Sequence record: OZ335964.1
DNA: 64,000 bases
Source: a phage
Reading direction: 5' to 3' (one strand)
Position 1 is the first letter of the stretch. Every line of letters starts with the position of its first letter. Shown here one piece after another: positions 1 through 64,000 of the stretch. The position numbers were made by a program, and so were the translations under genes. Below the pieces are notes generated by a model that did not search any database, was not told the DNA's origin, and was given only the letters and a program-made list of their open reading frames with translations.

Positions 1-2817
<2,817 letters not shown>

Positions 2818-2851
2818 ATACGATAATGCATAAAAAGATGAGGAAATTCTA

Positions 2852-4852
2852 ATGACTCTATTATCACCGGGTTTCGAAACGAAAGAAACTACTCTCTCCA
2901 CTACCATTGTGCAATCTGCGACTGGTCGCGCTGCACTGGTGGGTAAATTCCAATGGGGTCCAGCTTTCCAGATTGTTCAAGTGACTAATGAAGTTGAATT
3001 AGTTAATAAATTTGGTCAGCCGGACAGCAACACCGCAGATTATTTTATGAGTGGTGCTAACTTCCTCCAGTATGGTAACGATCTCCGTGTTGTTCGTGTA
3101 CTGAATACAGAGAAAGCTAAAAACGCAACTACCCTCGCGGACAACGTAGAATTTAATATTACTAATGAAGGTTCCAACTATAAAGTTGGTGATCAGATTA
3201 AAGTAAAATATAACCGCACAGAAGTAGAAACGGCTGGTAAAGTAACTAAAGTTGATGCGGAAGGTAAAATTAAGGGCGTATTCATTCCTACTGGCAAGAT
3301 CATTGCTCTCGCTAAATCTGTAGGAGTTTATCCTAATCTGGCAGGGTTTACCGTTGAAATTACTTCCAGCACAGGTAACTCCAATGGTGCAATGACGCTG
3401 GCAAGCGTTGTTACTGATTCCGGTCTTCTGTTAACTGATCTGGAAACTTCCCGCGATAAAATCACTAACCAGACCTTCTTGAATAAACTCAAGAAATATG
3501 ATATGCCGTCTGTAAGTGCTATCTATGCTGGTGAAATTGGCAACTCGTTAGAAGTTGAAATCCTGGCGCGTAGTGCATTTACTGGAACTGCACCGAATCT
3601 GACTATGTACCCTTACGGCGGCGAGCGTACCGCAGCACGCAACCTTGTACCTTATGGTCCACAGACTGATGATCAGTATGCTATCATTGTTCGTCGCGAT
3701 GGTGTTGTGGTAGAATCCTTTGTATTGTCTACCCAGAAAGGAGATAAAGACGTTTACGGCAATTCCATCTATATGGATGATTTCTTTGCCCGTGGTGCTA
3801 GCCAATACATCTACGCAACGTCTCACGGTTGGGTAAAAGGCTTTAGTGGTATCATTTCTCTTGCAGGTGGTGTTTCTGCTAACGAAGCAAGCACAGGTCA
3901 TGACGGTCAGAATGATCCGTTTATCGGTGCTATGATGAAAGGCTGGGATCTGTTTGCTGAACGCGAATCTATCCACGTAAACCTGTTGATTGCTGGTGCA
4001 TGTGCTGGTGAGGCTGATACTTTCTCTACAGTCCAGAAATACGCTGTTTCCATCGGTGATGAGCGTCAGGATTGTTTGGTAATGATTTCTCCGCCGCGTA
4101 GCACTGTTGTTAACATTCCGGTAACTACCGCAGTAGACAATCTGATCAACTGGCGCGAAGGTAAAGATAACTATTCTGAAAACAACATGAATATCAATAC
4201 CACCTACGCAGTTATTGACGGTAACTACAAATATCAATATGACAAGTACAACGATGTAAACCGTTGGATTCCTCTGGCTGCCGATATTGCTGGCTTGTGT
4301 GCTCGTACAGATGCAGTTTCCCAACCGTGGATGAGTCCGGCAGGTTATAACCGAGGTCAGATCCTGAACGTGGTTAAACTAGCAATTGAGCCTCGTAAAG
4401 CACATCGTGATCGTCTGTATCAATGCGCCATTAACCCGATCATTGGTGCGGGTGGTGAAGGATTTGTGCTGCTGGGCGATAAGACTGCTACAACTGTTCC
4501 GAGTCCGTTTGATCGCATTAACGTTCGTCGTTTGTTCAACATGCTGAAAAAGAATATCGGTGATTCAAGCAAATACAAACTGTTTGAAAACAACGATAAC
4601 TTCACTCGTGCATCTTTCCGCATGGAAGTTTCGCAGTATCTGAACACGATCCGCTCGTTGGGTGGCATCTATGATTTCCGCGTACAGTGTGACACCACAA
4701 ACAACACCGCAGACGTGATTGACCGTAATGAGTTCGTGGCTAGCATGTTCATCAAACCTGCTAAATCCATCAATTACATTATGTTGAACTTCACGGCTGT
4801 TGCAACTGGTGCTGACTTCGACGAAATCATCGGTCCAGCTAATCAGGCGTAA
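2852..4852 (+). CDS. 18: Tail sheath protein (T4 gp18-like)
   Basis: 666-aa ORF directly after gene 17, size and position match T4 gp18; RBS GAGGAAA upstream. Confidence 0.9.
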   Translation: MTLLSPGFETKETTLSTTIVQSATGRAALVGKFQWGPAFQIVQVTNEVELVNKFGQPDSNTADYFMSGANFLQYGNDLRVVRVLNTEKAKNATTLADNVEFNITNEGSNYKVGDQIKVKYNRTEVETAGKVTKVDAEGKIKGVFIPTGKIIALAKSVGVYPNLAGFTVEITSSTGNSNGAMTLASVVTDSGLLLTDLETSRDKITNQTFLNKLKKYDMPSVSAIYAGEIGNSLEVEILARSAFTGTAPNLTMYPYGGERTAARNLVPYGPQTDDQYAIIVRRDGVVVESFVLSTQKGDKDVYGNSIYMDDFFARGASQYIYATSHGWVKGFSGIISLAGGVSANEASTGHDGQNDPFIGAMMKGWDLFAERESIHVNLLIAGACAGEADTFSTVQKYAVSIGDERQDCLVMISPPRSTVVNIPVTTAVDNLINWREGKDNYSENNMNINTTYAVIDGNYKYQYDKYNDVNRWIPLAADIAGLCARTDAVSQPWMSPAGYNRGQILNVVKLAIEPRKAHRDRLYQCAINPIIGAGGEGFVLLGDKTATTVPSPFDRINVRRLFNMLKKNIGDSSKYKLFENNDNFTRASFRMEVSQYLNTIRSLGGIYDFRVQCDTTNNTADVIDRNEFVASMFIKPAKSINYIMLNFTAVATGADFDEIIGPANQA

Positions 4853-4879
4853 TATAGCACACGAGAAAAGTTAAATCAA

Positions 4880-4897
4880 GCGGGGATTATTCCCCGC
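4880..4897 (+). other. Conserved GC stem-loop GCGGGGATTATTCCCCGC (copy 1, between genes 18 and 19)
   Basis: 7-bp G/C stem with TTAT loop, not followed by a U-tract; identical copy at 5424. Confidence 0.6.
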
Positions 4898-4916
4898 TCT
4901 ACTAAGGAATACTATT

Positions 4917-5411
4917 ATGGCACTTGATTTAAACGACATTACACGCGGCTTTGAATCAGGCGATTTTGCTCGTCCTAACCTGTTTGAAGTCGAGATCCCT
5001 TATCTGGGTCAAAACTTTAAGCTGATGTGTAAAGCTGCTACCGTTCCGGCTGCTACCGTAGAAAAAATTGCGGTCGGCTTCCAAAACCGTAAAATTAATA
5101 TTGCTGGCGACCGTGTATACGACGACTGGACGATTACGGTATTCAACGACGACGCACACAAGATCCGTGATGCTATTGTCGCGTGGAACGCCCAGACACA
5201 CGGTACTGGTTCTCAGATCACTGGTTCTACTCCTGCACAGTATAAGAAACAAGCGGTAGTTCGTCAACTTAACCGCAACACCGAAGCAACCAGCGAAAAA
5301 ACGCTTTACGGTATTTTCCCGCTTAATGTCGGTGAAGTTACTCTCGATTGGGATCAAAACAACGAAGTTGAAACCTTCGAGGTTACTTTCGCTATCGATT
5401 GGGTAGAATAA
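4917..5411 (+). CDS. 19: Tail tube protein (T4 gp19-like)
   Basis: 164-aa ORF in gp19 position and of gp19 size. Confidence 0.88.
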   Translation: MALDLNDITRGFESGDFARPNLFEVEIPYLGQNFKLMCKAATVPAATVEKIAVGFQNRKINIAGDRVYDDWTITVFNDDAHKIRDAIVAWNAQTHGTGSQITGSTPAQYKKQAVVRQLNRNTEATSEKTLYGIFPLNVGEVTLDWDQNNEVETFEVTFAIDWVE

Positions 5412-5423
5412 ATATATTATCAC

Positions 5424-5441
5424 GCGGGGATTATTCCCCGC
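5424..5441 (+). other. Conserved GC stem-loop GCGGGGATTATTCCCCGC (copy 2, between genes 19 and 20)
   Basis: Identical 18-nt hairpin to the copy at 4880. Confidence 0.6.
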
Positions 5442-5467
5442 TTAATATCTCCCAATCGAGGTGAATA

Positions 5468-7033
5468 ATGTTTAATAGATTAAAGATGCTTGCGCGTTGG
5501 GCGGATTTCGACAACGACAAATACGAAGAACAAATTAAAGCAAAAGCGGAATCTATCGCTGCACCAAATAACAGTGATGGTGCTACTGAAGTAGAAATAA
5601 ACGATAATACCCCCGCTAGTGCATGGAACTCTCTAACACAACAATTTTACAGCACCGACCAGAAGATTAGCAATACTAAACAGCTAATTAACACCTACCG
5701 TGGATTAATGAATAACCATGAAGTAGAAAACGCCGTTCAGAATATTGTTAATGATGCGATTGTATTCGAGGAAGGGCACGATGTTGTATCTCTGAATCTG
5801 GAATCTACCGGATTTAGTGAATCTGTTAAAGAGCGTATTCACGAAGAATTTAAAGATCTCTTAAACACTATCCAGTTTGATAAACGCGGTCAGGATATGT
5901 TCCGGCGCTGGTATGTTGATTCCCGCATTTTCTTCCATAAAATCATCGGAAAGAATCCGAAAGATGGAATTGTGGAATTACGACAACTCGATCCGCGTAA
6001 TCTGGAATATGTTCGCGAGATTATCACAGAAGATACACCGGAAGGTAAAATTTATAAAGCAACGAAAGAATATTTCATTTACACGGTAGGAAGTGGTTCT
6101 TATTGCGCGGGTGGTCAAGTATTCTCTCCGAATAGTCGCGTTAAAATCCCACGTAGCGCCATCACATATGCGCATAGCGGCTTGATGGATTGCGACGATA
6201 AATATATCATTGGTTATTTGCATCGGGCGGTTAAACCTGCTAACCAGCTTAAATTGCTGGAAGATGCTATGGTCGTTTTCCGTATTACCCGCGCACCTGA
6301 ACGTAGGGTATTTTTTATCGATACCGGAAACATGAACAACCGCAAGGCTGCGCAGCACATGAACTCAGTGGCACAGTCTTTTAAAAACCGCGTTGTTTAT
6401 GATGCGTCTACGGGTAAATTGAAGAATCAGCAAGCCAATATTTCTATGACCGAGGATTATTGGTTACAGCGTCGTGATGGTAAGGCTATTACCGATGTAA
6501 CTACATTACCAGGCGCATCCGGTATGAGTGATATCGATGATGTTCGCTACTTTAACCGTAAACTTTATGAAGCGTTGCGCGTGCCACTGTCACGTAGTAA
6601 TCTCTCAGAAGCAAATATGGTTATTGGCGGTGACGGTAATGAAATTACCCGCGATGAGCTAGAATTTTCTAAATTCATTCGTACTCTACAGACTCAATTT
6701 TCGGAAGTCCTGCGCGATCCTCTTAAATACAATCTGATTCTCAAAAAAGTTATCACAGAAGACGATTGGGATCGTGAAATAAATAATATCAAGGTTGTTT
6801 TCCATCGGGACTCTTATTATACAGAAGTTAAAGACGCGGAAATTTTAGAACGTCGAATCAACCTGATCGAACGTATCGCCCCTTACATTGGTAAATATTT
6901 CTCTAACCAGACAGTAATGCGCGATATTCTGAAATATACCGATGACCAGATGGACACCGAGAAGAAACAGATCGAAGAAGAAGCGAACGATCCGCGCTTT
7001 AAACAAACTCCCGATGAAATAGAGGATTTTTAA
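5468..7033 (+). CDS. 20: Portal vertex protein (T4 gp20-like)
   Basis: 521-aa ORF in gp20 position and of gp20 size. Confidence 0.9.
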   Translation: MFNRLKMLARWADFDNDKYEEQIKAKAESIAAPNNSDGATEVEINDNTPASAWNSLTQQFYSTDQKISNTKQLINTYRGLMNNHEVENAVQNIVNDAIVFEEGHDVVSLNLESTGFSESVKERIHEEFKDLLNTIQFDKRGQDMFRRWYVDSRIFFHKIIGKNPKDGIVELRQLDPRNLEYVREIITEDTPEGKIYKATKEYFIYTVGSGSYCAGGQVFSPNSRVKIPRSAITYAHSGLMDCDDKYIIGYLHRAVKPANQLKLLEDAMVVFRITRAPERRVFFIDTGNMNNRKAAQHMNSVAQSFKNRVVYDASTGKLKNQQANISMTEDYWLQRRDGKAITDVTTLPGASGMSDIDDVRYFNRKLYEALRVPLSRSNLSEANMVIGGDGNEITRDELEFSKFIRTLQTQFSEVLRDPLKYNLILKKVITEDDWDREINNIKVVFHRDSYYTEVKDAEILERRINLIERIAPYIGKYFSNQTVMRDILKYTDDQMDTEKKQIEEEANDPRFKQTPDEIEDF

Positions 7034-7252
7034 ATGGAAAAATTTATCGAAGCAATTAAAACCCGCGATCTAACGCTGATCGAAAAAGAATTTGATAAGA
7101 TCATGGAGGCTAAAAAAGCCCAGATCATCGAATCCCAGCGTGTAGAAATCGCTTCCAGCGTCATGATCGAAGGTGAAGAAGAAAAAGATCATGACGATGA
7201 TGAAGACGAGGAAGAAGATCACGAAGACGACGAAAAAGACGAAGAAGAATAA
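7034..7252 (+). CDS. 67: Prohead core protein (gp67-like)
   Basis: 72-aa ORF with poly-acidic C-terminus (DDDEDEEEDHEDDEKDEEE), between 20 and 21 as in T4. Confidence 0.7.
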   Translation: MEKFIEAIKTRDLTLIEKEFDKIMEAKKAQIIESQRVEIASSVMIEGEEEKDHDDDEDEEEDHEDDEKDEEE

Positions 7253-7264
7253 CAGGAAGCCAAC

Positions 7265-7672
7265 ATGATTAAAGATTTTACTCCTAAAGCCGAATTAGAA
7301 ACATTTCTACCGGAAGCACGGGAAAAGCTCGACATGTTGGCTATGTTTGAGTCAGAAGAACTGTTGAAAATCGTTGAGGGTATTTCCGCAGATGAGCCAG
7401 AATTAGCGGTTGCAATGCTGTCTATTATCGACGGAATTACTGTAAACGAGGCAATGGTAAAACATGTTAATGCCCGTGGTGAAGTCGCCCGTAAAAAAGA
7501 CCGTAAAACCCGCGAGCGTAATGCATACATGACTACTGGCTTAAGCAAGGCTAAACGCCGTCAGATTGCCCGTCGCGCGGCTAAAACAAAACGCGCTAAT
7601 CCATCTATCGAACGTCACGCAGAACGCAAGCGCAAAAAAGCAATGCGTAAGCGTAAGGCGCTAGGATTATAA
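7265..7672 (+). CDS. 68: Prohead core protein (gp68-like)
   Basis: 135-aa ORF with strongly basic C-terminus, in gp68 position. Confidence 0.65.
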   Translation: MIKDFTPKAELETFLPEAREKLDMLAMFESEELLKIVEGISADEPELAVAMLSIIDGITVNEAMVKHVNARGEVARKKDRKTRERNAYMTTGLSKAKRRQIARRAAKTKRANPSIERHAERKRKKAMRKRKALGL

Positions 7673-7683
7673 CAGGAAACAAC

Positions 7684-8379
7684 ATGGAAAAGAACGAATT
7701 ACTGATCGAACAATGGGGCGCTCCTTGTGCTCGCGGTAGTTCGTCATTGCTTGAATCATTTGATGATAAGACTACAGGAAATCTCTATATTCAAGGGATT
7801 TTCCTGCAAGCCGAAACAGTAAACCGTAATAAACGCTGGTATCCACGCGCGGTACTGGAAAAAGCGGTTACTAAATACATTCATGAACAAGTTGAGACAC
7901 ATCAAGCTCTGGGCGAACTGAATCATCCAGCAAGGGCAACACCAGATCCATCTAATGCTTGCATCATAATTGAAAAATTGTGGTGGGAAGGTAATAACGT
8001 TATGGGTAAAGCTCGCGTTATTGAAGGTGATAAAGGGGTCGGTGATAAACTCGCTGCATTGATTCGCGCTGGCTGGATTCCTGGCGTTTCCTCCCGTGGA
8101 TTGGGTCGTTTGAAAGATTCTGGACGCGGTTACAATATTGTACAGGAAGGTTTTGTGTTAACGGTTGGTGTCGATGTTGTTTGGGGTCCAAGTGCTCCTG
8201 ATGCGTGGGTCAAACCAGTGGTTGAATCAGAAGATATTGATTATAGCGTCTCAGACGCACCAGAAATCGATAAATTCGAAAAAACGATTAACCCTACACC
8301 CTCACAAGAAAACATCGTAGAATCGAATAATAACGCGTTTATGGCGTTGGCAGAGGCGCTATCTAAACGATATAAATAA
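7684..8379 (+). CDS. 21: Prohead core protease (gp21-like)
   Basis: 231-aa ORF in gp21 position and size range. Confidence 0.85.
   Translation: MEKNELLIEQWGAPCARGSSSLLESFDDKTTGNLYIQGIFLQAETVNRNKRWYPRAVLEKAVTKYIHEQVETHQALGELNHPARATPDPSNACIIIEKLWWEGNNVMGKARVIEGDKGVGDKLAALIRAGWIPGVSSRGLGRLKDSGRGYNIVQEGFVLTVGVDVVWGPSAPDAWVKPVVESEDIDYSVSDAPEIDKFEKTINPTPSQENIVESNNNAFMALAEALSKRYK
8371..8378 (+). promoter_or_regulatory. T4-type late promoter TATAAATA (gene 22)
   Basis: Exact TATAAATA about 30 nt upstream of the gene 22 start. Confidence 0.6.
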
Positions 8380-8409
8380 TATTACGTTATCAACAAGAAG
8401 GTTATAACC

Positions 8410-9204
8410 ATGCTTAAAGAAATGCTGCTCGAAGAAGCAAAACAGATCACCGTCGATGTTGCTCTCGATGATCTGTTTGAATCCGTCGAACTGTCGCCGG
8501 AAGTAAAAGAAAACTTTGGTACTATCTACGCTCAAGCGGTAAAAGCTAATGCAGTTGCACTGGCAGAAAGCCACATTGAAAAAATTGCCGCTAAAGCCGA
8601 TGAACTGGTAGAATCAAAGGTAGAAGAAGCTCGCACCGAAATCGAAGCTAAACTCTACGAAGATGCAGATAAATTCCTGAATCATCTGGGCGCTAAATGG
8701 CTGGCTGAAAATAAAGAAGCTGTTACCCGTAATATTAAAGCGGATCTGTGCGAATCCCTGATTGGTTCCCTGAAAGATGTTTTCGTTACTCACAATGTTG
8801 TAGTACCGGAAGAATCTGTAGACGTTGTTGCGGAACTGGACGAAGCACTGAAAGAAGAAAAAGAGAAAACCGCTGAACTCTTTGACGCTAAACTGACTCT
8901 GGAAAGCGAAATTCGCGGCATGAAGCGTGAGCAAGCTATTACTGAAAGCACTCGTGATCTGTCCGATACCCAGAAAGAAAAAGTTACCGCGCTGATCGAA
9001 GGTCTGGAATATAGCGAAACCTTTGATAAGAAATTGACTGCAATTGTTGAGATGGTTGCCAAGAAAGAAGAAAAACCAACTCACATTGAAGAATCACTAA
9101 ATACTGATGCCGACAAGCTGAATGTTATTGTTGAAGCTGTCGAAGAATCAGAGAAAAAAGCAACTGTAGATACTGGCGTTTCTCGCTACCTGAATTATCT
9201 CTAA
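8410..9204 (+). CDS. 22: Prohead core scaffold protein (gp22-like)
   Basis: 264-aa acidic, helical protein; TATAAATA late promoter upstream; synteny. Confidence 0.8.
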   Translation: MLKEMLLEEAKQITVDVALDDLFESVELSPEVKENFGTIYAQAVKANAVALAESHIEKIAAKADELVESKVEEARTEIEAKLYEDADKFLNHLGAKWLAENKEAVTRNIKADLCESLIGSLKDVFVTHNVVVPEESVDVVAELDEALKEEKEKTAELFDAKLTLESEIRGMKREQAITESTRDLSDTQKEKVTALIEGLEYSETFDKKLTAIVEMVAKKEEKPTHIEESLNTDADKLNVIVEAVEESEKKATVDTGVSRYLNYL

Positions 9205-9221
9205 TATAATTCGATCTACTT

Positions 9222-9229
9222 TATAAATA
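9222..9229 (+). promoter_or_regulatory. T4-type late promoter TATAAATA (gene 23)
   Basis: Exact TATAAATA about 33 nt upstream of the gene 23 start. Confidence 0.65.
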
Positions 9230-9261
9230 CTTTAGGTTAACAACAAACAAGGTTTAAAAAC

Positions 9262-10848
9262 ATGAAAACTACCAAAGAACTGATGGAAAAATGGTCTCCG
9301 CTGCTGGAAAACGAAAAACTGCCGGAGATTGCAACCGCATCTAAACAGAAACTGGTTGCTAAAATTCTGGAATCTCAGGAAGCAGATTTTGCAGTAGATC
9401 CGATTTATAAAGATGAGAAAGTAGTAGAAGCGTTTGGTGGCTTTATCACCGAAGCAGAAGTTGCTGGCGACCACGGTTACGATGCTTCCAAAATTGCCGC
9501 AGGTCAGACTACTGGTGCAATCACCAACGTAGGTCCGGCTGTTATCGGTATGGTTCGCCGTGCTATTCCTAACCTGATCGCATTTGATATTTGTGGCGTT
9601 CAGCCGATGAGCACCCCGACTAGCCAGATCTTCGCAATCCGTTCCGTATATGGTGGCGATCCTCTGAAAGCTGGTGCTAAAGAAGCATTCCATCCGATGT
9701 ATTCCCCGGATGCGTTCCATAGCTCTCTAGCTGCTAAAGGTGCAACCGCTGCTAACCCGGTAGGTACTGCATTCGCTAAACTGACTATGAATACTGCAAT
9801 CAATGAAGGTGATATTGTTCATCACACCTTTGCAGAAACTGGTATTGCATATCTGCAAAACGTAAACGGTCAGGCTGTCACCCCGTCTAAACAGGGTCAG
9901 GAATCTGACGACGAAGCAGTAATGAAACTGATCGAAGAAGGCAAACTGGCTGAAATCGCTTTCGGTATGGCTACTTCCATCGCGGAACTGCAAGAAGGCT
10001 TTAACGGTTCCCAGAATAACCCGTGGAACGAAATGTCAATGCGTATTGACAAACAGGTTGTTGAAGCGAAATCTCGCCAACTGAAAGCCCGTTATTCTAT
10101 CGAAGTTGCGCAGGATCTGCGTGCTGTACACGGTATGGACGCTGACGCCGAATTGAATGCTATCCTGGCTAACGAAGTTCTGCTGGAAATCAACCGTGAA
10201 ATCGTTGACGTAATCAACTTTACCGCTCAGGTTGGTAAGACTGGCATGACTCAGACCGTTGGTTCTAAAGCTGGTGTATTCGATCTGCAAGATCCGATTG
10301 ATACCCGTGGTGCTCGTTGGGCTGGTGAATCCTTCAAATCTCTGATCTACCAGATTGACAAAGAAGCTGCTGAAATCGCTCGTCAGACTGGTCGCGGTGC
10401 TGGTAACTTCATTATCGCTTCCCGTAACGTTGTAAACATTCTGGCTTCTGCTGATCAGGGTATTAGCGTAGCAATGCAGGGCGCTGCTCGTGGTCTGAAT
10501 ACCGACACCACTAAAGCTGTTTTCGCTGGTGTTCTGGCTGGTAAGTATAAAGTATTCATCGACCAGTATGCTCGTCAGGACTACTTCACCGTAGGTTACA
10601 AAGGCGACAACGAAATGGATGCTGGTATCTACTACGCACCGTATGTTGCTCTGACTCCGCTGCGTGCAACTGATCCGCAGTCTTTCCACCCGGTTCTGGG
10701 CTTCAAGACTCGTTACGGTATCGGTATTAACCCGTTTGCTGATAGCAAGTCTCAGTCTCCGAGTGCTCGTATCACTTCCGGTATGTTGAGCAAAGAAAGC
10801 GTAGGTAAAAACGCTTACTTCCGCCGCGTATGGGTGAAAGGTTGCTAA
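9262..10848 (+). CDS. 23: Major capsid protein (gp23-like)
   Basis: 528-aa ORF; TATAAATA late promoter at 9222; strong terminator downstream; paralogous to the gp24-like ORF at 16443. Confidence 0.93.
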   Translation: MKTTKELMEKWSPLLENEKLPEIATASKQKLVAKILESQEADFAVDPIYKDEKVVEAFGGFITEAEVAGDHGYDASKIAAGQTTGAITNVGPAVIGMVRRAIPNLIAFDICGVQPMSTPTSQIFAIRSVYGGDPLKAGAKEAFHPMYSPDAFHSSLAAKGATAANPVGTAFAKLTMNTAINEGDIVHHTFAETGIAYLQNVNGQAVTPSKQGQESDDEAVMKLIEEGKLAEIAFGMATSIAELQEGFNGSQNNPWNEMSMRIDKQVVEAKSRQLKARYSIEVAQDLRAVHGMDADAELNAILANEVLLEINREIVDVINFTAQVGKTGMTQTVGSKAGVFDLQDPIDTRGARWAGESFKSLIYQIDKEAAEIARQTGRGAGNFIIASRNVVNILASADQGISVAMQGAARGLNTDTTKAVFAGVLAGKYKVFIDQYARQDYFTVGYKGDNEMDAGIYYAPYVALTPLRATDPQSFHPVLGFKTRYGIGINPFADSKSQSPSARITSGMLSKESVGKNAYFRRVWVKGC

Positions 10849-10929
10849 TCCACTTTAATTAATCCGGTCGGGTGCAATGCCCGACTTATATGTAAACTTG
10901 ATAGTGTAGTTACTAAAAGTTTTCTTTAA

Positions 10930-10960
10930 GGGAGATCCGAAAGGGTCTCCCTTTTCTTTT
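10930..10960 (+). terminator. Rho-independent terminator after gene 23
   Basis: GGGAGATCC-GAAA-GGGTCTCCC hairpin followed by TTTTCTTTT. Confidence 0.75.
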
Positions 10961-10976
10961 GTCTAAAATAACACAT

Positions 10977-10984
10977 TATAAATA
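10977..10984 (+). promoter_or_regulatory. T4-type late promoter TATAAATA (island genes)
   Basis: Exact TATAAATA after the gene 23 terminator, about 40 nt upstream of ORF 11022. Confidence 0.6.
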
Positions 10985-11021
10985 AGATTGCAAGCCTATA
11001 TTCTAAGGGGAGCGAAAATAG

Positions 11022-11330
11022 ATGCACACACTTATAAAGACCAAAACTCCCGCCGTGTCTGCACCAATTAGCTGCATTCATAGTACCCATATGACGGTAC
11101 AAATGACAGTTGAAAGTGCTGTACAAGGGCAAAAAGTTGTCGCAGAGGCTGTTTTAGAAGGTTCTCTCGATGGCAAAGGTTGGTTCACTATTTCAGAATT
11201 GAAAGCTGATGGTAATGAATATGCAACTGATGGTGGAGCGTTTGAAACATTATGGTCATTTATTCGGGCTAAGGTAAAATCATTATCCAATGGTTCTACC
11301 GTAAATGTGTATCTTGCGAAACGGGGGTAA
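11022..11330 (+). CDS. Hypothetical protein, first gene of the 23/24 island
   Basis: 102-aa ORF with RBS AGGGGA, about 40 nt downstream of a TATAAATA late promoter. Confidence 0.5.
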   Translation: MHTLIKTKTPAVSAPISCIHSTHMTVQMTVESAVQGQKVVAEAVLEGSLDGKGWFTISELKADGNEYATDGGAFETLWSFIRAKVKSLSNGSTVNVYLAKRG

Positions 11331-11333
11331 TGC

Positions 11334-13052
11334 ATGAAGCTAAATCCAGATGCGGTTATTAATGCTGGTTCTGTTGGCGGTGGCACTGGTTCCGGCGGTG
11401 GTGGTATTCAGATCGGAACTAATGTACCATGCGGAATTAAAAATACTCATCGTTTCGAAAATGAAGCTGAACGAGACGCATATTTTACCACTAAATTTGC
11501 GGAATTGGATCGCCTAAAAACAATTATTGTTTGCGGTGGTAAACTTCAATTGTGGACAGGTGCGACCGCCGCATCGCCTTATGATAATACCAAATGGGTC
11601 GATATGACCTGGGTAATTCAAGGCGAACAGGGTACTACTGGTGAAAAAGGCGAGAATGGACGAGGTATTGCCAGAATTGAAGCGCAAATCTCTGATGATG
11701 ATCGCGAATGGAAACTAGAAATTACCTACTCAGATTCTACCACAGAAACATTAACTTTCCCTGTACCTGATGTGTTAGCTAATGTTGCGCAACGTCTTAC
11801 TGCATTAGAGGTAAGATGGACAGCAACTGGTCAGCCAGTTAATAACCTTGATGCGACTGTAGATCAGGGTCGTTATCCGGTTGGAGATAACACATACGGT
11901 AAGCCACCAATGATGGCAAATAAGGGGTCTGCTGATGTATATGTCATTGAGGGTAGCATTATTCAAGTGGTTCGTTCTATTGACGGTGGCGTGTACTCTC
12001 GTATCCGACACAACGGTCATTGGAGCGAGTGGGTCTCACAAAGTGGCGGTGGAAATGGTAGCGGTGGAGGCTTGACGGGTGATCAAGAAGCTATGTTAAC
12101 TAGCTTAGTTAATCGTCTACCGGAAATTTCACCAAATACACGCGATCTTAACACTCTACAGAAGCAAGGTCGTTTCTGTTATGATGAACGTACTACAAAC
12201 CGCCCTAATGGTACTCAGGTACACGGGTCGGTAGATGTTCATGCTTGCAAAGATCATGTATTACAAATCGCAACCAGTCTCGATGGTGTCATGTCACATC
12301 GCGCACTGGACAAAGCAAACGGTACATGGTCTGATTGGTTGCAGATAAGCGATCATACTGGTGGGGCTACGATTTACGCGTTTCCTAGAGTTTCTAGTGT
12401 ATTCACCACTTCGCAAAACTTGATTGAAGTCACAAAACCGGGCGCTGGATTCTTTTATATTCCGTGGAAATATGTTATTCATGATAACTATGGATGCACT
12501 CCACAGATCCAACACCCAGACCGTCAACAAGATGCGGATCATTGGTGGGTATGCCCGAAATCCGGTAGCTATGACATGGAATTATTGCTTGATATGAGTT
12601 TTATCAAGACACAAGCAACTATTCCGGTTCTTGCTGCTGTAACGGCATGGCACAGGAAAGCAGACGGAAGCGAGACAGAAGCCGCACGTTATCAAATCCC
12701 GTTTGATGTTACCCAGAAAAACCAGAAAACAAGATCCGCTAAACTCCGCATTAATAATTTGCCATCCGGCGAGATGATCCGCTGGCAGGTAAAACTCAGT
12801 GGTTATAGCTGGAGCGAAACTGATAACCCAGACGTAGCATTTGCACCCTTCCGCACTATGCTGATGGTCGATGAAGCAGAATACGACACAGCAAAACGAA
12901 TTGGTGCTCTTGCGTTCAATACATGGGCTAACTTCCATGCGAAAAAAGGTTTTGCTGCCGCTGTAAGTGAGGACGAAAATCAGAAAGCACGTCTTAACGC
13001 CGTTAAATGGGGTGCTGTCATTGAATCCGTCCAAGCTCAGTCACAACCATAA
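11334..13052 (+). CDS. Gly-rich protein with short collagen-like G-X-Y run; possible fibre or decoration protein
   Basis: 572-aa ORF; poly-Gly segments (GSVGGGTGSGGGGIQ, SGGGNGSGGG) and GEQGTTGEKGENGRG; RBS GGGGG. Confidence 0.6.
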   Translation: MKLNPDAVINAGSVGGGTGSGGGGIQIGTNVPCGIKNTHRFENEAERDAYFTTKFAELDRLKTIIVCGGKLQLWTGATAASPYDNTKWVDMTWVIQGEQGTTGEKGENGRGIARIEAQISDDDREWKLEITYSDSTTETLTFPVPDVLANVAQRLTALEVRWTATGQPVNNLDATVDQGRYPVGDNTYGKPPMMANKGSADVYVIEGSIIQVVRSIDGGVYSRIRHNGHWSEWVSQSGGGNGSGGGLTGDQEAMLTSLVNRLPEISPNTRDLNTLQKQGRFCYDERTTNRPNGTQVHGSVDVHACKDHVLQIATSLDGVMSHRALDKANGTWSDWLQISDHTGGATIYAFPRVSSVFTTSQNLIEVTKPGAGFFYIPWKYVIHDNYGCTPQIQHPDRQQDADHWWVCPKSGSYDMELLLDMSFIKTQATIPVLAAVTAWHRKADGSETEAARYQIPFDVTQKNQKTRSAKLRINNLPSGEMIRWQVKLSGYSWSETDNPDVAFAPFRTMLMVDEAEYDTAKRIGALAFNTWANFHAKKGFAAAVSEDENQKARLNAVKWGAVIESVQAQSQP

Positions 13053-13330
13053 TGGGGGTGTATAGGGTTATAGCTGGAGCGAAACTGATAACCCAGACGT
13101 AGCATTTGCACCCTTCCGCACTATGCTGATGGTCGATGAAGCAGAATACGACACAGCAAAACGAATTGGTGCTCTTGCGTTCAATACATGGGCTAACTTC
13201 CATGCGAAAAAAGGTTTTGCTGCCGCTGTAAGTGAGGACGAAAATCAGAAAGCACGTCTTAACGCCGTTAAATGGGGTGCTGTCATTGAATCCGTCCAAG
13301 CTCAGTCACAACCATAATGGGGGTGTATAG
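12801..13330. repeat. Perfect tandem duplication, 2 x 265 bp (12801-13065 and 13066-13330)
   Basis: Second unit repeats the last 84 codons, stop codon and 13-nt 3' flank of the 572-aa gene; identical translations appear twice in the ORF track on both strands. Confidence 0.85.
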
Positions 13331-14253
13331 TGGAACATACAGGAAAAAGGTTGCTAGATCTTAGAAATGGTTTTAATCAGGGTGAAATCACAGAAATCAC
13401 TGGTATGCCAGCTAGTGCTCTCATGGAGGCAGACGTAAGCCGCATATCTAATCAAATCAACACCGAACTAATTGATCCGGTGATTGATTTTGTTATTGCT
13501 TGCGATGAAGTTATCGCAAATGCAGCCGAGGATGCTTTAAACAAAGCCGATAGCGCCGAGAGTATGGCAGAAGTCGCAGACCGAACGGCAGGTCAATCTA
13601 TGAGCAAGGCAACCGATGCTCTAGACAAAGCGACGACCGCAGAATCGGAAGCAGGGCGAGCGCATGATCGCTTAGACAAGTTGAACATTCCACAAATCCC
13701 GAACTTAGACGGGCACACATGGAATTGGCTACCACGTTCTTTCGATAGCGTGTCTATTCAGTTGGGAAGCGGTATCACATTAGTTGATCCAGTGAACGGC
13801 AAGCCTCACATTACATGGACACCAATTAGACAGAACTACGAGACAGGAAGATATTACATCGAGGGTCGTTTTGAAGCCAGATTTAAAGTAATGTTAATGG
13901 ACTGGATTCAACAATCATCCGGTGGTCATATTTTCTATCTAGGTGGTGGTCAAAGTCTGGCATCATTTAACGGACGCGTGTCACTGGTGAATATCTCGAA
14001 TGATATAATGAAGCCGACTAATATACAAGTCAACGCATACACCGCCAAAGATACTCAAGTTATTTTCGGTGCGTGTGCTGATGCGGCAATTTCAACATCA
14101 AGGGAAGTTAAACTAGCTTTCATGGTTGATACTGGAACAGATAAATTTGACCGATATAATGATCCTGTATATGTTGATTTGGTAATGACATTCCAACGCG
14201 ACGGGGAAGGAAATTTCGGATTCGGAAATCTTTTCCCAAGCCTAAATCCTTGA
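13330..14253 (+). CDS. Fibrous protein with N-terminal domain shared with the next ORF; GTG start
   Basis: 307-aa ORF; N-terminus (ALMEADVSRISNQINTELIDPVIDFVIACD) is paralogous to the 621-aa ORF; Ala/Asp-rich helical segment then a globular C-terminal part. Confidence 0.6.
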   Translation: MEHTGKRLLDLRNGFNQGEITEITGMPASALMEADVSRISNQINTELIDPVIDFVIACDEVIANAAEDALNKADSAESMAEVADRTAGQSMSKATDALDKATTAESEAGRAHDRLDKLNIPQIPNLDGHTWNWLPRSFDSVSIQLGSGITLVDPVNGKPHITWTPIRQNYETGRYYIEGRFEARFKVMLMDWIQQSSGGHIFYLGGGQSLASFNGRVSLVNISNDIMKPTNIQVNAYTAKDTQVIFGACADAAISTSREVKLAFMVDTGTDKFDRYNDPVYVDLVMTFQRDGEGNFGFGNLFPSLNP

Positions 14254-14311
14254 TCCTATTTGTCGGGGAGAAATCCCCGACAACGTTTTCTAATATCAAC
14301 GAGGATATGAT

Positions 14312-16177
14312 ATGTTAAGAAACCGTGCAATCAAGTCAACCCCTAATTTCATTCAAGGGGATATGGGAAATATTACCTCAAGAGATAATCATGCATTAAT
14401 GGAGCATGATATTCCAACAATCTCTGACACAATTAACAGGGATCTAATTACACCAGTAATTGATTTTATCAACGAATGCGATAATATTCTACTCGATGGA
14501 ATAGGGACGGTCGCAGATACTGTTGATATTATCGAACGGAAAGCTGATAATGCAACCGAAATTTCTAATTACGCCAGTGAAAAAGCTATCGAGGCATTGG
14601 CAAAATCAAAAGAAAGTTTGACGAAAGCGGAAGAAGCAAACACGGTAGCAAATAGTGTTGCTGGTGATGCGCAAACAGCATTAACTAAAGCTAATGAGGC
14701 TAAAACGCTAACAGACAGTCTTAAAACAAAAGTTGATGGTTATGACACCAGAATCACAGAAATTGATTCTAAGGCAACTACAGCGAAATCTGACGCGTCT
14801 TTAGCAAAAGATAAGGCTGATGCACTGGAAACAACGGTCAATAGCGAGAAAACTAAACTGACAGCATTGACTACTAAGGTCGATACTCTAGAAGGTGATA
14901 TTATCAATGCTGTGGATCTGGCTGAACAAGCAAAGAATAAAGCAGATTCAGTAGAAACACAAGCCATTAATAACACCACAGAGATTACCGCTTTAAAAGG
15001 CCGTGTATCAACTGTAGAGACACAATCAGCAGAAGCCAATAGACTGGCTACCCAAGCCGATAAAAATGCGTCTACGGCGCTCTCAGACGTTTCTACGTTA
15101 TCTTCAAAGGTTGATGATGTTAAGGCTACAGCCGACGCAGCAAGCGCAAGCGTGGCGGGATTAACTCAGGATATCGGAGAAGTGCGGACACTGACAGAAA
15201 CAGCCACGACAAACATCACAACTCTTTCCGGTAAAGTTGATACCATAAAGACAACCGCAGATACAAACAAGACCAATATTGAAGCATTAACCACTCAGGT
15301 TAATGAACACACAACTAAGATCGGAGAGTTGGAAACTGGTGTATCTAACGTTAATGGTGAACTTACCACGGTCAAAGGATCGCTAACCACGGTTCAGGAA
15401 ACCGCAGCTAATGCACTTCAAAAGGCCACCAGCGCAGAAACAAAGGCAGGTAATGTAGAGACACTAATTAATAGTCTTACACCGCGTGTGGACGCGTTAG
15501 AAGGCGATTTAGGTACATTAGAGAGCACTGTTGCTGATTTATCTCCTAAAGTGACAGCAGCAACCGAAAAAGCGACTATGGCATTCAACAAAGCAACTGC
15601 CTTAGAGCAAAAAACGGAATCGATGGAAACAGAAATCGAAGATGTTCGCCTCGATGCTGGGACCGCGATGGCAGAAGCGACACAAGCTAATAGTGAGATC
15701 GCCACGTTAAAAACTAAAGTCGGTGAACTGGAAAGCGATGTTGACACAGCCGATACAATCGCAAATGAAGCATTAGCAGTTGCACAAAGGGCGGATACTA
15801 ATGCAAATACAGCCAATACAAATCTTGCAACGATAACACCAATCGTGGAAAGATTGAATGGTGCATTTGTCGGTATGATTCGAATCAGATACAAGGAAAC
15901 TCGAACTATAACGAAAGCTGGCGGTAACACTCGTCGTAAGTTGATAATCCCACAAGTTCGAAAAGGTGATATGGCATTTGCGGCATTTTTAAACGTACCA
16001 GATAAACGAGATAGTATTCTGTTTAACTGTATGATTCCTGTCGACGGCGAAGTTCACATGGCAATAAAAAATCTGCATACCGCCGCATTAGATTTTAACG
16101 ATTGGGTTCAAATATTGGTATTCCAGACAAGTACGGGTAATCCTATTGTTGACCCAGAAACAAGCCTAACAAACTAA
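14312..16177 (+). CDS. Long coiled-coil fibre-like protein with distinct C-terminal domain
   Basis: 621-aa ORF; about 450 aa of low-complexity T/A/E/K-rich helical sequence; N-terminus (ALMEHDIPTISDTINRDLITPVIDFINECD) paralogous to the 307-aa ORF. Confidence 0.65.
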   Translation: MLRNRAIKSTPNFIQGDMGNITSRDNHALMEHDIPTISDTINRDLITPVIDFINECDNILLDGIGTVADTVDIIERKADNATEISNYASEKAIEALAKSKESLTKAEEANTVANSVAGDAQTALTKANEAKTLTDSLKTKVDGYDTRITEIDSKATTAKSDASLAKDKADALETTVNSEKTKLTALTTKVDTLEGDIINAVDLAEQAKNKADSVETQAINNTTEITALKGRVSTVETQSAEANRLATQADKNASTALSDVSTLSSKVDDVKATADAASASVAGLTQDIGEVRTLTETATTNITTLSGKVDTIKTTADTNKTNIEALTTQVNEHTTKIGELETGVSNVNGELTTVKGSLTTVQETAANALQKATSAETKAGNVETLINSLTPRVDALEGDLGTLESTVADLSPKVTAATEKATMAFNKATALEQKTESMETEIEDVRLDAGTAMAEATQANSEIATLKTKVGELESDVDTADTIANEALAVAQRADTNANTANTNLATITPIVERLNGAFVGMIRIRYKETRTITKAGGNTRRKLIIPQVRKGDMAFAAFLNVPDKRDSILFNCMIPVDGEVHMAIKNLHTAALDFNDWVQILVFQTSTGNPIVDPETSLTN

Positions 16178-16206
16178 TTAATTTCATCAACTATAGGGGA
16201 ATTAAC

Positions 16207-16359
16207 ATGAGCAAGAAAAAAGATAGCTATGTTCAAATTACCAAGAAACAGTATGATGAATTAATGTTAGCGGTGGCCTATGCCATAATGCGATCTGATT
16301 TGGCGATCCAGCAAATCGAAAAGACAAATAAAAGTCTTGAGAATGTAGCAGCAAATTAA
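16207..16359 (+). CDS. Small hypothetical protein (50 aa), below the ORF-track size cutoff
   Basis: ATG with RBS AGGGGA; ends just before the terminator at 16366. Confidence 0.3.
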   Translation: MSKKKDSYVQITKKQYDELMLAVAYAIMRSDLAIQQIEKTNKSLENVAAN

Positions 16360-16365
16360 TTTTTT

Positions 16366-16397
16366 GGGGAATCCTTAACGGGATTCCCCTTTCTTTT
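16366..16397 (+). terminator. Rho-independent terminator closing the 23/24 island
   Basis: GGGGAATCC-TTAAC-GGGATTCCCC hairpin followed by TTTCTTTT. Confidence 0.7.
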
Positions 16398-16404
16398 ATA
16401 AATA
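16397..16404 (+). promoter_or_regulatory. T4-type late promoter TATAAATA (gene 24)
   Basis: Exact TATAAATA overlapping the end of the terminator T-tract, about 40 nt upstream of gene 24. Confidence 0.6.
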
Positions 16405-16442
16405 CAACCATATCCATCAATAAAAATACAGGATTCATAAAC

Positions 16443-17684
16443 ATGGCACAGATTTTCAATGAACTGTTAAAGGAATCGACTTCCTCAGTAGCAAACCAGA
16501 CAGCAAGACCACAATTATTGGCACTTACCCGCGCGGTTAACAACCTGATTTTCTCCGATCTGGTGGCAATTCAGCCAACAAATCAGCCTATTTGTGCATT
16601 ATTCGGACTTCGTTATGTTAACCGTGATGGTCAAATGACTTATCGTACCGCAGGAACGTATGGTGGTGCGGCTGGTAATCGTGATGTTTTTGAAGATTTT
16701 CAGAAAGATAAAGAATATCAGGTCGGTGATCATTTCAAATTTGATAATGTTGTATATGAAGTGATTACAGAAGGTGCAGTAGGACAGGATATTTCTACCG
16801 AAGAAGAAGCGATCTTTAAGGGAGTAGTGTCAAATAAAATTCGTTTCTTTAGTGATTATGCACCTACTGAATATTTCGAAGATGCAAACACTGAAATTTC
16901 TACTACCGATTTTGATTTTGAAAAATGGCAAGTTAATGTCGGATCTCGTAAACTGAAAACAGAATTTACGACCGAATTGATGCAAGATCTGGAAGCAAAC
17001 CAGATGAACTCTGAAAATACCGTTTTGGATCTTCTTGCTACCGTTGCATCCGAAGAAATCAATAAAGATATTATCCAGAAACTGATTACGGTATCAACTC
17101 GTTATAAAGTTAAGAGCATTACACCTGATGGCGTTCTTTCACTGGTTAACGTTCAGGACGCACCAGCACAAGCGCGTGAACTTTATCGCTATGCATGTGA
17201 AATGAGTAATCAAATGCTTCGCACTTCGTCTTTCGGTGGTACTTATGTTCTTGCATCTTCTCGTGTTGTTGGCCTCCTGCAAGCTAGTGGCTGGATGGAA
17301 GAAACTGACAATGCACTAAGTGAAGGTCGTTTACGTTGTGGTTTAGAAGTTTATGCGGACACTGTAACCCCGTTTGATTATATGATCGTTGGTTGTAAGC
17401 ATATGGTCGGTGATATGGAGAGCGTAGGTTCTCTGTTTTACTCCCCATATACAGAATCAGACGGAGCGGGTGCATATAAGAGCATCATCGATCCTAATAG
17501 CTTCAACCATAAAGTAGCGATTATGAATAGATATGCGCTTTCTGTCAACCCATACACAACCAAAGCTGATCAAGAAAACAACCAAGTAATCAAGGGTGAC
17601 GAGTGGGGCAAACTTGCCGGACGTTCAGAAATGTCCTACATGCTGGGTATCGAACTACCACCTCTTGAGATTGACAACGCTTAA
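16443..17684 (+). CDS. 24: Capsid vertex protein (gp24-like)
   Basis: 413-aa ORF, paralog of gp23 as in T4; TATAAATA at 16397. Confidence 0.9.
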   Translation: MAQIFNELLKESTSSVANQTARPQLLALTRAVNNLIFSDLVAIQPTNQPICALFGLRYVNRDGQMTYRTAGTYGGAAGNRDVFEDFQKDKEYQVGDHFKFDNVVYEVITEGAVGQDISTEEEAIFKGVVSNKIRFFSDYAPTEYFEDANTEISTTDFDFEKWQVNVGSRKLKTEFTTELMQDLEANQMNSENTVLDLLATVASEEINKDIIQKLITVSTRYKVKSITPDGVLSLVNVQDAPAQARELYRYACEMSNQMLRTSSFGGTYVLASSRVVGLLQASGWMEETDNALSEGRLRCGLEVYADTVTPFDYMIVGCKHMVGDMESVGSLFYSPYTESDGAGAYKSIIDPNSFNHKVAIMNRYALSVNPYTTKADQENNQVIKGDEWGKLAGRSEMSYMLGIELPPLEIDNA

Positions 17685-18272
17685 CTAAATATCTAACCAA
17701 GACAAATCAGATCCGCCCAAGATTTTTTCGACGGCGGATCTATTTTCTTGATGATATAAGTTAAAACATGGTATCCCATGTCTACGGGCAACATAAACAG
17801 CAATTCGAGTCCCGCCAGAAACAATCCCATTAACTTCTTTCGCCCAAAATAACACACAATCTACAGGATCATCAAGTGTCTCACCTAAGACTTGAGCAAC
17901 ATTTCTAGAAAACAGATTTTGCATGTATAACGGTATAGAACGAGGATTATCATAAACGTGTTCTAATTCATCCATCGCCAGATTTTTTTGTTCTAAGGTT
18001 TGCCATGCAATCACATCATGACCGTTATGCTTGTGGTCATAAAACTTCCAATTTGGAATGAAAATTTTTCTATAATCTGGATCGTAATACTTCATGAAAG
18101 CATTGTCCATACCGTAAGCCCCTCCAGAATGCGCTACAACGCGATTTTCTGACAATACCCTCCCAATGGTACTAGCCATTATCAAAATGTCGCTAGGCGC
18201 TTTTCTAGAGCCGATTAAAGCACATCTACGAAGTGGTTTTACGCCAAATAGATCTTGTAACTGGTCAAACAT
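17685..18272 (-). CDS. DprA/Smf-like (SLOG superfamily) Rossmann-fold protein
   Basis: 195 aa; motifs LIGSRKAP, HSGGAYGMD, LFSRNVAQVLG, SGGTRIAVYVARRHGIPCF resemble DprA signatures; RBS GGAGGAAA. Confidence 0.5.
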   Translation of the reverse strand: MFDQLQDLFGVKPLRRCALIGSRKAPSDILIMASTIGRVLSENRVVAHSGGAYGMDNAFMKYYDPDYRKIFIPNWKFYDHKHNGHDVIAWQTLEQKNLAMDELEHVYDNPRSIPLYMQNLFSRNVAQVLGETLDDPVDCVLFWAKEVNGIVSGGTRIAVYVARRHGIPCFNLYHQENRSAVEKILGGSDLSWLDI

Positions 18273-18424
18273 AATATTTCCTCCATAGAAAGCAATATCA
18301 TACTACAAGTTAATAACAAATACAAGTATCCGCGTAGCGGAAGCGAGCACAGCGAGCAATAAAACACTTCTAGCAATTGACTAATAAATGCTCGAAACAA
18401 ATTTTTATTATTCTATAAGATAAG

Positions 18425-18599
18425 TCTTCGTTTTGATCATAATTTAATCATACATGTAAAAACTACACAAAAGGATATCGCTTCGCGAACTCCTACGGAG
18501 TATAACATTTGTGTTACAATATGTATTGATTAATAATTAATCAAAGATACATTTTCTATGTTCTAAAGATCTTTCTTCGTTTTGATCATAATTTAATCA
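18425..18599. repeat. Two copies of a 26-bp direct repeat (TCTTCGTTTTGATCATAATTTAATCA) in an AT-rich intergenic region
   Basis: Exact copies at 18425-18450 and 18574-18599, 149 bp apart, inside the 413-bp noncoding region upstream of the DprA-like gene. Confidence 0.7.
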
Positions 18600-18652
18600 A
18601 ACGGTATTAATATTGTCCATATGTAAACTAAAATTATGCTAATAGCAGATAC

Positions 18653-18677
18653 AAAAAAGCCGCCCAGAAGGACGGCT
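18653..18677 (-). terminator. Terminator after ORF 18686
   Basis: Minus strand GC-rich hairpin followed by TTTTTT. Confidence 0.5.
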
Positions 18678-18685
18678 AATGTTAA

Positions 18686-19123
18686 TTATTTGTTGATAAC
18701 GATCTGATTTCGGCGAATGGTAACATTACTCTTAGAGATGATCAGATCATCCGGCACTACGTTAGTTTTGTATGGCTGGAAGCGAACAAGCATCTGATTG
18801 CGTTTAGACCCTTCCTTAATCTTGATTTCCATCTGGATATTGTTGCCTACGTGAGCAACCGCAATTTCACCTTTATTATCATAGACCCACTTGCTGGTAA
18901 CGTCGCCAGCGAAAGCCTTAATAACTTGCAATGCTTCGTCGTATGCGGTAGAACTGTGAACGTTCAGAAGACCAGCCGTTGCCAGACGTGAGCAAGTGAT
19001 CGCCGGAGACTGCCAAACATCAACATTAATTTGCTCAATCAGAGTAACACCGCCCTGATCAACTGCTTTGAATGCTTCGAACATTGCTTTTTTCATTGCT
19101 ACGTGGTTTTTACGGAATTTCAT
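18686..19123 (-). CDS. Hypothetical protein
   Basis: 145-aa ORF followed by a rho-independent terminator. Confidence 0.5.
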   Translation of the reverse strand: MKFRKNHVAMKKAMFEAFKAVDQGGVTLIEQINVDVWQSPAITCSRLATAGLLNVHSSTAYDEALQVIKAFAGDVTSKWVYDNKGEIAVAHVGNNIQMEIKIKEGSKRNQMLVRFQPYKTNVVPDDLIISKSNVTIRRNQIVINK

Positions 19124-19169
19124 AATTAGTCACCTCTATTGATTAGTTATTCATAATATTAATTACAAA

Positions 19170-19445
19170 TCAGGACATTGCCCGTTTGAATGCGTCCATT
19201 ATAACAGTGTTATTTGGCTTGTCAACACGTTTTTGAACTTTATTTTTAAATTTTTTGTTGATGTGGTGTTTACGATAAACAACCTTTTCACGGTTGGCGT
19301 AAGCCTCGCGTGCATCTTTTACCATCAACCATGCTTTAGCGGCATCTTGTCCGCTGATCCCGCCAATCTTCTTAGCAATATCAACAAAATTAAGACCGTG
19401 GTCTTCGCGTAGCATGTAAACCATTAACGCAGTTTTCTTGTCCAT
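19170..19445 (-). CDS. Hypothetical protein, possible HTH (start chosen at MDKK)
   Basis: ORF-track frame 19170..19553; internal ATG at 19445 has a G-rich RBS and overlaps the stop of the upstream small ORF. Confidence 0.4.
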   Translation of the reverse strand: MDKKTALMVYMLREDHGLNFVDIAKKIGGISGQDAAKAWLMVKDAREAYANREKVVYRKHHINKKFKNKVQKRVDKPNNTVIMDAFKRAMS

Positions 19446-19642
19446 CACTTCGCCCCATTGACGATTAACAGTATAGTGATCAGTACCGGAAACTGGATCA
19501 TGACAGTACCAAAAAACCGGATAAACGCATTTTCTGATTTCCATACATGACATGCGACTAGCTGATAGACCATTGTTGCAACCAAAGCCAGAAAATACAT
19601 CTCGATTGGTGTTTCTTTGATCAATCGTACAATCTCATTCAT
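19445..19642 (-). CDS. Small hydrophobic (membrane) protein
   Basis: 65-aa ORF with RBS GAGGTG; mostly hydrophobic residues. Confidence 0.4.
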   Translation of the reverse strand: MNEIVRLIKETPIEMYFLALVATMVYQLVACHVWKSENAFIRFFGTVMIQFPVLITILLIVNGAK

Positions 19643-19795
19643 ACTTCACCTCATACATTCATAAACACAACAACGAATAGGACAGTAACAGTTATTAAAG
19701 CCATTTTCAACCCCATATTCATAATATTTTCCTCATAGGGTAACGCCCTGTTGATGTGTGCCATTATAAGCCAATAAATCGCGCTGTCAAGCATA

Positions 19796-19824
19796 AAAAC
19801 AAAAAAGCCACCCCGAAGGATGGC
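19796..19824 (-). terminator. Terminator after the shorter hoc-like gene
   Basis: Minus strand GC hairpin (GCCATCC-TTCG-GGGTGGC) followed by a T-run. Confidence 0.6.
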
Positions 19825-19836
19825 TGATAAGTTTCA

Positions 19837-21072
19837 TTAAGCAGGAGGCGTTTCACGAATGCGTAGCATCTTCTCTAAGATCTCTCGATCCAGTCGGTGT
19901 AATTCGCTTGCGTTATACATAAATCCGTTTCGTGATTCCATACAGATGCAATCACCAAATTTTTCTTCCGCTGCCGCGATAGTCTCGATATCGTGTGCGT
20001 ATCGGCTATCTTCATAGACAGCACGATCCCTCCAGTCTTGCCCTTTCTCGTTGAACTTCACGATCTCATCAAATACCCACCATCCAATGTAGATAAATGA
20101 CGTATTACGCCACGGAATCGGGTGTACATAACGTAACATACTATGAAGAGATTCAACCACTTCTACGGCGCAATGAGAGCTTCCTTTGTCCTCGATCAGT
20201 ACATCGTTTTTATTCAGCGTCTGATAGAGTTCAGCAACACACCAGAAATTAGCGGTGTCATCGGTGGTTGCGGCGTCTTTGTGTAGGTATCCATTAGGCA
20301 TAATAACGAATCCTTCAATGGCTTCTCCTTCCTCACTACCGATCAGTGTAGGTGCGGACTGCCCTTCACGTTGCAAATACCATTTTTGCTTAACTTTAAG
20401 CGGTGGCATAGATGCAGGAACATTACCAACGGTAACTCCCATAACACGATAAGGTAGTGTGAGTTCTTTACCCAATACAACCGTTTTTTCTAGCGGGAGA
20501 TCTTCAACTACAGACAAAGCGATAGACACCAGATCAATTGCTGCGGAGTCCATCGACGCTTCCGATTCGCCCCATACTTTAACCTTGTATTCGCCGTTCT
20601 TGTCATCGGTAAAGTTAGGGATAATAAGCGTATCTGTATTATTGCCTAAGTCTACGCCATTGTGCTCCCATTTGAAATTAAGGGTATAGTTATTTGCGGG
20701 AGATTGCCCGGTGGAGTATGCTACCGTTGCCACTATTCCGGTTTGTTCGTCATGCGGAACGTATTGAGAATGTTTATCAAGTTTGACAACCAATTCCGCT
20801 TCGGTCATCTTGAATACGTTAGATTCTACTACTTCTTGTGTGTCTGTGTCGGTTACTGTAACTTTATAGTTGCCAGCATTTGCAGACGTTGCACCAGTTA
20901 TTTTAATTGTTTTTGTTGTTTCCTGCAACGGCTGATCGTTATGCGACCATGCATATGTTACGTTTTGTGGTACTGGATCGCTGCCAACTGCTTCAATAGT
21001 AGCTGAAACGTTGAAAGTATCACCAGCCAGGAAACAACGACGGTTTGATTTTACTGTAACTGTGAATGCCAT
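19837..21072 (-). CDS. hoc: Hoc-like Ig-domain capsid decoration protein (shorter paralog)
   Basis: Ig-like repeats plus C-terminal YVHPIPWRNTSF...ESRNGF module shared with the upstream paralog; start set at MAFTVT (RBS GGAG) after the upstream terminator. Confidence 0.7.
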   Translation of the reverse strand: MAFTVTVKSNRRCFLAGDTFNVSATIEAVGSDPVPQNVTYAWSHNDQPLQETTKTIKITGATSANAGNYKVTVTDTDTQEVVESNVFKMTEAELVVKLDKHSQYVPHDEQTGIVATVAYSTGQSPANNYTLNFKWEHNGVDLGNNTDTLIIPNFTDDKNGEYKVKVWGESEASMDSAAIDLVSIALSVVEDLPLEKTVVLGKELTLPYRVMGVTVGNVPASMPPLKVKQKWYLQREGQSAPTLIGSEEGEAIEGFVIMPNGYLHKDAATTDDTANFWCVAELYQTLNKNDVLIEDKGSSHCAVEVVESLHSMLRYVHPIPWRNTSFIYIGWWVFDEIVKFNEKGQDWRDRAVYEDSRYAHDIETIAAAEEKFGDCICMESRNGFMYNASELHRLDREILEKMLRIRETPPA

Positions 21073-21087
21073 AATAGCCCACTCCAT

Positions 21088-21113
21088 GAAAAAAGATCGC
21101 CCCGAAGGGCGAC
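21088..21113 (-). terminator. Terminator between the two hoc-like genes
   Basis: Minus strand: GTCGCCC-TTCG-GGGCGA then TTTTTT. Confidence 0.65.
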
Positions 21114-21121
21114 CATATTGA

Positions 21122-23665
21122 TTAAAATAGTTGTGTACCATCAACCAGATAACCATTACGTGATTCGAGTACATGGGTATTGCTATAGTGGTGCAGCGAT
21201 GCCGCAATCGTCTCGATCTCGTCTGGATAACGGGTATGCGCGTAATCTTCCAGCCAGTTTAACCCCTCGGCATTGCAGCGATCAATTTCATCGAGTACCC
21301 AATACCCCTGATACTGGAAAGAAGTTCGACGCCACGGAATCGGGTGTACATATCGTTTAAGTTGCGCGGTAGTGAATACCACTTTAACTTTTTCGGTATG
21401 TGCAACATGACCTGTGTCATCTTTAATCTCTGCGTAGTAAGTCGCCTGGTGATTTTGTTTGCTGATCTGGTCTTTCGGGATCGTCAATACACGGTTGGTA
21501 GCACCTTGTATCTCTGTATCTCGTCCATTTTGGATCTTATGCCACTGCCACGCTACCGCTTTAGTATCATCAACATGTTCCGCATGTGCTTCTAACCGAA
21601 TATCCTGATTCTGGCCTTCTTTTGCCACAACATCGACCGGATGTTTCATGATATTGATGTTAGTATGCGGTGACATAGTGATTTCGGCTGCATTCGTTTC
21701 TAGCGTCCGCTCTGCCGCTTTAATTTCTGCGGTATAACGTCCAACGTCAGACGGTTTTGCGTGTTCAATGACCAACACCTCGGAATTTGCGCCGGGGATC
21801 GGTTTACCGTCCTTTTTCCATTGGTAGGATGGTTTAACCCCGATTGTATTGGTTGCTTGAGCGTGAAGCATAACCCTTTCGTTGTAATTTGCGTGCGTGC
21901 TTTGTGGATGCGTGACAATCTGTAGATCGTTCGGGACAATCGTCGGATCGTCAGTTACCAATACCCGCACGGCCTCGGACATTTTAGACACTCGATGTTC
22001 ACCGAATCCCGCAGATACACGACATGTATACACGCCAGTAGATGATAACTGTGCGTGTTCTTCGCCGTATACATTACGTTGCTCTACCCCCATAGGAAAC
22101 AGGTCTTCTCCGTCTTTAAACCAACGATACCGCACGGGTAGCGCATCATTGGAAGTCGCGGTGATAGTCAGCGCCCATTGTCCACCTGAACGAACACTAA
22201 CGGCTTTTGGTTGCACATCAATATTGATGTTAGCGCGGGAGTTGTCTACTGTCACCTGAACTTCATTTGATTCTTTGGTGATTCGGTGGTTTTGAATCCC
22301 CATAGAAACAATACATTTATAAGTTCCCTCATCTGCTTTAGTAATGGCAGAAAAATGCAGTGCAGTTGACGTTTTACCCGGCAACAATTCGCCGTTTTTA
22401 TACCACTGATAATCGAGTTTATAATGTTCATAGTCGGTTGTTGCTTGACAAATCAGTGATTGTGCTGAACTCACGCGAACATTATTGATTGTCTGTGGTT
22501 GTTGGGTGATCGTAATGGTAGGAGCAGCACCGACAAGCAAACTTGCTTCCTGAGTGTCTACGGTCCGGTTTTCTCCATAAGTGATTATGGCCTTATATTT
22601 CGCCTGATTAAGATCCTGTGTTGCTGGAATGATGTGCAATTCCTTATTAGTTTCCCCTACAATCGGTTTAAACTCTTGATCGCCATCTTTCTTGATATAC
22701 CACTGAATTTTAACAGGTGAATAGTTTGTTGCATAATCAACTTTAAACAAAGCGAGAGCACCAGCACCTACGTTAATTGTTAACGGTTCTTGTGTCACTC
22801 GAAAGAATGCGCGATCATCAACAACTACTTTACAATCTTTAGAATATACGGTAGTATCAGCTTGACGAACTTCCAAACGCCAGATACCAGCGTCTTTTTT
22901 CGTTACGTTAGGGATGATCATAGCAGACCCGTTTTGTTCTGGGACCATTCTGCCATTATGAATCCACACATATTCAATTCGACGGGTAGCATCATCCGAA
23001 GTTACAGCAACTTCTAGATCCAGTCGCCCATCTTCCGGTACATGAACTTCCGGCGCATATTGCTCATTGAGATGAATAACCGGAGCATCTTTATTTTGTT
23101 CAACTACCACCGGACTGATCCAATAGAATGACCGTGCATCATCTTCTACAAAAACTTTGCAAGTATAGTTGCCAAAGTCTTCATAACTAACGCGGTCAAC
23201 ATGCACAGAGATATTATCAGGAGTTTTATCACCTGATAGCTGTACATGGTTGCGATACCAAATATAAGCCGCTCGATGATTTTCTTCAATAAACGGGGTA
23301 GCGAAAATATCCAAAGATTCGCCTAATCGCTTGTAAATGTAAGTTGGTGATTGATCGTGTGGTGCGATAAAAATACGTCGCTCGACCAGAATTGGCTTTA
23401 TATCCACATATTCCATTGGATTTTCTGCCAATTTAACACGCGCGGTGTAAGTACCGAATTGATTTGCATCCATCTCGGCAATATACAGAGATTGATCCAC
23501 ATCCGATACTTGATCCGCTGGTACACTTTGTCCGTTTAGCTTCCATTCTACAATATAGTCTTTAAAATCTGCTGTGCTAACTACAACTTTAAGTAAGAGT
23601 TCACGGCCTACAGAAGCATAAACCGGACCCATAGTTTGATGCAATACATTGATTTTATTAGACAT
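21122..23665 (-). CDS. hoc: Giant Hoc-like protein with multiple Ig-like domains
   Basis: 847 aa; repeated beta-rich Ig-like units (e.g. GTYTARV, GNYTCKV, GTYKCIVS, GVYTCRVS, GRYTAEIK); C-terminal YVHPIPWRRTSFQYQGYW...ESRNGY capsid-binding-like module; hoc position after gene 24. Confidence 0.75.
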   Translation of the reverse strand: MSNKINVLHQTMGPVYASVGRELLLKVVVSTADFKDYIVEWKLNGQSVPADQVSDVDQSLYIAEMDANQFGTYTARVKLAENPMEYVDIKPILVERRIFIAPHDQSPTYIYKRLGESLDIFATPFIEENHRAAYIWYRNHVQLSGDKTPDNISVHVDRVSYEDFGNYTCKVFVEDDARSFYWISPVVVEQNKDAPVIHLNEQYAPEVHVPEDGRLDLEVAVTSDDATRRIEYVWIHNGRMVPEQNGSAMIIPNVTKKDAGIWRLEVRQADTTVYSKDCKVVVDDRAFFRVTQEPLTINVGAGALALFKVDYATNYSPVKIQWYIKKDGDQEFKPIVGETNKELHIIPATQDLNQAKYKAIITYGENRTVDTQEASLLVGAAPTITITQQPQTINNVRVSSAQSLICQATTDYEHYKLDYQWYKNGELLPGKTSTALHFSAITKADEGTYKCIVSMGIQNHRITKESNEVQVTVDNSRANINIDVQPKAVSVRSGGQWALTITATSNDALPVRYRWFKDGEDLFPMGVEQRNVYGEEHAQLSSTGVYTCRVSAGFGEHRVSKMSEAVRVLVTDDPTIVPNDLQIVTHPQSTHANYNERVMLHAQATNTIGVKPSYQWKKDGKPIPGANSEVLVIEHAKPSDVGRYTAEIKAAERTLETNAAEITMSPHTNINIMKHPVDVVAKEGQNQDIRLEAHAEHVDDTKAVAWQWHKIQNGRDTEIQGATNRVLTIPKDQISKQNHQATYYAEIKDDTGHVAHTEKVKVVFTTAQLKRYVHPIPWRRTSFQYQGYWVLDEIDRCNAEGLNWLEDYAHTRYPDEIETIAASLHHYSNTHVLESRNGYLVDGTQLF

Positions 23666-23743
23666 TTGCTATCCTCTTTTTAATTGCATAACGGAACTAC
23701 AATTAAAATCATAACAAATGCTTCACTTCTTACTAACAAGTAT

Positions 23744-24445
23744 TTACTTGAGAGTATGGAATTGACTATGTTTAGTTTCTCGTACCTTGACAGACCCATC
23801 ACGCTTGATATAATAGATCAACGATTTCAAAGTATCGTGTACATACGCGTGCGGGAAACGTTCTGGGTGTGCTTTCCAATCTGGGGTATTCTGAATCCAG
23901 TCGAAAATCCACCACGGAAGGCAATAATAACCGCGACCGCCACCGATCAGATTAATGGTTGGACGGAAGTTAGTTAGGTCAATCATATCATTGGTAACAT
24001 CTGCGCGGTGTTCTGCTTCGTCAGAGAAAATGTCAGCTACCGGAGTTTCTACAACTTCCGGTGTCGGTTCATGCTTGACTTCCTCTACGGTTTCATTTAC
24101 AATCGGTTTCTCTTCGATGATTTCTGTTTCCGGTTCTTTCATAGCTTCAACCAGAGACGGATCAACTTCATCGAATACTACTTTATCTTCTGCGGTATCT
24201 GCTGCAACAATCAGATCGGTGATACTGGTTCCTTCGGTAGCGTTATCAGCTTCCATTTCTGTTGCTAGTTTATTGAGTTCTGATTCTACGTTGGTGATCA
24301 TGGTTTCCAGTGACCAAGTTTTCTTCACCTTAATGTCAAACTGTTTAGCGTAATCAGCTAATTCATTTTTAGCTGTCTTTTGTGCTTCTTTATCGTCGGA
24401 CGCCGCAATAGAGCGGAGTTCTTCGAAATATTCTTTATCAAACAT
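23744..24445 (-). CDS. Acidic protein in the inh position (Inh-like, by synteny only)
   Basis: 233-aa ORF between hoc and uvsW. Confidence 0.4.
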   Translation of the reverse strand: MFDKEYFEELRSIAASDDKEAQKTAKNELADYAKQFDIKVKKTWSLETMITNVESELNKLATEMEADNATEGTSITDLIVAADTAEDKVVFDEVDPSLVEAMKEPETEIIEEKPIVNETVEEVKHEPTPEVVETPVADIFSDEAEHRADVTNDMIDLTNFRPTINLIGGGRGYYCLPWWIFDWIQNTPDWKAHPERFPHAYVHDTLKSLIYYIKRDGSVKVRETKHSQFHTLK

Positions 24446-24471
24446 GTTATTCTCCTAAATGGGGGTGTTTG

Positions 24472-24479
24472 TATAAATA
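24472..24479 (+). promoter_or_regulatory. T4-type late promoter TATAAATA (uvsW)
   Basis: Exact TATAAATA about 40 nt upstream of the uvsW start. Confidence 0.55.
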
Positions 24480-24518
24480 TCGGTATACTGTATTTATTAT
24501 AACGTGAGGCTATTTGCG

Positions 24519-26021
24519 ATGCACGATATTAAGATTCATTTTATCAATTATTCCCATGTACAGATTGAATGTAGCGATTCAATCTTGATGGAGATGCGGG
24601 AATACTTTAGTTTTGAAGTCGAGGGCGCACAATTTCAAAAACGTGTGCGTTATGGTGGATGGGATGGGCGTATTCGTCTGTTAGACTATAACGGAAAATT
24701 ACCAATTGGCCTAACTAAAACCGTTGGAATCTTTGCTAAAAATATGGGCTATTCTGTTTGGGTAGATCCTCGCTTATTCGAAAAAGAACAAGTTACAGAA
24801 GAAGAAATTACAAAATGGTGTAATGACCTAGAATTATATTCCGGTGCTAATAGAATTACCCCGCATTGGTATCAATCAAAAGCAGTATTTGAAGGTATTC
24901 ATCATAAACGTAGAATGTTAGTTCTTCCCACGTCTGCTGGTAAATCTGCTATTGCTTGTATGTTGTCTCGTTGGTACTTAGAAAACTACGAGGGTAAGGT
25001 GCTGATCATTGTCCCGACGACCTCGCTTGTTCTCCAGATGCGTGATGATTTCGTAGATTATCGCCAGTTTCCTTATGAGGCAATTCATACTATCATGAGT
25101 GGAACTAGTAAACACGTAGGGGATCGCCTGATCGTTGTAAGTACATGGCAATCTGCATGTAAACAACCTCGTGAGTGGTTCCAACAATTCGGGATGGTTA
25201 TTGTTGACGAATGTCACAAGGCCACTGCTAAAAACCTGCTAAACATCGTTACTGATATGGATCATTGCCAATTTAAGATCGGCATGACTGGTTCCCCTCG
25301 TGACGGGAAAGCTAACATGATGCAGTATGTCGGGCTTTTCGGTGATATTTCTAAGATCGTGAGTATTGACCGCCTGATGGAAGAAGGTCAAGTGACAAAA
25401 CTGAAAATTAACTGTCTTTTCCTTCGTTATACCGATGAGGAATGTAGCGCGGTTAAGGGGCGAGAATATGCGGAAGAGATCAAGTATATTACATCTAACC
25501 CACGACGAAATAAGTTTGCTTGCAATTTGGCGCTAAAACTCGCTAAGAAGGGCGAAAACGTATTCCTGATGTTCCGCAATACTAAGCACGGAAAACTTAT
25601 GTATGATGCGTTACAGAAGGTACACGACAAGGTTTATTATATTGACGGTGGAGTCAAGACAGAAGAACGTGATGAATTTAAGAAATTAGCGGAAGGGGAA
25701 ACAGGGATCATTTGCGTTGCATCCTATGGTGTGTTCTCTACTGGTGTTTCCATCAAGAACTTGCATCATGTTATTTTCGGGCATCCAGTTAAAGAATCAA
25801 CCATTGTTAGACAGAGTATCGGTCGTGCATTGCGTAAACATGGTTCTAAAGACATTGCGACGGTCTGGGATCTTATCGATCATTTGGCAGTAAAGACAAA
25901 GAGCAAGAATGCAAAGAAACAATTCAGCCATCTGAATTACGCTCTTAAACACGCGTTAGAACGCATTAAGATTTATAACGCTGACCGTTTTGAGTATGTC
26001 ACCAAAACTATTGAGATTTAA
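24519..26021 (+). CDS. uvsW: UvsW DNA/RNA helicase
   Basis: Aligns with T4 UvsW from MHDIKIHF; helicase motifs PTSAGKS, VIVDECHKA, ASYGVFSTGVS; TATAAATA late promoter upstream. Confidence 0.9.
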   Translation: MHDIKIHFINYSHVQIECSDSILMEMREYFSFEVEGAQFQKRVRYGGWDGRIRLLDYNGKLPIGLTKTVGIFAKNMGYSVWVDPRLFEKEQVTEEEITKWCNDLELYSGANRITPHWYQSKAVFEGIHHKRRMLVLPTSAGKSAIACMLSRWYLENYEGKVLIIVPTTSLVLQMRDDFVDYRQFPYEAIHTIMSGTSKHVGDRLIVVSTWQSACKQPREWFQQFGMVIVDECHKATAKNLLNIVTDMDHCQFKIGMTGSPRDGKANMMQYVGLFGDISKIVSIDRLMEEGQVTKLKINCLFLRYTDEECSAVKGREYAEEIKYITSNPRRNKFACNLALKLAKKGENVFLMFRNTKHGKLMYDALQKVHDKVYYIDGGVKTEERDEFKKLAEGETGIICVASYGVFSTGVSIKNLHHVIFGHPVKESTIVRQSIGRALRKHGSKDIATVWDLIDHLAVKTKSKNAKKQFSHLNYALKHALERIKIYNADRFEYVTKTIEI

Positions 26022-26066
26022 TAAATAGGGGGGTATATGCCCCTTTATTTGACGGAGATTAAAAGA

Positions 26067-26306
26067 ATGTGTATTAGTTTTAAAAGATTTCTGGTGGAGG
26101 CCGCAATTGATGGCTTCATGAATAAAATCTATTCCTGTAATACTCTTGATGGATTGGATGAACTGGAAGGATATTACGAGAAGCGTAAAAAAGAGACTGA
26201 GCTTAAACCTGCTGATGATATCTCTATTCGTGATGCTATCGCCGGACGACGTAAACAACTGGAAGCAGAGAACGAGCCAGAAGAGGAGCCGGAAGAAGAA
26301 TTTTAA
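26067..26306 (+). CDS. UvsW.1-like small acidic protein (by position)
   Basis: Start chosen at MCISFKRF (RBS GGAG); acidic C-terminus. Confidence 0.45.
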   Translation: MCISFKRFLVEAAIDGFMNKIYSCNTLDGLDELEGYYEKRKKETELKPADDISIRDAIAGRRKQLEAENEPEEEPEEEF

Positions 26307-26313
26307 TATATAT

Positions 26314-26338
26314 AAAAAAGCCCCATCAATGATGGGGC
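26314..26338 (-). terminator. Terminator downstream of the uvsY operon
   Basis: Minus strand GCCCCATC-ATTG-ATGGGGC followed by TTTTTT. Confidence 0.55.
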
Positions 26339-26377
26339 AAACAAAACCAATTTAAAATCGGTTATCAACAAATATTT

Positions 26378-26554
26378 TACAAAAGCAACATAGTGCTTTC
26401 TACCAGTTGTTCTTGTTCTTCTGCATCCGATTCATTCAGATGATTCTGGCTGGCAATTTCAGCACAATAGCCAGAGTGAACAACATGGTCGTTTACTTTA
26501 ATCCCTAAAGCGGGTTCTACTGGTGTTTTGCACACCGGACAAATACAGGTCATA
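26378..26554 (-). CDS. Small Cys-rich protein (58 aa), below track cutoff
   Basis: MTCICPVCKT...HSGYC; RBS GGAGG; upstream of uvsY region. Confidence 0.35.
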
Positions 26555-26574
26555 AACTTTCCTCCTACCTTTAT

Positions 26575-26982
26575 TTATCGTCCAGATTCTAGCATACGCA
26601 ACTCTATAGCATTCTTGATCGCGAATCCTCGTGATTTGATTATATCAAGAGCCTTGCCAGCAAAATCCATAACCATTTGATAATAAGCAATTTTTGTATC
26701 AATTGGTAGGATCTCGTCGTCTGCCGTCATAACTACTTTCAATTCGGTTGAAGAGTATTCAACTCGACACCACTCATCGCTACGGTTAGTATAAAAATCA
26801 AGTTTATTCTTAACCGCTTTCTTTTTCTTTGCTTCCAGCGCAATGATCTCGCGCTTTGCTTCACTATACACACGAAGCCATTTAGAGTAAACTACAGGGT
26901 TGTTAAGTGCTTCCCATTGCAGCTTAGTAGCATCGATCTTCACATCTGCGTCAAGCTGGTCTTTTAGTTCATTCAGATCCAT
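26575..26982 (-). CDS. uvsY: UvsY recombination mediator
   Basis: Aligns with T4 UvsY (KLQWEA, YSKWL, KSRGFAIK); start set at MDLNELK with RBS GAGG. Confidence 0.85.
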   Translation of the reverse strand: MDLNELKDQLDADVKIDATKLQWEALNNPVVYSKWLRVYSEAKREIIALEAKKKKAVKNKLDFYTNRSDEWCRVEYSSTELKVVMTADDEILPIDTKIAYYQMVMDFAGKALDIIKSRGFAIKNAIELRMLESGR

Positions 26983-26997
26983 AATAAAATACCTCAA

Positions 26998-27384
26998 TCA
27001 CTTAGACAATCTTACTTTGAGTTGTTCTAACTCATCTGGATTATCTATAACGGAAAAGTAAACAGTAACAATAATAGAGTTCTCATCATACTGCGGAGTA
27101 ACGTCTACGTCAAGTCTTTTTACGCGTGGTTCGTAATTCCTGATCGCCTCGTTAATGTTCTTAGACAGGGTATCCACTGTCAGTGGGTTGATGTTCTCAA
27201 ACAGTGCTCGGTTTAAGTCGCACCCAAAGTTGGGATCGAACGGGCGAGACCCCTTAGTGGTTGTGATGATCAGTAATAAGGAATCTTTAACCGCTTTAAT
27301 CCCTGTATTCTTCTTTAAATCGTTGTTCCATGCTCGCTTAAACTCTAGGTTTAAGTCAGTGTACATCTGGTTAACTGTTGTCAT
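26998..27384 (-). CDS. 25: Baseplate wedge protein gp25
   Basis: Aligns with T4 gp25 (ITTTKGSRPFDPNFGCDL, NYEPRV, FSVIDNPDE). Confidence 0.88.
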   Translation of the reverse strand: MTTVNQMYTDLNLEFKRAWNNDLKKNTGIKAVKDSLLLIITTTKGSRPFDPNFGCDLNRALFENINPLTVDTLSKNINEAIRNYEPRVKRLDVDVTPQYDENSIIVTVYFSVIDNPDELEQLKVRLSK

Positions 27385-27391
27385 AACTACC

Positions 27392-28030
27392 TCAAAGGAT
27401 CGTTAGAAATTCATTAAGACCCCTGATCGAATGAATACCGGACTCCCCACACTCACATTTGATCGGTACTGCCAGTGTGATTTGTGGACCTGTCAATTCA
27501 TCGATGATAGTCTCTACGTGTTCTGTTGTCAACATGCTTAGTATGGTGTCGAAGTCTTGCTCGTTTAGGTCATTAATATCAAATTCCTGATTATCTATGA
27601 CAATATAATCAATACAAGCAATTACCATCTGCATGATATCGTCATCTTCTGTAAAACGCGGAGGACGGAATTTAATTTTAACCCCTCCTAAATCTAACAG
27701 ATATGGTTCTGTGTCTGGGATCTGTGTCCGTTCAACGTTAAGATTGTATTCTTTCTCTTTGTTACATACTCCACACACCCACGTAGATTTGAAATTTTCT
27801 TTTGCTAGGCTATGACACCATAGCATAAGGAATAGATATTCAGCCTCGCACTTCTCTAGCTCTAATGCGTTAATTCCTGTACATTCATTGATAATGTCTA
27901 ATACCGCTTCCTTAAGACGTCCAGTGCTCTTATATTCTACTAATTTTTGAAATTCTTCATAGGTGAATGCTCTAGCGGTGATCGTCTTATCACCTAACTT
28001 GATCTTGAAAATATGTTGCATAGTATACAC
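27392..28030 (-). CDS. 26: Baseplate hub protein gp26-like
   Basis: 212-aa ORF divergent from 51, as in T4. Confidence 0.7.
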   Translation of the reverse strand: MYTMQHIFKIKLGDKTITARAFTYEEFQKLVEYKSTGRLKEAVLDIINECTGINALELEKCEAEYLFLMLWCHSLAKENFKSTWVCGVCNKEKEYNLNVERTQIPDTEPYLLDLGGVKIKFRPPRFTEDDDIMQMVIACIDYIVIDNQEFDINDLNEQDFDTILSMLTTEHVETIIDELTGPQITLAVPIKCECGESGIHSIRGLNEFLTIL

Positions 28031-28056
28031 CTCTTATGATACATAGAAATTATTTA

Positions 28057-28064
28057 GTATTTTA
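28057..28064 (+). promoter_or_regulatory. T4-type late promoter TATAAATA (gene 51)
   Basis: Exact TATAAATA about 25 nt upstream of the gene 51 start, in the 26/51 divergent region. Confidence 0.55.
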
Positions 28065-28089
28065 TAAATACCCGAAAGGGGGGTGTATT

Positions 28090-28863
28090 ATGAATGTTAT
28101 ACGAATTAAAATGCCAGATGGCGGGGCTAAACGTTTTAAGCCATTCACTGTAAAAGATTATCGTGATTTTCTTTTAGTTTCTGCTGATATGAAGGGCAAT
28201 CCATCGGAGGAACAATTGATTCTAGATGAATTGTTGGAGGAATTATACCCTGATGTGGACCCGATATTCCGAGAATATATTTTCCTGAACGTTTTTACTA
28301 GCTCAATAGGTAAAACAAAATTACCACTTTCTTTTAAGTGTCCAACCTGTGGTAAGGAAAAACGAATACTGTTAAACCTTGCGGTTCCAGCACTACATCC
28401 AATAGTCCTAGAAACGGCTGGGCTTAAAATTAAATTTAAGTATGTGAAACCATCAACCGACTACGCAAAAACGTTTCTAGAAGCGATTGAGAGCGTTTCT
28501 GACGGTGATAATGAGTATGCATGGACCGAATTGTCAGAGGAAGTGCGCGATCAGGTTATAGATTCTATATCCTTCGCAGAATTTGAAACAGTAGTAAAGA
28601 AAATGCACACCATTTTGATTGAACAGAAGATCAAATGCTGCGATACACACGAATTAAGATACACCGATTTACTAGGGCTTTATAAGCTACTTCTGAATCC
28701 AGATGAAATTTTTACTTTTTATAGGATCTCGCATTTACTTGTAAAAAATAACTACTCATTTGGTGATCTGATGAATATGATCATGGTCGAAAGGAATATA
28801 GCATTGGCGCTAGTTGAAAAGGACGTTAAGGAGGCTAATAATGCAAAGACCCGGATTTCCTAA
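28090..28863 (+). CDS. 51: Baseplate hub assembly protein gp51-like
   Basis: Start at MNVIRIK with RBS GGGGGG; TATAAATA at 28057. Confidence 0.7.
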   Translation: MNVIRIKMPDGGAKRFKPFTVKDYRDFLLVSADMKGNPSEEQLILDELLEELYPDVDPIFREYIFLNVFTSSIGKTKLPLSFKCPTCGKEKRILLNLAVPALHPIVLETAGLKIKFKYVKPSTDYAKTFLEAIESVSDGDNEYAWTELSEEVRDQVIDSISFAEFETVVKKMHTILIEQKIKCCDTHELRYTDLLGLYKLLLNPDEIFTFYRISHLLVKNNYSFGDLMNMIMVERNIALALVEKDVKEANNAKTRIS

Positions 28864-29950
28864 TGTCTCCATAAAGCTATATCAGGATTATGAGGCATTT
28901 TCAGAAAACAGATTTGTTGAGTTAGGTGCTACGTTCATTACTATGACTCTTCGTGATTCCTTACGCGGAATTAATGAGGGGCTATTGCAGATCTATGATT
29001 CCAAAGCCCTACATACAAAATTGACAGGAACAGAGATAATACAAATTTCACTATCAACGGCTAATACTGAACAAGTATTCAACCGTGTATATGGTATCGC
29101 TCATAGTAACGTAACCGTTGATGCTAAGGGTGATAATATCATAACATTCCAGTTGAAAAGCTATCATGAAACATTGAATCGAAAATTTTCTCGCGCCACT
29201 GACACTAACGCGGTTAATAACGTTACAAGTATGATTGATGCCATTTATAAGGATGTTCCATTGTGGAAGCCTAAAATTACTGGCGTAAACGTTTTTATTC
29301 CTAAGTGTCCGTGGGTAAGTACCATCAATGACTATTTTGAATATATCCGCACGCATGGTCAAAGCGTAGATAATGAATCATTTGTCTATTGCTGGGAAGA
29401 TTTCGACGGGATCAAGATCACCGATCACAAGTTGTTAATGGAAAGTGATCCGATTCCTGCCATCGTCACAGAGCCGACCTTGATGGGGCAATTTATGGAT
29501 ATGAGTAATTATTTGATGGTTTTCAACTTTGAATGGGATACTAAGAGTAACGCGGTTACGAAAAATTCATTCAATAACGTTACTTACACTACCATAGACT
29601 TCATCACAAAACAGTATAATAAAATCATTGTTGGTGATGGGGATAATATAGCACACTTCGCGCATGGTGGCGCTTATGGTAATCTGACATATAAAAACGC
29701 ATATCTCGAAGGAACTAAACTAGCAACTTTTGGACAATATGACTCATATGCTAGCGCGGTATGTCATGGTAATTTCTCGTTACGTCCGGCACAAAAACTT
29801 AGATTCTTTGATGCCAAACAGCAAATTAGAACAGATTTTATTGTTGATGAAATTGTCCATGAAATATGCCGTGAACAATCGCTAACACACATTCACATGT
29901 TTAGTCATAGCGAGATTTTGAAAGACGTTACATTTGAAGGTAAAATATGA
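28841..29950 (+). CDS. 27: Baseplate hub protein gp27
   Basis: Start MQRPGFPNVSIKLYQDY aligns with the T4 gp27 N-terminus; RBS AAGGAGG. Confidence 0.85.
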   Translation: MQRPGFPNVSIKLYQDYEAFSENRFVELGATFITMTLRDSLRGINEGLLQIYDSKALHTKLTGTEIIQISLSTANTEQVFNRVYGIAHSNVTVDAKGDNIITFQLKSYHETLNRKFSRATDTNAVNNVTSMIDAIYKDVPLWKPKITGVNVFIPKCPWVSTINDYFEYIRTHGQSVDNESFVYCWEDFDGIKITDHKLLMESDPIPAIVTEPTLMGQFMDMSNYLMVFNFEWDTKSNAVTKNSFNNVTYTTIDFITKQYNKIIVGDGDNIAHFAHGGAYGNLTYKNAYLEGTKLATFGQYDSYASAVCHGNFSLRPAQKLRFFDAKQQIRTDFIVDEIVHEICREQSLTHIHMFSHSEILKDVTFEGKI

Positions 29951-30468
29951 TGACTGATACTAAACCATCTTTAAAATTTGTCGTTCCTGTCAAGAATATC
30001 ACCGTTAACGGCAAACAAATCAAGATCCCCAAAATGGGGATCAAACAGCATAGACTATTAAAAGATGTTCGAAGCTGTGATGAGACTTTAAAAATTCTAC
30101 TTGATTCTATTCATCCGGGATTGAATGCGGCAGAAGCAGAATTTGTCATGCTTCATATATGCGCCTTTAATGGCAAGTGTCTAGAAGAAAAGGATGGCTT
30201 GCGACTGGATGATGTTTATATTTGTACGGAATCGGAGTTTGAATTTAATGGCGATAAATTCAAGTTTAACGCGCCTATGCTCTCTTCTGAATATACACAT
30301 GATGATGCAAATTTCCTAAGCAATCACTATCACGATCCTAGTGTAGACTTTCATAAATTCCCTGCGTTTATTATGAATTGGGCTACAGGATTAAGAAAAA
30401 CCGTTGCCTTAGATACTCCAGAAGGTACTATCTATGGTGGCATTAACATATTGGATCGCCTATCATGA
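29947..30468 (+). CDS. 28: Baseplate hub protein gp28-like
   Basis: 173-aa ORF translationally coupled to 27 and 29. Confidence 0.7.
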   Translation: MMTDTKPSLKFVVPVKNITVNGKQIKIPKMGIKQHRLLKDVRSCDETLKILLDSIHPGLNAAEAEFVMLHICAFNGKCLEEKDGLRLDDVYICTESEFEFNGDKFKFNAPMLSSEYTHDDANFLSNHYHDPSVDFHKFPAFIMNWATGLRKTVALDTPEGTIYGGINILDRLS

Positions 30469-32141
30469 ATGACGCATTAACATCATTTCGCGGAATGCGT
30501 AAAGACGCAGAAAATAATCCGCTTGATAAATTGGACAAATTAGATAAGCTGGATTCTATTGATAATCTTCAAGCTGCCAGTGAATTGGTAGCAGAGACAG
30601 TAGAACAAAAATCTAATGAAGTTATTGGAGCGGTGGAGGATAACACCGCTGCTAACGAATTGACGGCAGAGAATACCCAATCTACCGCCAGCAATACCCA
30701 AAAATCTTATGAGGAATTACAAAAACTGAATGATTTCTCTTCTCAAATGAACGAGAAATTACGCGGTTTTGGGATCATGATGGAACGCCGATTCAGTGTC
30801 GTTTCTAAGATCACCAGTGGCCTAGACGCAATTGAAAAGGCCATTAAGGACGAAAAACAGCCGGAACAGACTATGCCATCTCCTCAACCAGTTTTGCCTA
30901 CTGTACCGGAACAGCAAAATAACAATAACTATCCTACGTTACCTAAGAAACCTAAAGACGATAAGAAAAATAAAGATAAGAATAGCGACCATGACAATAA
31001 TATGCAAATGCTAATAAAAGTGGTTCGCGGTGGATTTAAAGAGACAGTCGGTGTAACAAACAAGATATTCTCTATGCTGTTCAAAATGACAGTGACCGCA
31101 TTGCTTGAAGTTGCTAAATGGGGTGCTATTCTTCTGGGGATCGTTGTTGCTGTTGATACTCTAATGATTCATTTTAGACACTGGAGCACATTATTTGACA
31201 AGAATTTCAAAGAATTTAAAGACAAGGCGGGTGATTGGGGACCTACGCTAGATAAAATTTTTAGTTCTGTTGAAAGTATACAAAACTATTGGGAAAATAA
31301 AGAATATGGTGAGCTTGTAGCTGAGCTTGTAACTGGTTTAACTGATGTATTGATAGATGCATTTTTTCAGCTTGACCGGATAATAACTAAAGGTCTTGCG
31401 TCAGTCCTTCGTTCTATTCCCGGTATGGGATCATTAGCGGATACTTTAGAGTATGGTGCATTGAAACAAGCACAATCTCGCAGTGGCATTAAAATGGATG
31501 ACCGAGAAAAAGCATTATATGCTCGTATGTCGAAAGAAGAAGATATTAAGAAAGGTATGCAGACTAAAGCAAAACTAGCAAATCAACAATATAGTGATGT
31601 TGCTAGTATGCAGGTTGAGCCTATTTTAACTAAACAAGAAACCTATGAAATTAATAGGATGAAAGAACTAAAAACTGTTAGTGATGATGCTTACAGAAAG
31701 AGCAGTGATATTACGGTTGATATCGAGGGTGATATGGTTAAAAATATCTCTATGTTAAAGACTGTGAAGCCAGGAACTCGACCGGATAAATTGTCTGTTC
31801 TTGATAAAGATGTTAACGAACATCGTAAAGCATTGGATAATCCAGATTTGCTTTCTACCGATAAGCAGAAAATTAAAGATCTTCTTGACCAATATGATCA
31901 GATTCGCGCGTCTAAAAATGTTCCTACTGTAACTCCGCCTCCGCCTGATGATACAGATACCGCAAAGCAAGCGAAATCAATAGAGCAAGGGCAATTGCAG
32001 AATATTAGAAACGATAATACGGTTACTAATACTGCTAACGTTGCCAATACGCAGATCTATAACAATAATAGGACAGTGCAGATAACTAGACCTCAAACTA
32101 ATACACCTTCTCCTGGACTATTACAAAAAGGAATAGTTTAA
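30465..32141 (+). CDS. 29: Baseplate hub / tail length determinator gp29-like
   Basis: 558-aa ORF with internal hydrophobic segment, in gp29 position. Confidence 0.75.
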   Translation: MNDALTSFRGMRKDAENNPLDKLDKLDKLDSIDNLQAASELVAETVEQKSNEVIGAVEDNTAANELTAENTQSTASNTQKSYEELQKLNDFSSQMNEKLRGFGIMMERRFSVVSKITSGLDAIEKAIKDEKQPEQTMPSPQPVLPTVPEQQNNNNYPTLPKKPKDDKKNKDKNSDHDNNMQMLIKVVRGGFKETVGVTNKIFSMLFKMTVTALLEVAKWGAILLGIVVAVDTLMIHFRHWSTLFDKNFKEFKDKAGDWGPTLDKIFSSVESIQNYWENKEYGELVAELVTGLTDVLIDAFFQLDRIITKGLASVLRSIPGMGSLADTLEYGALKQAQSRSGIKMDDREKALYARMSKEEDIKKGMQTKAKLANQQYSDVASMQVEPILTKQETYEINRMKELKTVSDDAYRKSSDITVDIEGDMVKNISMLKTVKPGTRPDKLSVLDKDVNEHRKALDNPDLLSTDKQKIKDLLDQYDQIRASKNVPTVTPPPPDDTDTAKQAKSIEQGQLQNIRNDNTVTNTANVANTQIYNNNRTVQITRPQTNTPSPGLLQKGIV

Positions 32142-32142
32142 T

Positions 32143-33189
32143 ATGAAAATTCAAATTTTGGATGATGCTAAAGATACTATTAATCGGGGTATCAAAGCAT
32201 CTGCTGGGTTTACTAAAAAACCAGATAATACAACATTAACCGCACAATTTCCGTCTGAACGAGCTAGCGGTAATGATACTTCTGGTATATACATAAATGA
32301 CCTTTATAATAACGGCTTGTTGTTTACTGCCTATGATTATAAAGAGCGTGTTACCGGTTCTCTTCGAAATTTCAGAAACGAACATAGTACATTGCGTGGA
32401 TTTGGTGCACAAGGAAAGATAAGCGACAAGGAATTTTATCAAACATCTTTTGATCGCGAGGCTGTTGCTAATATCCTACTTCCTCGTAGTCAATCCGATG
32501 TTGACTCGGTGAGTCATAAGTTTAATGATGTGGGTGAATCTCTCGTTACACGTGGTGGTGGCACTATTTCTGGTGCGTTGTCTGCTATGGCATCAACCGC
32601 CGTATTTGGTGGTTTGGAGAGTTTAACGGGTGGTTATCTTGCCGATAAAAACGAACAGATTTATAATACCGCTCGTAGCATGTATGCTGGCGCAGATCCT
32701 AGAACTAAAAACTATGTTTGGCACTTAACACCACGTAGTATTGAAGACCTGCGCAATATATTGATTATCTATGAAACTTTTGTAGAATTGTCTTATGGTT
32801 CCAGCGGTATTTCTAGCACAGCAAAGCAATTAAAAGCGGAAGTTGATGCATGGTATAAAAAGACAATTCTTTCTAAGACGGTTCCAGAAGGAGCGGATAC
32901 TTCCGGTACTTTGTTTGAGGGCATAACAGACTTTTTGACCAACGTGACCACGGTATCGAATCCGACTATATGGATGATCTCTAACTTTGGTAAACGTTCT
33001 GCTTATGAAGGTCGTAGCGACGTTTTCGGTCCAGCGCAAATTACTAACGTAAGGCTTGACAAATCACCAGACGGTAAATTTGGTGGTTTGGCTATTTCTC
33101 CTAACTTGCCTAGTACCTTCGTTCTGGAAGTATCGTTCAGGGAGATTCTTACTCTTTCTCGCGGTACTGTGTTTGGGAGTTCATTATAA
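32143..33189 (+). CDS. 48: Baseplate tail-tube cap gp48-like
   Basis: 348-aa ORF in gp48 position and size range. Confidence 0.8.
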   Translation: MKIQILDDAKDTINRGIKASAGFTKKPDNTTLTAQFPSERASGNDTSGIYINDLYNNGLLFTAYDYKERVTGSLRNFRNEHSTLRGFGAQGKISDKEFYQTSFDREAVANILLPRSQSDVDSVSHKFNDVGESLVTRGGGTISGALSAMASTAVFGGLESLTGGYLADKNEQIYNTARSMYAGADPRTKNYVWHLTPRSIEDLRNILIIYETFVELSYGSSGISSTAKQLKAEVDAWYKKTILSKTVPEGADTSGTLFEGITDFLTNVTTVSNPTIWMISNFGKRSAYEGRSDVFGPAQITNVRLDKSPDGKFGGLAISPNLPSTFVLEVSFREILTLSRGTVFGSSL

Positions 33190-34118
33190 TGTTTGATTTA
33201 AAAGATTTCAACGAACAAGCCGCAAATCTTGATTTTCAGCGTTCTAATCTATTTTCGGTGGCATTTGCCACCGTTCCTAGTAGCAAGACACAGCAAATTT
33301 TAGAAAATTTTGGTGGTGCTATTCATGATATTATACCAGGTAAATTAAATGATTATTTTGGTATCACAGAGGGTGATTATACCGATGCTGTAAAAAATTT
33401 GGCTATACATGGAGTGCGCAGAGCCGTTACATCGTCAGGTGTCAAAAAGTATCTTTTGGGTGCAATGTCATCCCGTGTAGTTCAATCTCTTTTGGGGCAA
33501 TTTGAAGTTGGTACATATGTCATGGATTGGTTCAACATGGCATATAAGACAAGCGGTTTGATGGTATATGCTGTTAAGGTTCCAGAAAACCGATTGAGTT
33601 ATGAAATGGACAGAAACCACAATGCGCCTAACATTAGAATTACTGGACGTGATTATGACCCGTTGATTCTTAGCTTTAGAATGGACGCTAGCGCGTCTAA
33701 TTACAGGGCGATGCAGGATTGGGTTAACTCTGTAGAAGACCCCGTTACAGGGCTTCGTGCGCTTCCTGTAGACGTTGAAGCAGATATTCAAGTTAACCTA
33801 CATAATCGCATGGGTGTACCTCACACTATCATGATGTTTAATGGTTGTGTTCCTGTTGGGGTTAGTGCACCTGAGTTGAGTTATGAAAACAACAACGAGA
33901 TCACTACATTCGACGTGACGTTTGCTTATAGGACAATGCAAGTTGGTGCTGTTGGTGAGCAAGCCGCTAGAGAATGGATTGAAGATAAGGCCATAAACCT
34001 TATTCAAAATACTATAGGTGAGGGTAAAACAGGTTCATTAACTTCTGCTGGTAGTGCATTATCTAGATTGCAGGGTGTTGGTGGTAGGGTAGTTAATACT
34101 ATCACTAGATTATTTTAA
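33189..34118 (+). CDS. 54: Baseplate tail-tube initiator gp54-like
   Basis: 309-aa ORF in gp54 position; bidirectional terminator follows. Confidence 0.8.
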   Translation: MFDLKDFNEQAANLDFQRSNLFSVAFATVPSSKTQQILENFGGAIHDIIPGKLNDYFGITEGDYTDAVKNLAIHGVRRAVTSSGVKKYLLGAMSSRVVQSLLGQFEVGTYVMDWFNMAYKTSGLMVYAVKVPENRLSYEMDRNHNAPNIRITGRDYDPLILSFRMDASASNYRAMQDWVNSVEDPVTGLRALPVDVEADIQVNLHNRMGVPHTIMMFNGCVPVGVSAPELSYENNNEITTFDVTFAYRTMQVGAVGEQAAREWIEDKAINLIQNTIGEGKTGSLTSAGSALSRLQGVGGRVVNTITRLF

Positions 34119-34121
34119 TAC

Positions 34122-34148
34122 AAAAAGGGGGCAAATGCCCCCTTTTTT
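34122..34148. terminator. Bidirectional terminator between gene 54 and the convergent lipoprotein gene
   Basis: AAAAA-GGGGGC-AAAT-GCCCCC-TTTTTT. Confidence 0.75.
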
Positions 34149-34653
34149 AATTTAGCAGATCTTCACACTGTTTACGCAGTTTATGACGATATTCTTTAGA
34201 TTGCAGTAGTTGTACTTTTTCATAATCCCCTATTTCATATGCATTTGAGAGATCATCCTGATATGCTGCCTCTGTACCAATTCGGCAAATGTCGTATTGA
34301 CGGGCTTTTTTCAAATCTAATTGTTCTCTCTCAAATTCTTTTCTTCGTTTTTCTTCTCGCTCTTGATACTTTTTATTTTGATATTCGATGTTGCTCTTAA
34401 TCTCTGCAATTCGTTGCTGTGCTTCTTGTGGCAATCCTACACGCAAAGCGGCTTCATCTTTTTTCTGTAACAGGTCGATAACACAGTATTCTGGTTCTTG
34501 ATAAGTCTGATTACCATGTGGATGGTAGTACCAACGAGCGCAATGTTCTTCGATTGACTGTATAGAAGCCGTAGCCGTTCGATAGTCTTTAATATTAGCA
34601 CAACCAGTTAACATGAATACAGCCGCAAGTCCGATTGGTTTAATCATTTTCAT
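34147..34653 (-). CDS. Predicted lipoprotein
   Basis: Signal peptide with lipobox (AAVFMLTGC); charged helical remainder; translationally coupled to the upstream ART-like gene. Confidence 0.55.
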   Translation of the reverse strand: MKMIKPIGLAAVFMLTGCANIKDYRTATASIQSIEEHCARWYYHPHGNQTYQEPEYCVIDLLQKKDEAALRVGLPQEAQQRIAEIKSNIEYQNKKYQEREEKRRKEFEREQLDLKKARQYDICRIGTEAAYQDDLSNAYEIGDYEKVQLLQSKEYRHKLRKQCEDLLN

Positions 34654-35474
34654 TTAGTCACCTCACCGAAAATTGTAAATTGTCTACGATTCTCATCGCC
34701 GAAAGATTCTACTACGTCGTTTACCTTTATGCAAGTCCCGCGCGGTAAAATTACTTCACATTCGCAAGGATTCCATGCAATTGACCCAACAACAAAACCT
34801 TTATGATCTTTTACGTCAATTACCCATGATACATTACAAGAATGTTGCATCTTTCCGGTCATTGATTCATATCGATTCTCACAATAAAGGCTAGTGCTAT
34901 TTGAAAGCCAGCCTCCAAAGATGATCGGTGTCATGCTGGTCGACACAAAGTTTTTAAAGGTAAATTCCTTATCTTCAATAATACGCTCTATTGTCTGAAT
35001 GTCAAGATGTTGACCGCGATAAAGAGTACCGTTTAACTTTTCGGTTTTATCCATGACACAATCCATCAAATCGACGATCTCTGATATCTCATCGGTCATG
35101 TCTTCTTCCCCTAAGAGAGCACCATTTACCCATTCGTATTGTTCAGACACATAATCACAGATTGCATTATATTCTGCTGGGGTTATGTTGTTATGTTTGT
35201 AATGTTTGAACACATTATCTCCAAAGTCTTCAGAGTGTACTTCATACATCACATTAATGATTTTCTTGACAAATCCATAATCTTGTGTCTCGCGCTCAAG
35301 GAAGCGGATAACATTCACGTAATCATCAAAGTTAATCTGATCGCTGATCATCTCAGTGATCATGTAACCATTAATCCCCTCAATGTCATATGTTTCAATA
35401 TAATTGTCCATACGTTCCATCATTGATTCGCGTGATTCTTCCGAAAGACGAAAATCCTGTAATTTCTTGAACAT
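34650..35474 (-). CDS. Alt-like ADP-ribosyltransferase paralog
   Basis: R-S-E triad context: LYRGQ, FVSTSM, CECEVILPRG, parallel to the motifs in the alt-like ORF. Confidence 0.6.
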   Translation of the reverse strand: MFKKLQDFRLSEESRESMMERMDNYIETYDIEGINGYMITEMISDQINFDDYVNVIRFLERETQDYGFVKKIINVMYEVHSEDFGDNVFKHYKHNNITPAEYNAICDYVSEQYEWVNGALLGEEDMTDEISEIVDLMDCVMDKTEKLNGTLYRGQHLDIQTIERIIEDKEFTFKNFVSTSMTPIIFGGWLSNSTSLYCENRYESMTGKMQHSCNVSWVIDVKDHKGFVVGSIAWNPCECEVILPRGTCIKVNDVVESFGDENRRQFTIFGEVTK

Positions 35475-35552
35475 TTTAAACCTCCCATATAACAGAAAAC
35501 GGGGCTAGTATAAAACTAGTCCCCGTTTGAGTCAACCATTATTTCTTAAAAA

Positions 35553-37604
35553 TTACATTTTAAATTTATCTGGCATAGCGTCTACAGATACCAGATCAGC
35601 GATAAGCTGACGTAGAGTTGCCTTATCTGCTTTCTTACGTTCGGTTTTAGCTTCGGTAATAAAGCTGGAGAAAGACAGGTCAGAAGCAGGTTTAACAACA
35701 CCTTCACGGATGAATGCATCACCGTCCGCGATCATCTCGCCAGATTCTTGTAATGCTGCCAGTTCATTTTTGTTCATAATATGTGCCTCAATGTAATAAG
35801 TTTCTTGTGAATCCGTCGATGCCGTAGCACGAGTTACCGTATCAAAGGATAACACAACACCGCGAGGAAGTAAAATCTCGCATTCTTTGTAAGCAAATGC
35901 TTTGTTACCTACTGGCAATACAGGGATGTTTTCCGCGCCAGCAATGGAGAAAGCAACATTAGCGCCACCTTCACCGCGAGATCCAGCCATAGAATCTACA
36001 CCAGCAACGGCACTAGCCACGTTTGCATTCCAGCCACCAAAAATGTTAGGTGCAAGGGAAGTGCTCACATAGTTTTTAAAGTAAAACGCTTTTTGCTTAC
36101 GTGCAGTTTCCCACATTTGAGACCGGAAGTCCATACCACGATACAGAATAGTACCAGGATCAAGTTTAACGCCATAGTTAGAGAAGGCATTATCCAGTGC
36201 ATCGCACATCTTGACCAATTCTTCTGGATCTGCGATGCCTTCAAACTCTTCCAGCTTACGGTCGGTTAGGAAGTTGTTCATATTGATGTATGCTGCATCG
36301 GCATATTCGCTCAACACAAAACCTTCCGCGCCAGGCAGATCAAGATCAATATCTGCCATCATTTCACCCATGTTGCTAGCAATTGCTTCAAACATACCGG
36401 AAGCAACATTACGTAGGGCATCGGTTTTAATCTGGGTGATATGACTACGCAGCATTTCAGCTTTTACATCTGCTGGCATAGACTGGTCTACTCGATCCAT
36501 TGCCAGTGCGGTGATCTTGTTTTCGAATACTTCCTCGCTCATGATTTCTTTTAAGCGTTTGATTGATGCTGCGATAACTTCCGCAGACAACGGATCATAT
36601 TGATCCTGAACTTTTACCAGTTCACTTACTGCGTATTTTGCATCGGCTTCGCTTTCAAAAATAGTACGCATGAAACCATAGCGAGTGATAATATCACTTG
36701 TCCAGTCATTCAGAGAACGGGCGGTTGAACGTTCTAAGGCTTGACGATCAATCAGAGTATTAAACTGTTTCTTAGGTTCGGCTTCGGTGATATCTTCTTC
36801 CGGTTTAAGATTAATTTTTTCTGGATGATTCACATAGTCGCTGTTATAGGTCGCTTGAGTTTTCAGCATTTCTTCTTTAGTCAAACGAGACTTAGCCGCT
36901 ACACGTTGTTCTGCTTCCGCGTTTCGTTCTTCTTCTGATGCAAGGCTAGCCGCATACGCTTCATCTTTAGTCAGAGATTCACCAGTAGCTTTAGATACCC
37001 AGCGATCACCTAAATCACTTTCTACTTTAGTGAACAGGGAATCATCAAGTTTAATCCCTTTAATCTTATCAATCGACATCCCGCGACGCTTGACAACAAC
37101 TAAAGCGATCTTTTTGCTGGTCATTACTTCCTGCTGGAATACTTCAAACTTAGGAGTACGACGCACCAAACGCTCTATAACGCGCTTAACCAGTTCGGTC
37201 TTACCTTTCATGCGGGATACGTTAAAACGGAACATAACAGCGTCTAATTGCGCTTTACGGGCTGTTTCCATAACCACATCAAAAGCACTTGCCATAACTG
37301 CAATCGGGTTATCGCCTAGACCATTTTTAAGCTGTACAATACGACCGCTTTTGTTCATCTCGCACAGTACAACATGTGCGGTCTTGTCACCCATACGAAT
37401 GATTTTAGGTGTTTTGTTGGTGAAGTTACAAAGACGGACAATCACATCTTTATCGCGTGTCTGTACTGCAAAAAGCTGTTTAGGGTTCTGCTTAGGCTTT
37501 AAGCACTGTACCGGAGCAATACTACCAAAGTTTTCTTCCTCTTCCGTCAACAGCCATTTCTCGAAAGATTCAATCATTAGATCGTCGATTTCTAAGTTAA
37601 ACAT
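35553..37604 (-). CDS. alt: Alt ADP-ribosyltransferase (internal head protein)
   Basis: 683 aa, T4 Alt-sized; C-terminal ART motifs ILYRGMD, YVSTSL, ECEILLPRG; position after gene 54. Confidence 0.8.
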   Translation of the reverse strand: MFNLEIDDLMIESFEKWLLTEEEENFGSIAPVQCLKPKQNPKQLFAVQTRDKDVIVRLCNFTNKTPKIIRMGDKTAHVVLCEMNKSGRIVQLKNGLGDNPIAVMASAFDVVMETARKAQLDAVMFRFNVSRMKGKTELVKRVIERLVRRTPKFEVFQQEVMTSKKIALVVVKRRGMSIDKIKGIKLDDSLFTKVESDLGDRWVSKATGESLTKDEAYAASLASEEERNAEAEQRVAAKSRLTKEEMLKTQATYNSDYVNHPEKINLKPEEDITEAEPKKQFNTLIDRQALERSTARSLNDWTSDIITRYGFMRTIFESEADAKYAVSELVKVQDQYDPLSAEVIAASIKRLKEIMSEEVFENKITALAMDRVDQSMPADVKAEMLRSHITQIKTDALRNVASGMFEAIASNMGEMMADIDLDLPGAEGFVLSEYADAAYINMNNFLTDRKLEEFEGIADPEELVKMCDALDNAFSNYGVKLDPGTILYRGMDFRSQMWETARKQKAFYFKNYVSTSLAPNIFGGWNANVASAVAGVDSMAGSRGEGGANVAFSIAGAENIPVLPVGNKAFAYKECEILLPRGVVLSFDTVTRATASTDSQETYYIEAHIMNKNELAALQESGEMIADGDAFIREGVVKPASDLSFSSFITEAKTERKKADKATLRQLIADLVSVDAMPDKFKM

Positions 37605-37645
37605 TTTATATCCTCTAGTTGATAACCTATAAACCTATATTTATG

Positions 37646-37672
37646 AAAAAAGGGGCTTAACGCCCCCTTTTT
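37646..37672. terminator. Bidirectional-type terminator upstream of alt
   Basis: AAAAAA-GGGGC-TTAAC-GCCCC-CTTTTT. Confidence 0.65.
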
Positions 37673-37673
37673 A

Positions 37674-37886
37674 TTATAATGCACCATCAAGCAATTGCTC
37701 TAAGGTGTATCCTGAATAGTCTTTTTCAATCAGGATATATTTTCCTACTCGTTTAATCCAGCCACGCATTTCAACGTATTCTGCGTAGTTGATAGTGCGA
37801 GTTGTTCCATCTTCTAGCAAAGCAGTACCGATTTCGTTAATGCGGTCATAAGTTACGTCGGTGATGATGATTTCGATGTTAGCCAT
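37674..37886 (-). CDS. Hypothetical protein
   Basis: 70-aa ORF behind a conserved early promoter cassette. Confidence 0.5.
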   Translation of the reverse strand: MANIEIIITDVTYDRINEIGTALLEDGTTRTINYAEYVEMRGWIKRVGKYILIEKDYSGYTLEQLLDGAL

Positions 37887-37921
37887 TTGATACTCCTTAG
37901 TAGTTCGTTTCGGTATGTGTG

Positions 37922-37950
37922 CATTATAGGGGATCGATGATCCCCTGTCA
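37922..37950 (-). promoter_or_regulatory. Early sigma70-like promoter cassette (TTGACA-N17-TATAAT) with palindromic spacer
   Basis: Minus strand: AAAAAGTTGTTGACA GGGGATCATCGATCCCC TATAAT, then conserved leader ACCGAAACGAAC and RBS before ORF 37886. Confidence 0.6.
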
Positions 37951-37958
37951 ACAACTTT

Positions 37959-38477
37959 TTAGTTATTTTTTAATTGCTCATCTTGCAATAAAGCAATCAC
38001 ATGCTGGCGATGTTCTTCCGACTGAGGCACACCGAAAAAGTTTGTTTTGTAGAAATACTCTAATCGGTCTTCTCGTGTGCTCTCTTCCATCATGATCGCG
38101 GGTAGTCCGAGATTTCGGAAACGTCGCTTTTCTGCTGGCGTAAAATCGCTGTAATACAGCATAGAATCATCATTACCAGCAATGCTAAACTCATCCTTCA
38201 TGAAAGAGAATATTGCGTTTAAACGCTGTTTACCGTCCACGATTTCGATCTCATAGCGAGAGCCATCATCAATCTTAGCCATTGCGATAGCACCAACCGG
38301 AAAATCATTAATCAGGTTTTCGATAAACATACGTTTGTTTTCTGTGTCCCATACTAAAGGACGCTGATAATCTGGGTTCATGTTGATAAAGCCATCTTCT
38401 AGCCATGCTTCATAGACAGATATGACAAAGTTTTTAGTATTGGTATAGTAACGGCGTTTAGGCGTTAAACGGTTCAT
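37959..38477 (-). CDS. DUF262 / ParB-like domain protein
   Basis: Motifs PDYQRPLVW and IVDGKQRLNAI match the DUF262 (GmrSD N-terminal) signature; start set at MNRLT with RBS AGGAGA. Confidence 0.5.
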   Translation of the reverse strand: MNRLTPKRRYYTNTKNFVISVYEAWLEDGFINMNPDYQRPLVWDTENKRMFIENLINDFPVGAIAMAKIDDGSRYEIEIVDGKQRLNAIFSFMKDEFSIAGNDDSMLYYSDFTPAEKRRFRNLGLPAIMMEESTREDRLEYFYKTNFFGVPQSEEHRQHVIALLQDEQLKNN

Positions 38478-38478
38478 G

Positions 38479-38811
38479 TTATAGTCTCCTGAATGGATCA
38501 TCACGTAAATCAATATCTTTTAAGAACTCATCCCATGAATGGCGGATATTGTTCTTAATTCTCCAGATAAGCGCAGGGATTGAACGCTCTCCCATCTGGA
38601 AGTAAGGATCATATGATCCGTATGCCCAATATGCTACTACAATTCCACAATCAGCGCAATAGTATTCTATTTCACTTGCTGGCGACCAAAGTCCATCAAT
38701 ATGATCGGTGATCTTGCTTTCGATGTTATGGCTATGGCAATCAGGGCAACGGATGCAATGACCTTGTTTATCGTAATTTGACGTTAGCGAATACTTAAAC
38801 AATCTCATCAT
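38479..38811 (-). CDS. Zinc-ribbon protein
   Basis: CIRCPDC...C..C..YYCADC cysteine pairs; translationally coupled between the MTase-like and DUF262-like genes. Confidence 0.45.
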   Translation of the reverse strand: MMRLFKYSLTSNYDKQGHCIRCPDCHSHNIESKITDHIDGLWSPASEIEYYCADCGIVVAYWAYGSYDPYFQMGERSIPALIWRIKNNIRHSWDEFLKDIDLRDDPFRRL

Positions 38812-39572
38812 AGATCCTTATTGGCTTCAAATACTGCCTTTGCGAATCCTCGCGGGGTAAGTGACCTGATAGTCTTTGTTCTGGTTCCTTTCCCGCCTAG
38901 CTTAGAATGCTGTTTACTGTACCCTTTCTCAATCGGCAACGGTTTCTTTTCTGGCATTATAAAGCCTTGTCCGGTCCATAAGCAAGTCTTTTTCGGGTAC
39001 ATATCACGGGCGGCAATATACTCAGGAAACGTAGGATGTATATCATCTTCCGGCAAATAACCGCCATATTCCCACGGGTGGAACATGTAATCAGGCTTAC
39101 GCCACATGCTAGAGATAACGCTTACAGGATTCTCTATCATGTAGGGAACTCCTAGCCATTCACCCAAATAAGCTGTTATTTTAGCTGCCCGTACATCATG
39201 AACTTGAATTAATGGTCCTTGCTCTCGTTTCTTTCGTTCAAAGTGTGCAGCGCCACTAACAGCTAAATTTGAACAGCTAGGAAACGCAAAGATCATATCC
39301 GGTTTGCCCCATTCAAGATCCATCGCCCTTTCCAACCAATCCAGATCTATCCATGAATTAACATAAGTTAAATTTGGGTGTTCAAATCGAGTGTTATACT
39401 TTTTATATGTTCCATGATCGGCATCATCAGCATTAAAGCAGATCACTTTATGACCTGCTTTAGCCCATTCTAGACCCATAATACCGGACCCATCGAATGT
39501 ACAAAATATAAGTTTACTTTCCGTGGTTTTCATGATAGCCATACTCTCTTTCTGCTTTGGTTCTAACTGCAA
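38808..39572 (-). CDS. SAM-dependent methyltransferase-like protein, possibly DNA cytosine-C5 type
   Basis: Motifs FDGSGIMG (motif I-like), FPSCSNLAVSG (PC-like), MIENP (ENV-like); true start probably an internal Met because of overlap with the upstream HNH gene. Confidence 0.4.
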   Translation of the reverse strand: MQLEPKQKESMAIMKTTESKLIFCTFDGSGIMGLEWAKAGHKVICFNADDADHGTYKKYNTRFEHPNLTYVNSWIDLDWLERAMDLEWGKPDMIFAFPSCSNLAVSGAAHFERKKREQGPLIQVHDVRAAKITAYLGEWLGVPYMIENPVSVISSMWRKPDYMFHPWEYGGYLPEDDIHPTFPEYIAARDMYPKKTCLWTGQGFIMPEKKPLPIEKGYSKQHSKLGGKGTRTKTIRSLTPRGFAKAVFEANKDL

Positions 39573-40050
39573 CGGCTTCTTCTAGTGTGTCGAAACACCC
39601 TAGATATTTTCTATCACCGCGTCGACCGCCGCCAATTCTAACTACCCATTTATTGTATTTGTTTTTATGTATTCCACTATGTCCGCTTGTATTCTTTTTA
39701 GACTTTGTTTGATTTCTCATGTTGTCGCGGTGTAGTTTAAGTTCAAAGTTAACCGCTCTATTATCTGTCTTAATGTGATTAATATGATCTACTTCATATC
39801 CTTCTGGTATAGGTCCATTGTGGATAATATAACATACTCGATGAACTTTGTAGTTAATAATTTTACCGTCAATTTTTATTGACGATTCAAGATAACGTCC
39901 ACCACTTCCTAGTGACCCGACCTCCTTTCCAGCCCATGCAGCATTCCATTGTTTTATTCTTGATGGGTGTATATCTGTTCTCTCCTTCCATGTAAGGATA
40001 CCAGTGTCAGGATCATAATTAAAGTATTTCTTCCAGTCTATATTGTTCAC
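39514..40050 (-). CDS. HNH homing endonuclease with AP2 DNA-binding domain
   Basis: HNH core (YEVDHINHIKTDNRAVN) and AP2-like region (KWVVRIGGGRRGDRKYLGCFDTLEEAVAVR). Confidence 0.75.
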   Translation of the reverse strand: MNNIDWKKYFNYDPDTGILTWKERTDIHPSRIKQWNAAWAGKEVGSLGSGGRYLESSIKIDGKIINYKVHRVCYIIHNGPIPEGYEVDHINHIKTDNRAVNFELKLHRDNMRNQTKSKKNTSGHSGIHKNKYNKWVVRIGGGRRGDRKYLGCFDTLEEAVAVRTKAEREYGYHENHGK

Positions 40051-40298
40051 GCTGCCCCCATTGGTTTGATAGTAACAGAATCTAAAAGACCTTTGTTAGC
40101 CAGTTCGCGGCAAGTTTTCAGATCCGTAACTTCCCAGCCAGCCGCAATCAGGTTATCAATCAGGCTGTTAGCAACTTCTTCGCTCATGAAAGAGCACTGT
40201 TTGCCGATGGTGTAGCGTACACGCTGTAATTTCAGTTTACGGAAGCCTTTAACGTTCAGGTCTTTAGCGATTTTCTTTGCGGTTTCGATGTTAGCCAT
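40047..40298 (-). CDS. Hypothetical protein
   Basis: 83-aa ORF directly downstream of an early promoter cassette. Confidence 0.5.
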   Translation of the reverse strand: MANIETAKKIAKDLNVKGFRKLKLQRVRYTIGKQCSFMSEEVANSLIDNLIAAGWEVTDLKTCRELANKGLLDSVTIKPMGAA

Positions 40299-40338
40299 TG
40301 TTTGATTCTCCTAAGTGGTATCTCGTCTTGATGTTTGT

Positions 40339-40368
40339 ATTGTAGGGGATCTCCCGATCCCCTGTCAA
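40339..40368 (-). promoter_or_regulatory. Early promoter cassette (TTGACA-N18-TACAAT), palindromic spacer
   Basis: Spacer GGGGATCGGGAGATCCC; conserved leader and RBS AGGAGA before ORF 40298. Confidence 0.55.
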
Positions 40369-40381
40369 CAACTTTTTTAGA

Positions 40382-40855
40382 TTATTTGCACCAAATTCGA
40401 ATTATTTCGTCTCGTTCAAATTTCTGCCAGATTACTCGGTCACCCGCTGCCATGATACTGACAAATCCAGTTGTGTTTCCTGTGTACTTGCTTTTAGTCT
40501 CGGCATCATATTCAAAGAATGGTGCTTTAAGATCGCTAAACTCATCTTTTCCCACAAACTTCATAACATGACGATGCGCGTAATATTCGCTTCTTAGTGT
40601 TGTTGTGATAGTTCCGTCATTATTTGATTTCAGATGTAATTCTGCATCTTCATAAAGACTTGCATCTCGTTGTTTACTTTCAATACCGTCGTTATATGTT
40701 GATTTCGTTGCACTCCAACATTGATAAGTTTTATCAACATTTTCGATCTTTTCCTGTGTCATATCAAAAAGCGGTGCAACCTTTTTCTTAGCCGCGTGTG
40801 CTACGTTGGTCATGGACAGTGCTGCAACAACCACAATAGCAATAATCTTCTTCAT
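40382..40855 (-). CDS. Secreted/periplasmic protein
   Basis: N-terminal signal peptide (MKKIIAIVVVAALSMTNVAHA); RBS AAGGAGA. Confidence 0.55.
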   Translation of the reverse strand: MKKIIAIVVVAALSMTNVAHAAKKKVAPLFDMTQEKIENVDKTYQCWSATKSTYNDGIESKQRDASLYEDAELHLKSNNDGTITTTLRSEYYAHRHVMKFVGKDEFSDLKAPFFEYDAETKSKYTGNTTGFVSIMAAGDRVIWQKFERDEIIRIWCK

Positions 40856-40919
40856 AGTATTCTCCTTTTGTTTTGTGTTGGGAGTATCTTAGCGACACTC
40901 CCGTTATTTTTCAAATCTT

Positions 40920-41201
40920 TTATTCGTGATTAGTTTCGATGTTATACATTTTGCACCAGTTCAGCCAATCGCCCAGATCTTGATAGTTGATGCTTTTATC
41001 TGCTGCCATCGTTTTGGTCTTGATACCCATATGTGCGTTATGAGTAAGCATTTTTACAGTGAACTCAATTTTATCGCCTTTAGCTTTAACATCAACCAGT
41101 TTGGTCCACTGGCTACCAGCGCCGCGAATGTTCATACCAACGATGTTTCCGATGTATGCTTCTTTGTTTTTCAGGATTTCGGTTGCTTTGATGAATTTCA
41201 T
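40920..41201 (-). CDS. Hypothetical protein
   Basis: 93-aa ORF behind an early promoter cassette. Confidence 0.5.
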   Translation of the reverse strand: MKFIKATEILKNKEAYIGNIVGMNIRGAGSQWTKLVDVKAKGDKIEFTVKMLTHNAHMGIKTKTMAADKSINYQDLGDWLNWCKMYNIETNHE

Positions 41202-41234
41202 TTTTGATTCTCCAGTTCGTTTCGGTATGGGTGT

Positions 41235-41263
41235 ATTATGCTATGTTCTTACTTTGGTGTCAA
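41235..41263 (-). promoter_or_regulatory. Early promoter cassette (TTGACA-N17-CATAAT)
   Basis: Upstream AAAAAGTTG UP-like tract, conserved leader CCGAAACGAAC, RBS GGAGAA before ORF 41201. Confidence 0.55.
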
Positions 41264-41270
41264 CAACTTT

Positions 41271-41540
41271 TTAGATATTTTCAGAAATAAATTTTAAAAC
41301 TTGACGTAAATGTTTCTCATCTTTGATAGTCGCCGGAAGTTCTTCTTTTACTTCCTGTGCAAGATAGATATTTCCGTTCCAAGTGAAAGATCCGTCTTCG
41401 TTTACGCGATAGCTGAACATCCACTCGCAATCATTTTCGATTTCATATACACACAGAAGGGTGTAATCGTTAAAGCTATTGATTTCAAGGTCGAAGCCGT
41501 GACGTTTTGCAAAGTTGGTAGTGGTTTTAGTCAGTGCCAT
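41271..41540 (-). CDS. Hypothetical protein
   Basis: 89-aa ORF behind an early promoter cassette. Confidence 0.5.
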   Translation of the reverse strand: MALTKTTTNFAKRHGFDLEINSFNDYTLLCVYEIENDCEWMFSYRVNEDGSFTWNGNIYLAQEVKEELPATIKDEKHLRQVLKFISENI

Positions 41541-41580
41541 TGTTTGATTCTCCTAAGTGGTATCTCGTTTCGATGGGTGT

Positions 41581-41609
41581 ATTATGCTATACACAGGATC
41601 TGGTGTCAA
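41581..41609 (-). promoter_or_regulatory. Early promoter cassette (TTGACA-N17-CATAAT)
   Basis: Conserved leader CATCGAAACGAGATAC and RBS AGGAGA before ORF 41540; sits just downstream of a terminator. Confidence 0.55.
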
Positions 41610-41634
41610 TGCCTTTTTTAAAAATTTTGGCAAT

Positions 41635-41658
41635 AAAAAAGCCGACACTAAGGTCGGC
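41635..41658 (-). terminator. Terminator after ORF 41667, immediately followed by a promoter cassette
   Basis: Minus strand GCCGAC-CTTAGT-GTCGGC followed by TTTTTT. Confidence 0.6.
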
Positions 41659-41666
41659 TAATAAAA

Positions 41667-41975
41667 TCAACGAGATAGATAATCGTTTTGCGCGATCTGG
41701 TCGGCGTATGCTGGTGTTATGTCAATCGCCAACACTTTAACGCGTGCTTTCTTGCGACCTGGGTTTTCTCGTAACCAGTGCTCATGACCGTGCACATTTT
41801 TATATTTTGATGCGGTTTCGAAGGTACGGATCGGACCTGGATAATCTGCGTAAAGGATCTCTAGGTCTTCGGTGATGTAAAAATATACATCATAATTACT
41901 GTTCTCTAGTTTAAGCAGAGAATTGCGAAATTGTGGTAAATTCTCGCGGGTAAATTCAACTACAAGATTTTTCAT
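41667..41975 (-). CDS. HxHW-motif small protein, family member 1
   Basis: YDVYFYITED...HGHEHW...VKVLAIDI; start set at MKNLVVEF (RBS GAGGA after the terminator). Confidence 0.5.
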   Translation of the reverse strand: MKNLVVEFTRENLPQFRNSLLKLENSNYDVYFYITEDLEILYADYPGPIRTFETASKYKNVHGHEHWLRENPGRKKARVKVLAIDITPAYADQIAQNDYLSR

Positions 41976-42000
41976 AGTGATATCCTCATTCAGATAGATT

Positions 42001-42019
42001 AAAAGGGGCTTAATGCCCC
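42001..42019 (-). terminator. Terminator after ORF 42025
   Basis: Minus strand GGGGC-ATTAA-GCCCC followed by TTTT. Confidence 0.55.
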
Positions 42020-42024
42020 CTATA

Positions 42025-42312
42025 TTAAAACAGTCCTTCCTGTACACCGTAGTAGAGTTCATCGCTGATAATTTCATTAATGCGACGGTGTGCATATTCC
42101 TGATTTGCGAAGTTGTCAGCAAGTTCTACTTTAGTTTCGCCGTCATGAGTCCATTTAGTGATAACTTTACCATCTGCAAATTTGAAGTTGAACTCTTTAG
42201 CTACCGCATCGCGTACCAGACATGCAAACTTGTTGTTGCGGATTGCATTATCGGTTTCGTGTGCAGCGTGAGCAAATTTGTTAACTTTCAGAGTGATAGT
42301 AATGTATGCCAT
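42025..42312 (-). CDS. Hypothetical protein
   Basis: 95-aa ORF behind an early promoter cassette. Confidence 0.5.
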   Translation of the reverse strand: MAYITITLKVNKFAHAAHETDNAIRNNKFACLVRDAVAKEFNFKFADGKVITKWTHDGETKVELADNFANQEYAHRRINEIISDELYYGVQEGLF

Positions 42313-42358
42313 AATTTGATTCTCCTAGTTAGAAAGTGTATCTCGTTTCGATGGGTGT

Positions 42359-42387
42359 ATTATGCTATACACCCGATCCGGTGTCAA
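42359..42387 (-). promoter_or_regulatory. Early promoter cassette (TTGACA-N17-CATAAT), palindromic ACACCGGATCGGGTGT
   Basis: Conserved leader CATCGAAACGAGATAC and RBS AGGAGA before ORF 42312. Confidence 0.55.
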
Positions 42388-42394
42388 CAACTTT

Positions 42395-42673
42395 TTATAA
42401 AATAATTTTTTGATATTTTTCTATGATGTTCGTGTAATTCACATCAACCGCTATCACCGTTGCTTCGAATCCACCGTTTAGCCAATGGCTATGGTCATGA
42501 TCGTGAAAGAAACCAAGACCAGTGCGAAGACCTTCTTTATATTCGGCGCGTACATTTAGAGAATCGTCGATAAACAGATAAAACCATGAATTTTTACTAG
42601 GATTGATGATACAACCTTTCAGATTAGGGAGAATATCACGACTAAGAATAAACTTATCACCTACTTTGAACAT
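42395..42673 (-). CDS. HxHW-motif small protein, family member 2
   Basis: WFYLFIDD...HDHDHSHW...TVIAVDV; start set at MFKV (RBS GAGGA). Confidence 0.5.
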   Translation of the reverse strand: MFKVGDKFILSRDILPNLKGCIINPSKNSWFYLFIDDSLNVRAEYKEGLRTGLGFFHDHDHSHWLNGGFEATVIAVDVNYTNIIEKYQKIIL

Positions 42674-42677
42674 AATA

Positions 42678-42998
42678 TTAGTCCTCACTTATAAGGTCAA
42701 ACCAATTGTTTTTCGCATAATGCTTAATGCGTGCTTGATCTGCTTCCGCTGGTGATAGATTCCATGCAACCACTACAACTTCTGACGCATCGTCATCCGT
42801 TTCTGATACCCAATGATTGTGATTCATACAGTTATTTGCGATCGAGTGAGCAAATGATTTCATCACTGGAGACGTATAATCATAGTAACGGATTTTCAGA
42901 TTTTCATCAACGTACAAATAGATCGTATAAGGTTTATATTCAGTAACCAGTAACAGACAGTTACGCAATTCTGGGAAAATATTTTTAGTTAATTTCAT
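42678..42998 (-). CDS. HxHW-motif small protein, family member 3
   Basis: YTIYLYVDEN...NHNHW...EVVVVAW. Confidence 0.5.
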   Translation of the reverse strand: MKLTKNIFPELRNCLLLVTEYKPYTIYLYVDENLKIRYYDYTSPVMKSFAHSIANNCMNHNHWVSETDDDASEVVVVAWNLSPAEADQARIKHYAKNNWFDLISED

Positions 42999-43200
42999 AT
43001 TCTAGTTCTCCGTAATATACGGTAATCCATTTTTCTTCATACTTTGTATCTTTCCAACACACAATCCCGTTTACTGTGCAATCTTTGGAATTGACGAATG
43101 ATTCATATTGTTCTGCATCTTCCATCATTGCATGAGCGGTCTTTTCATCGAATATATCGCAGATCGCTTTATATGCTCGATAATCTTTAAATTTGCTCAT
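42985..43200 (-). CDS. Small protein, paralog of the next ORF
   Basis: MSKFKDYRAYKAI...MMEDAEQ...GIVCWKDT; start set at MSKF. Confidence 0.45.
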   Translation of the reverse strand: MSKFKDYRAYKAICDIFDEKTAHAMMEDAEQYESFVNSKDCTVNGIVCWKDTKYEEKWITVYYGELEYEIN

Positions 43201-43202
43201 AA

Positions 43203-43412
43203 TTAAGACCACTCAAGAGTTTTTGAAAACACATCTATCCATTGTTGAGTATATGCGGTTTCTTTCCATGATACAATACCAGTCGAATAATGGTTTTTGT
43301 TTCCAGAAAAGGACGGGCATTTTGATGCATCTTCCATCATCTTTTCGGCGAACTCCGCGTCATATACCCGCAGGATCTGTTGATATGCTTTATAATCTTT
43401 AAATTTGCTCAT
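43203..43412 (-). CDS. Small protein, paralog of the previous ORF
   Basis: MSKFKDYKAYQQI...MMEDASK...GIVSWKET. Confidence 0.45.
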   Translation of the reverse strand: MSKFKDYKAYQQILRVYDAEFAEKMMEDASKCPSFSGNKNHYSTGIVSWKETAYTQQWIDVFSKTLEWS

Positions 43413-43677
43413 AATTGTTAACTACCTTATCAGCTTCTTTTATTGTTTTTACATCAACTGCGATAATCCGTAAAGGTTCGTCGAAGGTCCACCAATGATC
43501 GTGAATATCGGCTTGTGATTTATCACCAAAGGAATCACGAATATCATTTTTACATTTATAGCTAATGTGACCTTCATAGTCAACATAAAGGTAATTATCG
43601 AAAATCGGCGTTTTTAAGATCATACCGAAAAATCTTTCTTTGTGTGTCTTATCCAGTGTTGCAGTAATTCGCATCAT
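43399..43677 (-). CDS. HxHW-motif small protein, family member 4
   Basis: DNYLYVDYEG...IHDHWW...LRIIAVDV. Confidence 0.5.
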   Translation of the reverse strand: MMRITATLDKTHKERFFGMILKTPIFDNYLYVDYEGHISYKCKNDIRDSFGDKSQADIHDHWWTFDEPLRIIAVDVKTIKEADKVVNNYEQI

Positions 43678-43689
43678 AATATATTCCTC

Positions 43690-43869
43690 TTAGAAAGGGA
43701 TGGTCATTTCTTGAGCTTGTACATTCTCGTTAGGATTAAACTTCATCCAACCGATATTGTCTACCAGCATATGTACATTTTTATCATATCCTACGTGAGT
43801 AGTCAACACTAAATGTGCTTTACCTTCAACGATGATTTCCATGTACTTCTGAACTTCGATAGCTTTCAT
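43690..43869 (-). CDS. Small hypothetical protein (59 aa), below track cutoff
   Basis: ATG immediately downstream of an early promoter cassette and its RBS GGAGAA. Confidence 0.4.
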   Translation of the reverse strand: MKAIEVQKYMEIIVEGKAHLVLTTHVGYDKNVHMLVDNIGWMKFNPNENVQAQEMTIPF

Positions 43870-43902
43870 TTTTGATTCTCCGTTTGTTGTCTTGATGGGA
43901 GT

Positions 43903-43931
43903 ATCTTACTACTCCCTTTAATCATTGTCAA
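43903..43931 (-). promoter_or_regulatory. Early promoter cassette (TTGACA-N17-TAAGAT) with GGGAGTA/TACTCCC palindrome
   Basis: Conserved leader and RBS before small ORF 43869. Confidence 0.5.
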
Positions 43932-43934
43932 CTA

Positions 43935-44102
43935 TTATTTGTTAATTTCTGGTGCGTTGCTCGGATAGTAACCTTCTTTAACACCTAGATATTTTGCAAC
44001 CATTCCGGGGATCTTCTGTGCTACTACGATATCGAATTTCAGGTAGTCTTCACCGTGGTTTGCTACAATGTATGCTTCGCATTCTGCTTTAGTCTGGAAC
44101 AT
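43935..44102 (-). CDS. Small hypothetical protein (start set at MFQTK)
   Basis: The longer track ORF would run into the promoter cassette; internal ATG has RBS AGGAGA. Confidence 0.4.
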   Translation of the reverse strand: MFQTKAECEAYIVANHGEDYLKFDIVVAQKIPGMVAKYLGVKEGYYPSNAPEINK

Positions 44103-44135
44103 TTTTATTCTCCTATATCTCGTTGGTATGTGTGC

Positions 44136-44164
44136 ATTATAGGGGATCACCGATCCCCTGTCAA
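44136..44164 (-). promoter_or_regulatory. Early promoter cassette (TTGACA-N17-TATAAT), palindromic spacer GGGGATCGGTGATCCCC
   Basis: Conserved leader ACCAACGAGATA and RBS AGGAGA before ORF 44102. Confidence 0.6.
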
Positions 44165-44169
44165 CAACT

Positions 44170-44463
44170 TTATAATGCTTTATATGCGTATTTCATAAAT
44201 TTGTCTGCCACTTCATTGGCATGTTCAGATTCTACGCCTGATTCGAGAACAATAGCTAGGTCGGTTTCGTCATTCCCGCCGTACCAATGATTTGATGTTC
44301 GATTTTTTTCAATTGGAAATTGGTCACTTTTATCTGTGCGACAAAATACATCTAAATGCTCGTCGATGTAAAAGATCCAATCCTCATAAAGAATAACGGT
44401 ATTAGCCAGATTTTTATTACCTTCAACGAAAGGTTCGGCTACAAACAAATTAGTATGTTCCAT
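44170..44463 (-). CDS. HxHW-motif small protein, family member 5 (divergent)
   Basis: WIFYIDEH...SNHW...LAIVLE. Confidence 0.45.
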   Translation of the reverse strand: MEHTNLFVAEPFVEGNKNLANTVILYEDWIFYIDEHLDVFCRTDKSDQFPIEKNRTSNHWYGGNDETDLAIVLESGVESEHANEVADKFMKYAYKAL

Positions 44464-44520
44464 AGTATTTTCCTCAATTTGTGGGAGAGTATTGCCCCTC
44501 CCGATGATTGTTATATTATA

Positions 44521-44841
44521 TCACACAAAATGGCGTGTCAATGCTTCTTTTGCGGTTCCGCTAAGACTTTCGATCTCGCCTGGCATAACATCAACTGCCA
44601 GAACTTCTACAACATCCTCTGATCCTAACCAGTGAGTATGACCTTTGTAGAACTTGATAACCAGACTACCTTCCTCGTCCCATTTAACGCTATCGCTAGC
44701 CCACCACACATCACCGTCGATAAAGTTGATGTAAAGCACACTACGCCACATTGAATTAATTACTTTCAATACTGCGCCTTTCATCTCTTCCACGGTGTGG
44801 TCTTCCATTTTGAAGACCTCACCTACCTGAACTTTTGCCAT
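44521..44841 (-). CDS. HxHW-motif small protein, family member 6
   Basis: VLYINFIDGD...GHTHW...VVEVLAVDV. Confidence 0.5.
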   Translation of the reverse strand: MAKVQVGEVFKMEDHTVEEMKGAVLKVINSMWRSVLYINFIDGDVWWASDSVKWDEEGSLVIKFYKGHTHWLGSEDVVEVLAVDVMPGEIESLSGTAKEALTRHFV

Positions 44842-44858
44842 TTAGTCACCTCTCTTTA

Positions 44859-45038
44859 TTACATAACAATCACGCCAGCCGTTGAAAGTTGATGTTTCAA
44901 CTGAGCATTTTCTGCTACTGTCAAATCAATGATTTCTTGTGACGCTGCAATCATATAACCATTGGTGATATTGTTTTGCATCAGTTCAATGGTTTCTTCG
45001 TTGTAGCGGATTTTAGCGATGATTTCGTTGAAGTTCAT
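44859..45038 (-). CDS. Small hypothetical protein (59 aa), below track cutoff
   Basis: ATG directly after a promoter cassette and RBS AGGAGA. Confidence 0.4.
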   Translation of the reverse strand: MNFNEIIAKIRYNEETIELMQNNITNGYMIAASQEIIDLTVAENAQLKHQLSTAGVIVM

Positions 45039-45072
45039 GTTTGATTCTCCTAGTTCGTTTCGGTATGTGTGT

Positions 45073-45101
45073 AGTATAGGGGATCACCGATCCCCTGTCA
45101 A
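45073..45101 (-). promoter_or_regulatory. Early promoter cassette (TTGACA-N17-TATACT), palindromic spacer GGGGATCGGTGATCCCC
   Basis: Conserved leader ACCGAAACGAAC and RBS AGGAGA before small ORF 45038. Confidence 0.6.
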
Positions 45102-45114
45102 CAACTTTTTTGAA

Positions 45115-45591
45115 TTATTTTTCTTGATGCTCGCGCTCGTACTTTTCGAAATAAAATTCTACTGGCTGGTCGTGGATTGACAGTAAGCCAAAGCGTTTAG
45201 CCGCTCGCAACCCCATATTGCGCTGAATGTACTTCTGGAAGTTCTCGCGTATACACTTACGCCAGTATTCTAAGCCCATACAGCTTTTATAAAGATTGCA
45301 TTGCACACACGCCGGATTCATGTTATCAAGTATATCATGCTCCGGTTTATGCATTCCTACAACCTTATACTTCCACGATCCATCATCATTACGGGCAATT
45401 CGTCCATTTTCATCATAGACTACTTTTGAGCGTCGTAATACTGGTTTGATGTGGTCTGCGTGCCAGCGATCCCCTAGTTCCTCGCCACAATAGGCACAAT
45501 GTCCACCATATTTCATTTTCAGGATCTGGCGTTGCTCTTTCTTTGACAATTTTTTAGGTTTAGGGGCTTTCGCCCCTTCATTATCACACAT
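45115..45591 (-). CDS. HNH endonuclease family protein
   Basis: CAYCGEELG...HADHIKP...NMNPACVQCN; translationally coupled to the ligase gene. Confidence 0.6.
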   Translation of the reverse strand: MCDNEGAKAPKPKKLSKKEQRQILKMKYGGHCAYCGEELGDRWHADHIKPVLRRSKVVYDENGRIARNDDGSWKYKVVGMHKPEHDILDNMNPACVQCNLYKSCMGLEYWRKCIRENFQKYIQRNMGLRAAKRFGLLSIHDQPVEFYFEKYEREHQEK

Positions 45592-47086
45592 CGAATACCT
45601 CTTTTACTGTATTTGCAGTGGTCTTGTCGTAGCGAATACGTTTGATGATCGGGAGAAATAAAGAGAACTCCGGTTCATCTTCTTTACGTGATTTGCTGCG
45701 GATATACCCGTTGCATGTCATCTCAATGACTTTTCCAATCAGGTTATGACGGTCAGCCCATAACATTTCTCGGTCAAGTTCATTTCGACGATCGAACGGA
45801 ATTACACGTTCGATACCATCATCACCTTTTTCGGTTGTAGTGTCGGTTAATCCCGATCCGGTGTTAGTCATCATTCGTCCACACGCACTACGGACAGTAA
45901 AACCGCCTACCTTATTGGGGTCTTTACTATGCGGATATACATCAACAATTTCCGCGTCGAAGTCAATCACTTCTTTAAATTTAACCTGATCTTTACTACG
46001 GCGATCTTCAAATACACCATGCAGATTTTTAAGGATAATACCTTCTAAGCCCATGTTTACATAGCGATGATATACTTCGCGAGCTTCATCGATATTGTTA
46101 ACTACAGTATTTTCGATTATCTGAACACGAGGATCGTTAAGTTCTTCAACAATCTGTTTTAGTTCTTCGAATCGATCTTTATATTGCTTCGTTGCTTTCT
46201 CGTTTCCGTAATACACATCACGGTCGATAACATCCCAGACAGTGTAAACAATACATTGGGCTTCTTCTTTTGGAATAGTTCCTTTCAGTGATTTGTTGAG
46301 GATACCATTTCCGGTCTGACGATCTGCAACAACGGATTCTTTTACTGCTTCCGCTACTGGCGTTAATGGTATTTCCTCTTCTTCAAATATCCATGACAGA
46401 GTACCATCATAAACGCTCTCAACGAAGTTCTGCGCTGGTGTTTGCGAAAGGGTAGGCATATATACCAATTCGCCATCTAGAACAATTCCACGGCCTCGTA
46501 GACGCTCTAAAACAGAAAACAAATCATCCAGCCCCTGGTAGGTATTACCTGAACGGGTATATATTGCTAATGTTTCCCCGTCAATATCAGCCATACCACG
46601 AGCGCCATCACTTTTAAGTTGTGCATATGCCGGATATTTGATATTAGCAATAGCCTTATCAGAATATGACGATGCAAGGTGGCATGGTTGCTGGGGGATC
46701 AGTTTCTTCCATACCTTGTTTGAAGTGGTAGCGGAACAACCGCATTCCAGATCACGATTCAGGACCATCATTGCAACTTTAGCATCATCTTCTGACAAGC
46801 AAGTCAGAGTATCGGTAACTAGCTGTAATGCTGCATTACCAGTTACTTGACGCGTGGCAAGTTTATTTTTAAAGACCTGCAATGCACCGGATAAAGACAA
46901 TACAGACGAATAGCGCGATGGTTTATCGTATTTCTTTACGCCAAACGTAACCTGTTTGCAATATGCCAGATAAAAGCATTCTTTCAGCGTTTCATTGCTT
47001 GCAGATTCTTTCAGGATCTTTTCTTTCAGCGATGTTTTGTCGGTCGCTGCAAGCTGGTTAATGATATTAAGAATTGACATTTTCAC
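45584..47086 (-). CDS. 30: ATP-dependent DNA ligase (gp30)
   Basis: Aligns with T4 DNA ligase: TGNAA, MMVLNRDLECG, YAQLKSDGARG (adenylation lysine motif), EGIILKN, GGF. Confidence 0.9.
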   Translation of the reverse strand: MKMSILNIINQLAATDKTSLKEKILKESASNETLKECFYLAYCKQVTFGVKKYDKPSRYSSVLSLSGALQVFKNKLATRQVTGNAALQLVTDTLTCLSEDDAKVAMMVLNRDLECGCSATTSNKVWKKLIPQQPCHLASSYSDKAIANIKYPAYAQLKSDGARGMADIDGETLAIYTRSGNTYQGLDDLFSVLERLRGRGIVLDGELVYMPTLSQTPAQNFVESVYDGTLSWIFEEEEIPLTPVAEAVKESVVADRQTGNGILNKSLKGTIPKEEAQCIVYTVWDVIDRDVYYGNEKATKQYKDRFEELKQIVEELNDPRVQIIENTVVNNIDEAREVYHRYVNMGLEGIILKNLHGVFEDRRSKDQVKFKEVIDFDAEIVDVYPHSKDPNKVGGFTVRSACGRMMTNTGSGLTDTTTEKGDDGIERVIPFDRRNELDREMLWADRHNLIGKVIEMTCNGYIRSKSRKEDEPEFSLFLPIIKRIRYDKTTANTVKEVFDV

Positions 47087-47546
47087 CTCGTTTTGTTAAA
47101 CGTTCACGAATATCATTGAGGATACTACAAAATTCCGATTCGGTCAATATGGTCTTTAACGGATCAGTTCCACCTATGCTATGACGCAATTTCTTATTTC
47201 CGGTAGCGAGTAATGCTTTACAAAATTCTGGGTTATTCCGTGCCATCGTAACAAATGCCAGATGCACCAGTCTGTAATAATGCTCACTCATTCTATGAAT
47301 CGGGCGACCCTGAAAATATAGCATGTGATTCTCTATCTTTTCAGCCCTTCCGGTTCTTTTTGCTTTGCCACCGTGCATCAAAAAGATTTCTCTTTGTCTC
47401 TGAGGGTTCTTAAATCTTAGCCCCTGTAAAAATCCTTCTGTGCTGTTAATATCGCAACCAAATAGACGGAATGGTCTTTTATTGAAATTACTCAATTCAC
47501 CCGATGGATAAGGTCCACCCGCATAGATATCAATTTCAGAAGTCAT
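47067..47546 (-). CDS. NADAR / YbiA-like (DUF1768) domain protein
   Basis: Aligns with E. coli YbiA: SGELSNFN / GDFSNFA, STEGF / SEHYF, QREIFLMHGGKAKRTGR / REEIRRV..AARMGR, ALLATGNKKLRHS / LLATAPAKLVEH. Confidence 0.65.
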   Translation of the reverse strand: MTSEIDIYAGGPYPSGELSNFNKRPFRLFGCDINSTEGFLQGLRFKNPQRQREIFLMHGGKAKRTGRAEKIENHMLYFQGRPIHRMSEHYYRLVHLAFVTMARNNPEFCKALLATGNKKLRHSIGGTDPLKTILTESEFCSILNDIRERLTKRGENVNS

Positions 47547-47700
47547 TGAAACTAATCTCGCTAATCATAGAGAACGGATCATAATCGTCATGAGGAATAT
47601 CGATAGTAATCGAATGAGGATTTACCCATACACCAAACTGGTCTTCTTCGGTGAATACTTCGGTATGGATTTCGTGGATGTTTACATTCATAGTTTTCAT
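47536..47700 (-). CDS. Small hypothetical protein (54 aa), below track cutoff
   Basis: ATG at 47700; stop overlaps the start of the NADAR-like gene. Confidence 0.35.
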   Translation of the reverse strand: MKTMNVNIHEIHTEVFTEEDQFGVWVNPHSITIDIPHDDYDPFSMISEISFNDF

Positions 47701-47782
47701 AATAAAATTCCTTAATAATCAATAACTTACAAAATCATATAGCCAAAATATAGGCGGGATTATTTCCCGCCGTTTAAAATCA

Positions 47783-48106
47783 TTAACCGTAAACTACCAC
47801 AATATTCTGTTTGTGCGTTACAGTCCATTTCAGGTCGATCTCTTCTTCCTTCTTAACGCCGTTAATAACGTCTGGATGAGGAACTTTATTCATCTTGCCA
47901 TGTGGCAGTAGAACAATTTTACCCAGCAATTCTTTATCTACAGTTTCACCAATATCAATAATCTTACCTACCAGCGGAATCTCGCCCATAGTGCGCTTTT
48001 GCTCAATAATGATCCCCATAGAGCTTTTTACTTCGGTCCCTGCGCTTTCTGCTTTAGCTTCGATAATTACATAATCACCAAGTGCTTTAGGAGTTTTAAC
48101 GGTCAT
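47783..48106 (-). CDS. 31: Co-chaperonin gp31 (GroES-like)
   Basis: 107 aa; aligns with T4 gp31 (GDYVIIEA, VPHP); position next to 30. Confidence 0.8.
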   Translation of the reverse strand: MTVKTPKALGDYVIIEAKAESAGTEVKSSMGIIIEQKRTMGEIPLVGKIIDIGETVDKELLGKIVLLPHGKMNKVPHPDVINGVKKEEEIDLKWTVTHKQNIVVVYG

Positions 48107-48147
48107 AATTTTATTACCTCTTCAAATCAATACAGTTTAATGATGAA

Positions 48148-48468
48148 TTATTTATAAATTTCGACGATCTGCGCTGGAGTCAGCCCGTCTACATTAATCA
48201 GACTATCAAGCCCAAAACTACGGAAACCTTCAACTGCAATTTCATATACTGGCAAAGATGTTTCTGATTCTTTACGCGGTTTTTCAACATTCGGAACTAA
48301 CCACTTTTCGTATGTTTCAAACGGCATCAGTGCCGGATCTCTCGTAGCGATCATCTCGCGGACAGTACCATCTTTCTTAGTAAACTGCAAAGAGTGAGTA
48401 CCGACCGAAAACATTTTCTTTAGTGCTTCACGAAGTGCGATATTATCAATTTGTTCGGTCATTATCAA
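48148..48468 (-). CDS. Hypothetical protein
   Basis: 106-aa ORF between cd and 31. Confidence 0.5.
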   Translation of the reverse strand: MIMTEQIDNIALREALKKMFSVGTHSLQFTKKDGTVREMIATRDPALMPFETYEKWLVPNVEKPRKESETSLPVYEIAVEGFRSFGLDSLINVDGLTPAQIVEIYK

Positions 48469-48961
48469 TACCCTTCAAATCAGTCAATAATGCTTTTGGA
48501 ATACGCGTGATCGTAATATCTGCATTATTAAGAATATCAGCCCAATCACGCCCACCATTTCGATCATATGTGTCGCAATAGTATAGATGTTTAATTCCAC
48601 TGTTTGCAATTGCTTTAGCGCAATCTGGACACGGTGAAGCAGTACACCACATACTAGCACCTTCAATCGATACACCGCTACGGGCAGCAAACAAAATAGC
48701 ATTTAATTCAGCATGGATCTCGTTTTTCTGTGACCATGCACTATGTTCTGGTCGTTTTTCTGGGATCATTTTGCCGTCATCATCCAGCCAACCGCTTTTA
48801 TGTGCATGACAGCTACAATTTACTTGCCCTGCTGGAGTGCCGTTAAATCCAGTAGAAATGATTCGCCCGTCTTTTTCAATTAGTGCGCCTACCTTCCACG
48901 AAACGCATTTAGAGTTCTTTGCGATTAGATAGGCGATCTGCATGTAAGTTTGTGACAACAT
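48446..48961 (-). CDS. cd: dCMP deaminase
   Basis: Zinc-binding motifs HAELNAI and PCPDCAKAI. Confidence 0.88.
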   Translation of the reverse strand: MLSQTYMQIAYLIAKNSKCVSWKVGALIEKDGRIISTGFNGTPAGQVNCSCHAHKSGWLDDDGKMIPEKRPEHSAWSQKNEIHAELNAILFAARSGVSIEGASMWCTASPCPDCAKAIANSGIKHLYYCDTYDRNGGRDWADILNNADITITRIPKALLTDLKGIDNDRTN

Positions 48962-48982
48962 AATATAATCCTCACATATTAA

Positions 48983-49186
48983 TTAACCGTATACGCGAAA
49001 GTATTCTACTGTTCCGTCGCTATACTGTTTTACATTGAATGTATTCACGCCATGATCATTGCTCATAATGACATATACACTGCGACGCTCATCACCAAAC
49101 GGGTTAACTGGTGCGGGTTCAATTTCAACATTAAAACCACGTTTAGCAAGTGCTTCGCCTAATTGCTTGAGTTTATCGGTAAACAT
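48983..49186 (-). CDS. Hypothetical small protein
   Basis: 67-aa ORF between pseT and cd. Confidence 0.4.
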   Translation of the reverse strand: MFTDKLKQLGEALAKRGFNVEIEPAPVNPFGDERRSVYVIMSNDHGVNTFNVKQYSDGTVEYFRVYG

Positions 49187-50064
49187 TAAAAGTCTCCGTA
49201 GTTAACCTGAAAACATTCTACACCAATTGAGCGGTACATGTCAACCACTTGATCACGGTCGTCTACTGCCAAAACAACATGATAACGCGGTGCAATTTCA
49301 GAGAAGAAAATCTCTTTCTTCACTTCATGGTCAGGACGACGATCATTAGTTTCGCGCTGGAAGTGATCACTAGGTTCAATACCTTGTTCACGCAACCATT
49401 GCAGCGTATCTTCCTCGCAAACATCCTCACGTCCTGAGCACGTAATGATACGATAGCCATTATCACGATACAGTTTAAGCATTTCGATCACTTGCGGACG
49501 CGGTTTATCTTCTTTGACCTTTGTCCAGTCAAACGGATGACGACCGCCCTTATCCGCTAATGTTCCATCAATATCAAAGATCACTGCCTTCGGCAGCATT
49601 GTATTCGGTTTGTATACTTCTTGACCCATATATTCCTGCATCAGATAAAATTGGTTACGCAAATGAGAAAGTGGAATTGCTTTCTCGCCGCGATAGAAAT
49701 TACGTTTCTTTAGTGTCTCAAATGATTCATTGAACACTTGTTCAGTATACACCGCGTTAAATTCTTTTGCAAGTTCTTTGTAGAATACACGATGTTTTTC
49801 TTTCAGGTTGGTATCGGAGATAATGATACTCAATCCGCGTGATAGAGTCTCACGAGCAATCATTCTCTGAATAGACTCTACCAGCTTTTCTTTTTCCTTA
49901 GTATACTTGTATTTCAAAAGTGAGTCAACACCAAACAACATAAGACGAAGATCATCGCGATTCACATTACGATAATTACTAAACCGTTTACATGTTTCCA
50001 TAGCCCATGTAGTTTTACCAGACCCAGAACAACCAACGGTTAAAATCACTTCACATTTCGGCAT
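49186..50064 (-). CDS. pseT: Polynucleotide 5'-kinase / 3'-phosphatase
   Basis: Walker A GCSGSGKTT plus HAD phosphatase motif DIDGTLAD; start set at MPKCEV. Confidence 0.85.
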   Translation of the reverse strand: MPKCEVILTVGCSGSGKTTWAMETCKRFSNYRNVNRDDLRLMLFGVDSLLKYKYTKEKEKLVESIQRMIARETLSRGLSIIISDTNLKEKHRVFYKELAKEFNAVYTEQVFNESFETLKKRNFYRGEKAIPLSHLRNQFYLMQEYMGQEVYKPNTMLPKAVIFDIDGTLADKGGRHPFDWTKVKEDKPRPQVIEMLKLYRDNGYRIITCSGREDVCEEDTLQWLREQGIEPSDHFQRETNDRRPDHEVKKEIFFSEIAPRYHVVLAVDDRDQVVDMYRSIGVECFQVNYGDF

Positions 50065-50516
50065 TATTTCTCCTTCGGTTTGCACCGTTCCTCATTAAGT
50101 TCTTTGCGATAATAACACATGATCAACTTACTTTCAAGTGTATATCTCTTAATATCAGCCAACCAAACTCTAAATTTTTGGGAGTCCTCCCACGACATAG
50201 AAACTCTAGGTTTACCGTCTATTGTATCCACTTTCAGGTTAATGTCAACTTTTTCTATTGGTGCTGGTAGTGGAGGATGTAATTTCGGTTCCTGTGAATA
50301 ATGGTCCATTGTACACGAAGAAAGAGCAAATACAATAGGCACAGCGAAGACATGGATTATGGCGGTCTGAAAATTCTTATGTGCTTTCTTAAACATCCAG
50401 TGTATCACGAAAATTGAAAACACCATAAGGATAATAATGCTTGCACCTATCCCCAGATAATCAACCAGATTAAAATTGTTTATCTGCTCTTGCGTAGGCA
50501 ATATTTCTATGCTCAT
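50064..50516 (-). CDS. Membrane protein
   Basis: Two hydrophobic helices at the N-terminus. Confidence 0.5.
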   Translation of the reverse strand: MSIEILPTQEQINNFNLVDYLGIGASIIILMVFSIFVIHWMFKKAHKNFQTAIIHVFAVPIVFALSSCTMDHYSQEPKLHPPLPAPIEKVDINLKVDTIDGKPRVSMSWEDSQKFRVWLADIKRYTLESKLIMCYYRKELNEERCKPKEK

Positions 50517-50848
50517 TTAGTAGCCTCCTTTAATTCTTCGGTAAACTCCTTAAATGAATCATTAAGCTGTTTCTCTACCAACTTGGGTTTTTGTGCTACT
50601 ACATAGCCTCGTGTAGCGTCTTTCATTGCTTTGTTTTGTTCTTCTGCAAACTTAGTTCTTATTCCGTACATCTCCTTTTGTAGTGAGTCTACGACCTTCA
50701 TCTTTTCATCTGTCTTTTTCTTATACTCTGTAAATTCCTGATTCAGACGATCTACCTCCTTTTTATTTTCCCACCACATATTGCCACCTACCCCCAGCAA
50801 TACAGATATGATAACAATGTATATCAGCTTTGACATATTACCCCCCAA
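50513..50848 (-). CDS. Membrane-anchored protein
   Basis: N-terminal hydrophobic helix then charged coiled region. Confidence 0.5.
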   Translation of the reverse strand: MGGNMSKLIYIVIISVLLGVGGNMWWENKKEVDRLNQEFTEYKKKTDEKMKVVDSLQKEMYGIRTKFAEEQNKAMKDATRGYVVAQKPKLVEKQLNDSFKEFTEELKEATK

Positions 50849-50881
50849 CGACGAAAGGCGGGGAACTAGCCCCGCTTATTA

Positions 50882-52051
50882 TTACCAATCAATCTTATCA
50901 GCCGGAATTAGTTTCTTATAATTCCGTAGATAGTAAGTTTTCATTGAAGCCAGAATACGGTCATAATCAAGACCATCAAATGCAATCATCAGACACATGA
51001 AAATATATGCTTGTGCATCACCATGTTTACGTGATTCGATAGTCGCATTGGATGCATATGTCTTTCTGTCTTCTCCAGCGTGTGCGTTATAAAATTCTGT
51101 TGCTGTCGTGAAGGCATTGCGAAGAATAGACCTGAATGCTTCCTCGAATAGCTCGATTCGTTCCAGTGCTTCCGGTTCTCCTTCATATGCAGCACGCAAA
51201 TCATCGGTTTCGCTTTCTACGACATAGTAGATCAGGTTATTAGGAAACATCGATGTGTTTTTAATGTTGTGCACACCAATATACCATTCACTCTTCACTT
51301 TGAACATTTGACCGTCTTTAGTGCGTGCAACAATTCCTTCGATACCTTCTGCGGTCCGAACTTCATCAAGAATATTGCTAAAACGCGCTGAATCAACCTG
51401 TAACGCATTTACCAGATGAGGACGTAGGATTGCGTCAGCAAATAGCATTTGATGCGGTACGTACTCTCCTGTGACGTTATGGCGTACATTCAGAAGTGTT
51501 AGCGACGGTTCAGAATATTCTACAACAATTCGGTTGCTGGGTGCTGTATATTCAAAGTTGAAAGTATAATCAGACCCAATATCGGCGATCTTAGCGCGTA
51601 GATCCGCATACTTCTCTGAATACAGAAGACCGTTTGCTCTCTCTGCCTGGCTTGAGTACAAGGCCGCTTTAGACTTCAACTGAACATAGCCGTTATCAAT
51701 GTATGTGCTTACTAGACTACCGTCCATTTTGTCCATGACCATTTCCACATCTTCCGGCTTAAAGCGAGCGCGATCATTCTCACCTAAATTAAAAAACTTC
51801 TCCATAGGACGAGATGCAATGCGGACAGGTCGGTCTTTATCATCGATTTCAAACATGATCCCGCGACACTCTAACGCATCTGGTTTATTCCACATTTCCG
51901 GTTTGCTCAAGTACAGATAACTAAAAATGCGCATACGGGTTTGCATTGCCGTAATTTCATCTTTGTAATAGAACGTATCAGATCCGTCACATAGTGCCAT
52001 CAGATTTTTGAACAATGCTAAAACTTTTTTGTTGTTTTCTTTTGTTGACAT
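50882..52051 (-). CDS. rnlA: RNA ligase 1
   Basis: Nucleotidyltransferase motif KMDGSL; T4 RnlA-sized; synteny with pseT and denA. Confidence 0.8.
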   Translation of the reverse strand: MSTKENNKKVLALFKNLMALCDGSDTFYYKDEITAMQTRMRIFSYLYLSKPEMWNKPDALECRGIMFEIDDKDRPVRIASRPMEKFFNLGENDRARFKPEDVEMVMDKMDGSLVSTYIDNGYVQLKSKAALYSSQAERANGLLYSEKYADLRAKIADIGSDYTFNFEYTAPSNRIVVEYSEPSLTLLNVRHNVTGEYVPHQMLFADAILRPHLVNALQVDSARFSNILDEVRTAEGIEGIVARTKDGQMFKVKSEWYIGVHNIKNTSMFPNNLIYYVVESETDDLRAAYEGEPEALERIELFEEAFRSILRNAFTTATEFYNAHAGEDRKTYASNATIESRKHGDAQAYIFMCLMIAFDGLDYDRILASMKTYYLRNYKKLIPADKIDW

Positions 52052-52448
52052 AATTTGTGTTCCATTCTGGTTTAAATTTGGTGATCAAAACAGGTTCTTC
52101 GATATCGGCAGTGCTTATAATATCTTTACCCGTTGGATTCTCGATGTACAACTCAAAGCATTGGCGGTAATAGAATGTTACTGTCTTACCTTCCTCTAGC
52201 GCCTTATGAATATTCTTACTCTTGCGAGTATCCGCTGTTGGTGTTTGTCTGTTAATGCTCGTCCGGTAATAATTGATCCGCTTTCTGAGATTAACAGTCT
52301 GACCAATATATACCAGTTCATCATCAACCACAATAGCGTAAAGAACATTTAAACGGTTCTTCTGAGGCGGTAGAATCACATCACCATCTTTACACTCTAA
52401 ACATGAATATTTAACGAATCCATAGTTTTCTATTAGCTCATTAATCAT
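51987..52448 (-). CDS. denA: Endonuclease II (GIY-YIG)
   Basis: Aligns with T4 DenA: NVLYAIVVDDELVYIGQTVNLRKRINYYRT. Confidence 0.8.
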   Translation of the reverse strand: MINELIENYGFVKYSCLECKDGDVILPPQKNRLNVLYAIVVDDELVYIGQTVNLRKRINYYRTSINRQTPTADTRKSKNIHKALEEGKTVTFYYRQCFELYIENPTGKDIISTADIEEPVLITKFKPEWNTNYVNKRKQQKSFSIVQKSDGTM

Positions 52449-52498
52449 TATCCTTTCCTCACGTCACAACAAAGGCGGGATTTCTCCCGCCCACCTTA

Positions 52499-52897
52499 TT
52501 AACTTTCCAGAATATCGCGAGCTTCGTTACGCTCCTTGATGATTTTCAGGACAAATTCCAGTTTTTCTTTGTTCAGTGTTCCGTTTTCCATTGCTTCTTT
52601 GACGGTAAACACTCCGCCACCTTGCCCGTATACAGTGACAGTGATTTCACCTAACATCGTGGTATGAAAACCGCCAATTTTCGGTGATTCGAAAGAAACA
52701 ATCACCTCACGGATAGTATTGCCATCGTTGATTTCTTCCAGCGTAATATCGCTTTTGTAAGCGGTTGCTTTAACCATACGGATCAGCATAGTCTGATCTG
52801 GGGAGATGGTCATTTTGTCCATTGCATGTTGCAATGCAGCGTAACCGAAAACTTTAACGAAGTCCAGAACGTCTTTGCGAGTTTGAAATTTAATCAT
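52499..52897 (-). CDS. Hypothetical protein
   Basis: 132-aa ORF behind an early promoter cassette. Confidence 0.5.
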   Translation of the reverse strand: MIKFQTRKDVLDFVKVFGYAALQHAMDKMTISPDQTMLIRMVKATAYKSDITLEEINDGNTIREVIVSFESPKIGGFHTTMLGEITVTVYGQGGGVFTVKEAMENGTLNKEKLEFVLKIIKERNEARDILES

Positions 52898-52938
52898 CTT
52901 GATACTCCTTAGTAAGTTAGTTTCGTTTCGATGGGGGT

Positions 52939-52967
52939 ATCTTACTACCCCCGTTTCAGGCTGTCAA
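52939..52967 (-). promoter_or_regulatory. Early promoter cassette (TTGACA-N17-TAAGAT) with GGGGGTA/TACCCCC palindrome
   Basis: Conserved leader CATCGAAACGAAAC and RBS AAGGAG before ORF 52897. Confidence 0.55.
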
Positions 52968-53186
52968 CTACTTTTTAATGACAAGTTCGAATTTTGCTAC
53001 CTTACGTCCTCGTTTATTGAAAGCAACCCACGGACGGTTTTCAATGTAGAACAATTCTTCGCCAATAATGAATACTGGCTGATTGTAAAGGCGACCCATC
53101 AGGTCACGCTGGCGAATGGTAGTAGATTCGTATACTTCGCCTACTACAAAGTGTTTGCTGATAGAGTCGGTGCAAGTAAATTTCAT
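52968..53186 (-). CDS. Hypothetical protein
   Basis: 72-aa ORF behind an early promoter cassette. Confidence 0.45.
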   Translation of the reverse strand: MKFTCTDSISKHFVVGEVYESTTIRQRDLMGRLYNQPVFIIGEELFYIENRPWVAFNKRGRKVAKFELVIKK

Positions 53187-53219
53187 TTTGATTCTCCTGT
53201 GTTTCGTTTCGATGGGGGT

Positions 53220-53248
53220 ATCTTACTACCCCCGCTATTCAGTGTCAA
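53220..53248 (-). promoter_or_regulatory. Early promoter cassette (TTGACA-N17-TAAGAT) with GGGGGTA/TACCCCC palindrome
   Basis: Near-identical to the 52939 copy; RBS AGGAGA before ORF 53186. Confidence 0.55.
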
Positions 53249-53255
53249 CTACTTT

Positions 53256-53474
53256 TTACTTGTTGTATTCATTCCACCATTGAGTGAGCTTATCAATTAT
53301 TTTTGTGTTTCTATCCAACTTATCCCACCGTTTTCGAGGGTTTATCAACCGGAATAGGTAAGGTGTACTTGTTAAGTGAACTCTGTCAATATAGTGATTG
53401 ATGTACTGTTTTTCAATTCTAAGTTTCATCTTTTTACGATGAAAATATGCAATGACTTGTTCTTCTGTTTCCAT
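53256..53474 (-). CDS. Hypothetical protein
   Basis: 72-aa ORF behind an early promoter cassette. Confidence 0.45.
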   Translation of the reverse strand: METEEQVIAYFHRKKMKLRIEKQYINHYIDRVHLTSTPYLFRLINPRKRWDKLDRNTKIIDKLTQWWNEYNK

Positions 53475-53498
53475 ATGTTCCTCCGTTTCGATGTGCGT

Positions 53499-53527
53499 AT
53501 TATGCTATGGCAAGATCTGATTGTCAA
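53499..53527 (-). promoter_or_regulatory. Early promoter cassette (TTGACA-N17-CATAAT)
   Basis: Conserved leader CATCGAAACGGAGG before ORF 53474; directly downstream of a terminator. Confidence 0.5.
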
Positions 53528-53538
53528 CACCCAATAAC

Positions 53539-53562
53539 AAAAAAGTCGCCACTATGGGCGAC
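53539..53562 (-). terminator. Terminator after the HAD-like gene
   Basis: Minus strand GTCGCC-CATAGT-GGCGAC followed by TTTTTT. Confidence 0.6.
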
Positions 53563-53574
53563 TTTGAACAAACA

Positions 53575-54051
53575 TTAATCATGACCGTGATTTGCAATAT
53601 CCGCTCGCGTCTTATCTTTGTGATTTCCTACGTCAAAGACACGATAACCATTTTCACGCAAAACTTTAATCACTTCTGGGTTATCTTCGAATACCCCCAC
53701 TACTCCATCTTTATCAAAGGATTTAATTACCTCTAATTTGATGTGATAGTCTTTACGGGAATCGGTACGTCCTCTCATAAAGATTTTATCAAAACATACA
53801 CCGTTAGAAATTAACCAATCAATTGTTTCCATGTAAGCATGTGAACTTCGTCCGGTGAGGATGTAAATCAAATGCCCGTTGTCGGAAAGAGCATTGATAA
53901 CACGGATTACATCGTAAATGGGGGAATCTCCCCCACATGCCTTGTTATATTCGATCCATGACTCGACTTTATCAAGATTTTCGGTTGGCATCTTTGCTAG
54001 TCGATGTGTTGGATCTGTGATCGTAAAATCTAAATCGACAAAATATATCAT
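53575..54051 (-). CDS. HAD-superfamily phosphatase-like protein
   Basis: N-terminal DxD motif (FVDLDFTITD) and ILTGR; translationally coupled to nrdB. Confidence 0.5.
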   Translation of the reverse strand: MIYFVDLDFTITDPTHRLAKMPTENLDKVESWIEYNKACGGDSPIYDVIRVINALSDNGHLIYILTGRSSHAYMETIDWLISNGVCFDKIFMRGRTDSRKDYHIKLEVIKSFDKDGVVGVFEDNPEVIKVLRENGYRVFDVGNHKDKTRADIANHGHD

Positions 54052-55208
54052 AGATATTTCCCGAATCGGTTGTAGTCATCGTCTGTTAAATCGGTATTAA
54101 CCTGAGACACCAGATACATAATCTCTACTTCCTGCGCTGCATTCTGCACTTCGTCAGAGTTTAACCACTTACGCATCCACGGTAAAGGATGACGACGAAC
54201 ACTAAACGGGCTTTTCAGTCCGGCAGCACGCATACGGGAATCTGCCAGGTATTCTACATAGGTTTTCAGAATTTCCGGTGACAGGTTAGGAATTGCCCCC
54301 ATTGCGAATAGGTGGTCTACCCATTCTTTTTCTTGCTCGACAACATCCAGAAAGATTTTCGTTGCTTCGTCTTCAAGTTCTTCCGCAATCTGTTTCCACT
54401 CATCACCATCAGCCCCCGTTTGCCATTGACGAATAATGTATTGTGTGCCTTTTAAGTGAAGTTGTTCATCACGCGCAATAAATTTCATGATCTTCGCGTT
54501 ACCTTCCAGTAAACCACGTTCGGCAAAGCTGAAAGTACATGCAAAGGACACATAAAAACGGATTGCTTCCAAAGCATTGACGCAGTGTGCACACAGATAA
54601 ATCGAAGCCATCAGATCTCGTTTTGTATCTTCAAAAAATCTTCTTGCATCATCTAATGCTGTCGGGTCGTCTCGTTCTTCCCAATAGCGGAGATCTTCTT
54701 TTGCGTTCTCATACTTACGAATCCAATAGAGAACATCATCATAATATTGCCCGATAGATTCCGCTCGCTTCATGATAGCAGGGTTATCGATGATCTGGTC
54801 AAACTCACTAGCCGGATCAATAAAACAGTTACGCATAATGTGAGTATAACTGCGGCTATGAATCGTTTCGCTGAATGTCCATGTTTGCAACCATGTATCA
54901 AGAGTCGGATCAGATACAATTGGACCAAATGCTGCGGACGGTGCGCGACCTTGAATAGAATCAAGTAATGTCTGATACTTCAAGTTTTCGGTAAAGAAAC
55001 GCTTTTCAACGTCACCCATATTAAGATATTGAATGCGGTCAGTTGCAAGCGAGATCTCTTCTGGACGCCAGAAAAATGACAATTGCTTTTCGATCAGTTC
55101 TTCAAATACTTGATGACGCTGAATATCATAGCGAGCGATACCCAACCCACTACCCAGAAACATCGGTTCGTTCATAATATCAACATGTTCGCGGTTAAAT
55201 ACGCTCAT
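54048..55208 (-). CDS. nrdB: Ribonucleotide reductase small subunit
   Basis: Class Ia R2 features (FSETIHSRSYTHI, acidic C-terminal tail); continuous ORF, no intron. Confidence 0.9.
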   Translation of the reverse strand: MSVFNREHVDIMNEPMFLGSGLGIARYDIQRHQVFEELIEKQLSFFWRPEEISLATDRIQYLNMGDVEKRFFTENLKYQTLLDSIQGRAPSAAFGPIVSDPTLDTWLQTWTFSETIHSRSYTHIMRNCFIDPASEFDQIIDNPAIMKRAESIGQYYDDVLYWIRKYENAKEDLRYWEERDDPTALDDARRFFEDTKRDLMASIYLCAHCVNALEAIRFYVSFACTFSFAERGLLEGNAKIMKFIARDEQLHLKGTQYIIRQWQTGADGDEWKQIAEELEDEATKIFLDVVEQEKEWVDHLFAMGAIPNLSPEILKTYVEYLADSRMRAAGLKSPFSVRRHPLPWMRKWLNSDEVQNAAQEVEIMYLVSQVNTDLTDDDYNRFGKYL

Positions 55209-55223
55209 TAATTCACCTCACTA

Positions 55224-55391
55224 TCACTTTTTAACACAAAAGAACTTAGTATTTCTGTTTATTTCGTTATCCTGTTGCAATTCCTGCACGGCTTCAAAAC
55301 AACTTTGATGTGATGAAAACTCCACGCTGGTAACAGTTCCTTTATTATATGAGCCTACGCTAACGGAAAGCAATAACCATATTGTAGCCAT
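55224..55391 (-). CDS. Small protein with N-terminal hydrophobic helix (55 aa)
   Basis: MATIWLLLSV...; paralog of the next ORF; below track cutoff. Confidence 0.35.
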   Translation of the reverse strand: MATIWLLLSVSVGSYNKGTVTSVEFSSHQSCFEAVQELQQDNEINRNTKFFCVKK

Positions 55392-55564
55392 TAGTTCACC
55401 TTCTGCTTTTCAACACAGTACAGATTCATAAAGCGTTTATTGTCTTCGCGGATAATCTCGCGAGCTTTAACGCAATCCTGCTTTGTTGCAAATTCAATAC
55501 TTGACATGTTTCCGTAATTATACATTGAATTGCTGATTGCAATCAATAACCATACAGTAGCCAT
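55391..55564 (-). CDS. Small protein with N-terminal hydrophobic helix (57 aa)
   Basis: MATVWLLIAI...; paralog of the previous ORF; TAATG junctions on both sides. Confidence 0.35.
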   Translation of the reverse strand: MATVWLLIAISNSMYNYGNMSSIEFATKQDCVKAREIIREDNKRFMNLYCVEKQKVN

Positions 55565-55731
55565 TATTCGACAACCTCAAAGCATTTATCATCAGGAAGA
55601 ATAGCCCATTCTACGCCGTATTCATCCTCAACGTAGTAGCAAGTCCCATCATGTCGAGCATCATATACATCACCGACAACAAAGCTATCGGCTAGTTCAA
55701 AATCTACAGCAACACATTTTAATTTGGTCAT
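55564..55731 (-). CDS. Small hypothetical protein (start set at MTKLK)
   Basis: RBS GAGGA; the longer track ORF would overlap the promoter cassette. Confidence 0.4.
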   Translation of the reverse strand: MTKLKCVAVDFELADSFVVGDVYDARHDGTCYYVEDEYGVEWAILPDDKCFEVVE

Positions 55732-55762
55732 AATAAAATCCTCACTTGTTTTTGATGGTTGT

Positions 55763-55791
55763 ATTATAGCGGGGATTTCTCCCCGCGTCAA
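55763..55791 (-). promoter_or_regulatory. Promoter-like element (TTGACG-N17-TATAAT) with GCGGGGA/TCCCCGC palindromic spacer
   Basis: Between nrdA stop and small ORF 55731. Confidence 0.45.
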
Positions 55792-55800
55792 CACTTATTT

Positions 55801-58044
55801 TTACAGTTTGCAAGATGAACATTCGCTAGCGTCTTCCGTACCATCAGCACCATCACGCACGTTAGCGTAATACAGTGTCTTGAGGCCGTAATATTGAGCA
55901 AATAACATATCATCTAATACATCAGCAATATCGACTTTACCAGTCTTATAAGTGCTTGGATCATAGGATGTATTGGAACTAATCGCCTGGTCGACAAACT
56001 TCTGCATAATAGCTGCCAGTGTCAGATAAGGCTTGTTACCTTTCTTGATCAGTGTCCAAAGCAAGTCAATAACATCAGCATTATTCTCTACGTTCGGAAT
56101 AACCTGATTAAATTGCCCTTCTTTCGATCCTTTAACCGATACAATCCCGCGAGGCGGTTCAATACCGTTTGTGCTGTTAGACACCTGAGAAGACGACTCA
56201 CAAGGCATCAGCGCCGAAAGCGTACTGTTACGAATGCCATATTTTTTCAGGTCTTCGCGCAGTTCTTCCCAATCCATCTCATACACCGGGTCAACCAGTT
56301 CATCTACTGTCTTTTTGTACCAGTCGATAGGCAGTTCACCGCGACCATAACGTGTTTCGTGCATCAGTTCGCAAGCACCCTTCTCTTTAGCCAGTTGCAC
56401 ACTAGCCTTAATCAGAGCATATTGCAAGCGTTCAAACGTTTTATGCGTAAACTCGTTGGCGTCTTCATATGTGAAGAAATTATCCGCCAGATATGATGCA
56501 AAGTTAGTCACACCAACACCCAGAGAGCGACGTTTTTTTGCTGTCAGAGCTTGTTCTACGGGATAATCCTGGTAATCTAACAAGTTGTCAAGTGCACGCA
56601 CCATAACCATAGCAATGCGTTCTACTTCTTCCATGTTTTCGATATCGAAATTACCTAAAACATATGCTGCCAAAGTACATAGGCTGATCTCTGAATCATC
56701 ACGCCCCATTGGTTTAGTAGGCAGTGCAATTTCGCAACACAGGTTAGATTGTTTAATCGGTGCTACATTGCGAATAAACGCCCCGTGATTGTTCATGTTG
56801 TCTGTGAACGCTGGATAGATTCGACCAGTGTTAAAACGTTCAATTGCCACCGCTAAAAACAGGTCTTCGGCTTTAACACGAGTTTTACGAACACTCGGAT
56901 CTTTTTCCAGTTTTTCGTAAAGCTGGCGGAAACCTTCCTCATCTCGGAAGTACAGATCCCACAACAAGCCACCTGCAACATCTGGACTAAACAGAGTAAT
57001 GTAATCCCGTTTAAGGAATCGCTCTACCATCAGGTTATTAATCTGTACGCCGTAATCAAGATGGCGAATGCGGTTATCTTCTACCCCTTTGTTGTTCTTC
57101 AACACAATAAGACTTTCAAACTCTAAATGCCACATTGGGTAATAGAGAGTCGCCGCCCCGCCACGAATACCGCCTTGTGAGCATGACTTAACGGCAGTCT
57201 GAAAATGTTTCCAGAATGGGATAACGCCAGTATGACGAACTTCACCATGCCCGATCTTAGATCCTTCCGCGCGAATCATGCCAGCGTTGATACCGATGCC
57301 AGCACGCTTACTAATATACTTGATGATTGCATTTGCTGTTTCGTTGATGCCCTGCAATGAGTCATCAGATTCGATCACCACACACGAACTAAATTGGCGT
57401 GTTGGAGTACGCACACCAGCCATAATCGGAGTAGGAAGAGAAATTTGCTTATTAGCAACAGCATTATAAAAATCAATCACATGTTCAAGTCGATTTTCTG
57501 TCTCTTCTTGATGTAAACACATACCGATCAGCATATACGCAAATTGCGGTGTTTCGATGATTTTCTTAGTGCTGCGATCCTGAACAAGATATTTCTCTTT
57601 TAATTGCATCGCACCAGCATAGGTCATTTTAAAATCAAGTTTATGATCGATGAATTTCTCCAGATATTCCACTTCTTCACGGGAATACTTTTGCAGAATT
57701 TCGCGATCATATTTTCCGGTTGCAATATTACGCTCAATATGGCTGTAAAAATCAATCGGTTGGAATTGACCGTATACTGATTTACGAAGCGCGAACATTG
57801 CAAGGTTACTTGCTACATATTGATAATCAGGTGTTTCTACAGTAATGTTGTCTGCGGCGACCTTAATCAATACTTTCTGGATATCGTTGGTAGACATACC
57901 TTCTGTCAGAAGTGGTTCAACCATATCAAACAATTCATATGGATCAACGTTATGACCTTCGGCTGCCGCTTCCAGAATTTTCATTACTTTTTCTTTTTCA
58001 AACGGAACAGTCAGACCGGAAGACTTAACAACATTTTTAATCAT
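55801..58044 (-). CDS. nrdA: Ribonucleotide reductase large subunit
   Basis: 747 aa; ATP-cone N-terminus, active-site NLCCEI, C-terminal CSSC-type redox tail. Confidence 0.92.
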   Translation of the reverse strand: MIKNVVKSSGLTVPFEKEKVMKILEAAAEGHNVDPYELFDMVEPLLTEGMSTNDIQKVLIKVAADNITVETPDYQYVASNLAMFALRKSVYGQFQPIDFYSHIERNIATGKYDREILQKYSREEVEYLEKFIDHKLDFKMTYAGAMQLKEKYLVQDRSTKKIIETPQFAYMLIGMCLHQEETENRLEHVIDFYNAVANKQISLPTPIMAGVRTPTRQFSSCVVIESDDSLQGINETANAIIKYISKRAGIGINAGMIRAEGSKIGHGEVRHTGVIPFWKHFQTAVKSCSQGGIRGGAATLYYPMWHLEFESLIVLKNNKGVEDNRIRHLDYGVQINNLMVERFLKRDYITLFSPDVAGGLLWDLYFRDEEGFRQLYEKLEKDPSVRKTRVKAEDLFLAVAIERFNTGRIYPAFTDNMNNHGAFIRNVAPIKQSNLCCEIALPTKPMGRDDSEISLCTLAAYVLGNFDIENMEEVERIAMVMVRALDNLLDYQDYPVEQALTAKKRRSLGVGVTNFASYLADNFFTYEDANEFTHKTFERLQYALIKASVQLAKEKGACELMHETRYGRGELPIDWYKKTVDELVDPVYEMDWEELREDLKKYGIRNSTLSALMPCESSSQVSNSTNGIEPPRGIVSVKGSKEGQFNQVIPNVENNADVIDLLWTLIKKGNKPYLTLAAIMQKFVDQAISSNTSYDPSTYKTGKVDIADVLDDMLFAQYYGLKTLYYANVRDGADGTEDASECSSCKL

Positions 58045-58113
58045 ATTACCTCACTTCATATTTTAGCAGGAACAAGTTTATCCTCCATATTGGGGGCTTT
58101 CGCCCCCCTTTGT

Positions 58114-59346
58114 TTATACTGCCATTTGAGCGGTGATTGCTGGATGGCTTTGATAGTTGTGAATTTTAAAGTCTTTCGGAGTCTTTGTCAATACCTCATC
58201 TAATGATTTAAATTCCGGCAACTCAATTGTTGGTTTATCAAACGGAACACGGCTTAACTGTTCCATAACTTGATCAAAATGGTTTTTGTAAATGTGAGTA
58301 TCTCCACCAGAGAAAATCAGTTCTCCTACCTCAAGATCACACATTTTCGCTATGATGTGAGTTAACAGCGCATAGCTGGCAACATTAAAGGGCAAGCCCA
58401 AAAAGCTGTCTACGCTTCGCTGAAACCACATACAAGACAGTTTACCTTCATTGACATAGAATTGTACGAACGGATGACATACACCCAATACAGCATTATG
58501 TGTTCCTTGTACGTTCCATGAGTCAATGATGATACGTCGATCCGTTGGATTGTTTTTAATTTGTTCAATCACGTTTTGTAACTGGTCTTCCCAAATCTTC
58601 GGGCGATAGACATATTCTTCATCGTCTTTAGTGCTCGATGTGTCTACGTCCATACTAGCAAAGATCGTGGTATCTGGCGCTAAAATATCCCCGCCCAGAT
58701 AATCACTATCAAGCAGATAACCGAAATAACCATCATCTACCCATTCCTGGAATCCCCACAAGCAATATGCATCATTAACAAAATTAGATTGAGTCTTCCA
58801 GTGGTCTGCTACTAAGAATAGATTATATTCAGAATCAAACTCTTCATAACGCATACCACGCCAGATGGCACATAAACGGTCTTCTGTTTCATTGGTTGGC
58901 GTAAAGTCTTCTACCCACGGGTGCTTAAATGTATGTGTATATTTGCTCTTAACGCGCTTAATTTTGATTTCACCGTGTGGATGAATCGGTTTGCGTCGCC
59001 AAGCCATACCATACATATTGCCGACATTATAACCATTGAATCGCAAAGGATTCTTTTCTTTCATATCAAGACAGTTGCCGCGCCAAATGTCGAAGGCTTC
59101 TTCGTCAAACTTACCGCGTGTAATTTCCTGTAAGCGACGGCGGTCAAGTGATCCCTCCATAAACCATAGCAACTCGCCAATTACAGAGGCTGTAGCCATC
59201 TTTTTAGTGGTCAGTAAGGGGAAACCCTTGCTTAAATCGATTCGCATCTCTGCGCCGAATTTAGAGAGCGTACCTACCCCCGTGCGGTCTTCACGAGGCC
59301 AGCCATTATCAAGAACATCACGCAACAGTTTCAAATATTCTTTCAT
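58114..59346 (-). CDS. td: Thymidylate synthase with a large in-frame insertion
   Basis: Aligns with ThyA at both ends (DRTGVGT, LLWF, RRIIIDSWNV, CHPFVQFYVNEGKLSC, FLGLPFNVASYALLTHI, GGDTHIY); about 130 extra residues between them; no intron. Confidence 0.88.
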   Translation of the reverse strand: MKEYLKLLRDVLDNGWPREDRTGVGTLSKFGAEMRIDLSKGFPLLTTKKMATASVIGELLWFMEGSLDRRRLQEITRGKFDEEAFDIWRGNCLDMKEKNPLRFNGYNVGNMYGMAWRRKPIHPHGEIKIKRVKSKYTHTFKHPWVEDFTPTNETEDRLCAIWRGMRYEEFDSEYNLFLVADHWKTQSNFVNDAYCLWGFQEWVDDGYFGYLLDSDYLGGDILAPDTTIFASMDVDTSSTKDDEEYVYRPKIWEDQLQNVIEQIKNNPTDRRIIIDSWNVQGTHNAVLGVCHPFVQFYVNEGKLSCMWFQRSVDSFLGLPFNVASYALLTHIIAKMCDLEVGELIFSGGDTHIYKNHFDQVMEQLSRVPFDKPTIELPEFKSLDEVLTKTPKDFKIHNYQSHPAITAQMAV

Positions 59347-59587
59347 CCCACTTCACCTTTTTCTTATTGATTGCTTTCTTACGCAGTTTTGCTACTGTCT
59401 CGTCAATATCGATAAAGACAACGCCCGGATCGAATACAGTAACAGGTCTTGAAATGTCGCTATTTTCCTGTACTGGAAGCCATGACGCTTTAGCTTCATC
59501 ATAGAGATATTGTAAACCGTAATAATCTACGGCTACTGCGTAGTTTTCACTGGTAGCTGACCATAATTGAATAATGGTTATTTTCAT
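59318..59587 (-). CDS. Hypothetical protein (start set at MKIT)
   Basis: ORF between frd and td. Confidence 0.45.
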   Translation of the reverse strand: MKITIIQLWSATSENYAVAVDYYGLQYLYDEAKASWLPVQENSDISRPVTVFDPGVVFIDIDETVAKLRKKAINKKKVKWDERIFETVA

Positions 59588-59680
59588 TATTGTTCCCGTC
59601 CGCAATGTAAACACCGACTACCAGCAAACATCAAAGATTCACCACAATGTTTGCACTCATAATCTGTCAGAATTTTCATG

Positions 59681-60250
59681 TTACACCTTCTTACGTTCTA
59701 AAATTTGTTCGCTGATCAGGTAATCATCAAGGAAGTAATTATGTTCTTCTTTTGTTGCAAAGTCAAAATATAATTCCTGAATCATTTCCTTAGAGATACC
59801 AACATCATATTCAAATGGATCGTTGATTCCTGAACGTTGAACATACGTTAACACAATACGATCCGCAAAGTCAACCGCTTTTTCAATCAGGGAAGGTCCA
59901 CCGATAACACTTACCAAACCTTGCGTTTTCTCTAGGGCTTTTAACAGATCCTTCAATTCAATTCCAGTGTACACATCAGGTTGGTCGCCGTTTTTTGTTT
60001 TCGGTTCTGGCTTGCTGGTATCGGTGCTAACAACCACATTCAAGCGCCCCCAAAGTGCTTTAGGCAGACTTTCAAAGGTATTACGTCCCATTACTACCGC
60101 AGCAAAATCAACCTCACCAATGGTGCGGATTTTAAAGTTCTCCATATCTTTTTTGATTGGACGACCCCACGGTAAACCGCCTTTAAAACCAAAAGCCCAA
60201 TTTTCATCCGACATTTTAGTGTCACCAATCGCAAATACACATTGAATCAT
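59681..60250 (-). CDS. frd: Dihydrofolate reductase
   Basis: DHFR N-terminal motif (GLPWGRPIKKDMENFK); start set at MIQCVFA with RBS AGGAGA. Confidence 0.85.
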   Translation of the reverse strand: MIQCVFAIGDTKMSDENWAFGFKGGLPWGRPIKKDMENFKIRTIGEVDFAAVVMGRNTFESLPKALWGRLNVVVSTDTSKPEPKTKNGDQPDVYTGIELKDLLKALEKTQGLVSVIGGPSLIEKAVDFADRIVLTYVQRSGINDPFEYDVGISKEMIQELYFDFATKEEHNYFLDDYLISEQILERKKV

Positions 60251-60264
60251 AATATAATCTCCTG

Positions 60265-60594
60265 TCAAATCAATTTAAAGAAGTTTTCGTTTACATTTTC
60301 TTCGGTGATTGCTGTCTTAAATTCAGCTTCATCATCAGGCGAAACATAATAGCGTTCGGAATAATCACGCCACATTTTCAGTAAGCTAACACCAACATTA
60401 ACACCATTTTCCCAGAAACGGAATACAATTTTATGTGCGGTGTAACGGTAATCACTTTGAATCAAGCTACCATCCCCGCGACGAGATTCATAAACCGTAA
60501 TACATTCACGATTAGCGGCTTTAATGCATTCTTCAATAGTTCCACACGAGACAATTTCGGTTGATTCGTCTACGATTTTTTCTACTGTCCACAT
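60265..60594 (-). CDS. Hypothetical protein
   Basis: 109-aa ORF behind an early promoter cassette. Confidence 0.5.
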   Translation of the reverse strand: MWTVEKIVDESTEIVSCGTIEECIKAANRECITVYESRRGDGSLIQSDYRYTAHKIVFRFWENGVNVGVSLLKMWRDYSERYYVSPDDEAEFKTAITEENVNENFFKLI

Positions 60595-60625
60595 AATATA
60601 ATCCTCTCTTTGTTTCTATGTTTGT

Positions 60626-60653
60626 ATTATACATCATCTGTGTTCGGCGTCAA
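60626..60653 (-). promoter_or_regulatory. Promoter-like element (TTGACG-N16-TATAAT)
   Basis: Upstream of ORF 60594 with RBS GAGAGGA. Confidence 0.4.
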
Positions 60654-60979
60654 CCTTTTTGTTCCATGAAAAGCGGTGCTGTTTCTTCTTTCAGTTTAAT
60701 AACTAGCGCGGAAACTTCATCAAGAAAATCTTTTTCCATATGAGCAAGCATTGATTTAGAATCTTTGATGACTTTCAAAGAATATTCACTTAGATTTCCT
60801 TTTCCTAACAATAATGCGGGATACACACTATGTGGGATCTCGATTTCATGATATTCACTCATAGTATAATATTTGTGAATTTTTAAATCTATATTTCTTC
60901 GTTGTACGTCTACATCAGCAATGACATACAGAAGTTCGATTTTATCACTTTTCTGGGAAAGGGTAGCATTCAAAAACAT
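60650..60979 (-). CDS. Hypothetical protein
   Basis: 109-aa ORF behind an early promoter cassette. Confidence 0.5.
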   Translation of the reverse strand: MFLNATLSQKSDKIELLYVIADVDVQRRNIDLKIHKYYTMSEYHEIEIPHSVYPALLLGKGNLSEYSLKVIKDSKSMLAHMEKDFLDEVSALVIKLKEETAPLFMEQKG

Positions 60980-61008
60980 TGTTAATCCTCCGTTGTTTCG
61001 ATGAGTTC

Positions 61009-61036
61009 ATTATACATTACCTCGCCAACATGTCAA
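61009..61036 (-). promoter_or_regulatory. Early promoter cassette (TTGACA-N16-TATAAT)
   Basis: Conserved leader CATCGAAACAACGGAGG before ORF 60979; directly downstream of the gene 32 terminator. Confidence 0.5.
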
Positions 61037-61063
61037 CACCTTTTTCATAAATTTTTAGGCAAT

Positions 61064-61087
61064 AAAAAAGCCTCCCCGAAGGGAGGC
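61064..61087 (-). terminator. Terminator after gene 32
   Basis: Minus strand GCCTCCC-TTCG-GGGAGGC followed by TTTTTT. Confidence 0.7.
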
Positions 61088-61098
61088 TGTAAAATTCA

Positions 61099-62073
61099 TT
61101 ACATCGCTAACAGAGAGTCCAGGTCATCCAGATCAGAAGCGGAGGAAGTACCGCCACCCAGGTCCAGAGATGCCATCAGATCATCAGCGGAAGAATCTGA
61201 CGCCGTGCTAGCTGCGTTAATACCAACTACAGTGCTAGCTGCGGTAATACCAGAATCGAATGCATTTAAAGCAGCGTCAAAATCGTCAAGCTGGCTGTTA
61301 ATCGCTGCCGCAGCACTGGAAGCCGCAGCACCAGCTACCATAGAAACGCCCATAGTTTTCTTAAATTTGGTTTCCAGTTCATCGAACGGTTTAAACTGGC
61401 TAGGCGCTACAATCTCTCCCAGGTCAACCATGTTTTCCATCAGATATTTCTGATATGCTTCGTCTTCAATTTTCGGAAGCTGTGATTGCTGCATGAAACG
61501 AGAATCATCATAGTTCTGGTGTTTATCAACCTTCTTAGCTTTCAGGAGGAAGTTAGCACCGGAGAACACACAAGTTACATCGACCGGAACTTCGCCCATA
61601 TCGGTATTCACGTTCACCATTGCAACGATCTTATCATAAATTTTCTGACCGAAGCGGAATTTGAATACCTTACCTTCATTTTCTGGTGCTTGAGGATCTT
61701 TCAGTACCAGAATATTTGCGTAGTAAGAGGCTTTACGCTTAATCAGTTGCCATTCGGTTTTGTCGGTATTGTACAGGTCTTTTTCGTTAATATATTTGCA
61801 CACAGGGCAAGAATCAAAATCACCGTGGGTGCTGGAGCAGTTTTCCCAATACCATTTTCCATTAACTTTGAAGGAATGGTTTACCAGTTTCACAATCGGC
61901 AGACCGTCTTCTGTCTTAGACGGCAGGAAGCGAATCAGGGCTTCACCGTTACCTGCTGCATCAGTCTTAATCTTCCACTCTTTCGGGTCTTCTTTGGAGA
62001 AACCGTTGCCACCTTTCAGTGCGGCCAGTTGAGCTTGCAGTTTGGAGCTATCTTGACGACGAAACATGTTCAT
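61099..62073 (-). CDS. 32: Single-stranded DNA-binding protein gp32
   Basis: Aligns with T4 gp32 (LIRFLPSK, NGKWYWENCSSTHGDFDSCPVC, NILVLKDPQAPENEGKVFKFRFG, acidic Ser/Asp-rich C-terminus). Confidence 0.92.
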   Translation of the reverse strand: MNMFRRQDSSKLQAQLAALKGGNGFSKEDPKEWKIKTDAAGNGEALIRFLPSKTEDGLPIVKLVNHSFKVNGKWYWENCSSTHGDFDSCPVCKYINEKDLYNTDKTEWQLIKRKASYYANILVLKDPQAPENEGKVFKFRFGQKIYDKIVAMVNVNTDMGEVPVDVTCVFSGANFLLKAKKVDKHQNYDDSRFMQQSQLPKIEDEAYQKYLMENMVDLGEIVAPSQFKPFDELETKFKKTMGVSMVAGAAASSAAAAINSQLDDFDAALNAFDSGITAASTVVGINAASTASDSSADDLMASLDLGGGTSSASDLDDLDSLLAM

Positions 62074-62133
62074 AATTATACCTCTTTATACATTAACTAT
62101 TGATTAATTTACGTTTTATACTATATCAGATAC

Positions 62134-62730
62134 TTAATTGCTTGTCAATACTTTATCAATTATATCTAACAGTTTTGGCTTTCTATTTTCAAATTCTAAC
62201 ATCTCTTCGGGAGAAATGTCAACTACTTCTGTTTTGTTGAAAAAGTTTGGGTCTATAGCATCAGCAACAAAGTTTCTCGCAAGTGCTGCCGCTTTCTCAT
62301 GAACATATATTCCCAAATATATCAACTTCTTTCTTTCGACCTGAATATTGGCAACATATTTACCATCTCGTTTATAAAGACTAACACCGATATATTCAGA
62401 CGATCGACCTTTCTGTTTACCCATATTTCTTGAGTTTTGTTGCTCGTTCGCATCTCTCAAGTTTTCAATCCTATTATCTGTTATAATTCGGTTAACATGG
62501 TCAACGTATTTTGGCATGTATCCATGATGCATAAAGAAAATTATTCTATGCTCTTTATGATGTTTACCATCGATACACACCAATCTGTATCCATGACTAG
62601 GATTAACTCCACCCGCTCTAGATCCGACTTTATGCTTTCTGTTTGTCGATATCTTGCGAATCAGCTTACCGTTATCATATTTAAAGAGTTCATGACAACG
62701 AGCATACAATTCAGGATCATATGTTTTCAC
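62134..62730 (-). CDS. HNH homing endonuclease with AP2 domain
   Basis: HNH core (YVDHVNRIITDNRIENL) and AP2-like (YIGVSLYKRDGKYVANIQ...YLGIYVHEKAA); sits in the 32/59 intergenic slot. Confidence 0.7.
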   Translation of the reverse strand: MKTYDPELYARCHELFKYDNGKLIRKISTNRKHKVGSRAGGVNPSHGYRLVCIDGKHHKEHRIIFFMHHGYMPKYVDHVNRIITDNRIENLRDANEQQNSRNMGKQKGRSSEYIGVSLYKRDGKYVANIQVERKKLIYLGIYVHEKAAALARNFVADAIDPNFFNKTEVVDISPEEMLEFENRKPKLLDIIDKVLTSN

Positions 62731-63394
62731 CTTTTAACCTCGATATTTCTTTACACTCTTTAACTACTTTAACAAATAATGCTCTTGCTTTTGCGGCGTC
62801 AATAACAAGTAGTTTCTTGTACGCCTTCATTTTAACACTATAAGTTTGCCAAATCAAGTCTTTGGCTACCTTGTCGTGTTCGTCGATTATATTTAGAAAG
62901 CTATCTAACAACATAAACGACTCAAACGATATAATCCGATTTTGCAGTAGTTTAAAGATACCGCTAGTTTCGGTTGCGGGATTGTATGTAATTAGCTCTT
63001 TAAGAGTAACCCCGCGTTTCTCGGAGAAGTATACCAGACTTTTAATGTCATCGTCAAATCTTGTTGCTGCATCAGTGATCTTACCGATATACTCCATGTA
63101 AAATCCGTATGCGTCAACATCAGTGATTTCGCCTACCCATGCATCGGTATTAGCTACCAGATTGCTTAGGAATAGGAAGTATAATTCTCTTAGATTGTAC
63201 TTTTCCGCTAATTTCGCGAAATAATACTTATCTCTGCGTTTATTGAATGCGGCATCAGATAACCGCATCCTCCAATTGTATTTTACGCAATCGTAACGCC
63301 CGTTCATATGAGCTTTCATCATGCAATATAACATATACACAGATTTAGCATTAATTCGCATATCTGGATCTGGAGGAAGACGGTTTCTGATCAT
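62717..63394 (-). CDS. 59: Helicase loader gp59
   Basis: Aligns with T4 gp59 (KSVYMLYCMMKAHMNGRYD, KYNW, LVANTDAW, IISFESFMLLDSFLNIIDEHD). Confidence 0.88.
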   Translation of the reverse strand: MIRNRLPPDPDMRINAKSVYMLYCMMKAHMNGRYDCVKYNWRMRLSDAAFNKRRDKYYFAKLAEKYNLRELYFLFLSNLVANTDAWVGEITDVDAYGFYMEYIGKITDAATRFDDDIKSLVYFSEKRGVTLKELITYNPATETSGIFKLLQNRIISFESFMLLDSFLNIIDEHDKVAKDLIWQTYSVKMKAYKKLLVIDAAKARALFVKVVKECKEISRLKGENI

Positions 63395-63403
63395 ACATAC
63401 CCC

Positions 63404-63673
63404 TTAAATATCGAGAGTGTTGGTCGGTTCGTCGATCACTCCCTTCCTGAGCGTTCTATTTACTATACATTCTTGTGTGATCTTGTCAATAATGGACACC
63501 GGAATATATTTCTGATAGTGACCATATTCTATAGAGTTTTCCTCTACAAACTGCGTTGTCGCTTCAAGATAGGTCAATCCCTCTTCAACAACTAGTTTTT
63601 CGATTGCAAGACCGTTTGCTGTTTTGTTCGCGGCTTTTACCGCATGTTCATTAAGCATTGAACACCCGATCAT
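63404..63673 (-). CDS. 33: Small protein in the gp33 position (late transcription accessory factor, by synteny only)
   Basis: 89-aa ORF between 59 and dsbA. Confidence 0.4.
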   Translation of the reverse strand: MIGCSMLNEHAVKAANKTANGLAIEKLVVEEGLTYLEATTQFVEENSIEYGHYQKYIPVSIIDKITQECIVNRTLRKGVIDEPTNTLDI

Positions 63674-63926
63674 AGAGTTCTACTGCTTCGTCGCGTTCTG
63701 CTTCGAAGGTTTCGCGCTGTTGTTGGTGATACAGTTTAAACAGAATGCCCCACATTTTACCGTCTACGCCTAATTCTTCTTTAGCACGCTGCTTTATCTC
63801 TTTGATCTTATCGCCGTATGCTTCTTGAATGGTTTTCTGATCGCTGGCTTCTTTAATCAGTTGTGCCAGGGTATTTCCGTGCACTGCTTCGTCAAATACT
63901 ACTTTTTCTTTTTTCTGTTCAGTCAT
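63651..63926 (-). CDS. dsbA: dsDNA-binding protein DsbA
   Basis: Aligns with T4 DsbA (FDEAVHG, FIKEASD, RAKEELGVDGKMW, FEAE, ELYD.VF). Confidence 0.85.
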   Translation of the reverse strand: MTEQKKEKVVFDEAVHGNTLAQLIKEASDQKTIQEAYGDKIKEIKQRAKEELGVDGKMWGILFKLYHQQQRETFEAERDEAVELYDRVFNA

Positions 63927-63947
63927 AATATTAACCCTCTTTAGTCA

Positions 63948-64000
63948 TTAATTGAAAACCACGTTCAGCTTTTGAGATTTCGCTAGGACGTAAATCGTCA
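63948..64000 (-). CDS. Partial CDS, 3' end of a gene in the rnh position (truncated by window edge)
   Basis: Open frame entering from beyond 64000 with a stop near 63948; synteny only; frame not certain. Confidence 0.25.
   Translation of the reverse strand, partial: TIYVLAKSQKLNVVFN

Follow-up and report, generated by a model that had tools for sequence, protein, structure and literature searches.

The DNA analyzed here (64,000 nt of phage sequence record OZ335964.1, hereafter the window) comes from an RB49-like phage of the genus Krischvirus, family Straboviridae, and every gene and element that we place by window coordinates lies on the minus strand. An open reading frame with an ATG start and 159 codons plus a stop occupies positions 47067 to 47546, stop codon included; its 159-residue product is assigned below to the phage-type NADARs (ADP-ribosylglycohydrolases), and we refer to the gene as adfN (gene 30.3). 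The 4-kb segment around it shares 98.8% identity with Shigella phage JK32 and 97 to 98% with some 60 further Krischvirus genomes. Directly downstream is gene 30 (45584 to 47080), encoding an ATP-dependent DNA ligase of 498 residues from the ATG at 47080, an assignment based on a PF01068 match of 79.1 bits, the JK32 annotation, and the sequence. The two genes overlap by 14 nt, in agreement with the original prediction, made from the sequence alone, that the locus adjoins a ligase gene. A GAGGTG sequence precedes the ligase ATG, and both lie within the codons of the adfN C-terminal tail.

Upstream of adfN is a 54-codon open reading frame (47536 to 47700; "31.-1" in RB49) whose stop codon shares nucleotides with the start of adfN (ATGACTTCTGA); the two are probably translationally coupled through this overlap. 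The small frame keeps its position in L005, a 69%-identical metagenomic relative. It fills the slot that gene 30.4 has in T4, and a homology to gp30.4 was considered and rejected, since it has no similarity to T4 gp30.4 and a Pfam search returned no match. Between gene 31 and this frame, a GC hairpin followed by a T run (47753 to 47771) resembles a terminator by consensus match only; predicted promoters and terminators near adfN were no more numerous than in shuffled controls. The gene order rnlA, pseT, cd, 31, small open reading frame, 30.3, 30 is common to the window, JK32, and L005. The order in T4 matches, but genes 30.9 to 30.4 and 30.2 to 30.1 are interposed (30.4, 30.3, 30.2, 30.1, 30). 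By its position between genes 31 and 30, adfN belongs to the T4-type early cluster. No DarT1 toxin gene lies beside adfN, its neighbors being the DNA ligase and the 54-codon frame.

Several other features of the window were recorded. An HNH endonuclease frame (PF01844; 45115 to 45591) overlaps the 3' end of the ligase gene, and several related genomes align in two pieces or carry extra annotated frames downstream of the ligase, which suggests mobile-element variability in this region. With respect to RB49 the window is a mosaic (positions 1 to 34000 versus 34500 to 64000): the early-gene half shows 96 to 98% nucleotide identity, while the structural and tail-fiber half is only 75 to 88% identical, with gaps. 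Two large frames of 847 and 456 codons (19837 to 23665) encode immunoglobulin-like domains (Ig_3 at 140.6 bits, and PKD-like) and may specify virion-decoration or adhesin-type proteins. A 184-codon frame in the early region (37959 to 38513) encodes a GmrSD_N (DUF262, PF03235) domain scoring 72.6 bits. GmrSD ordinarily serves hosts as a type IV restriction enzyme directed against modified DNA, and the N-terminal domain alone in a phage is curious.

The original prediction described the 159-residue protein as NADAR/YbiA-like, aligning over its full length with the motifs of Escherichia coli YbiA. Pairwise BLASTP aligns those motifs at an E value of 0.009, and a 12-sequence family profile matched residues 5 to 151 to YbiA residues 17 to 156 with an hhalign probability of 90.6% (E = 1.3e-6), YbiA being the sole PDB sequence matched by this profile. 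Much stronger matches were obtained within the phage branch of the family. The protein scored 131.7 bits (cutoff, 36 bits; E = 2.2e-38) against PF08010 (Phage_30_3, "Bacteriophage protein GP30.3"), covering profile positions 2 to 138 of 138; it matched PHROG 652 (E = 4.4e-45) and was 39% identical to T4 gp30.3 over 151 residues (E = 9e-31). Against PF08719, the Pfam profile named NADAR, it scored 15.5 bits, under the 35.1-bit gathering threshold. Taken as a check on NADAR identity, the two Pfam profiles give opposite answers; the failure on PF08719 is unsound as a refutation, because T4 gp30.3, at 237.5 bits on PF08010, also has no PF08719 match at an E value of ≤0.01. E. coli YbiA, the second control, scored 133.1 bits on PF08719 and 17.4 bits on PF08010. 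A fold search likewise returned a YbiA-like NADAR fold, and the predicted structure, computed from an input alignment without T4 and T2 rows, consists of the NADAR alpha-helical core with small flanking beta-sheets and without an extra domain. The fold search, the profile comparison, and the orthology to T4 gp30.3 bear out the earlier assignment and place the protein in the phage NADAR/gp30.3/AdfN family; by sequence comparison, adfN is orthologous to T4 gene 30.3 and represents it in Krischvirus. As a separate observation, five metagenomic proteins (P0072, P0111, P0086, P0114, and P0014) comprise tandem PF08010 copies and PF08010 domains fused to BspA-type leucine-rich repeats, LGT (prolipoprotein diacylglyceryl transferase), or an FtsW/RodA-like membrane domain; the "phage" NADAR subfamily is therefore restricted neither to phages nor to stand-alone proteins.

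Conservation was assessed in an alignment of 170 domain instances recovered by an exhaustive profile search (1,666 cluster representatives, E ≤ 0.001). The window protein carries the consensus residue at S19, N20, E37, Q41, R85, H122, T135, and E138, among others. The S19-N20-F21 motif (47484 to 47492), at the N-terminal edge of the active site, aligns with the SNF of YbiA; S19 is present in 161 and N20 in 162 of the 170 instances. The putative catalytic glutamate, E37 (codon GAA, 47436 to 47438), corresponds to E36 of T4 AdfN, E43 of PnNADAR, and E88 of the E. coli C7 NADAR; it is invariant in two family alignments (A1 and A2), and 162 of the 170 instances have Glu here. H122 (codon CAT, 47181 to 47183), just past a predicted strand at residues 119 to 121, aligns with the Glu of LVEH in YbiA and is His in 158 of 170 instances. 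The residue on the last strand distinguishes subfamilies, being His in phage (gp30.3) NADARs, Glu in YbiA, and Asp in DarG1 (PMC11125620, PMC11543638). Residues 136 to 152 (47091 to 47141) form the C-terminal alpha-helix in the model, aligned to the T4 C terminus LTEAEFIDVLNLLRDSL; this helix, the element missing from the inactive RB69 allele, is predicted intact with high pLDDT. The KRGENVNS-type tail that follows (residues 153 to 159; 47067 to 47090) is modeled with low confidence (pLDDT of 66 in the last block). It overlaps the ribosome-binding site and start codon of the ligase gene, and T4 gp30.3 lacks it.

The published NADAR catalytic set comprises the Glu, a Lys seven residues on that contacts the diphosphate, and an acidic residue on the last strand, replaced by His in phage NADARs (PMC11543638). 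The window protein departs from this set at one position: the diphosphate-coordinating Lys (K43 in T4, K50 in PnNADAR, K95 in C7) is Arg44 (codon AGA, 47415 to 47417). Among 167 aligned residues in this column, 159 are Lys and only 6 are Arg, the Arg instances being the window protein, its own cluster, the 69%-identical relative, and three unrelated multidomain proteins; all six Krischvirus-lineage genes that we compared have Arg44. In the E. coli C7 NADAR, the K95R substitution preserved hydrolysis of guanine-linked ADP-ribose in vitro and abolished rescue from DarT1 in cells (Schuller et al., PMC11543638), and by analogy R44 could make the enzyme less efficient than the Lys form. This failure is a caveat rather than proof of inactivity, because rescue was scored in uninfected cells, where the NADAR had to act as an antitoxin, a task at which even wild-type T4 AdfN fails. 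The Arg at this position is a functional caveat and does not count against homology.

In five other Krischvirus genomes, AdfN is 97.5 to 99.4% identical to the window copy (155 to 158 of 159 residues), and the 99.4%-identical protein of RB49 is annotated "30.3: gp30.3" (GenBank AJ550428.1). These orthologs share the gene position and Arg44 and, apart from Ala68 in the window versus Thr68 in the five, do not differ meaningfully; the codon for residue 68 (47343 to 47345) falls in the loop after helix 59-67. Nei-Gojobori dN/dS between the window and the five genomes was 0.02 to 0.13, and among the five it reached 0.54 in pairs that each rest on only 2 to 7 substitutions. Compared with the 69%-identical relative, which has the same gene order, dN/dS was about 0.10 with dS saturated. 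E37, R44, and H122 were identical in all seven sequences (window, five Krischvirus, and this relative). The dN/dS values indicate purifying selection, and adfN is therefore maintained by selection.

What such a gene does is known from its T4 ortholog. NADARs hydrolyze guanine-linked ADP-ribose, and one is the antitoxin of DarTG1 (Schuller et al. 2023, PMC11543638). The phage members were named "gp30.3 proteins" in a 2024 study, in which T4 gp30.3 removed ADP-ribose from guanine in vitro, left thymine adducts untouched, and had no antitoxin activity in cells (Toxins, PMC11125620). Resistance of T-even phages to DarTG1 was then mapped to gene 30.3, renamed adfN for "anti-DarT factor NADAR" (Johannesman et al., Nat Commun 2025, PMC11825919; preprint, PMC11257639). 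Its deletion made T4 and T2 about 10^4-fold more sensitive to DarTG1, and adfN in trans rescued RB69, whose allele is without the C-terminal helix; truncation of this helix lowered activity, and E36A and K43A impaired rescue by T4 AdfN (PMC11825919). Purified T4 AdfN de-ADP-ribosylated DarT1-modified DNA, and DarTG2 was not countered (PMC11825919). In an independent transposon screen, adfN proved essential on DarTG1 hosts alone, and the T4 macrodomain protein Tk.4 emerged as an anti-DarTG2 factor, AdfM. The T4 NADAR removes ADP-ribose from guanine and not from cytosine. Removal of DarT-type guanine ADP-ribosylation from DNA by T4 gp30.3 is therefore documented genetically and biochemically (PMC11825919, PMC11125620, bioRxiv 10.1101/2025.11.20.689424), and the anti-DarT reading offered in the original prediction is correct and already in print for this ortholog. 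Orthology supports it for the window protein as far as DarTG1 and guanine are concerned; the same evidence speaks against extending it to DarTG2 and thymine. Our literature search for DarTG together with Krischvirus returned nothing.

The orthology, the fold, the conserved catalytic residues, the purifying selection, and the synteny determined here agree with such a role, and the most likely function of the adfN product, which we consider probable by analogy with T4, is the enzymatic reversal of DarT1 guanine ADP-ribosylation on phage DNA. AdfN would be a small, core-only NADAR enzyme expressed early from the gene 31-to-gene 30 cluster. When a DarTG1 host senses infection, DarT1 would ADP-ribosylate guanine in the phage DNA and block replication; AdfN would bind the ADP-ribose and hydrolyze the N-glycosidic bond between ribose and guanine, restoring unmodified DNA on which replication could proceed. 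E37 and H122 would flank the distal ribose, and R44, the basic residue at Glu+7, would hold the diphosphate. The enzyme would act catalytically on the DNA lesion and not through toxin binding, with no effect expected on the thymine adducts that DarTG2 makes. For the substrate, the chemistry, and the anti-DarTG1 role, this scheme follows the experiments in T4.

Comparison with characterized NADARs is consistent with this placement. T4 AdfN shares with the window protein the PF08010 domain, 39% identity along the full length, the core-only fold, the catalytic Glu, the last-strand His, the C-terminal helix, and the gene 31-30 neighborhood. It differs in having K43 where the window protein has R44 and in lacking the 7 additional, disordered residues that carry the ligase ribosome-binding site and start. 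The window adfN also abuts the ligase gene in the absence of 30.1 and 30.2, the small frame upstream is unrelated to 30.4, and Krischvirus DNA is unmodified or differently modified. The DarG1/BC4488 antitoxins (the E. coli C7 NADAR and the G. lovleyi NADAR, PDB 8bat) possess an N-terminal beta1-beta2-alpha1 DNA-binding extension, which forms a positively charged single-stranded-DNA groove in DarG1 and is missing from the window protein; they have a last-strand Asp and are encoded next to their toxin, whereas the window protein has His122 and no DarT1 gene beside it. They function as antitoxins, unlike the T4 ortholog, which does not in uninfected cells. E. coli YbiA (PDB 2b3w) is only 22 to 23% identical, and has the subfamily-defining Glu in place of His; the window protein also has an extra beta-hairpin at residues 75 to 84. 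AdfN-Bas32 and AdfN-Bas60, from T5-like and Vequintavirinae phages, are likewise orphan phage NADARs that counter DarTG1 by removing ADP-ribose from guanine; judging from their published description rather than a sequence comparison, they represent other, independently acquired NADAR branches and are active without the phage context, whereas the window protein belongs to the gp30.3 branch of the T4 superfamily.

Several points weigh against the proposed role. The protein shares only 39% of its residues with T4 AdfN. Where T4 has the essential K43 it has Arg, and the corresponding C7 variant failed to protect cells from DarT1. T4 AdfN is fully effective only in T-even infection, possibly because it requires another T-even protein (PMC11825919), and such a partner may differ or be absent in RB49-type genomes. 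This last doubt arises because those genomes have no detectable homologs of four T4 proteins: tblastn with T4 gp30.1, gp30.2, gp30.4, and AdfA (gp61.2) found none in the window or the complete RB49 genome at an E value of ≤0.01, while the control queries primase, tk, dam, and gp56 were all recovered, as was Tk.4. On this sequence evidence, a partner of AdfN in the Krischvirus lineage, if one is required, is not gp30.1, gp30.2, gp30.4, or AdfA. The Tk.4/AdfM homolog lies outside the window, at 127049 to 127498 of RB49 (OZ035808.1; 44% identity, E = 1e-38). DNA modification is not expected to matter for AdfN, because T4-GT7, whose DNA is unmodified, still depends on it. RB49 DNA is unmodified, and DNA modification has been reported for one Krischvirus (SAP). 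We had considered a phage with unmodified cytosine an incompatible context, following the 2024 preprint in which T4 AdfN was proposed to prefer hydroxymethylated DNA, and dropped this objection when the published version overturned the proposal with T4-GT7. RB49 also keeps a homolog of gp56 (dCTPase/dUTPase; OZ035808.1, 87273 to 87788; 51% identity) despite its unmodified cytosine.

Residual doubt about the anti-DarT1 role stems from the Lys-to-Arg change and from the Krischvirus context. The substitution could have left a poor anti-DarT1 factor in vivo that is kept for another DarT1 variant, for guanine ADP-ribose in RNA, or for a further kind of base-linked ADP-ribose adduct. The rarity of Arg in this column and the loss of in vivo protection by C7 K95R are in line with this, as is the removal of guanine ADP-ribose from RNA by all tested NADAR families, that of T4 included, and the Arg form must be useful, given the strong purifying selection. 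We nevertheless regard the idea as unlikely: K95R still hydrolyzes guanine ADP-ribose in vitro and failed in an antitoxin setting in which wild-type T4 AdfN fails as well, Arg replaces Lys conservatively and is fixed in an entire, successful phage genus as well as in the 69%-identical relative, and the remaining active-site residues are all canonical. A more distant departure, that the enzyme breaks down small, soluble derivatives of ADP-ribose (immune signals or by-products of RNA repair) rather than DNA adducts, was argued for phage NADARs from comparative genomics before the DarTG1 work (Iyer et al. 2022) and fits the location of adfN among the RNA-repair genes rnlA and pseT. It seems distinctly improbable given that removal of guanine ADP-ribose from DNA explains both the phenotype and the biochemistry of the T4 ortholog, and that the literature covered reports no soluble substrate for any gp30.3-type protein.

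The original prediction had also counted two Alt-like ADP-ribosyltransferases in the window and presented the phage as carrying both writers and a putative eraser of ADP-ribosylation. The count was right. A 683-residue Alt ortholog, a protein ADP-ribosyltransferase (35553 to 37604), scores 37.3 bits on PF03496 and matches full-length T4 Alt (E = 4e-62), and a 274-residue paralog of the Alt catalytic domain (34650 to 35474) scores 58.2 bits and matches T4 Alt residues 413 to 593 (E = 2e-23); this Alt-type pair represents the only ART-domain genes found. The co-occurrence stands, and nothing in this analysis or the literature covered ties AdfN functionally to these enzymes; Alt enzymes modify proteins, and tested NADARs act on base-linked ADP-ribose. 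It is very improbable that AdfN would erase the phage's own marks, reversing Alt-like ADP-ribosylation or RNAylation of host proteins for temporal control, even though phage NADARs are co-expressed with ARTs as early genes in T4-like phages (Iyer et al. 2022). The NADARs assayed cleave base N-glycosidic linkages, with activity on protein-linked ADP-ribose unreported in the literature covered; adfN lies about 10 kb from the ART genes and forms no operon pair with them; and T4 adfN is dispensable without DarTG1. We give almost no credence to a YbiA-type activity, N-glycosidic cleavage of intermediates in the riboflavin pathway, for which the common fold and the shared active-site Glu and basic residue could be cited: PF08719 is under threshold, His replaces the last-strand Glu of the YbiA subfamily, and the gene context has no riboflavin genes.

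Reversal of DarT1 guanine ADP-ribosylation thus remains the preferred reading, under which this RB49-like phage would carry an intact, selected copy of a known DarTG1 counter-defense, and RB49-type relatives also hold a Tk.4/AdfM-like macrodomain elsewhere in the genome. The scientific addition is small, because the family, fold, chemistry, and role were published between 2023 and 2025; its distinctive points are the natural Lys-to-Arg change and the missing 30.1, 30.2, and AdfA, which may affect potency or context dependence. Knowledge of AdfN helps predict the host range of Krischvirus phages in therapy cocktails. There is, in addition, a slight chance that Arg44 marks a functionally shifted Krischvirus AdfN, with another substrate preference, another DarT-variant specificity, or freedom from the T-even cofactor; were this so, comparison with T4 AdfN could reveal what makes phage NADARs context-specific.

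What the first reader, a model, noticed from the sequence alone, without database searches (positions are those of the whole stretch)
58597..58992. About 130-residue in-frame insertion in thymidylate synthase
The td ORF aligns with ThyA at both ends and across the catalytic core, but roughly 130 extra residues lie between the GNMYGMAWRR and EDQLQNVIEQIKNNPTDRRIIIDSWNV segments, the variable small-domain region of thymidylate synthases. The insert has no intein boundary signature (no Cys/Ser start, no terminal HN) and the gene is a continuous ORF without the group I intron found in T4 td. It may be an added interaction domain; in T4, thymidylate synthase has been reported as both an enzyme and a virion-associated protein.
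Basis: partly seen in the sequence, partly recalled or inferred. Interest (0 to 1): 0.4.

Follow-up and report, generated by a model that had tools for sequence, protein, structure and literature searches.

The report
Decayed endonuclease domain inside thymidylate synthase
This phage's thymidylate synthase has the worn-down remains of a homing-endonuclease-like (selfish DNA-cutting) domain built into a surface hairpin and translated as part of the enzyme, so a mobile-element relic sits in an essential enzyme with no intron or intein to remove it.

Summary
The td ORF (58114-59346, minus strand, 410 aa) is a complete ThyA. It has 136 residues between the conserved GxxYGxxWR and DQ motifs, where E. 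coli has 10 and T4 has 5. All 59 Krischvirus (RB49-like) genomes found carry this insert.

It is not an intein, an intron or an assembly error. It is a shrunken homologue of a phage protein family that PHROGs annotates as HNH homing endonucleases (PHROG 2081/953/374). Larger versions of 173-284 aa lie at the same ThyA site in jumbo coliphages and Klebsiella phages, Vibrio phages, a Bacillus phage and more than 25 metagenomic protein clusters; most of those of 194 aa or more keep the family's invariant motifs.

The window copy has lost both flanking modules and keeps 3 of 8 invariant residues. It has turned strongly acidic (pI 4.8, against 7.5-9.6 in relatives). It is still predicted to fold confidently (pLDDT 93-94) as a head on a two-stranded beta stalk, and it evolves under purifying selection (dN/dS about 0.13-0.39).

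Best reading: an unspliced, catalytically dead relic of an in-frame endonuclease cassette, kept because the host enzyme must still fold. Whether it gained a new function is open. I found no published description.

The parts
58114..59346 (-). td (thyA-type thymidylate synthase) ORF, 410 aa plus stop, containing the nested insert
58996..59346 (-). N-terminal ThyA segment, residues 1-117, ending in GNMYGMAWR
   Evidence: Aligns to T4 Td 1-114 in one stretch. dN/dS is 0-0.07 among Krischvirus genomes.
58588..58995 (-). The insert, residues 118-253 (136 aa): beta stalk plus head domain derived from an endonuclease-like family
   Evidence: Anchor spacing is 136 aa versus 10 in E. coli and 5 in T4. 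tblastn of the UE-S1 and D69 inserts hits only here in the window (E 1e-15 and 1e-10). phmmer finds large-insert ThyAs at E 3e-10 to 1e-5 in 1.8 billion proteins.
58957..58995 (-). Ascending strand of the two-stranded beta stalk, residues 118-130 (RKPIHPHGEIKIK)
   Evidence: DSSP strand E118-130 in the full model, pLDDT 94. The P..PHG....I.R motif is shared with large-insert ThyAs.
58891..58956 (-). Linker, residues 131-152. It occupies the place of the N-terminal 'FINTG' beta domain, which is absent here.
   Evidence: Alignment of inserts with free-standing relatives.
58837..58890 (-). Head helix 1, residues 153-170. It contains RLCAIWRGMRYEEFD, a relic of the family motif Y..W..M..RCY; the Arg-Cys-Tyr part is lost.
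   Evidence: Helix H153-170. Invariant table: R98 is E and C99 is E here.
58726..58806 (-). Helical segment, residues 181-207, with the motif DAYCLWGFQEWVDDGY that is conserved in all ThyA inserts
   Evidence: Helices H181-184, H186-193 and H199-204. Conservation seen.
58654..58719 (-). Relic beta-hairpin of the presumed nuclease core, residues 210-231 (LLDSDY...GGDILAPDTTIF). It corresponds to the family motif QLDKDY...GN.IYS..TC.F.
   Evidence: Strands E210-213 and E228-231. Substitutions: K149 to S, Y159 to L, C164 to T; the helix carrying N172 is missing.
58615..58653 (-). Acidic loop, residues 232-244 (SMDVDTSSTKDDE). It replaces the Asn-bearing helix and the C-terminal NUMOD/AP2-type DNA-binding module of relatives.
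   Evidence: Alignment. Net charge of the insert is -11 and pI 4.8.
58588..58614 (-). Descending strand of the stalk, residues 245-253 (YVYRPKIWE), leading back into ThyA at D254-Q255
   Evidence: Strand E245-254. The RP.I(W/Y) motif is shared by nearly all insert-bearing ThyAs.
58117..58587 (-). C-terminal ThyA segment, residues 254-410, with the catalytic Cys290
   Evidence: Aligns to E. coli ThyA 110-264. dN/dS is about 0-0.03 among Krischvirus genomes, except in the recombinant JSE allele.

Best explanation
The insert is the decayed remnant of a homing-endonuclease-like domain. The family is annotated as phage 'HNH endonuclease' (PHROG 2081/953/374) and its free-standing members carry AP2 or NUMOD DNA-binding modules. 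The domain once entered the td gene in frame, at the tip of a naturally length-variable surface hairpin of ThyA.

It is not removed at the RNA or protein level. It is translated as a nested domain: a compact head held away from the enzyme on a two-stranded beta stalk, which leaves the ThyA catalytic core intact.

In the RB49/Krischvirus lineage the element has lost its N-terminal beta domain, its C-terminal DNA-binding module, and most residues that are invariant in the family. It has also become acidic. It most likely no longer binds or cuts DNA.

It probably persists under moderate purifying selection for two reasons. Any mutation that misfolds it damages an essential enzyme. A clean deletion that restores a working hairpin is improbable. 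An occupied site may also be immune to related endonucleases.

Shown: the insertion, its homology, the motif loss, the charge shift, the confident predicted fold, and dN/dS below 1. Inferred: loss of nuclease activity, absence of splicing, and the reason for retention.
For: Homology:
- The inserts of UE-S1 and D69 ThyA match the window only at the td insert (E 1e-15 and 1e-10).
- The free-standing proteins P0006 and P0005 also hit it there (E 5e-5 and 5e-4).
- phmmer with the insert finds large-insert ThyAs at E 3e-10 to 1e-5 among 1.8 billion proteins.
- Those larger inserts match PHROG 2081, 953 and 374 'HNH endonuclease' at E 4e-32, 7e-25 and 8e-21. Free-standing relatives match at up to E 1e-73.
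- Free-standing relatives carry AP2 (8 of 24) or I-HmuI NUMOD-like (2 of 24) modules.

Fold:
- The insert-only model has pLDDT 93.4.
- BFVD neighbours are long phage ThyAs and small phage proteins, several named homing endonuclease.

Decay:
- All 24 free-standing proteins keep 8 of 8 strict invariants, and every ThyA insert of 194 aa or more except P0047 (234 aa, 2 of 8) keeps 6-8.
- The window keeps 3 of 8, and all short inserts keep 1-4.
- The flanking modules are absent.
- The insert has pI 4.8 and net charge -11, against pI 7.5-9.6 in relatives.

Translation and constraint:
- The ORF is continuous and no Rfam family matches.
- dN/dS is 0.13-0.39 in the insert and 0-0.07 in the ThyA core. 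A binomial test against neutrality gives p about 0.005-0.01.
- The insert remains 38-57% identical in lineages whose ThyA cores are 60-72% identical.

Host enzyme:
- ThyA catalytic residues are intact.
Against: - No biochemical data exist. Loss of nuclease activity is inferred only from motif loss and charge.
- The direct PHROG match of the window insert is not significant (E 0.54), so homology rests on intermediates.
- Purifying selection, the very confident fold, and independent shrinkage to a similar 130-145 aa core in a second lineage (P0036/P0040) could equally mean that the core has acquired a function.
- Within Krischvirus there is no presence/absence polymorphism, so mobility is not shown for this lineage.
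Confidence: 0.7

Rival explanations
1. Exapted domain. The relic has been recruited for a new, non-nuclease role. Possible roles are a protein-protein contact (for example within the phage dNTP-synthesising or replication machinery), an acidic DNA-mimic surface, or regulation of Td.
For: dN/dS is 0.13-0.39, well below 1. Predicted-fold confidence is very high. The motif D.Y.LWGFQEWVD is strongly conserved across all ThyA inserts. The shift to net charge -11, with -16 in the head, is peculiar to the RB49 clade. The reduced form is old: P0033, 51% identical, sits in a 169-kb T4-like contig with frd-td-nrdA-nrdB. A second lineage shrank independently to the same core.
Against: Every one of these observations is also expected for a passenger domain that must simply stay folded inside an essential enzyme. 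The conserved residues are mostly hydrophobic or aromatic core-type. dN/dS is several-fold higher than in the ThyA core. The former catalytic positions vary freely among RB49-type inserts (LDSD, LTQK, LSCD, LSLV). No partner or activity is known.
Confidence: 0.22
2. Still-active homing endonuclease. The nested domain cleaves insert-less td alleles of co-infecting phages and drives its own spread.
For: This is plausible for the large versions, most of which keep 6-8 of 8 invariants. They also show filled and empty alleles in syntenic phage contigs and a co-conversion-like mosaic.
Against: For the window copy: 5 of 8 invariant residues are lost, including the Lys of LDKD and the Asn-bearing helix. 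Both accessory and DNA-binding modules are gone. The domain is acidic. The insert is fixed in all 59 Krischvirus genomes.
Confidence: 0.04
3. Self-splicing element. The segment is an intein removed from the protein, or an intron removed from the mRNA, as in T4 td.
For: T4 td carries a group I intron, and inteins with in-frame HNH domains exist (bioRxiv 10.1101/2025.01.02.630785).
Against: There is no Cys/Ser/Ala nucleophile at the start, no His-Asn end, and no Cys/Ser/Thr after the insert. There is no Hint-domain Pfam hit. Only about 13 and 9 residues flank the head, and they are predicted as a beta ribbon continuous with ThyA strands. No Rfam intron matches. The frame is kept, with indels in multiples of three and dN/dS below 1.
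Confidence: 0.02
4. Ordinary lineage-specific elaboration of the ThyA small domain, unrelated to mobile elements, or an assembly artefact.
For: The hairpin varies from 5 to 34 aa in insert-less ThyAs. L. casei ThyA has a 50-aa small-domain insert.
Against: There is significant similarity to endonuclease-like inserts and free-standing proteins. The L. casei insert lies at a different site. The segment is present in 59 independently sequenced genomes.
Confidence: 0.02

Closest known systems
Free-standing phage 'HNH' homing-endonuclease-like proteins of PHROG 953/2081/374, with AP2 or I-HmuI NUMOD-like DNA-binding modules
   Same: Homologous core: helix Y..W..M..RCY, helical segment, and beta-hairpin QLDKD...IYS..TC.F. 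Predicted-structure neighbours. A weak fold match to the HNH enzyme PacI.
   Different: The window copy is not a separate gene but a nested domain of ThyA. It lacks the N-terminal 'FINTG' beta domain and the AP2/NUMOD module. It keeps 3 of 8 invariant residues and is acidic rather than basic.
Inteins carrying an in-frame homing endonuclease domain, including HNH-type inteins of phages
   Same: An endonuclease-type domain is inserted in frame within a conserved nucleotide-metabolism enzyme, and it decays with time like a mini-intein.
   Different: There is no Hint splicing domain and there are no splice-junction residues. The insert is predicted to stay in the mature protein as a stalked domain.
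T4 td group I intron encoding I-TevI
   Same: The same host gene (td) in a related phage family is targeted by a homing endonuclease.
   Different: In T4 the intervening sequence is an RNA intron with a GIY-YIG endonuclease at a different td position. Here there is no intron, and the endonuclease family and site both differ.
mobE embedded in nrdA of Aeromonas phage Aeh1. Known from the literature; cited via PMC2988022 and the discussion in bioRxiv 10.1101/2025.01.02.630785.
   Same: An HNH-type endonuclease gene sits inside the coding region of a T4-like nucleotide-metabolism gene, with neither intron nor intein.
   Different: mobE splits nrdA into two separately translated polypeptides. Here host and invader form one continuous polypeptide.
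Lactobacillus casei ThyA 50-residue small-domain insert and the short T4 Td inserts
   Same: Lineage-specific extra residues on the surface of ThyA that leave catalysis intact.
   Different: The site differs: the L. casei alignment breaks at window residue 88, while the window insert follows residue 117. They have no relation to endonuclease families.

Membership tests
Thymidylate synthase ThyA (PF00303) | Profile match above the curated threshold | tested here: met
   Pfam 284 bits against a 24.3 cut-off, in two stretches. NCBIfam TIGR03284 283 bits against a 108 cut-off.
Thymidylate synthase ThyA (PF00303) | Catalytic Cys and the dUMP/folate-binding residues (E. coli R21, E58, Y94, R126', R127', C146, H147, R166, S167, D169, N177, H207, Y209) | tested here: met
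   All are conserved: R21, E58, Y112, R270, R271, C290, H291, R310, S311, D313, N321, H351, Y353. W88 is invariant in alignment A1.
Thymidylate synthase ThyA (PF00303) | ThyA fold | tested here: met
Intein | Cys/Ser/Ala as the first residue of the insert, and His-Asn at its end followed by Cys/Ser/Thr | tested here: not met
   The insert starts R118-K-P and ends ...P-K-I-W-E253, followed by D254-Q. The junction residues of relatives are equally unsuitable.
Intein | Hint splicing domain | tested here: not met
   No Hint-family Pfam hit in the window or in larger inserts. The flanks of the head are a two-stranded ribbon of 13 and 9-10 residues.
Group I intron (as in T4 td) | Structured ribozyme RNA interrupting the ORF | tested here: not met
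   No Rfam match at E<=1 in 57900-59700. The ORF is continuous. Selection acts at codon level.
Phage HNH-type homing endonuclease family (PHROG 2081/953/374) | Sequence homology to family members | tested here: met
   Met transitively. Window insert to large ThyA inserts: E 1e-15 and 3e-10. Large inserts to PHROG 2081: E 4e-32. Free-standing P0006 to window: E 5e-5. The direct PHROG hit is only E 0.54.
Phage HNH-type homing endonuclease family (PHROG 2081/953/374) | Family-invariant residues (R98, D148, K149, D150, Y159, T163, C164, N172 in P0007 numbering) | tested here: not met
   The window has E, D, S, D, L, T, T, D at these positions, which is 3 of 8. All 24 free-standing members have 8 of 8.
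Phage HNH-type homing endonuclease family (PHROG 2081/953/374) | Beta-beta-alpha metal-finger fold | tested here: inconclusive
Phage HNH-type homing endonuclease family (PHROG 2081/953/374) | Attached DNA-binding module (AP2 or NUMOD) and a basic surface | tested here: not met
   The module is absent from the window insert. pI is 4.8, against 7.5-9.5 in free-standing members.
Phage HNH-type homing endonuclease family (PHROG 2081/953/374) | Site-specific DNA cleavage | not testable with these tools
   Needs purified protein.
Active homing element | Presence/absence polymorphism at one site among close relatives, with co-conversion of flanks | tested here: not met
   For the window lineage, all 59 Krischvirus genomes carry it. 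For large-insert relatives the feature is met: P0051 (filled) versus P0083 (empty) in syntenic contigs, and the P0050 mosaic.
L. casei-type ThyA small-domain insertion | Insertion between the IW(D) motif and the GxxYGxxWR motif | tested here: not met
   The L. casei chain aligns 5-90 to window 3-88 and 162-316 to window 254-410, so its extra residues follow window residue 88. Window residues 88-117 are contiguous with T4 Td.

The most novel reading that the evidence does not exclude
The ThyA-nested domains may be an unrecognised kind of mobile element: an intein-free, intron-free, in-frame 'stalk plus endonuclease' cassette. It would home into a permissive hairpin of thymidylate synthase genes across unrelated phages (Straboviridae, jumbo coliphages and Klebsiella phages, Vibrio and Tenacibaculum phages, Herelleviridae) and would be expressed as part of the host enzyme. 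On this reading, the RB49-type copy in this window is not mere debris. It would be an exapted acidic domain kept for a function, such as immunity of the td site to related endonucleases, DNA mimicry, or a contact within the nucleotide-synthesis machinery.
Probability: 0.3. Interest if true: 0.8.

Novelty: new variant of a known kind. Interest (0 to 1): 0.6.

Why it matters
Homing endonuclease genes are thought to survive inside essential genes only by hiding in self-splicing introns or inteins, or by sitting between genes. Here an endonuclease-family domain appears to have taken a third route. It is inserted in frame at the tip of a tolerant surface hairpin and remains in the mature enzyme.

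The series from apparently intact to decayed copies gives a natural record of the gain-decay cycle of such an element, and it sits in a well-understood, assayable enzyme. Large copies that keep 6-8 of 8 invariants occur in UE-S1 and phiKp_21 and in the Vibrio D69 ThyA-like gene, and the Bacillus 015DV002 copy keeps the motifs. Intermediates are P0047 and P0152. Relics occur in RB49/Krischvirus and in P0036/P0040.

There is also a practical point. The insert causes misannotation: Vibrio phage D69 and RefSeq Tenacibaculum PTm1 ThyA-like genes are labelled 'HNH endonuclease'. It also marks a permissive site for domain insertion in ThyA.

For the window itself the biological consequence is probably modest: a working Td that carries a passenger domain.

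Tried and rejected
- Pfam on the insert alone and on the larger inserts found nothing beyond ThyA.
- The word-indexed protein search with the 134-aa insert found nothing.
- A PDB sequence-profile search with the free-standing family matched only the AP2 part, at E 0.34.
- NCBIfam found no family for the endonuclease-like core.
- The afdb50 fold library was unavailable.
- In the representative search, P0148 and P0149 (E 1e-14) are low-complexity repeat proteins and were discarded as spurious.
- The intein and intron readings were rejected.
- Misassembly was rejected.
- Equivalence with the L. casei small-domain insert was rejected.
- No other copy of this endonuclease family lies in the 64-kb window.
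- GC content shows no clear foreign-DNA signature across the insert.
- Literature searches found no description of the td insert. They covered RB49 and T4-like genome papers, a mobile-element review, a jumbo-phage survey, the UE-S1 genome paper, the Bastille-group TS paper and an actinophage intein survey. Desplats et al. 2002 could not be read.

Full report
**Observation.** The td ORF occupies window 58114-59346 on the minus strand and encodes 410 aa without interruption. It lies between frd (59681-60268) and nrdA (55801-58044), the T4-like arrangement.

Pfam recognises thymidylate synthase in two separated stretches (E 1e-84). E. coli ThyA residues 1-82 and 110-264 align to window residues 1-82 and 254-410. 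T4 Td residues 1-114 align to window 1-117, and T4 Td 120-286 to window 254-410.

I anchored on the conserved GxxYGxxWR and DQ(L/I) motifs. The window has 136 residues between them (118-253; nt 58588-58995), against 10 in E. coli and 5 in T4.

The window is a Krischvirus (RB49-like) genome, with td 98% identical in nucleotides to RB49. All 59 members found have the insert at 91-100% amino-acid identity. It is therefore a real, fixed feature of the genus.

**Not an intron or an intein.** No Rfam family matches the region at E<=1. The frame is continuous, and a 4-codon indel distinguishes the JSE/Phi1 group. The insert starts R-K-P and ends P-K-I-W-E before D-Q. It has no nucleophile, no His-Asn and no Hint-domain match.

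**Not the classical ThyA variable insert.** The L. casei enzyme aligns 5-90 to window 3-88 and resumes at 162 to window 254. Its 50 extra residues therefore lie about 30 positions upstream of the window's insertion point. The hairpin used here is nevertheless naturally variable, from 5 to 34 residues in insert-less relatives.

**Anatomy.** AlphaFold2 with a 63-sequence alignment gives pLDDT 94 and pTM 0.92 for the whole protein. With a 51-sequence alignment it gives pLDDT 93.4 for the insert alone.

- Residues 118-130 and 245-254 form a long two-stranded beta ribbon, a stalk that extends the ThyA hairpin.
- Residues about 153-231 form a compact head: a long helix (153-170), three short helices (181-204) and a beta-hairpin (210-213, 228-231).
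- An acidic loop (232-244) follows.

**What the insert is.** tblastn of the insert against phage genomes found weak but significant matches (31-35% identity) at the same position of much longer td genes. These are Escherichia phage UE-S1 (Asteriusvirus, 517 aa), Klebsiella phages phiKp_21 and KP13-7, and Vibrio phage D69 (477 aa, annotated 'HNH endonuclease').

These larger inserts match PHROG families annotated 'HNH endonuclease': 2081 at E 4e-32, 953 at 7e-25 and 374 at 8e-21. Searching with the UE-S1 insert recovered free-standing phage proteins of about 175-360 aa. These belong to the same PHROGs at up to E 1e-73. They end in AP2 (8 of 24) or I-HmuI NUMOD-like (2 of 24) DNA-binding modules, which is the architecture of phage homing endonucleases.

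A full-library phmmer search with the window insert returned only insert-bearing ThyAs, apart from two spurious low-complexity proteins. Within the window, the td insert is the only place these proteins match.

**Graded series and decay.** A search with the whole Td found about 25 clusters of insert-bearing ThyAs, and the phmmer search added more. Their inserts fall into three size classes.

- 228-284 aa: an N-terminal 'FINTG' beta domain, the core, and a C-terminal beta-beta-helix module like NUMOD.
- 173-198 aa: no N-terminal domain.
- 127-145 aa: core only.

In the free-standing family eight residues are strictly invariant: R98, D148, K149, D150, Y159, T163, C164 and N172 in P0007 numbering. 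All 24 free-standing proteins keep 8 of 8. Every ThyA insert of 194 aa or more except P0047 keeps 6-8. Every insert of 176 aa or less, together with the 234-aa intermediate P0047, keeps only 1-4. The window keeps 3.

The former LDKD motif is LDSD here. In its nearest relatives it is LTQK, LSCD or LSLV, so it is no longer constrained. The window insert is also acidic: net charge -11 and pI 4.8, with the head at -16 over 91 residues. Free-standing members have pI 7.5-9.5 and large inserts have pI 8.2-9.6. Loss of the DNA-binding modules, of the invariant residues and of positive charge together argue that the RB49-type domain no longer binds or cuts DNA. This is an inference.

**Selection.** Among six Krischvirus alleles, pairwise dN/dS is 0.13-0.39 in the insert and 0-0.07 in the ThyA segments. 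The excess of synonymous changes over neutral expectation has p about 0.005-0.01 in the most divergent pairs.

In more distant relatives (P0030-P0033) the insert is 38-57% identical where the ThyA cores are 60-72% identical. P0033 lies in a 169-kb T4-like contig with frd-td-nrdA-nrdB. The reduced form is therefore old and constrained, though less so than the enzyme.

**Evidence that the ancestral element was mobile (from relatives, not from the window).** In a neighbour-joining tree of ThyA cores with inserts removed, P0051 and P0052 (inserts of 281 and 284 aa) nest inside a clade of insert-less ThyAs.

P0051 and the insert-less P0083 are about 94% identical outside the site. They lie in syntenic phage contigs (238/237-aa gene, 98-aa gene, DHFR, TS), and their td flanks are 82-87% identical in nucleotides.

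P0050 is a mosaic. Its distal parts are closest to the insert-less P0096 (22/30 and 36/40 identical). The roughly 35 residues upstream of the insert resemble insert-bearing ThyAs (19-20/34 against 11/34 for P0096), and sequence motifs just downstream (NAVL..CH) do too, though window identities there do not discriminate. This pattern is like a co-conversion tract.

P0036 and P0040, in an Asteriusvirus/Alcyoneusvirus-like context, carry a reduced, decayed insert. Their sister lineage (UE-S1, phiKp_21) keeps a full one. Shrinkage has therefore occurred at least twice.

The free-standing family is widespread, with 455 phage records. Its members are also found inside annotated thymidylate synthase genes of unrelated phages:

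- Bacillus phage 015DV002: 564 aa, same site, motifs retained.
- Tenacibaculum phages PTm1 and PTm5.
- Enterococcus phage vB_EfaM_A2: 491 aa, at a different site, between IWDSW and GKAYGFQ.

**Mechanism proposed.** An endonuclease-like cassette, probably together with its own stalk, entered td in frame at the hairpin tip. The head is held away from the enzyme, so ThyA tolerates it without splicing. In the Krischvirus lineage the nuclease function was lost and the peripheral modules were deleted.

The remaining core persists for two likely reasons. Misfolding would harm an essential enzyme, and a deletion must restore a functional hairpin. An occupied site may also escape cleavage by related endonucleases. 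The main rival is exaptation of the acidic head for a new function. The present data cannot separate 'must fold' from 'must function'.

**Comparison with known systems.** The element works like a decayed intein-borne or intron-borne homing endonuclease, in that it invaded a conserved nucleotide-metabolism gene and then degenerated. It fails every defining test for inteins and introns. It resembles mobE embedded in Aeh1 nrdA in lacking a splicing element, but here host and invader form one polypeptide. It is homologous to the PHROG 2081/953 family yet fails that family's invariant-residue and DNA-binding-module tests. I file it as a derived relic, not a functional member.

I found no published description. 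The literature library is incomplete, so this is not proof of novelty.

**Verdict.** The window feature is a new variant of a known kind: an unspliced, in-frame, endonuclease-derived nested domain in ThyA, here in its decayed form. Interest is moderate to fairly high. Most of it comes from the wider phenomenon, for which this window is the entry point.

Noticed in passing
L004:447-1670 (phage JSE td) compared with window 58114-59346; also P0029: The JSE-type td is a recombinant. The N-terminal ThyA part and the insert differ from the window at dS 0.15-0.21. The whole C-terminal ThyA part (from residue 254) differs at dS about 0.83 and dN 0.13. The breakpoint sits at the 3' edge of the insert.
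   Followed up: partly
L016:2102-3577 (Enterococcus phage vB_EfaM_A2, annotated thymidylate synthase, 491 aa): The same endonuclease-like domain, with LDKD and the other motifs retained, is nested in a divergent ThyA-superfamily protein at a different site. It lies between IWDSW and GKAYGFQ, roughly the L. casei insertion site. The family has therefore entered this enzyme family at two or more positions.
   Followed up: partly
L015:1847-3541 (Bacillus phage 015DV002, 564 aa); Tenacibaculum phages PTm1/PTm5 (hits H96-H98): Full-size, motif-retaining endonuclease-like inserts lie in ThyA genes of Herelleviridae and Bacteroidota phages. RefSeq labels the PTm1 gene 'HNH endonuclease', while GenBank labels it 'thymidylate synthase and pyrimidine hydroxymethylase'.
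   Followed up: partly
L017:819-3701 (Caulobacter phage RW DNA polymerase); L018:804-3785 (APSE-7 DNA polymerase): The free-standing family member P0005 also matches inside annotated DNA polymerase genes. There the match is in a reading frame different from the annotated CDS (match starts at 3001, CDS starts at 819 and 804). This could be an overlapping or intein-associated endonuclease ORF.
   Followed up: no
L001:2638-4071 (Vibrio phage D69); P0154-P0156: These insert-bearing ThyA-like proteins have ETRSGKV in place of the DRTGTGT phosphate-binding loop, along with other core changes. The D69 gene is annotated only as 'HNH endonuclease'. They may have a different substrate.
   Followed up: no
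window 59318-59614 (-): A 98-aa ORF (GTG start) overlaps the td start by 29 nt, between frd and td. Krischvirus records annotate the same gene with a later start (270 nt, 89 aa), giving the same 29-nt overlap with td. Its function is unknown.
   Followed up: no
L009:1560-3218 versus L011:4371-5270: Syntenic metagenomic phage contigs carry td with a 281-aa insert and td with a 28-aa hairpin at the same site. The flanks are 82-87% identical in nucleotides. Insert GC is 0.38, against 0.41-0.43 in the flanks.
   Followed up: yes
window residues 172-175 of Td (nt about 58822-58833): A four-codon indel (SEYN) in the loop after head helix 1 separates the RB49 group from the JSE/Phi1/G2248 group. This loop corresponds to the deleted RCY...Y segment of the ancestral motif.
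   Followed up: partly
P0046 (613 aa, JGI metagenome): An insert-bearing ThyA with an additional N-terminal extension of about 95 aa and unknown nature.
   Followed up: no
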